From the NCBI RefSeq assembly GCF_001194135.2, contig NC_068983.1:165580932-165642669 (forward strand): a stretch of DNA of 61,738 nt, given 5' to 3'. How positions within the stretch are numbered: the stretch's first letter is position 1; each line of letters begins with the position of its first letter. Shown one piece after another: positions 1-61,738 of this stretch. The position numbers and the translations under genes are program-made. Source of the stretch: Octopus bimaculoides. Taxonomy: Eukaryota. Under the pieces are notes generated by a model. That model was not told the DNA's origin, did no database searches, and saw nothing but the letters and a program-made list of their open reading frames with translations.

Positions 1-14374: not shown

Positions 14375-15334
14375 CTCCTCCTCCTCCTCTCTCTCTCTTT
14401 TTTCTGGATCAAAACCCAAATGTCACGGTTCTACTGCTGTAATCGTGAAGTTTGTTGCTGTCTAGCTTTAGATCAGACTTCGGCAAGTTCTAAACTTAGT
14501 ACATTGACAGCTGGAACTAAATACCACAGACGTTATCTAAGCAATAATAATAATAATAATGATAATAATAATAATAATAATAATAATGTTTTTTCTTCTG
14601 TTCCAGGACTGAACGGTTACAATTATCCTGACCAACATGCTTTAGCTCTCGATTATCGAATCGTCGGTTTCCGCGAATGTGCCACGGAAGTGGCACGTTA
14701 TTTGGTGACGGTCGAAGGAATGGACATACAAGAACCATTACGATTACGTCTGCTGAGTCACTTGCAATGCTACTGCGCCCAACGAGAAGCGGCGGCGGCC
14801 ACGAAAACGCCACACTGGTCTTCAGTGAGCACGCACCCCACCATCAACAATCAATACAACGGTTCCAATCACATGACCTCTGTACCGAATATGATTGGTA
14901 CAGCGTCAACACAACACACAGGGCAAAATGAACACCATTTGTCGACGATCAGTACAAGCCATTCAGGACTTTCAGTGGCGACGAGTGCTGTCCCCCCTTC
15001 ATACAGCGAAGCCAGGGTCAGCCAACAGACAGAAATATCAACGCCTTCATCGAGTGCGTTGCACAGTCATATGCGACTCGCGACCACAGCGCCTGCCGTG
15101 GCATCTGCTTCTCACCAGATGGCAGCATCTTTGAATACGCCCACTCAGATGCAACAAATATCACCGTCCATGCTTCCAACCATGCCTCAGATCAGTCAGT
15201 TCCCAGTTTCCTTAAATTCCTCCATGATGTCTCCAAACAATCACACGTACGGCAGTGGAAACGGAGTTGGGATCAACCAACACGGACCTTCAGTAAAGCC
15301 ATACCGACCGTGGGGTACAGAATTGGCTTATTGA
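6577..15334 (+). CDS. Hey: Hey (hairy/E(spl)-related with YRPW motif), whole gene: join(6577..6638,10618..10666,13741..13824,14108..14180,14607..15334), 996 nt, 331 aa
   Basis: Exon lengths 62+49+84+73+728 sum to a multiple of 3 and all introns are GT-AG. The protein has the basic-[56 protein letters not shown], the Orange domain [17 protein letters not shown], and C-terminal [10 protein letters not shown]. The Gly in the basic region and the YRPW are diagnostic of Hey rather than Hes. Confidence 0.96.
7046..7308. mobile_element. hAT-type MITE in Hey intron 1
   Basis: TIRs CAGTGATTCTTAACC and GGTTGAGACACACTG; perfect 8-bp TSD CTCTAAAC at 7038-7045 and 7309-7316. Confidence 0.85.
9882..10142. 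mobile_element. hAT-type MITE with similar TIRs in Hey intron 1
   Basis: TIRs CAGTGGTCCTCAACC and GGTTGAGAATCACTG; TSD GTCTAAAC / GTCTAAAT (7 of 8 match). Confidence 0.82.
10618..10666 (+). CDS. Hey: Hey exon 2 ([16 protein letters not shown])
   Basis: Acceptor attgcag| after a (TTA)n tract and donor GGG|GTAAGT. It ends in the RKKRRG start of the basic region. Confidence 0.93.
13741..13824 (+). CDS. Hey: Hey exon 3 ([28 protein letters not shown]), basic region and helix 1
   Basis: tttgcag| acceptor and CAG|GTCAGT donor; 84 nt; near-invariant Hey sequence. Confidence 0.97.
14108..14180 (+). CDS. Hey: Hey exon 4 ([24 protein letters not shown]), loop and helix 2
   Basis: tcttcag| acceptor and AAG|GTACGC donor, phase 1. 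Confidence 0.96.
14213..14400. repeat. (CT)n-rich tract in Hey intron 4
   Basis: Read directly. Confidence 0.95.
14607..15334 (+). CDS. Hey: Hey exon 5: Orange domain, Ser/Thr/His-rich linker, [10 protein letters not shown]-stop
   Basis: ttttcttctgttccag| acceptor; open frame to TGA at 15332-15334. Confidence 0.95.
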
Positions 15335-15366
15335 CTATAAGATAACAATAATGGTCTTTCTTTCCT

Positions 15367-15416
<50 letters not shown>

Positions 15417-16513
15417 ATAGAAAGCAAAGAAGGTGGTTATGAAACAAGAGTTTGACTGTTAAAGACATTGCAATGTTTAGTTCTTATTTCTCTGTTCATG
15501 TTTTCGAGTCCTGCCATAGTCGACTTCAAGATTACCCCTTTCGGGGTCTTGTATAGGTATATATAAATATCCCAACTAATCTACTGGAGTCGATTGAACT
15601 GAAAATATCCCAACTTTTTTTATTCAAAAAAATTGGCCTTGAGCTTAAGTAAAAAAGCAATATTTCCCACTCCCTCACTTTTTCTTTTCTTTTTTTTTTT
15701 TGTTAACCAAAATAACTACGACGCCATATATTTCAAAATGTAACTGCCATGCTATATACAAGGAGCAACAAAAGATCTTCCATATTCTACACAGCCTACT
15801 GATGAAGTTAGGCAGGGGGTAACGATGTTTCCATGTAGATAATTTTTTTTTCTTACCATTCAAGGCGGTGCCTCAATATGTCCACAGTCTAATGTCTAAG
15901 TAAAACGTAAAACAAAACATTAGACTTGAATTGGTGTTCGCCGTATGGTTGTTGTTGATGTGTTTATCAAGAAGGGTGAATCTGGAAGGTTCTTTTCGTT
16001 GCACCTTGCATATGTATGTATGTATGTATGTATGTATATGTTATGGCAGTCACATTGAACTAAATTTTGTTGACCAAAGTTCCGTCGGTCTGACAGCAAA
16101 ATGCAATCCTAAATAACATATCATAATAGAAACCAGCAAACAAGCAATTCCACGTGTTTCTCTGTTTGCCCAGTTTAAAAAGATCTCCTCTTTCTAAAAT
16201 CACCATTTACGTTCCACCTGGTTCTTCCTGTCTGTGTGTAAATAATTTAAATTCATCTTGAAAAAAAAAAAAGGACGATTCATTCAGTTTTGGAGAATGT
16301 TTGTTTTTCTTTATATATATATATTCGTTTGTTTTTGTCTTTCCAAAACAAATCTGTGTACAATATTATAAAGATGATTCCACAATATAACTGTTTCATA
16401 TATTTTTAAATATTATTATAAAGAGTGATTTCTTTCTTTTGTTTGTTAAACAATAAGTTAGCAAAAACGAAAACGAACTTCCAATTTTCTTTCTGGTTCA
16501 TCACTTTGTAACA

Positions 16514-16564
<51 letters not shown>

Positions 16565-16645
16565 CTCTCTCTCTCTCTCTCTCTCTCTCGCTCTTTCATT
16601 TTATTTTATTTTTTCCTCTTCCTTTGTCCTTACACCTAGGGACAC

Positions 16646-16651
16646 AATAAA
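16646..16651 (+). terminator. Candidate proximal poly(A) signal of Hey
   Basis: AATAAA followed by a T/GT-rich tract (tttttttgttgctcttttc), 1.3 kb after the stop codon. Confidence 0.4.
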
Positions 16652-16665
16652 TTTTTTTGTTGCTC

Positions 16666-16737
16666 TTTTCTACACATCACTATAAACATTCCAAGACAGC
16701 ATTTTCTACACATCGCTATAAACATTCCAAGACACAC
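16666..16737 (+). repeat. 36-bp tandem duplication in the putative Hey 3' UTR
   Basis: ttttctacacatcactataaacattccaagacagca followed by ttttctacacatcgctataaacattccaagacacac. Confidence 0.9.
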
Positions 16738-17389
16738 GTATATATATAAGAGACAGAGAATGTGTGTGTGTGTCATAGACAAGAATGGAGAATTCTACAT
16801 CTTCGAAATTTATTTATTGCAGTATTATTTTCATTAGATTCCAATCCGACACGTGTTTCTGCTGTATAAGTCGTCTTAATGTCCTTTGATGTAGCATTTA
16901 TGAGCATTTAGTTGATTCAGTGTATTCATAGTGGTTGTGGTACCTTCGTAAGAAAATCCAATTCTTTGCGCTGCTTTTGATGATAAGTTTACAAGAATGA
17001 GTGGAAAGAGGGGAAGGCTAAGTGATCACGTGGTATAACAGTAGAATCGAAACATTCCTTTTACGTGTGTTTTTTTTTAATAATTTATATATACATATAT
17101 ATTTTTATGAAATTTCAGCTTTTATATACAGATACAAATGTGTAAACTCACACAATTCAGAAATCTAGGATCATCGTTGTTATAACGTCCTTTTTTTTTT
17201 TTCCTTGCTTGCATGGTTCAGACGGAGCTTATTAAGGCAAATATTCTGCAATTGTATGCGTTTACTGTCGCCAACCTTCCTCTGTTTCCGAGCAACGTAA
17301 TGCCCCGACATGTTTATGCAGAATATTGCAAATGAACGACACTGCTTGTATAGCATTCATCGACATTCCATAAATTATGTTTCCTTCAC

Positions 17390-17395
17390 AATAAA
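17390..17395 (+). terminator. Candidate distal poly(A) signal of Hey
   Basis: AATAAA with GT-rich sequence downstream (gtgtgtatat). Confidence 0.35.
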
Positions 17396-18644
17396 AATAA
17401 CACACACACACACACACATGCATGTGTGTATATATATATACATACATACATACATATAAATATATATATTTACATATATATGTATATGTATATATTTATA
17501 TTGTGTGTGTATATTTACTCTTTCACTTGTTTGAGTCATTTTGACTGCGGCCATGCTAGAGCACTTCCTTTAGTCGTGCAAATCGACCCCAGGACTTATT
17601 CTTTGTAAGCCAAGTATTTATTCTATCGGTCTCTTTTGCCGAACAGCTAGATACGGGGACGTAAACACACCAGCATCGGTTGTTTTGCCTCATATTTTTA
17701 TTCATCATCTTTCTACGAATTTTCTATGAAGTATACGGTGTTTACAGATCCCCTGTTACTTATATTTCAAAATTGGCATTTATCATCATCACCACCATCA
17801 TCATCATCATCTCTATTTTGGGCTTTTAGTTATATCTTTGATATCTTAAACAATGGCTTCCGATGCAGACTTTTTTCTTCCGTAATTATTTTCTTTTCAT
17901 ACAAATATATTTAACAAAAATTTCCAACGAAATCTATTTTACGGCTTCCAACATACGTACATATATATATANNNNNNNNNNNNNNNNNNNNNNNNNNNNN
18001 NNNNNNNNNNNNNNNNNNNNNNNNNNNNNNNNNNNNNNNNNNNNNNNNNNNNNNNNNNNNNNNNNNNNNNNNNNNNNNNNNNNNNNNNNNNNNNNNNNNN
18101 NNNNNNNNNNNNNNNNNNNNNNNNNNNNNNNNNNNNNNNNNNNNNNNNNNNNNNNNNNNNNNNNNNNNNNNNNNNNNNNNNNNNNNNNNNNNNNNNNNNN
18201 NNNNNNNNNCAAAACTTCCGGATACGATTTATTAAACCCTTATTCCACCTTCAAATAAGGTTCAAATCGAAACTCTTCTCTCCTCCTGTCTCGTAGCTTC
18301 CACTGAATTTTCTTCTTTTTTTTTCTTTTTTCTTTTTTTCTTTTTTTTTTTTTTTACCCATCTTCCAAACACACTCTATTCAAACGATGCTTTCTAGCTA
18401 GTTTTTCTACGATCACAACATTCGATATAACGGCACTAACCAGAGTCTTGGTCGTTATAGGTCGGTGTTATGCCTTCAACGGCAAACTCGCGTCTAAATT
18501 CACTTAAATCTCAAAAGCTGGTCGTGTGTGCGCGTGTAAATGGCAATAGATATGTCTCTATCGATTTATATCTATTATTTAAAATCTTTGTATCCTGTTT
18601 AAGCATCGAGTAAAGATATCACCTCTTCAGAAGACAAACTGTTA

Positions 18645-18676
<32 letters not shown>

Positions 18677-19245
18677 ATTCACATATATATACACATAAGT
18701 TTATATATATATAAGATTATGTATATATATATGAATTATTCTCTTTAAAGTCATCGCTGTCGTTATATTTGTCAATGCCATAAATTTTGTTCCAACGTTG
18801 TACCATTCTATTCTTTTGCCTTGCCACTTCAAATGCCAAACCTGTGGGGGAGGGGGACACCTTGGGTTCATTCATGATTTAAAAAAAAACAAAAACAAAT
18901 ACGCCGCAACCAATATGATTCTTTATCAATTCTAAAATATAACATCAAAAACTATTGTAGATTTAAATATCAAACCACGGTTCCATCTCTGATCACTGCT
19001 TAGTGCGCAATTCATAATAAATGTACTGTGTTCTCAGCCGCAGATTAAAGAAAGAATTAACAACAATAATGATGATGATGATAATAATAATAATAATGAT
19101 AATAATAATAAGCATCTCATTACATTGTCTAATAATTGACATATTGGGAAAAGAATTTTTTCTTAGGTCTTATTGAATTTTATTTATATCACGATTACAA
19201 AGCAATATTGTCCCTTTTTTGTTTTCCAAATAAAAGTGCCTTAAT

Positions 19246-19380
19246 CAGTGGACGTAACGCGGGGGTATACAGACCTGAAAGGGTGGCCGTTTTATATACT
19301 TTTACATACGTGTGTTTCCGCTAGTGTAACGTTTGTTGCGTTTAAGAAAAACTATGGTCAAGACCCTCTTTACGCCCCTG
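19246..19380. mobile_element. Possible small MITE
   Basis: Ends cagtggacgtaac and tttacgcccctg are imperfect inverted repeats of a CAGGGGCGTA-type terminus. Confidence 0.35.
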
Positions 19381-19603
19381 CCTTCACCCTAATTTTAGGT
19401 TACAGTTTTAAAATAATATATTGTTGAATCACGAATTTATTATGGGAATTCAGGATTCGGCATTAGTTAAGGGGAAAACAAATCAATTGCCATTTAAAAT
19501 TCTAAGTTCGTTTTACGGATTTCAAAATCAAAGATTTCATGAGATAATCATTTTTTTTAAATACGAGAGGAATTTCACAAATATTCTTCTCTCTCTCTCT
19601 TAC

Positions 19604-19642
<39 letters not shown>

Positions 19643-19717
19643 CCCTCTCTCTCTTTCTCTTTCATACTCGCTGTCTCACACACAAACACTCTCTCTTTTT
19701 GATTACTTACATATATA

Positions 19718-19752
<35 letters not shown>

Positions 19753-21229
19753 NNNNNNNNNNNNNNNNNNNNNNNNNNNNNNNNNNNNNNNNNNNNNNNN
19801 NNNNNNNNNNNNNNNNNNNTATATATATGCATATATGTCTATATATGCAAAAGCATTGTTCATAACTTAAAATCTGAAAAGCATTCCATTAAGAAATGCC
19901 AAAGTCCCGATAAATATCGGCAGGCATGTTCTTGTACATGTTCTTCAAAATAGGACATGAGTCAAAACTGAAAACGAAAATTTTGTAAAAACATTTTTTG
20001 AGACCCACTTACACATAGTGTTTATATATAAACGCATTTGCATCCATCTACACAAATGTGCCTGTACAAAAAACTTTATTTCAAAAATCTCTTTTAAAAT
20101 TTACATTTTTAACGTGTTATATAATTAAAATAAAATTACTATGAAAAATTTATTTTTTGTGTCGGTTCAATTCATTTCTTTTATTTTGTCTTCTGTGCAT
20201 GCATGTGTGTCTGTGTGCCTGAATGTGTGGGGGGGAGGGGGAGTTTGAGTAGATATAAGTAAGTTTGTATGTGTATCAGTGAGAGCCTCTGTGTGTGTGT
20301 GTTCAGTGCTAAAAACTACTGTCGCGAAAACAGGACGAATGTCCAGTCAGCTGTGCTAAAATCATTAGAGTTCAAACAGCTGCGCCCAAGCGTCTCATTC
20401 AGTTACTCTTGATGTCATCAGAAGATCGAGTTAATTACTTGACGATTCTTAAAGAGAGGGATCCATCAATGGGTGACCAACGCTGTTGGATTTCAGAAGA
20501 AACACACGAAACATTTCGTCTAATTTGCTGCGACAAATACGAAAGTTAAATGAACTGACCTTACAAAGATTTGAACCAGCATTACACGCTTCGAATTCCG
20601 GTAGAATAAGAACATACACACGCTTAGATCCATACGCACGCATATTTGGTTGACAATGGATCTCTGTCGTTCGGCAATTAGGATTCAGCTATTCAATCAA
20701 CTAGTTACGGTAAGGTCTCAGTGGCTGAGTATACCACTGAACACTTACCTTAATTTCCAGGCAAAATCAACGTGACACAGTATATGACAATGTTCTACCT
20801 TTCACAATTACAACAATAATCTACTTCGGTGAGATTCTACACTTTCCGTCCAGCCACTTTCTTTCACTTTTGCCAAGGTGTCACTCAGTGGCACCTTACG
20901 CAAATGTCATTTTCTCAGCGATACTGCGTCTTTTTTTTCAATTGTGTGTGTGTGTGTGTGTGTATGCGCGTGTGCGAACCCCCACCCCATATATATANNN
21001 NNNNNNNNNNNNNNNNNNNNNNNNNNNNNNNNNNNNNNNNNNNNNNNNNNNNNNNNNNNNNNNNNNNNNNNNNNNNNNNNNNNNNNNNNNNNNNNNNNNN
21101 NNNNNNNNNNNNNNNNNNNNNNNNNNNNNNNNNNNNNNNNNNNNNNNNNNNNNNNNNNNNNNNNNNNNNNNNNNNNNNNNNNAAAAAACAAACAGAGAAA
21201 CGAGACATGCAACATAAAGAGTATACCCC

Positions 21230-21420
21230 TTCGTCAGTTGTTCCTGTTTCATCTACTCCGCGTTTCGAAGGCAAGGACAATACGCAACTTCGTTGAAACA
21301 GTCGCGTATTTCGTCACTGCAGATGGTCCTGCTCTTTTCAATGTTATCCCGAAAGAAATTAAAGTAGAAAAAGACCTCACATCTTTCAAACGGTACCTGA
21401 GCAAATTCCTCCATTTCTTA
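21230..21420 (+). mobile_element. CR1/L2-type LINE ORF2 C-terminal fragment
   Basis: GPALFNVIPKEIK..DLTSFKRYLSKFL resembles the GPxLFNxLP..FKxxLDxFL end of CR1/L2-group ORF2. Confidence 0.5.
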
Positions 21421-21593
21421 AAAAATTTTCTGATGAAGGAATAACACCCGAAACGTTAAAACTATTTCCTTCTTTCAGACGTTAAACTAACAAAATATTT
21501 TTGAGTGTCGTCTCTCTTGTGTTGTCTTTTTCATTTTTGTTTTTGTTCATTACATTTCCAACATAATTTAATCGTTTACGCGGGCTTTATATA

Positions 21594-21626
<33 letters not shown>

Positions 21627-21759
21627 ATGTATATATATATATATATATATGCATGTGTGTATGAATATGTATATGTATGTGTATGTATGTATATATGTAT
21701 GTGTATATATGTATATATATATGTATGTATGTGCATGTATATATGTATGTATATATTTG

Positions 21760-21830
<71 letters not shown>

Positions 21831-22389
21831 TCGCCATGGCTTAGGTGTGTGCTACCCTTTCTTTCTAGAGCTGTGAGGGAGATGGACAAAATGCCACGCT
21901 GGGTGGAATTCTCCATTCGTTACCATATCTTTGCGCATTCATTTACTATTACTGTCACAACAATTGACGTGAGATGTTAGATAATAAAGAAAATATAACC
22001 TCCAACAACGCCGATCTGGCGTTTATTTGTCAGTTATTTATAACGAAAGTCAATTTAGATATGCAACAGTTGCGATAGAAGATCGTTGCAGCATTGTGGT
22101 GTGAGTAATAAAAAATACGACGGAAGGTTTATTACAATGGAAATTAATGATAAATTAATTCTTTCTATATTTCGGGTAAATAAACACATCAACAGAAGGA
22201 ACAAAGAAAAATAAAGGCAATTAACGAATCTTCTTCTGTAGATGTGTTGATTCACCTGGATTTTATAAGGAATTAATAAAGGTATTGATTCTCTCTTCAC
22301 ACTAGAACAAGTTTCTTGCAACATTTCTGCATTGTTTACTTAAAAATTGATCTCGGGATTAGTGAAACGTTTGACAACCAACTCAGTCT

Positions 22390-22960
22390 TGTAATGATAA
22401 TGATGATGATGATGACGACGAGGATGGTGGCGATGATGACGATGATGTGGCGACTACGATAATGATAATGATGACAATGATGTTGATGAAGGCGATGATG
22501 ATGGTGATGACTTCGACAACGACAACAATGATGATGATGATGATGACGATGACGATGATAATGATGACGATGATGATGATGACAACGGAGACGAAGATGA
22601 TTTCTTTAACAGCCTCGAAGTGTGTCTGAGCGATACACATAAACCAACAAATGGAATTTATGCGTGTAATCTTCGATGTTTATTCTTTATATAAAACAAA
22701 CGACGAGATGGTCAAAACTGGAACGCCTTCGAGGCTAAACAACAACCGCAATAGCACTACTACCAATTACCCAACACCACCACAATTAGCAATTGCAACA
22801 TCTTCATTCACCTCTACCACCAATACCATCGTGACGGACACTACTATCTCTATTATCTCCACCACCACCACCACTACCAAAAATACCATCACCCCCACCA
22901 CCCCTCAACCACAATCATCATACCCCACCCTCATTACCACAATCACCACCGCCGCCACAA
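22390..22960. repeat. Degenerate (GAT)n tract followed by a (CAC)n-rich tract
   Basis: Read directly; gives poly-M, poly-I and poly-T pseudo-ORFs. Confidence 0.92.
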
Positions 22961-24786
22961 TCAATGCAAGTTGGGTCCCTAGAAAAACACGAAGCAAAGT
23001 AGAGAAATCGGTCAAATATTGTTAGCGGACGAAGTGCCCCTTAATTATTGGATAGATTTTTNNNNNNNNNNNNNNNNNNNNNNNNNNNNNNNNNNNNNNN
23101 NNNNNNNNNNNNNNNNNNNNNNNNNNNNNNNNNACGAAGAAAAAGAAGAAGGAGAAAAGTAAGAGTGAAGACCTTTTTTTAAATCCCGAGAGGAAGCAGA
23201 AGATTAATAATTAATTTGATGGGTTATCAACTATAAATAAACATTGCCAAATTTACCTGTCATAAATTCTGAAAGGATTTCGAATTCCAGGTAGGACAGT
23301 GCGACATAAACCCCTCTCCCACCCCACCGAATCTTGTTAAGATAATAAAACGAGGAAAATATTCGTTCGTTTCAAGGATTTGTTAGGAAAAATAAAAAGG
23401 ACAAACTGGAAAACAGTACAAAATGGTTTGTAAAATTTTCATCGTTGTTCCCTAGCAACAAGTCATCCCTGATCAAGGAGATATCTGACGAAAAAGACAT
23501 TCCGCTGGTGACCATCATGTCTTTTATTCTGACACAGTCTGTCTTGGACTATATAGTATTCCCTTTTTTTTTTAAAGAAAGAGGTGGCGGTGATAGGGGA
23601 GGTGGAGGTGGATCTCCGTCGTTCGACGATAAAGATCTTCAACTGTTCGAGATCAACTGAATTATCTGCTCCTGAATTAACGCGTAAGTGGTTGAGTATA
23701 CCCCAGACACGTATGACAGAACCGTACCGTTTGAATTCCGGGTACAATCCACCCAGCAGGCTTCTGTTCAGTTTCCTTCAAACCCAACTTCATTCACAAG
23801 GAATGGGTTGGTCCAAGGTTATAAGAAATGGTATTTGTCGAAGATGCGAAGCAACGGGATTGAACCAGGAACCTCGTGGTTATAAAGCGTACCTCTTAAC
23901 CATTCGGCCCTACTGTGCCTACGTTAAAAGAACTTACACCACGCCCCGAAATTGCTGGCCTTGTATCAAGATCTGAAACTAATATTAAGCTGATGTTTAG
24001 AACACAACCATGAAATTGGGATCGAAGAATTAAAAGTCAAACTGAACACTTCCAGAGCAACTGAACACCCTACTACAAGATAACAAATCACTGGACACCT
24101 TTATCTCTGCTTGAGAAGCAGTCAATAAATGTACTGCTTTGCGGTTAGACGAACTTAAAACCTTGCAGATCTTTACTATCAGTTTTGAGAGGATATTTTT
24201 CTGAAGCATTTGATTCTTGAGGTCTCTGAAAGCTGTATTCTTCCGTCTTTTACTTTATATTGTCGTCTACTATTTTTCACTTTACGTCAAAAAGTGTCGA
24301 CTGTTATAGCATTTTTCACTCCAGCGTTCCCTTCAGCAAATACGTTAAACACACGCACACACATTCTCTCTCTCTCTCTCTCTCTGTGCCTTACCTTTCA
24401 ACTACACCACTTCCCCCCTGCTCTAAACACGATCTATTTCTCTTCCTTTCTACCTCTTCCCTTCACTATTTAACCACACAATATAATAGCAATCCCTTTC
24501 CTCTCGCTCTCACCGCTAACACTCTTCTCCCTCTCTCTCTTTTTGCATTTACCTTCAACTAACTACGAGACAGCGTGACACATTTGGCCTTCGCGTAACA
24601 ACAAAATGAAACACTTTTAATAATATTGGGCTTAGACTACCTTCCCTGATTAGTAGTAGCTGCTGATGACAGTCACAACTTCCTACAATTTTACAAGCTA
24701 ACAATAATATTAGCCAACGAAATTAAAATATCAACAAAGTCTTTAGTGTTATGGTAAGAAAATTAATGAAGCCCATATTTATACAT

Positions 24787-24922
24787 GTGGCTGTGTGGTT
24801 CCCAACAACATGGTTCCAGGTTCAGTCCCATTGCATGGCACCTTGGGCAAGTGTCTTCTATTATAGCCTTGGGCTGATCTAGGCCTTGTGAGTGGACTTG
24901 GTAGACGGAAACTGAAAGAAGC

Positions 24923-24971
<49 letters not shown>

Positions 24972-25162
24972 CTGTGTTTGTCTCCCCATCATCACTTGAC
25001 AACCGATGCTGGTGTGCTTACATCCCTGTAACTAAGCGGTTCGACAACAGAGACTGATAGAATATGTACTAGTCTTCCAAAGAATAAGTTCTAGGGTTGA
25101 TTTGTTCGAGTAAAGGTGGTGCTCCAGCATGGCCGCAGTCAAGACTGAAACAAATAAAAGAA
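24787..25162 (+). mobile_element. tRNA-headed SINE family A with an internal (TA)n(TG)n tract (representative copy)
   Basis: A-box-like tggctgtgtgg, B-box-like ggttcagtccc, and tail ccagcatggccgcagtc..actgaaac. Other copies lie at about 2380-2620, 10841-10985, 12585-12722, 17520-17685 (-), 28479-28640 with 29360-29555, 34245-34340, 42600-42772 (-), 43238-43570 (-), 45870-45965 (-) and 57672-57850 (-). Confidence 0.85.
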
Positions 25163-41300: not shown

Positions 41301-44300
41301 TCCCTGTATATGGCTTGTACAGCGCTCACTAACCATTCTTCTATCCCTAGTTTCCTCATTGACCACCAGATAAGGGAACGGGGGACCCTGTCAAAGGCTT
41401 TCTCCATGTCAACGAAAGCCAGGTACAGAGGTTTATCTTTGGCTAGATATTTCTCCTGCAGCTGTCTTACCGGAAATATAGCATCAGTGGTGCTTATCCC
41501 TGGCACAAACCCAAACTGCATCTCGTCTAGACTGACTCTCTCCCTAATTAGTTGGGCTATGACCCTCTCCGTAACTTTCATTACCTGATCCAACAACATG
41601 ATATCTCTGTAATTATTTGTATCTAATGCATCACCTTTACCCTTGTAACAGTTGACTATGGGGGTGTTACACCAGTCATTGGGTATGACTCCTTCATGTA
41701 TCACCTGATTGACTATATGGGTGAATAGACTATAACTGACACACCAGATATTTTAAGCATCTCTGCTATGATCCATGATGGGCCAGGGTGGGTGGCTTTT
41801 CCCTTCTGCTGCTTGTAAATAGTTAATTTCTGTTATTCTTGATTTTCTTCTGGAGTAGAAAAGTAATAATTCAATGTAAAATATGAACCAGGGAAGGAAC
41901 ATTTGAATCCAGTTAAAGTTAAGTTTTGTGTATTGCAGGGATTTAGGAAAAGCCCCACCAACACCCCCCACCCTTCTTCATCTGTATGAATCTAAAATAA
42001 AACAAAGTGAAGGATCAAATCTAATTAACTCTTGTGATAACAACACACCCAAGACTGTCCTGGTTTATCACAATCGTCATTGTTTAACATCCATTTTCCA
42101 TGCTGGCATGGGTTGGACAGTTTGACAGGAGTTGGCCAGCCAGAAAGCTACCCAAACTCCAGTTATCAGTTCTATGATTTTAACTGCCAAACACCCACTT
42201 AATGATGAAAATTAATTAAATGAAATGAATTTCATGTATTTCAACAGAAATATGATACCGAAAGGGTTTAAAAAGTATTGTGTATTGTTGTTTCTTTTTA
42301 CTGTTATATGTAGATTTAAGTTTTGATGTCTTTATTTCTCTGTGCTACATGTTAGGATAGTTCTGCTGCTCTGCAAAACCTTTTTAAATATTTCGACATG
42401 GCAGAATAATTCCACTACACAACAGCATCCTTTTAAGTCTATGTGGTAAAATAATATTTCTGCTGCACAGCACTATTTTGTTGAATATTTTGTCCGGTTT
42501 GTCTTAGCTCTAAATGGTTCATGCTCGTTTACAGCCATCACATGATGTCAAGACAAGATTACACAATCATTTATACATCTAAATTTATAAATATATGTAC
42601 ATACACACACACGACAGGTTTCTTCCAATTTCTGTCTTGCAAATCCACTTACAAGGCTTCTGTTGAACCAGAGCCACAATAGAAGATACTTGCCTAAGGT
42701 GCCATGCAGTGGGACTGAACCCAAGACCACATGGTTGGGAGCCGTGCTGCTTAACCGTACAGCCACACCCGGTCTGTCTAAAATTGATGAATCTGGGTAA
42801 CATTTGAAGAAATTTCTGTTCAGTTTATTATTTCTCAAAAAATTGTGATTTCTGTAATTAGTGTGAAAAAAAAAAACTACGCTTGTGTAGAAAATGTCTT
42901 TAAAATTGGAAAGAGGTAGTTTGAACCAAAAAGAACCCTAATCCTGATTAGATGGAATGGCCAGATCTGGAACGCCTTTGATCATAGATTCCCTTAATCA
43001 GGGCTGATCTGGGACTTAAACAATAACAACAACTATCCATTAATCACTTTGTTGTTTTAATTAATTTTTCTGCTCACATCATTGTTCTTTGTTTGTTTTC
43101 AGGTGTATTAAGCTGTCACTGGTCCATGACTTAGCAGAGAGCATTGTGGGGGATCTTGCTCCCTCTGACAATGTTAGCAAACCAGAGAAACGGCGTCGAG
43201 AAGAAGTAGGTGCATTCACTTTCTGTTTTGTCGTCTATCTTTTACTTATTTGACTGTGGCCATGCTGGGGCACTGCTTTAGTCAAACAAATCAATCCTCT
43301 GGAATTATTTTTTTTCTTTAAGGTTGGTACCTATTCTGTCAGTCTCTCTTGCTGAGCCGTTAAGTCACGGGTACATAAGCAAACCAGTCCTGGTCATCGA
43401 GCAGTGGTGGGAGACACATACACAAAAACACGTACACACACATACATATGTATACAACGGGCTTCTTTCAGTTTCCATCTACCAAATCCACTCACAAGGC
43501 CTTAGTAGGAGAGACTAATCCAAGGTGCCATGTCGTGAGACTGAACCCGGAATGTTACCTCACAGCCATGCCTTGTTATATTTGTAGAATATACAGAGAA
43601 ATGGGTTGCAGAGTTAAAACATTGTACAAAATAATTTGCAGTATTTGGGTAACATCCTGTTATGTTTCTACATAAAGTCCTTTCGTCCCCATGTGTTTAA
43701 CAATATGCTTAGTTACGTTATTTACATTTGACAGATAGTTGTCCTCATCTTGTTTGTTGTTAACACAATGTTTCAGCTGATATACTCTCCAGGGTCAGGG
43801 CTAAATGGATGCCCAGAAGACGGATGAGAACCCAGGTTTGAAATTTCCCCAAGACACCTGATGAAGGCTGGAGGGTATATCAGCCGAAACGTGTTAACAA
43901 CAAAACAAGATGAGGACAAATATCCGTCAAATGTAAATAATATACATAATTCCTCATCTCTTAAATATAGAGCTGTAAAATGCTTAGTTTAAGTGCTGGA
44001 ATTGATATACTCAGCAATGCTGCTCCCTTAGAATGTATCACCTTTGTTAGAATGCATTGTTGTTGTTGTTATGGTGATGAGCTGGCAAAATTCTAAGCAG
44101 CATTTCATCCGTCTTTACATTCTGAATTCAAATTCCAATGAGGTCAACCTATTTTATTGATCCCAAACAGATGAAAAGCTAAGTACCAGTTGTACGCTGA
44201 GGTTGATGTAAACTTAACCCATTCTGCGAAATCGTTGGCCTTGTGCCAGCAATTTGAAACCCGTGTGATAGAAAGTAATTTGGATTATCTTTTTAATCTG

Positions 44301-47300
44301 TTAATCTCAATGTTATTGTTTGAAATTATTCTCAGTACCAGTATCTTTTGTCTTTCATTTATATGTTTCTCTATTTGCAGACTGCCATGAATCTGATCAA
44401 AGATATGGTTGGTGGTGCTGTGGGACAAGAATTTTTCCAGCTTTGGCAGGTTTGTAATTTCATATTTGCCTTTCATACTTTTAGGATCAATATAAATAGG
44501 TACTACTCAAATACTGGAGCCAATGCAATTAGCTAAACCTCCCCTCCCCCCTCTCTCTCTAAAATTCCTGACCCCGCACCATAATTTGTAACCATTAGTA
44601 GTAGTAGTAGGAGGAGGATAGCAGAATTGTGGAAGCAGCAATATACTAAAGGAGGGTAATTAGCCCCATTCTTCTACATCCTGAGTGAAAATCCTGCTTT
44701 AGCTACCTTTACCATTGATCTGCGGTTGGTTGAATAAATACCAGTCAATTTTACAGGAACATCTCTGTATCTTGTTTGAGTGAATCCTTTAAAACTAAGT
44801 GTAAGTGCTATCATCATTTTATGTCTTCTTTGTTCCATGCTGGCATGGGTTGGATGGATTGACAGGCTCTGATGAGTCCAAAGACTGCATCTTGCTTCAA
44901 TAGTTGCTCTGGTATGGTGCCTATAGCTTGATGCCCTCTCTAATGCCAACCATTTTGTAGCATAGATTGGCAGCTTTCTTCTTCCATGGTACCAGCACGA
45001 GTGAAGTTGCCAGGGCCATGCAGCCTGCAAGACTAAGATCTCTTTGGACTGAATAGGGCTCCAGGAGTGACAAAAGCAGCTTTATGCTAGAGAAGGGATC
45101 AGAATAGAACTAATTTCTTGCTGTTGAGGTGCTACATGTCTGCTTATAGAAGCGAGGGTGTCAGAGTGGACCCACAAGATATGAAGTGAGTGGGGACAGC
45201 AGAACAGGGAAGTGTGTAGAGAGAGAGAGGTTAGAAATGCTCACCTCTTGGCTGATAAAACCATAATTTATTCAGTCACAAGCTGTATCATCTTTGGTCT
45301 CTTGTTTCCAGTTGAACTGAGTTTCCTTTGTTTTCGATGTCTCTTTATATAGGAGTATGAAAATGTATCAAGCAAAGAGGCTGAATATGTTAAAGATCTG
45401 GACAAATTTGAAATGGTCCTGCAAGCTTATGAATATGAACAACTTGATCGAAAACCAAAATCTCTTCAAGACTTTTTTGATAGCACTAAAGGTAAGGACA
45501 AAAAACTCTTTTCCTTCTGTCCACTTGTGTTAATACTCATCATAACCTAGTCTTGGGATACGTATCTTTGCTTTCTTGATCGAAGCAAGAGTTAAACATT
45601 ATCACTTCACCTTTCATAATCAGAGAGTAACCATTTGACATCAATGCTCAAACAGATCAGCTGGAGTTTACTGAGGAAGATTTTCTACAAGTTGACCCCT
45701 TTTCTGTTGCCAGCCCTTGTTTCCAATCAAGGTAATATTTCCTTGTGGAATTACATGTTTTCCACAGAGAACTGGGAATGAGCAACATTACTTGTATGCT
45801 GATGTGGTGCTTCTGTACAACCATGACATGATGCGAAGACAAGGCTGTGCATGAACACACAGTCAGCCCAATGCTATAGAAGACACTTGCCCAGGATGCC
45901 ATGCAGTGGGAGTGAACCCTAGACCACATGGTTGGGAAGCAAGCTTCTTAACCACACAGTCACATCCGCTAACCTTTCCTGAGTGGATCAGGAATTTATT
46001 TCGTTTTTGGATTTGGTTTGCAAGATTCTTTATGTGAGTTCATATGTTGAAGCATATTCTGTTGTGTCTGGAGAGAGTCCTTCTCTTTTGGTGCCTTATC
46101 ATTTAACACACTCACCAGTAAAGTTTCCACCCATGTATTTTTCTAAAATTTTTGTTGCATCTTGCAACCTTTTCAATAGATGTTGAATCTGTCCGTTATT
46201 GAAGCTGCATTCTTTTTGATTGTTTGTGCGCATGTGTGTGTGCATACACATGTAAGTATGCATGCATGTGTGTGTGCATATATGTATGTGTGTACGTATG
46301 TATGCTGCTTGCATATTCATGTTTGTGTGTGCGTATGTGTGCTTATCTATCCATCTGTATGTCTATCTGTTTACATTCATATCCATATGCCTACATACAT
46401 GTGCATATTCACATGTACACACTCACATCTATCTACATAACAGCCCACAAACTATTCTACACTACTTGTGGGTATGGTGGTATGATATCTACTATTTATA
46501 TTTCCTATTCAGTACTGGGGATATTTCATTTATGAGGACATACTCCCGTATTTGTCTGAGTGCTGGGTCTTTTGGGTGCTTGGATAAAATGCGGATGTCA
46601 AGTTGACCCAAGTTGCCTCCATGTTGGTCCTTGGCATGTTGGTAGAGTATGGAGGACTGTTTTTTGTCGTCATATTGTCTCAGATGTTCATTTAGTCATT
46701 CCGCAATGCTCCTAGATGTCTCCCTTATGTATGTCATGTTCATGTCTTTACAAGCACCTTCTATGCATCTTATGCTGTAAACTATATTTCTAGTTAATGC
46801 CATGCAGTTATCGTTGATGCATATGGTATTCTCAAAGGGGTAAGTCCTGCATAGTTGTGATCTGACAGTTCCCTGGCTTTTCAACAATCTGAATATTGAG
46901 TTTGGTCCCCACCACGTGTTCACCTTGTTTGCTTTGTCACAAGTTCTTTGCATCCTATTCCATTCTTTGTTTCTATATCTAGGGCAGGTACCACTGGTCT
47001 CATTACATATAATGTTATCTAATTTCTTTCTAGCCCCACCCCTCTCCCCTGTATACTCGAACCCTGTCTTTCTGATCATATCCAGAGAACTGCATGTGGT
47101 GCATGAAGTTCTGTACATGTTTCATAGGGTTCGCATAGTGGGGACACGTTATTCATTATCCTAACTAGGTCTGCTATCAGTATGTTGGTTTTCATGTTGC
47201 GTGACAAAGCTGAATTTTTGTGAACAACATATTTTGAATCTATGGGTTTCATGTAATAGGAGTGGAGGAGCTGCACTCTGTTGTTCAGAGTCTCTAACCA

Positions 47301-48556
47301 AAGTGCAGTGTCAAGGACGAGAAGTCTATTGTTGAGATGCCTACTGGGGTAATCTACAGTTACCTTGATACTTTGGTGGATGGAGTTAGCTACATACTGG
47401 ATGCTCCTCTCAGTTTCTACATTACCGTTACTAGAATTGGTCTTAACTATGATATTAATGTCATCTGCATACCTACAATAGAATAGAAGAGTTGTGGACT
47501 GTTCCGCTAAGGATTGCTTAAGTTTTCTGTCCCACCAGGTTATGAAGAGGCCAGCCACATCTCCAGCTACACCAATGGCTGCAACTTGAACCTGCATGTA
47601 TAGTTTCTTGTTAAACTTTACTATGTGGTTCTTACGCTAGCCCCTATTGCATGTACAATCATTCCTTTCACCTGATTGTTGTTCTCAGGGTCTTGGTGGG
47701 GCAGAATCTACTGAGATCATGGTCGTCTAAATACTCACTCGTAGCTTAGTCTAAGGAGGAGGCCCAGTTCCCTCATGTTGACCTCGCACAACTCTACTTC
47801 ACTCTTACAAATTATCTCAATGCAATTTCTCCACAGCAAAATCCATACACACACACAAGGAGACAGAGAAACACAAACACAGCCACACAAACTTGAATAT
47901 GCAGGCAGAATACATACACACAAACAAACAAAAAGAATGCAGCTTCACTAACAGATAGTCAACAACTATTGAATAGGTTGCCATACAACGAAAAATTTTA
48001 GAAAAATGCATGGGTGGAAATTTTACCAGTGATTGTGTTAAATCATAAGGCACTAAAAGAGAATGACCCTCCCCAGACACAACAGGAATTTATTCTTACA
48101 GCTAATTGTACTATTCACTCTAGATTTGAACTTGTGACAAAGTAGATCACTATTCTATGCACCTCACCATTTTGTTTCTCTACCTGTGCATTCTTTTCTC
48201 AAATAACTTTAGCAACCATGCTAACCTTTTTGATTGATGTTTGACCTTTTTTTTTTGTCAACCATATTTTGGCTGAAATGCATTGCCTTTGTTTCAATTA
48301 ATTTTGGAAATAGTGAAATAACTTTGTCATTGATCTGGTATTTGGTGCATAAACTTGGAATTTTGGTGGAAGGTTTTAATTTAGATCACTTTAAAACAAG
48401 GCATTTGTATGTTTGTATCATGGAACCAGGGTCAATCCCAGGTCAATATTAAAAGAATTAAAAATATATTTTGTTTATAATCTTGCAGGTCACTTCACAA
48501 CTAAACAGGTTCAAAAGTGGATGAGTGAGCTGGAAAAAATCCGAGAGAACTCCTAG
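32900..48556 (+). CDS. HDDC2: HD domain-containing protein 2 (5'-deoxynucleotidase family): join(32900..32962,38403..38527,43103..43205,44381..44449,45353..45491,48489..48556), 567 nt, 188 aa
   Basis: All GT-AG and in frame. Motifs: LVGQLK|R.RRTGW..NV..PESVSDHMYRMAV, LVHDLAESIVGDLAP, EYE...S.EA.YVKDLDKFEMVLQAYEYE. Confidence 0.95.
34345..37566 (+). mobile_element. RTE-clade LINE, near full-length ORF (APE endonuclease and RT), disrupted; in HDDC2 intron 1
   Basis: Endonuclease motifs GVGGIGILL, IISAYAPQ, VAGDFSGHV, IDYIL. RT motifs NYRGIKLL, QFGFVPGKSTTDAIF, AFVDMEKAFDRVP. There is a frameshift near 34940, a stop at 35187-35189, an N gap at 36171-36707, and a (GAT)n-like 3' tail. Confidence 0.93.
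38403..38527 (+). CDS. HDDC2: HDDC2 exon 2 (RIRRTGW...ESVSDHMYRMAV...), 125 nt
   Basis: ttcccag| acceptor and AG|GTAAAT donor. Confidence 0.95.
40103..41772 (-). mobile_element. 5'-truncated RTE LINE of the same family; in HDDC2 intron 2, antisense
   Basis: ORF 41027..41704 contains QFGFVPG, DMEKAFDRVPR and ELLYADDLAL. It is colinear with 35775-37340 and ends in the (GAT)n tail near 40103. Confidence 0.93.
43103..43205 (+). CDS. HDDC2: HDDC2 exon 3 (CIKLSLVHDLAESIVGDLAP...), contains the HD dyad
   Basis: ttttcag| acceptor and GAA|GTAGGT donor; not in the ORF track. Confidence 0.95.
43715..43979 (+). mobile_element. Small insertion with inverted arms, a hammerhead-like core and a 10-bp target-site duplication (Penelope pLTR-like)
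   Basis: Arms 43718-43792 and 43868-43940 are reverse complements with few mismatches. ATGCTTAGTT occurs at 43705-43714 and 43980-43989. CTGATGA..GAAAC lies at 43858-43890. Confidence 0.65.
44381..44449 (+). CDS. HDDC2: HDDC2 exon 4 (TAMNLIKDMVGGAVGQEFFQLWQ)
   Basis: tttgcag| acceptor and CAG|GTTTGT donor; 69 nt. Confidence 0.92.
45353..45491 (+). CDS. HDDC2: HDDC2 exon 5 (EYENVSSKEAEYVKDLDKFEMVLQAYEYE...)
   Basis: tatatag| acceptor and G|GTAAGG donor; 139 nt. Confidence 0.94.
45990..48090. repeat. Inverted pair of a roughly 200-bp repeat (45990-46230 and 47915-48090) flanking the Penelope remnant
   Basis: ctgttgtgtctggagagagtccttctcttttggtgccttatcatttaacacactcaccagtaaagtttccacccatg and its reverse complement are both present. 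Confidence 0.8.
46490..47600 (-). mobile_element. Penelope-like element remnant (RT plus GIY-YIG endonuclease) in HDDC2 intron 5
   Basis: RT-like AIGVAGDVAGLFITWWD..CRYADDI..LLVLD..YMKP. Endonuclease NIVYSIRC..TYIRETSRSIAE*LNEHL..ILYQHAKDQH..RQIREYVLI..LNRK. Frameshifts and stops are present. Confidence 0.85.
48489..48556 (+). CDS. HDDC2: HDDC2 exon 6 (GHFTTKQVQKWMSELEKIRENS-stop)
   Basis: cttgcag| acceptor, phase 1, TAG at 48554-48556. Confidence 0.88.
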
Positions 48557-49659
48557 TCAGTATGTAGGAATATATTTATTAAAATGAAGAAAAAGGCTTC
48601 AAGTTTTTTTGTTATTTCTTTTTATTGTTGATTTCAGAAAATTTTTAATAAACATTTTATTTTTAAGAATATTTCTTTCCTTAAGTTATTTGCATGGCAT
48701 ACTTGCGGAAGGCCTGACCAGTGATAGTACTGGGTGGTCACGTCAGTATTGAGTCCTTCTAGTGAAAGGTGTTTTTAATGCTGCTTCTTCAGTCATGACC
48801 ACCTATCAATACTGATCATGTCTAGATAGACACACTCCATGGTGTCCAGCAGGTCATTCAGGGACATCTTATTGATCGTTTAACGTCCGTTTTTCCATGC
48901 TAGCATGCAACCAGGGTCTGTGAAGCCAGGAGGCTGCACCAGGCTCCAGTCTGATCTGGCAGTGTTTCCCTTCTTAACGCCAACCATTCTGTGAGTGTAG
49001 TGGGTGCTTTTTACGTGCCACCGGCACAGGGGCCAGAGGAGGCTAGCAATGGCCATCAGTTGGTTTTATAGGCAGCACTGGAATCGGCCATGTTCAGATG
49101 GTGCTTTTTACATGCCACTGACATGGGTATCACAGTTGTGAAATTATACAGGCTGTCCACAAAGTCTGGGTACCTGGAGTAAATAAAATCATAATATAAA
49201 CAATTAAATATAAGAAATAATAATTTCCTAAAGTATATGTTAATCCCCATGTACCCAGACTTTGTGGACACCCTGTATTTGTATGTAAGCATATATGCAT
49301 AAGTGTGTATCAATGCATGTATATGTGTATAAAATACACTGCTTTAGAGATTGCTTATTAACAATACTCTCAAATAAAATACAGGCAGGAGTTGTAATGC
49401 TCCAATTGAGCTTAATTCCATTTAATAATTCAAACGGGAGGCAAAGTAAGCAGAAAACTAGAACATTTTAGTTTTATATTGATTTTACTAACGTGGGAGA
49501 ATATACACACACACACACACATATATATTGGATTTTGTACATGGTTATTGGTTATGTTCCTCTGGTTTTCCACTTCGAATTATGTATGTGTGTATATATG
49601 GATGTGTATGTATGTGTGTGTGTATGTATATATATATATGTATGAATGTGTATATACAT

Positions 49660-50560
49660 ATATTTTATAATATAGTATTATTAATATCAGGAAATCAGTA
49701 TTAGAAAATTCATCAGAAAGATATATACATCATCATCATCGTTTAACGTCCGCTTTCCATGCTAGCATGGGTTGGACTGAGGACTGGTGCAATCGGATGG
49801 CTACACCAGGCTCCAATCTAATTTGGCAGAGTTTCTACAGCTGGATGCCCTTCCTAACGCCAACCACTCAGAGAGTGTAGTGCGTGCTTTTACGTGTCAC
49901 CCGCCCGAAAACGGCCACGCTCAAAATGGTGTCTTTTATGTGCCACCCGCACAAGATCCAGTCCAGGGGCACTGGCAACGATGTGTAGAATAATTGTTGT
50001 ATTAAAAATATATGTAAATATGCATAAGTATAAATATATAATATAATAACTTTCCCATATTACTTCATAAAATTTTTTCTAAAAACTACCATTCGTTGAA
50101 TTATACAAATTTCACATTTGATATTTTTTAAGTCTATAAACTATATTTGGAATACAGGATAATATAATGGATTTTACACACAACTATTATGGATTAAAGT
50201 CTCATACTAAAGTGTAATTACCAAAATCAAAAGCAGTAATTTTTAATATTTAATTTATATTTCAAACAAACACCTTTTTATAATATTACTTCATACTTTT
50301 AAAAAAACTACCATTCGATAAATTATAGAAAATTCAATTCTCTGAAGAATGCTTATCAATATAGGATTCCATTATAGGGAAAGCGCTTTTGTGAAACGAT
50401 CGTAAGACGCTTTAAAACTTAATTCAAAATTTTTAAACTATAATATTATATTATATATTTATACTTATACATATAATTTTAACACAATTATTCTACACAT
50501 GTATATATCTTTCTGATGAATTTTCTAATATTAACAATAATGTATTATAAAATCTATATA
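49660..50560. repeat. AT-rich foldback element whose left arm is interrupted by an RTE-tail insertion (49728-49980)
   Basis: attagaaaattcatcagaaagatatatacat|gtgtagaataattg is split on the left and intact in reverse at 50447-50560. Confidence 0.7.
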
Positions 50561-50773
50561 TAATCGCTCGTATTAAATACATAACTACTTTAATAGTATT
50601 AATACTTTGATACAATAGAGCACTCAATATAAATTCAGTATATAATATTCTCATTGAATATATTTAACTAGAGATTTATGAATGTGTATATATGGATATA
50701 TGCAGGTATGCATATAAACATGTATATATGTGTGAGTATGTATGTGTCTGTGTGTACATGTATATATTGTATG

Positions 50774-50809
<36 letters not shown>

Positions 50810-51889
50810 CAAACATTTGAGTGAGATCATTGCCAGTACCGCTGGACTGGCTCCTGTGCAGGTGGCACGTAAAATGCACCATTTTGAGTGTGGCCGTTGC
50901 CAGTACCGCCTGACTGGCATTCGTGCCGGTGGCACGTACAAGCACCCACTCCATTCTCTGAGTGGTTGGCGTTAGGAAGGGCATCCAGCTGTAGAAACTC
51001 TGCCAAAGCAGATTGGAGCTTGGTGTAGCCATCTGGTTTTACCAGTCCTCAGTGGCATCATTGTTGTTGCCACTGGGAGAAGAATATTTCTTTTTCATTC
51101 TGCTTCCGGTTTTTCCTACTCCTTTGGCTGCTTGCTATCTCTGTGTTTTAAGCCAGTTTATTGTTGCAATCAAAGGCTTTCTGTTTATCCATGTTTACTT
51201 TTTGCACCCTCACACATGCACTATATAACCAGAAACAAATTATTTCATGTATATGTATGAAACATCAGTATAAATATCAAGTTGCTACGTACGTTTCACC
51301 ATTCCAATTATTTGGAGCTCAGCATTGGGTGTTCCAAGGGTATTTGGTTGTCTAACTGCAATGAATCATCAAAGGAACACTTTATCGATCTTGCATGGCT
51401 GGAATATTTATATAGTTTGGATTTTTTTTTTTGCTTGCCTTGTGGCATAAGAGGCAAAGGCTAGTTTTTTCTATATCACAAGTGAAATGGAAATCTAAAC
51501 TACATAAGTAAGAATTCATACCACATCGATCAGAATATCCAACTTATCAACTAAAGAAATCTTTAAGAACACACGGTGCTATGATGAGACCCTACATGGC
51601 AGCAGATAATAATGAACAGATCAGGTAGATAGCCATGGAATTTGAAACCCATCACAAGTTACATGCTAAGAGCAATACAATGAGAGAAACTCTAGTGTGA
51701 TCCTTAGAAAAGACACAGTAATCCTCGCGAACAAGAAACATTCGGACCTGACTTAATGACGGGAAGACCAACAATATTACNNNNNNNNNNTGGCTTCACC
51801 TTCCCTGGGTAGGGCTTCCCCAGCCCAGGTGAGTTAGCGGCAGTAACACCGCTCGTTACTCATAATTACCGCCTATTTTGTGCTTTGTG

Positions 51890-52650
51890 GTTTGAAGATG
51901 GTGAAAATATCGAAAATAGAAAACAGGTTCATCTTCAACGCAGTTAAATTGGTGAAAAAAAAAAAAGTTGTCAGCAAGTATGAAAGCATTTGAGAAGTTT
52001 GGTGTTGGAACGACGACAACGAAACAGGAGAAACTGTTAAAAGTCTTATGCTAAAAACGATGAACAAAATCTTATGAAAAAACATTACATAAACTGAAGA
52101 CTGAAGATCTCGATTGCGCACTGATTGGTGGGGGGTCGTCAGCGTCGGAATGAACGCATGTCAGTTAAGGGAACGCTGATCATGAAACTAGCAAAAGTCT
52201 ATTATGAACTGAATATTGGAGGCAGTTGTAAATATTCAGCAGGCTGGTTATATAAATTTAAAAGGCACGGCAATAGACGGAGGTGTGACCAGGTTCTAAG
52301 GTTTGTGGGAGCGAGCACATAAAAAAAAGGCGCCATTACAAACACCAAATGATTTTTAACTCATTTCTCATATTACGTGAAATATTTAATTACTTATTAA
52401 TAATGTAAGTTTGTTCTCCATTCATTAATTTCATGTTTCAGTCACGATGTCATTATGGTATGAAACTTGCAGAAACTGATACAGGTAACGAAAGAGTTGA
52501 AAAAAAAGTCTGCTCGGTGGGAGCGGTCGCTCACCACTGGCAATAAATATTCAAAGATTTGTAAGAATGAAACATTTGCTGAGCAGAGAAATTCATTGAG
52601 GAGTTTACGAAGATCGTCGCTGATGGAAATCTAACAGCAGAACAAAGTAC
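51890..52650 (+). mobile_element. Tigger/pogo (CENP-B-type HTH) transposase remnant
   Basis: DLDCALI..RQRRNERMSVKGTLIMKLAK..YSAGWLYKFKRHG, and later AEKFIEEFTKIVADGNLTAEQ, matching the pogo HTH and pre-DDE motifs; heavily decayed. Confidence 0.7.
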
Positions 52651-54420
52651 CCTCTCCCTCAAATTTCTCAGACCTGACGTAGTTATAAATGTCCGGGGCT
52701 GCATTTGTCTTCAAATTTGTGAGCAGGGATCATATCAGATTTTTTTTTTTTTTACTATAGTAGGCACAACACGATATTTTTAGTGAGATCGGAATTTCAA
52801 CTCCACCAGCGTCACCTGCTGGCACGTTAGAAAATCATTCGTGCGAGTTCGTTGCCAGTGCCGCTGGACTGGCTCCTGTGCAGGTGACACGTAAAAAACA
52901 CCATGTTGAGCGTGGCCGTTGCCAGTACCGCGTGACTGGCCCTCGTGCCGGTGGCACGTAAAAGCACCCACTACACACTCAGAGTGGTTGGCGTTAGGAA
53001 GGGCATCCAGCTGTAGAAACTCTGCCAGATCAGACTGGAGCCTGGTGCAGCCNNNNNNNNNNNNNNNNNNNNNNNNNNNNNNNNNNNNNNNNNNNNNNNN
53101 NNNNNNNNNNNNNNNNNNNNNNNNNNNNNNNNNNNNNNNNNNNNNNNNNNNNNNNNNNNNNNNNNNNNNNNNNNNNNNNNNNNNNNNNNNNNNNNNNNNN
53201 NNNCGTCCAACCCATGTTAGCATGGAAAGCGGACGACTAGCGTCATAACTTTTTTTCTATTTCCATATTAATTTACTTGCAATCATGTTCATTTTAAACT
53301 CATACATGTCTAGTAACAAAAAAAAAAAAAAATAGAATACAGATGAAAATTGATATCTTACCTTTATAATTGCATATGCCGGATTTTATGGAATTGAGGT
53401 TTAAAGAAATTATCGTTGAAATACGCGGTCAGTGAAGAATAATAATGATAATTCCGTCTCGTAGAGTCCCAAAGCCTGGAATTTTGTGGGAAAGGTCGAC
53501 ACCCAGTACTCAAATGGTACTTGTCAACCCCGCAAGGATGAAAGGCAAAGATGTCCTCGGCGGAATGTGAACTCAGAATGTAGAGACAGACGAAATTTGA
53601 TGGGAGGCGACCAGTCGATTACATCGTCCCCAGTGTTTCATTGGTATTTAATTTATTGACTCCGAAAGGATGAAAGGCAAAATCGACATCGGTAGAATTT
53701 GAACCCCGAACGTAGCAACGGGCGAAATACCACTAAGCACTTTGTCCAGCTCACCGCCTTAGTAATAATAATAATAACAATAATAATAATAACGATGATG
53801 ATCTTATAATATACAGTACTCGGACTACAATTTGTTGGACGAGAGAGAAAGACTGCAATGAAAGTCAAAAGAGTACATTCAGAGTACAATGAAAGAAGAA
53901 AGAATGCATTGAAGTTCTGGATTAAGAATGTAAAAACAAGGTTAATTAGTGAAATGCGCAAATTAAATGTTTTGCTCTATTTACTGCATCCTACCTTTTT
54001 GAGTTGAAGCTGCCCGGCGGGGGGTAAATTTTGTCTTTCATCCCACTGGAAAAAAAATATAAAATAAGTACCGGTAATATGCCAAGGTCGAGGAAATTGA
54101 GTTTTCTAGATATTCTTTTCTACTTTAGGCACAAGGCCCGAAATTTTGGAGGAGCGTGGGGGGGGGGCAGTCGATTAGATCGATCCCAGTACGGAACTGG
54201 AACTTATTTATCCATCCCCAAAGAATGAAAGGCAAAGTAGACTTCGGCAGAATTTGAACTCAGAATGTAAAGACACGAAATACCGCCAAGCATTTCGCCC
54301 GGCCTGCTAACGATTCTGAGTTTTCTAGATATTGGAACAACTTCGATCTAATCAGCATTTTATCGATTGTTTATGAATCAACGAAAAAGGTGAATTTGGT
54401 TTTCTATCACCTGTACTCAC

Positions 54421-54750
54421 TAGGGTTGGCATAATATGGTTAGAAAGTTTATTTTGCAGCCGCATGGTCCTGGATTCGATCCCGTTGCTTTGGTATCTTG
54501 GGCGAATGTCATTGTCTTTAACCTCGAGTTTATCTATTCCTTGTGAGTGAAATTGGGTCGATGAAAACTGTAAAGAATCCTGTCAGGTGAATTGTACCTG
54601 TTGTTCAAACGGTATGGCCTTGTCTCACGCTGATTCTGCCCGAGAATTACGTTAATATCACAAATGTATGCGGAATACTCAGCCAGTTGTACGTTAATTC
54701 AGTTGCTCGAACAACAGCATGTTAATCGTCGAAACCGACGGAGATCCACT
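54421..54750 (+). mobile_element. Older SINE family D: family-A-like head with a different conserved tail
   Basis: The tail (atactcagcca..ttaattca..aatcgtcgaa..cgacggagatcc) recurs at 23612-23915 (-) and 20650-20770 (-). Confidence 0.65.
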
Positions 54751-57700
54751 ACTATCACTCGGTGAAAGGTGAAAGAGTGGTCTACACAAGAGTCATTGCC
54801 GGGTGATAATTTGGTTCATGAGGAGAGCGACACACTCACGACTGGTGGCCATTGCGACTCATGACCAAGGCTGTTTTTCAGCAGTAAAAAAGCCTCCCCA
54901 TCACGGGGCCCTATAGTATTCATTGACAACACGCCACTTCATATATATAGTAGAATTAGGCCCGTGAGGTCTCCGGGCCGCTGCCCAGGACTTCAGGCTG
55001 CATCGCTCATCATTATCTTTCTATAGAAACTCCGAAGGGATAAGAATTATGGAGAATGAAAGCATACTCCATTCGCTAATTGTGTGGCCAATGAGGTACG
55101 TGGCTGCAGGATTCCTGTGACAGCTTGAGACGGGGAATGGTTTAAGAATCAATGGGGTTCAGAGTCCGCTGCTGATAGCTGACCTCCAAGATATCACTCG
55201 CGAATGAGCGAAGTGGTAGAAAGAAATCAAAGAATTTGTTGGTTTTTTTAAGCAGCTGAAGGTATTAACAAATGGATTCATGGTGGTAAAGAAGAGAGAT
55301 ATCCTGTTTGTTGTTTTGTACGAAGAGAATGGAGAAAACCGGTGGGAAAAAAAACAGTGTTAACTTTTAGAGATATAGGAGTGTTGTTGACTGGGGGGGG
55401 GGTCTCTTGATTGAAGCGGAGTCAAGAAGTTGGTGAAATCTGTTTAGCTAAGGAGTTGCAGTTAAGAAATGAGGTTGGCAGTGTTAGGTGTGGACTGAGA
55501 TATATAAAGAAAAAAAGTATCGGCGTTTAATTTTGCTTGCAACAATTGTTCCTGGTAAATAATAAAATTGGTCGTTAGTATCACCGGGGCAAGATTTGTG
55601 TTTTTCATTGCAATACATAATCGACGCGTGAGAATTCCTACAAGGTGTTCAAACTCGATGAAAAGCAGCCTCTCCGCCCCTCCCCGTTCTCTCGCTCCCG
55701 TTGTTCATGATTGACTTCCGAGATCTTGAAAAAAAAAAAAGGTTGTATGTACATAAATATAAATAGATTATCTCAGCAAATGTTTGCTTGTTATAAGGTT
55801 GGTTCATTCAAGCGTATTGTTCCGCTTCATTGCACAACCCCTTCTTGTCATACTTTCTTTTTTCACGCTCTCTTCAAATATCATAGCACAACAGAAAGAC
55901 TATTTCAATGCACATTAGCAGGTTTCAAACACACGCACAGACAATGTGTGTGTGTGTGTGCGTGAGTGTATGCATGTGTGCGTGTGTGTGTGTGAGTCCA
56001 TTCAACAACGAGTTTTCTCGCATGGGAACTATGAAAGCACAACGTTTCCACAGTAGATTCGTTTTTCTTAACATCACACATTGACTTGTTACAGCTGTTG
56101 CATTCCCCGATATTTTACAGAATTGACATGGGTTCGAATTGTTAAGACGTATTCATCTGAGGCCATTGTATTTTTTCATCAACAAAAGATTCCAGCTGTT
56201 GTGAAAATAAAATTACCCTAAAAAAGCCACAAACTACGATTAAATTAATATAATAATTGGTTACCTAATGATTTCGAACTACAATACATTCTTACAATAC
56301 TTCTCTTACCTCTATTATTATCGATGGTATCGTAATTCTTGTAGCTGAGATCCAGAAAATGGTAAAGGCTGGCAGTTATTTTGTTAGTTTCTTTTGAAAG
56401 AAACATGATCTTGGTTGTCAAATCTATTGATTATCAATCAATTATCGATTTATCAAAGCAGTCCCACTTGCTTTTGTGTATGTTGCTGTTTTTTTGTTTT
56501 TTTCAGTCTTTTGAGCAGCAGTGTAAAAAAAAAAGAAAGAAAGAACGGGGTAGAGTAAAGTTTCTAGCTGAAACCAAACCGACGAAAACTGGTATCGATT
56601 TCCGGTTGGTGCGAAGGGTTAAGAAATAATTGAAACGACCACAAAGACATGTGGCATAATGGTTNNNNNNNNNNNNNNNNNNNNNNNNNNNNNNNNNNNN
56701 NNNNNNNNNNNNNNNNNNNNNNNNNNNNNNNNNNNNNNNNNNNNNNNNNNNNNNNNNNNNNNNNNNNNNNNNNNNNNNNNNNNNNNNNNNNNNNNNNNNN
56801 NNNNNNNNNNNNNNNNNNNNNNNNNNNNNNNNNNNNNNNNNNNNNNNNNNNNNNNNNNNNNNNNNNNNNNNNNNNNNNNNNNNNNNNNNNNNNNNNNNNN
56901 NNNNNNNNNNNNNNNNNNNNNNNNNNNNNNNNNNNNNNNNNNNNNNNNNNNNNNNNNNNNNNNNNNNNNNNNNNNNNNNNNNNNNNNNNNNNNNNNNNNN
57001 NNNNNNNNNNNNNNNNNNNNNNNNNNNNNNNNNNNNNNNNNNNNNNNNNNNNNNNNNNNNNNNNNNNNNNNNNNNNNNNNNNNNNNNNNNNNNNNNNNNN
57101 NNNNNNNNNNNNNNNNNNNNNNNNNNNNNNNNNNNNNNNNNNNNNNNNNNNNNNNNNNNNNNNNNNNNNNNNNNNNNNNNNNNNNNNNNNNNNNNNNNNN
57201 NNNNNNNNNNNNNNNNNNNNNNNNNNNNNNNNNNNNNNNNNNNNNNNNNNNNNNNNNNNNNNNNNNNNNNNNNNNNNNNNNNNNNNNNNNNNNNNNNNNN
57301 NNNNNNNNNNNNNNNNNNNNNNNNNNNNNNNNNNNNNNNNNNNNNNNNNNNNNNNNNNNNNNNNNNNNNNNNNNNNNNNNNNNNNNNNNNNNNNNNNNNN
57401 NNNNNNNNNNNNNNNNNNNNNNNTTGATGCAGTTGACTAATCCCGTTCCCTAAAATTGCTGGCCTTGTGCCAAAAGTTGAAACGAGTATTAATTCCAGCT
57501 TAAAGGCTGCCAGAGTCGGTAACGCGCCGGGCAAAATGCTTTGCGGCATTTCATTTGTGTTTGTATTTTGAGTTCAAATTCCGCCGAGGTCTATTTTACT
57601 CTTCATCCCATCGATGAAGAGTAAAGTAAGTTACCTCCCTTAGCTTAAAGTTTTACTAAGGGATTTCGTGGTCCTATCTTTTTCAGTCATTAGACTGCGG

Positions 57701-57852
57701 CCATGCTGGGGCACCGCCTTGAAGAATTTTAGTCGGACCAATCGACACCAGTTCTTTCTTTTTTATGCTTGGTTCTTTTCTTATTGATCTCTTTTACCGA
57801 ACCGCTAAGTTACGTTAACGTAAATACACCAACACCAGTTATCAAGTTATCA

Positions 57853-58173
57853 AGACTGATTGTCAGGCAAATGTATCCACATCTTTTGGAAGCAACAATC
57901 CTCACTGGACAAGGAAAGAGAGAAAATGTGTTTATTCCAAGAATTCCACTGATTCCAGCAGACATGGCCTTTGGATTCAATTTCCAGTAAAAGTTAGTTT
58001 TGCAATGACAAGGGTCAAAGGGCAATCACTGGAAATTGCTGGACTTCCCCTCATGCAGTGCAGTGCTTTTCCCATGGTCAGCTCTATGTTGGTTGTTCCA
58101 GAAACGGCAACAATCTCTTCATACGCCAAATGGTAAAACCAGAAATGTTGTTTATCTTGGTGCTTTACAGTGA
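57853..58173 (+). mobile_element. Helitron RepHel (Pif1-like helicase) C-terminal remnant
   Basis: RLIVRQMYPHLLEATILTGQGKRENVFIPRIPLIP, then across frameshifts QFPVKVSFAMT..QGQSL..HGQLYVGCSR..RNVVYLGALQ-stop. Confidence 0.85.
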
Positions 58174-58276
58174 TCTCCAAATGTCACAATGATACAAAAT
58201 TCTCCAAATGAGAGACTGTGATATAAATCTGAAATGGTAAGGTACCAATAGATGTTTTATTATTTCCGTCTTTAGT

Positions 58277-58530
58277 TTTGGGCCACATTCTAATAGGGCG
58301 GCGAGCTGGCAGAATGGTTAGCACGCCGGGCGAAATGCTTAGCGGTATTTCGTCTGTCGTTACGTTCTGAGTTCAAATTCCGCCGAGGTCGACTTTTCCT
58401 TTCATTCTTTTGGGGTTGATTAAATAAGTCCCGGTTACGCACTGGGGTCGATCTAATCGACTTAATCCCTTTGTCTGTCCTTGTTTGTCTCATCTGTTTA
58501 GCCCCGCCCCTGTGGGCAATAAAGAAATAA
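58277..58530 (+). mobile_element. tRNA-headed SINE family B (representative copy)
   Basis: ggcgagctggcagaatggttag..gagttcaaattccgccgaggtcgac..aataaagaaataa. Other copies lie at about 10385-10500, 13600-13715, 25345-25530 (-), 27843-28050, 44075-44265, 53480-53760 (-), 54125-54320 (-), 57430-57615, 58545-58740 (-), 59208-59498 (-) and 61525-61725 (-). Confidence 0.88.
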
Positions 58531-59922
58531 TTCCAAATTTAGCAAAAGGACAACAATCTTGAGGGGAGGGGTTTAGTTGATTATATCGACCTCACTACCT
58601 GGATGGTACTTTATTTTACCGACCCTGAAAGGATGAAAAGCAAAGTTGACTTCAGCGGAGTTTGAACTCAGAACGTAACGAGCCGGAAGAAATGCCGCTT
58701 AGCATTTTGTGACGCGTTACAGATTCTTCCAGTTCGTTACCTTCCTATTAATGATAGGAATCTTTTCTACTACAGGCGAAAGGCCTCCAGTTGGTTTGGC
58801 GAGGAGCAAGGTGGGGGTGTCCGCAACTGGTATTTAATTCACCACCTCCGAAAGGATAAATGGCAAAGTCGATCTCGGCGAAATTTCAACTCGAAAATCT
58901 ATTAANNNNNNNNNNNNNNNNNNNNNNNNNNNNNNNNNNNNNNNNNNNNNNNNNNNNNNNNNNNNNNNNNNNNNNNNNNNNNNNNNNNNNNNNNNNNNNN
59001 NNNNNNNNNNNNNNNNNNNNNNNNNNNNNNNNNNNNNNNNNNNNNNNNNNNNNNNNNNNNNNNNNNNNNNNNNNNNNNNNNNNNNNNNNNNNNNNNNNNN
59101 NNNNNNNNNNNNNNNNNNNNNNNNNNNNNNNNNNNNNNNNNNNNNNNNNNNNNNNNNNNNNNNNNNNNNNNNNNNNNNNNNNNNNNNNNNNNNNNNNNNN
59201 NNNNNNNAACTCAGAACGTAACAGCAGACGAAACACCGCTAAGCATTTCGTCCAGCGTGCTAACGTTTCTTATTTCTTTATTGCCCACAAGGGGCTAAAC
59301 ATAGAGGGGACAAACAAGGCCAGACAAAGGGATTAAGTTGATTACATCGACCCCAGTGCGTAACTGGTACTTAATTTATCGACCCCGAAAGGATAAAAGG
59401 CAAAGTCGACCTCGGCGGAATTTAAACTCAGAACGTAACAGCAGACGAAATACCGCTAAGCATTTCGCCCGGCCTGCTAACCATTCTGCCAGCTCGCCGA
59501 CCCTTACTGGCACTTTATCCAAAATACAATTTAATTTTGATAAAAATTTAATTCGTTGTTTCAGTAACAACCACAGGATTCAGTAAAATAGTCCCTTCCT
59601 TTCCTTAGATGATTTATAATTAACAGTGATCGATCATTTAATGCTGATTCAATAATGGGTTTATTATTGGTGAGACATTCTTGTAAGAAGCCGAACATTT
59701 CAAGCAATCGTGTTTTTGTTCGTCATCAATCCATGATTTCGTGAAATCTATGTGGAATAAACAAGAGACGCTTTGCTCAACACAGAAACTGCAGGAGTTG
59801 CAATTCTTTTGATGAGGATTAATGGTATCATAAGGTAAAAAAAACCCTTCCGTATCCCCAGTAGGTAGCTCATGGTTCACAAGCGTTTCGCTCGAGTGAG
59901 GTAACAAGGATTGAATTGACCT

Positions 59923-60046
59923 TCACTTGCTGAAGGATTCCATTTGTGGTCTCTTGTCAACAACATCCACCTTGAGCTGGTTATGAGCTGCCATATCTGT
60001 CTCCTTGATGGCTCTCTTTAGTTGTTTGAGTTCAAAAACTAATCTT
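59923..60046 (-). CDS. Candidate terminal coding exon of an unidentified gene (RLVFELKQLKRAIKETDMAAHNQLKVDVVDKRPQMESFSK-stop)
   Basis: Strong pyrimidine tract and AG (ttttcttttcttttcctgtag|). Only one of the three frames stays open, and the peptide is non-repetitive and amphipathic-helix-like. No upstream exon was found in the window and the family is not recognised. Confidence 0.35.
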
Positions 60047-60764
60047 CTACAGGAAAAGAAAAGAAAATAAGGCCAAAAATCTTTCTGAAAATTCATGGTG
60101 ACCGACTTCCTATTGGAAATGAGATCACATTTCATACTATGACAAGAAATACTGGCTTAAGAAGATTTTCTTCAAACCTTTCCTCCGAATTTTTTTGAGT
60201 ATTTAATAAATAAATAAATAAGATGCAGTCTTTGGATTTGTCTTTGGATATTTTGAAGAGTAGAGATGCACAGGAACAAAAATTAACCGGGTAGCGAGGG
60301 GACTAAAAGACGAACAGTTGGACAATATGAGAGGTTACAAGAAGAAGAGAGAAATTCGAAAGGTGATGGGCAAAATGGAAACGCACAAAACGGTAACAAT
60401 AAATCTTGTGTACAGTGAATTGTGTTCCGAAAGAAAGAAAACGGAAAAGAAAAGGAGTAGTCTAACGTTTCGGGTGAATCCTTCATTAAAGTGTAAGAAA
60501 GAAATAAACAAGAAGAAAGAACCAAGAAGAAGAAAAAAAACAAGAAAAGAAACGATACCTGTTTAAAGCGCGTGTATACTTTTCGAGTACATGCTGCAGA
60601 ATGTGTGTGAGTGTGTACCTGCAGTTGAGATGTATATAAACACAATTTTGTTTTTGCTTCGAATAAACCTTTTCCAGAAAAGAATTTACATGTATTTATA
60701 ATTAAAATTCCATCCTTAAAAAAGTGAAACTGAAACAAGTATTTCCTAAAAACAAACAAAAACA

Positions 60765-61490
60765 AAAACGCCAAACAATTGATTAGATAATTAGTTAAGT
60801 ACTAGCAAAAGGAAGCGAAGTATAAACAGCGCGTGAAGTTTTATTAGCAAAATTACCCTCCCAATGCATAATAATTTTTTACAAATACAACTTATAAAGA
60901 TGGAATTTTAATTATAAATACATATTATGCATCATTTAGTTACGTACCTTGTTTTCATTTTTTTAAAAATCTTCTGGAATAGAAATTCTGCCAAGGTAGA
61001 TAAAACCAAATACCAGTCAACTACTAGGGTCGATATAATTGACCACAGCCCTCTCAAATGTGATGTTTTAAGAGCATGTTAAAAATCAATAAAAGTGAAA
61101 GTACGTCATTTTAAATTTTCACACAACAAACTAACAAATGCTGTATGCGGACACAAACTGTGTGTCGATAACTAGCTGGAAAAGAGGTTTTCCCGGGGCT
61201 AAAACAACAGTAACTTCGTCCTTTATACGACTGCCAGGATATGTTGGCATATAAACTTTACAAGAAGGAACAAATGCTTTGAAACTTAAATATATTTATA
61301 TACATGCCAAATGCAGACATGCCAGATACAAAATATGTTTATATACAATAAAAAAGTACTTTCTATTTGAAAAAAAGCAAAAAGAAAAACGCCAAAAAAT
61401 TCATTAGTTAATTAGATAATTAGTTAACTATTAGTCAAATGAAGCGAAATACCCTTCTAATGTATAATAATTTTTTATAAATACATTTTT
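60765..61490 (+). repeat. Diverged direct duplication of about 100 bp (60765-60890 and 61386-61490)
   Basis: aaaacgccaaa..attagataattagttaa..ctaatg(c/t)ataataatttttta(c/t)aaataca occurs twice. Confidence 0.7.
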
Positions 61491-61738
61491 TTTCTTAAAT
61501 GGAAAACAAAAATATTCTTTTCTACTCTAGGCATAGGGCCCGAAATTTGGGGGAGGGGACCAGTCAATTAGATCGACCCCAGTACGCAACTGGTACTTAA
61601 TTTATCGACCCCGAATGGATGAAAGGCAAAGTCGACCTCGACAGAATTTGAACTCAGAACGTAAAGACAGACGAAATACTGCTAAGCATTTCGCCCGGCG
61701 TGCTAACGTTTCTGCCAGCTCACCGCCGCTGCCTTATC

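What the first reader, a model, noticed from the sequence alone, without database searches (positions are those of the whole stretch)
16646..17395. Four miR-1 seed matches lie between two poly(A) signals of Hey: a possible 3' UTR on/off switch
Seen: ACATTCCA (miR-1 8mer) at 16686-16693, 16722-16729 and 17363-17370, and ACATTCC (7mer-m8) at 17052-17058. All lie after AATAAA at 16646 and before AATAAA at 17390, and two arose from a 36-bp tandem duplication. A rough composition estimate gives well under 0.1 expected hits in this 750 bp, and I noticed the motif only a couple of times elsewhere on this strand. Established: miR-1 is a conserved bilaterian muscle miRNA tied to Notch-pathway control, and as I recall mouse Hey2/Hrt2 rises when miR-1-2 is lost. 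Inference: proximal versus distal polyadenylation would make Hey mRNA immune or highly sensitive to miR-1, for example in muscle or heart versus neurons.
Basis: partly seen in the sequence, partly recalled or inferred. Interest (0 to 1): 0.72.

Follow-up and report, generated by a model that had tools for sequence, protein, structure and literature searches.

The report
miR-1 seed matches in octopus Hey UTR
Downstream of the octopus Notch-target gene Hey there is a real cluster of sequences matching the muscle microRNA miR-1; it probably makes the long Hey mRNA sensitive to miR-1, but it is seen only in the genus Octopus and the proposed poly(A) on/off switch is not conserved.

Summary
In this Octopus bimaculoides window, ACATTCCA lies at 16686, 16722 and 17363 and ACATTCC at 17052. 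All four are on the sense strand, 1.35-2.03 kb after the Hey stop codon (15334), between AATAAA at 16646 and 17390. Sites 1 and 2 come from a 36-bp tandem duplication.

With the duplication collapsed, three sites in about 2 kb has P about 5e-4. After correcting for the number of miRNA families this becomes about 0.03-0.08. ACATTCC is the second most over-represented 7-mer in the UTR, and no other of 47 conserved miRNA seeds has more than 2 sites.

Three sites and the distal AATAAA are shared with O. vulgaris. That species is too close to prove constraint (P 0.17 with a global baseline, 0.03 with local baselines). The proximal AATAAA and the duplication are absent from O. vulgaris. Argonauta, another coleoid, Haliotis, Mytilus and Aplysia show no such cluster.

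Best reading: a genus-restricted miR-1 response module in a long Hey 3' UTR. The switch is at most specific to O. bimaculoides. Rivals are chance, and a DNA-level element, since the motif is also the TEAD M-CAT site and CACGTG E-boxes are equally enriched. No transcript-end data could be reached. This is a new member of a known kind, of modest interest.

The parts
14606..15334 (+). Last coding exon of Hey (aa 90-331, ...[10 protein letters not shown]) with stop codon TGA at 15332-15334
   Evidence: tblastn of XP_014767679.1 gives 100% identity over 242 aa. ORF listing. Pfam HLH plus Hairy_orange precomputed for the protein.
15335..16645 (+). Proximal part of the presumed 3' UTR. It has no miR-1 seed match and no AATAAA or ATTAAA.
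   Evidence: It aligns to O. vulgaris at about 90% identity, apart from a roughly 400-bp insertion in O. vulgaris.
16646..16651 (+). Proximal AATAAA with a U-rich downstream stretch. It is specific to O. bimaculoides.
   Evidence: It is not conserved in O. vulgaris, where the aligned bases are '----AA'. Downstream sequence TTTTTTTGTTGCTCTTTTCT.
16666..16734 (+). 36-bp tandem duplication (1.9 copies) that carries sites 1 and 2
   Evidence: TRF: period 36, 96% matches. O. vulgaris has a single copy.
16686..16693 (+). miR-1 8mer site 1 (ACATTCCA), conserved in O. vulgaris (L001 22477)
   Evidence: Predicted accessibility is at the 93rd percentile of the UTR. Only 32% of neighbouring 8-mers are conserved.
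16722..16729 (+). miR-1 8mer site 2 (ACATTCCA), in the duplicated copy. It is absent from O. vulgaris and lies 36 nt from site 1.
   Evidence: Accessibility at the 95th percentile.
17052..17058 (+). miR-1 7mer-m8 site 3 (ACATTCC followed by T, which is also an exact M-CAT CATTCCT). Conserved in O. vulgaris (L001 22895). It sits in the best conserved block, 25 nt after a CACGTG.
   Evidence: Accessibility at the 40th percentile.
17363..17370 (+). miR-1 8mer site 4 (ACATTCCA), conserved in O. vulgaris (L001 23193). It ends 19 nt before the distal AATAAA and is an island in a poorly conserved stretch.
   Evidence: Only 15% of neighbouring 8-mers are conserved. Accessibility at the 69th percentile.
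17390..17395 (+). Distal AATAAA, conserved in O. vulgaris and followed by a CA/TG-rich stretch. This is the presumed end of the long UTR isoform.
   Evidence: It is the only AATAAA or ATTAAA within 3 kb of the O. vulgaris stop codon.

Best explanation
The four motifs are canonical seed matches for octopus miR-1. They lie in the distal 700 nt of a long (about 2.06 kb) Hey 3' UTR that ends at the conserved AATAAA at 17390. Three of them date back at least to the common ancestor of O. bimaculoides and O. vulgaris. The fourth was added in the O. bimaculoides lineage by a 36-bp duplication, which placed two highly accessible 8mers 36 nt apart.

When the long mRNA is present in cells rich in miR-1 (muscle, suckers, heart), AGO-miR-1 should bind these sites and lower Hey output. 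This would be a fail-safe that keeps a Notch effector low in differentiated muscle, in line with miR-1 repressing Delta, Dll1 and Notch3 in other animals.

The module is restricted to the genus Octopus and is not an ancient miR-1-Hey link. The proximal AATAAA is new in O. bimaculoides or lost in O. vulgaris, so an isoform switch is at most a species-specific addition.

Shown: the motifs, their enrichment, their sense-strand orientation, their retention in O. vulgaris, and the octopus miR-1 seed. Inferred: that the region is transcribed as UTR, that Hey and miR-1 are co-expressed, and that repression occurs.
For: - Exact 8mer and 7mer-m8 matches to the octopus miR-1 response element ACATTCCA listed in Zolotarov 2022 Data S3.
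- Local enrichment: 3 independent sites against 0.15 expected, P = 4.5e-4. ACATTCC is the second most over-represented 7-mer in the UTR.
- miR-1 is the only one of 47 conserved seeds with more than 2 sites, and 40 seeds have none.
- All sites are on the sense strand. In the 30.7-kb O. vulgaris locus the only three ACATTCC on either strand are these three.
- Sites 1 and 4 are intact inside stretches where only 32% and 15% of neighbouring 8-mers survive.
- The distal AATAAA is conserved and is the first canonical signal after the stop in O. vulgaris.
- Another coleoid's Hey transcript contigs carry at least 1 kb of UTR without AATAAA, so long Hey UTRs are plausible.
- Flanks are 65-73% AU, and sites 1 and 2 have high predicted accessibility.
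- miR-1 is enriched in octopus suckers and heart.
- The miR-1/206 family represses Notch-pathway genes elsewhere, and HEYL is listed among miR-206 targets.
Against: - No transcript or 3'-end evidence could be obtained. The median octopus 3' UTR is only 350-380 nt.
- After look-elsewhere correction the enrichment is only about 0.03-0.08.
- O. vulgaris is too close to be informative: 55% of all 7-mers are conserved, and sequence beyond the distal AATAAA is conserved about as well.
- There is no cluster in Argonauta, another coleoid, Haliotis, Mytilus or Aplysia.
- There is no 3' supplementary pairing beyond what shuffled flanks give.
- The same motif is a TEAD site, and CACGTG is equally enriched.
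- HEY was not found in the stored part of the published list of conserved octopus 8-mer sites, although that file is truncated.
Confidence: 0.45

Rival explanations
1. Chance plus shared ancestry. Three unrelated ACATTCC arose neutrally in AT-rich, indel-prone sequence downstream of Hey. They persist in two closely related species only because there has been too little time to lose them, and one was copied by a neutral 36-bp slippage duplication. They have no selected function, and the region may not even be in the mature mRNA.
For: - Window-wide counts match expectation: 10 observed against 9.5 expected.
- About ten 7-mers recur three or more times in this UTR, so a coincidence with one of 48-138 seeds has a probability of 0.03-0.08.
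- The global conservation baseline gives P = 0.17 for 3 of 3 sites retained.
- Sequence downstream of the distal AATAAA is as conserved as the UTR.
- No cluster appears in any species outside the genus.
- CACGTG shows the same nominal enrichment, which shows how easily a 'meaningful' motif turns up.
Against: - miR-1 is the single outlier among 47 conserved seeds.
- All sites are on the sense strand, with zero elsewhere on either strand of the 30.7-kb O. vulgaris locus.
- Sites 1 and 4 survive in locally fast-evolving sequence. The local baseline gives P about 0.03.
- From general knowledge of miRNA targeting: even non-conserved 8mers usually repress when miRNA and mRNA are co-expressed.
Confidence: 0.33
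2. DNA-level cis-regulatory module. The motifs are TEAD/Scalloped M-CAT sites (CATTCC[T/A]). Together with three CACGTG E-boxes (the Hey/Hes/Myc/USF class) they would form an enhancer or auto-regulatory silencer downstream of the Hey coding sequence. On this reading the match to miR-1 is incidental.
For: - All four sites contain CATTCC followed by A or T, and site 3 is an exact CATTCCT M-CAT (PMC7547805).
- Octopus has one TEAD gene (Zolotarov table S2).
- CACGTG occurs 3 times in the UTR against 0.15-0.26 expected (P 5e-4 to 2.5e-3), twice as CACGTGTTTCT. All three are conserved in O. vulgaris, where they are 3 of only 4 in 30.7 kb.
- One CACGTG lies 25 nt from site 3, inside the best conserved block at 98% identity.
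Against: - Transcription-factor sites have no strand preference, yet all three independent sites are on the sense strand. This happens 1 in 8 times by chance, or 1 in 4 if only agreement among the sites is required.
- All four sites also carry the 5' A that miR-1 pairing needs but TEAD does not strictly need.
- No comparable cluster lies downstream of Hey in Argonauta or other molluscs.
- The same look-elsewhere caveat applies.
- No chromatin data are available.
Confidence: 0.12
3. A regulated choice between the proximal (16646) and distal (17390) poly(A) sites makes Hey mRNA either immune or highly sensitive to miR-1 in different tissues, as a selected on/off switch.
For: - In O. bimaculoides the geometry is exact. 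Cleavage 10-30 nt after 16651 would fall just before site 1 (16686), so all four sites lie in the extension.
- Both hexamers have U-rich or GU/CA-rich downstream sequence and share the context CACAATAAA.
- Tandem alternative polyadenylation is common in octopus: 4,800 genes (Zolotarov supplement).
Against: - The proximal AATAAA is absent from O. vulgaris, where no other AATAAA or ATTAAA precedes the distal one.
- No 3'-end data are available.
- In octopus the longest UTRs are used in neural tissue, where miR-1 is low. The long isoform and the miRNA may therefore rarely meet.
Confidence: 0.1

Closest known systems
miR-1/206 repression of Notch-pathway mRNAs: Drosophila Delta (Kwon et al. 2005), mouse Dll1, vertebrate NOTCH3, and HEYL as a listed miR-206 target
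   Same: The seed family is the same (site ACATTCC[A]). The logic is the same: a muscle miRNA dampens Notch signalling components through 3' UTR seed sites.
   Different: Here the candidate target is the effector Hey itself, in a mollusc. The sites are shared only within the genus Octopus. No experiment supports repression. A review reports no direct miRNA-Hey1/2 interaction in the heart.
Conserved octopus miRNA response elements catalogued by Zolotarov et al. [quoted passage not shown]
   Same: The definition is the same: an 8-mer ending in A, aligned between the same two species. Sites 1 and 4 meet it.
   Different: HEY is not in the stored part of their Data S3, but that file is truncated, so this remains undecided. 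Their test is genome-wide and statistical and does not establish function for an individual site.
Tandem 3' UTR alternative polyadenylation that removes miRNA sites (UTR shortening or lengthening, as described in mammals and Drosophila)
   Same: There are two AATAAA in one terminal exon, and all seed matches are confined to the extension.
   Different: The proximal signal is not conserved even in the sister species studied. Isoform usage is unknown.
TEAD/Scalloped M-CAT site clusters (5'-CATTCCT-3' / GGAATG)
   Same: The core motif is identical in all four sites. Clustering with E-boxes is typical of muscle and Hippo-responsive enhancers (general knowledge).
   Different: All sites have the same orientation and lie inside a presumed transcript. 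No binding or chromatin data are available.

Membership tests
Canonical animal miRNA target site (miR-1 family) | Contiguous Watson-Crick match to miRNA nucleotides 2-8, with or without A opposite nucleotide 1 | tested here: met
   There are three 8mers (ACATTCCA) and one 7mer-m8. The octopus miR-1 response element is given as ACATTCCA in Zolotarov 2022 Data S3.
Canonical animal miRNA target site (miR-1 family) | The site lies within the 3' UTR of the mature mRNA, upstream of a poly(A) site that is actually used | not testable with these tools
   No transcript contigs cover this UTR. The support is indirect only: a conserved distal AATAAA, no earlier canonical signal in O. vulgaris, and at least 1 kb of UTR in another coleoid.
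Canonical animal miRNA target site (miR-1 family) | Preferential evolutionary conservation of the seed match | tested here: inconclusive
   All 3 independent sites are kept in O. vulgaris. P is 0.17 against the global baseline and 0.03 against local baselines. No cluster occurs in Argonauta, another coleoid, Haliotis, Mytilus or Aplysia.
Canonical animal miRNA target site (miR-1 family) | miRNA and target are co-expressed, and repression depends on the seed | not testable with these tools
   miR-1 is enriched in suckers and central heart. Hey expression in octopus tissues was not available, and there are no reporter or CLIP data.
Tandem alternative-polyadenylation switch of miRNA sensitivity | Two poly(A) signals in the terminal exon, with the regulatory sites only in the extension | tested here: met
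   This holds in O. bimaculoides only. AATAAA is at 16646 and 17390, and all four sites lie between them.
Tandem alternative-polyadenylation switch of miRNA sensitivity | The proximal signal is conserved in related species | tested here: not met
   O. vulgaris has GGGACAC----AATTTTT and has no AATAAA or ATTAAA before +2531.
Tandem alternative-polyadenylation switch of miRNA sensitivity | Both sites are used, with tissue-dependent ratios | not testable with these tools
   No 3'-end data can be reached.
TEAD/Scalloped M-CAT binding-site cluster | Core 5'-CATTCC[T/A]-3' (GGAATG on the other strand) | tested here: met
   All four sites contain it. The motif definition comes from PMC7547805.
TEAD/Scalloped M-CAT binding-site cluster | TEAD occupancy, open chromatin, or enhancer activity | not testable with these tools
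   No chromatin data are available. Having all sites on the sense strand argues weakly against this reading.

The most novel reading that the evidence does not exclude
In the O. bimaculoides lineage two small mutations occurred within 90 bp: a 4-bp indel that created AATAAA at 16646, and a 36-bp duplication that doubled an accessible miR-1 8mer. Together they would have converted a constitutively miR-1-sensitive Hey 3' UTR into a species-specific isoform switch. This would be a very recent birth of post-transcriptional control on a Notch effector. A second possibility is that the same 1.2-kb stretch is read twice, as DNA by TEAD and bHLH factors (M-CAT plus CACGTG) and as RNA by miR-1.
Probability: 0.08. 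Interest if true: 0.55.

Novelty: new member of a known kind. Interest (0 to 1): 0.3.

Why it matters
If the sites work, octopus would add Hey to the list of Notch-pathway genes restrained by the muscle miRNA miR-1. That would be a case of the same regulatory logic (miR-1 against Notch signalling) being rebuilt on a different gene of the pathway in a lineage-restricted way. It would not be an inherited ancient site. That is useful for understanding how miRNA-target networks turn over in cephalopods, whose miRNA repertoire and 3' UTRs have expanded. It does not change what is known about how miRNAs or alternative polyadenylation work, and the evidence is still only sequence-based.

Tried and rejected
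- Transcript evidence. The exact Hey proteins of O. bimaculoides and O. vulgaris are found only on genome assemblies, not on Logan RNA contigs. Exact look-up of ten spurious ORFs from the UTR found nothing. A homology search with a 500-aa concatenation of UTR ORF translations also found nothing. So neither UTR transcripts nor additional octopod genomic contigs could be retrieved.
- More distant cephalopods. The ten Logan contigs of the 81%-identical Hey turned out to be one unidentified coleoid species, with UTRs 99.4-100% identical. All break at about +1,000 nt inside a repeat, so they say nothing about sequence beyond 1 kb. I did not identify the species.
- Deep conservation. Haliotis, Mytilus and Aplysia gave no sites within 2.5 kb. 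The Lingula look-up failed.
- Published list of conserved octopus 8-mer sites. HEY is not in the stored part of Zolotarov Data S3, but the file is truncated, so this is not evidence of absence. The miR-1 row of Data S2 was not retrievable.
- 3' supplementary pairing. Duplex energies are no better than those of shuffled flanks.
- Base-composition skew as a marker of where the transcript ends was uninformative.
- Depletion of sense-strand AATAAA in the UTR is explained by T-rich composition and was dropped.
- The Rfam scan of the whole window gave no hits, so there is no miRNA gene or other known RNA here.

Full report
**What is there**

The window is Octopus bimaculoides. It is 100% identical to chromosome CM046603.1 of GCA_001194135.2. 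The annotated protein XP_014767679.1, 'hairy/enhancer-of-split related with YRPW motif protein 1' (bHLH plus Orange domains), maps to five exons at 6577-6639, 10619-10669, about 13741-13830, about 14100-14182 and 14606-15331. A TGA stop follows at 15332-15334.

On the sense strand downstream of the stop:
- ACATTCCA lies at 16686, 16722 and 17363, and ACATTCC (followed by T) lies at 17052.
- The only + strand AATAAA before 19016 are at 16646 and 17390. There is no ATTAAA in between.
- TRF reports a 36-bp tandem duplication at 16666-16734 (1.9 copies, 96% matches) that carries sites 1 and 2.

Every coordinate in the finding is correct.

**Is it more than chance?**

The window as a whole is not enriched: 10 matches on both strands against 9.5 expected. 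Only the local cluster is unusual.
- Base composition predicts 0.044 sites in the 750-nt segment and 0.15 in the 2,060-nt stretch from the stop to the distal AATAAA.
- Counting the duplication as one event leaves three independent sites. A first-order Markov simulation of the collapsed UTR gives P(>=3) = 4.5e-4.
- The look-elsewhere effect matters. Ten 7-mers recur three or more times, well separated, in this UTR. ACATTCC is the second most over-represented of them, at P = 5.1e-4.
- With 138 miRNA families in octopus, 48 of them ancient, the chance that one such 7-mer coincides with a seed match is roughly 0.03-0.08.
- As an empirical control I counted 7mer-m8 matches for 47 conserved miRNA families. 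Ten of the seeds were checked against Zolotarov's Data S3, and the rest are from memory. miR-1 has 4 sites, miR-71 has 2, five others have 1, and 40 have none.

The cluster is unlikely to be pure chance, but the evidence is not overwhelming.

**Comparison with other species**

- O. vulgaris (L001). Its 30.7-kb locus contains exactly three ACATTCC on either strand. All three lie downstream of the Hey stop and are orthologous to window sites 16686, 17052 and 17363. The duplicated copy (16722) is absent, so the duplication belongs to the O. bimaculoides lineage. The distal AATAAA is conserved. The proximal AATAAA is not, because four of its bases fall in an indel (GGGACAC----AATTTTT). In O. vulgaris the distal signal is the only AATAAA or ATTAAA within 3 kb of the stop.
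- How informative O. vulgaris is. The two species are close (about 50 My). About 55% of all 7-mers in the UTR are perfectly conserved, and sequence beyond the distal AATAAA is conserved about as well at 52%. Retention of 3 of 3 sites therefore has P about 0.17. With local baselines the picture is more suggestive. Only 32% of 8-mers around site 1 are conserved, 64% of 7-mers around site 3, and 15% of 8-mers around site 4, which gives P about 0.03. That test is post hoc.
- Outside the genus there is no cluster. Argonauta hians (two 92-97% identical loci) has one 7mer-m8 at +511/+520 in a UTR that no longer aligns, and its next site is at +4.5 kb.
- Ten Logan RNA contigs of an 81%-identical Hey all come from one unidentified coleoid. 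They have no site and no AATAAA in the roughly 1 kb of UTR they cover.
- Haliotis, Mytilus and Aplysia have none within 2.5 kb.

**Mechanism**

Octopus miR-1 has the canonical response element ACATTCCA and is most abundant in suckers and central heart (Zolotarov et al. 2022, tables and Data S3).
- The sites are plain seed sites. Predicted duplexes show no 3' supplementary pairing beyond what shuffled flanks give.
- Flanks are 65-73% AU.
- Predicted accessibility is high for sites 1 and 2 (93rd-95th percentile of the UTR), moderate for site 4 and average for site 3.
- Sites 1 and 2 are 36 nt apart. From general knowledge of miRNA targeting, that is at the edge of the spacing associated with cooperative action.
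- Site 4 ends 19 nt before the distal AATAAA, near the end of the presumed UTR, which is a favourable position.

If the long transcript exists and meets miR-1, three 8mers plus a 7mer should give clear repression. That would fit the known antagonism between miR-1/206 and Notch signalling: fly Delta, mouse Dll1, NOTCH3, HEYL listed among miR-206 targets, and Hey2 raised in miR-1-2 knockout hearts. No direct miRNA-Hey1/2 interaction had been reported in the heart as of a 2022 review.

**The switch**

Cleavage after 16651 would fall just before site 1. But the proximal signal is missing from O. vulgaris, so a switch cannot be a conserved feature. In O. vulgaris the predicted UTR carries all three sites constitutively.

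Octopus also uses its longest UTRs in neural tissue, where miR-1 is low. That fits a fail-safe role better than an on/off switch.

I could not obtain any transcript-end evidence. The median octopus UTR is only 350-380 nt, so whether Hey mRNA reaches 17390 remains an inference. It rests on the conserved distal signal, the lack of earlier canonical signals, and a UTR of at least 1 kb in another coleoid.

**Rivals**

- Neutral chance plus recent common ancestry remains a serious alternative.
- A DNA-level reading is also open. ACATTCC[A/T] contains the TEAD M-CAT element CATTCCT/GGAATG, and octopus has one TEAD gene.
- I noticed that CACGTG E-boxes are as enriched as the miR-1 seed. There are three in the UTR against 0.15-0.26 expected, two of them as CACGTGTTTCT. 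All three are conserved in O. vulgaris, and one lies 25 nt from site 3 in the best conserved block.
- The sense-strand orientation of all sites argues weakly for the RNA reading.

**Verdict**

The most likely reading, at about 45%, is a genus-restricted miR-1 response module in a long Hey 3' UTR. The alternative-polyadenylation switch is at most specific to O. bimaculoides, at about 10%. This would be a new member of a well-known kind of regulation and is of modest interest. Mapping existing 3'-end data and aligning a handful of further octopod genomes would settle it.

Noticed in passing
window 16151-16156, 16850-16855, 17027-17032: Three CACGTG E-boxes (the Hey/Hes/Myc/USF class) lie inside the presumed Hey 3' UTR, the first two as CACGTGTTTCT. 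Expected 0.15-0.26, P 5e-4 to 2.5e-3. All three are conserved in O. vulgaris, where they are 3 of only 4 CACGTG in 30.7 kb. This could be an auto-regulatory DNA element, or just a calibration of the look-elsewhere effect.
   Followed up: partly
window 26147-26224 (-) and 29664-30083 (-); L012 14484-15375 (-); L013 16117-16945 (-): A convergent mitochondrial ribosomal protein gene (Pfam MRP-S35, E = 1.2e-21) lies downstream of Hey in octopus. The same neighbour in the same orientation follows Hey in Mytilus and Aplysia, so this is conserved microsynteny. From memory, human HEY1 and MRPS28 are also neighbours.
   Followed up: partly
window 15354-15360 and 16337-16343: Two seed matches for miR-71 (GTCTTTC; seed recalled from memory) lie in the proximal UTR. 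Both are conserved in O. vulgaris. It is the only other conserved miRNA family with more than one site here.
   Followed up: no
L001 21405-21807 (O. vulgaris), corresponding to window ~16010: O. vulgaris carries an insertion of about 400 bp flanked by microsatellites in the Hey UTR that O. bimaculoides lacks. It lengthens the distance from the stop to the miR-1 sites by about 440 nt.
   Followed up: no
window ~17510-17690: A SINE-like repeat lies immediately after the distal AATAAA. It is shared with O. vulgaris at the same position, and other copies occur elsewhere in both loci (for example L001 3773-3942 and L006 28423-28594).
   Followed up: no
window 16643-16651 and 17387-17395: Both AATAAA hexamers sit in the same 9-mer, CACAATAAA. 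ACAATAA is the most over-represented 7-mer in the UTR, with 4 copies at P = 2.7e-4.
   Followed up: no
window 34382-36727 (+), 41027-41704 (-), 46696-47597 (-): There are retrotransposon remnants. Two ORFs match Pfam RVT_1 reverse transcriptase (E = 3.7e-10 and 1.8e-16). The others gave no Pfam hit.
   Followed up: partly
L004 and L005 (Argonauta hians, two contigs): The identical Hey protein is encoded on two large contigs whose downstream sequences are 92-97% identical. These are either diverged haplotypes or a recent segmental duplication in that assembly.
   Followed up: no
L007 730-1176, L008 520-966, L009 336-782: The unidentified coleoid's Hey transcript contigs carry a called 148-aa ORF in the 5' leader upstream of the Hey start. 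It has no Pfam hit on record.
   Followed up: no
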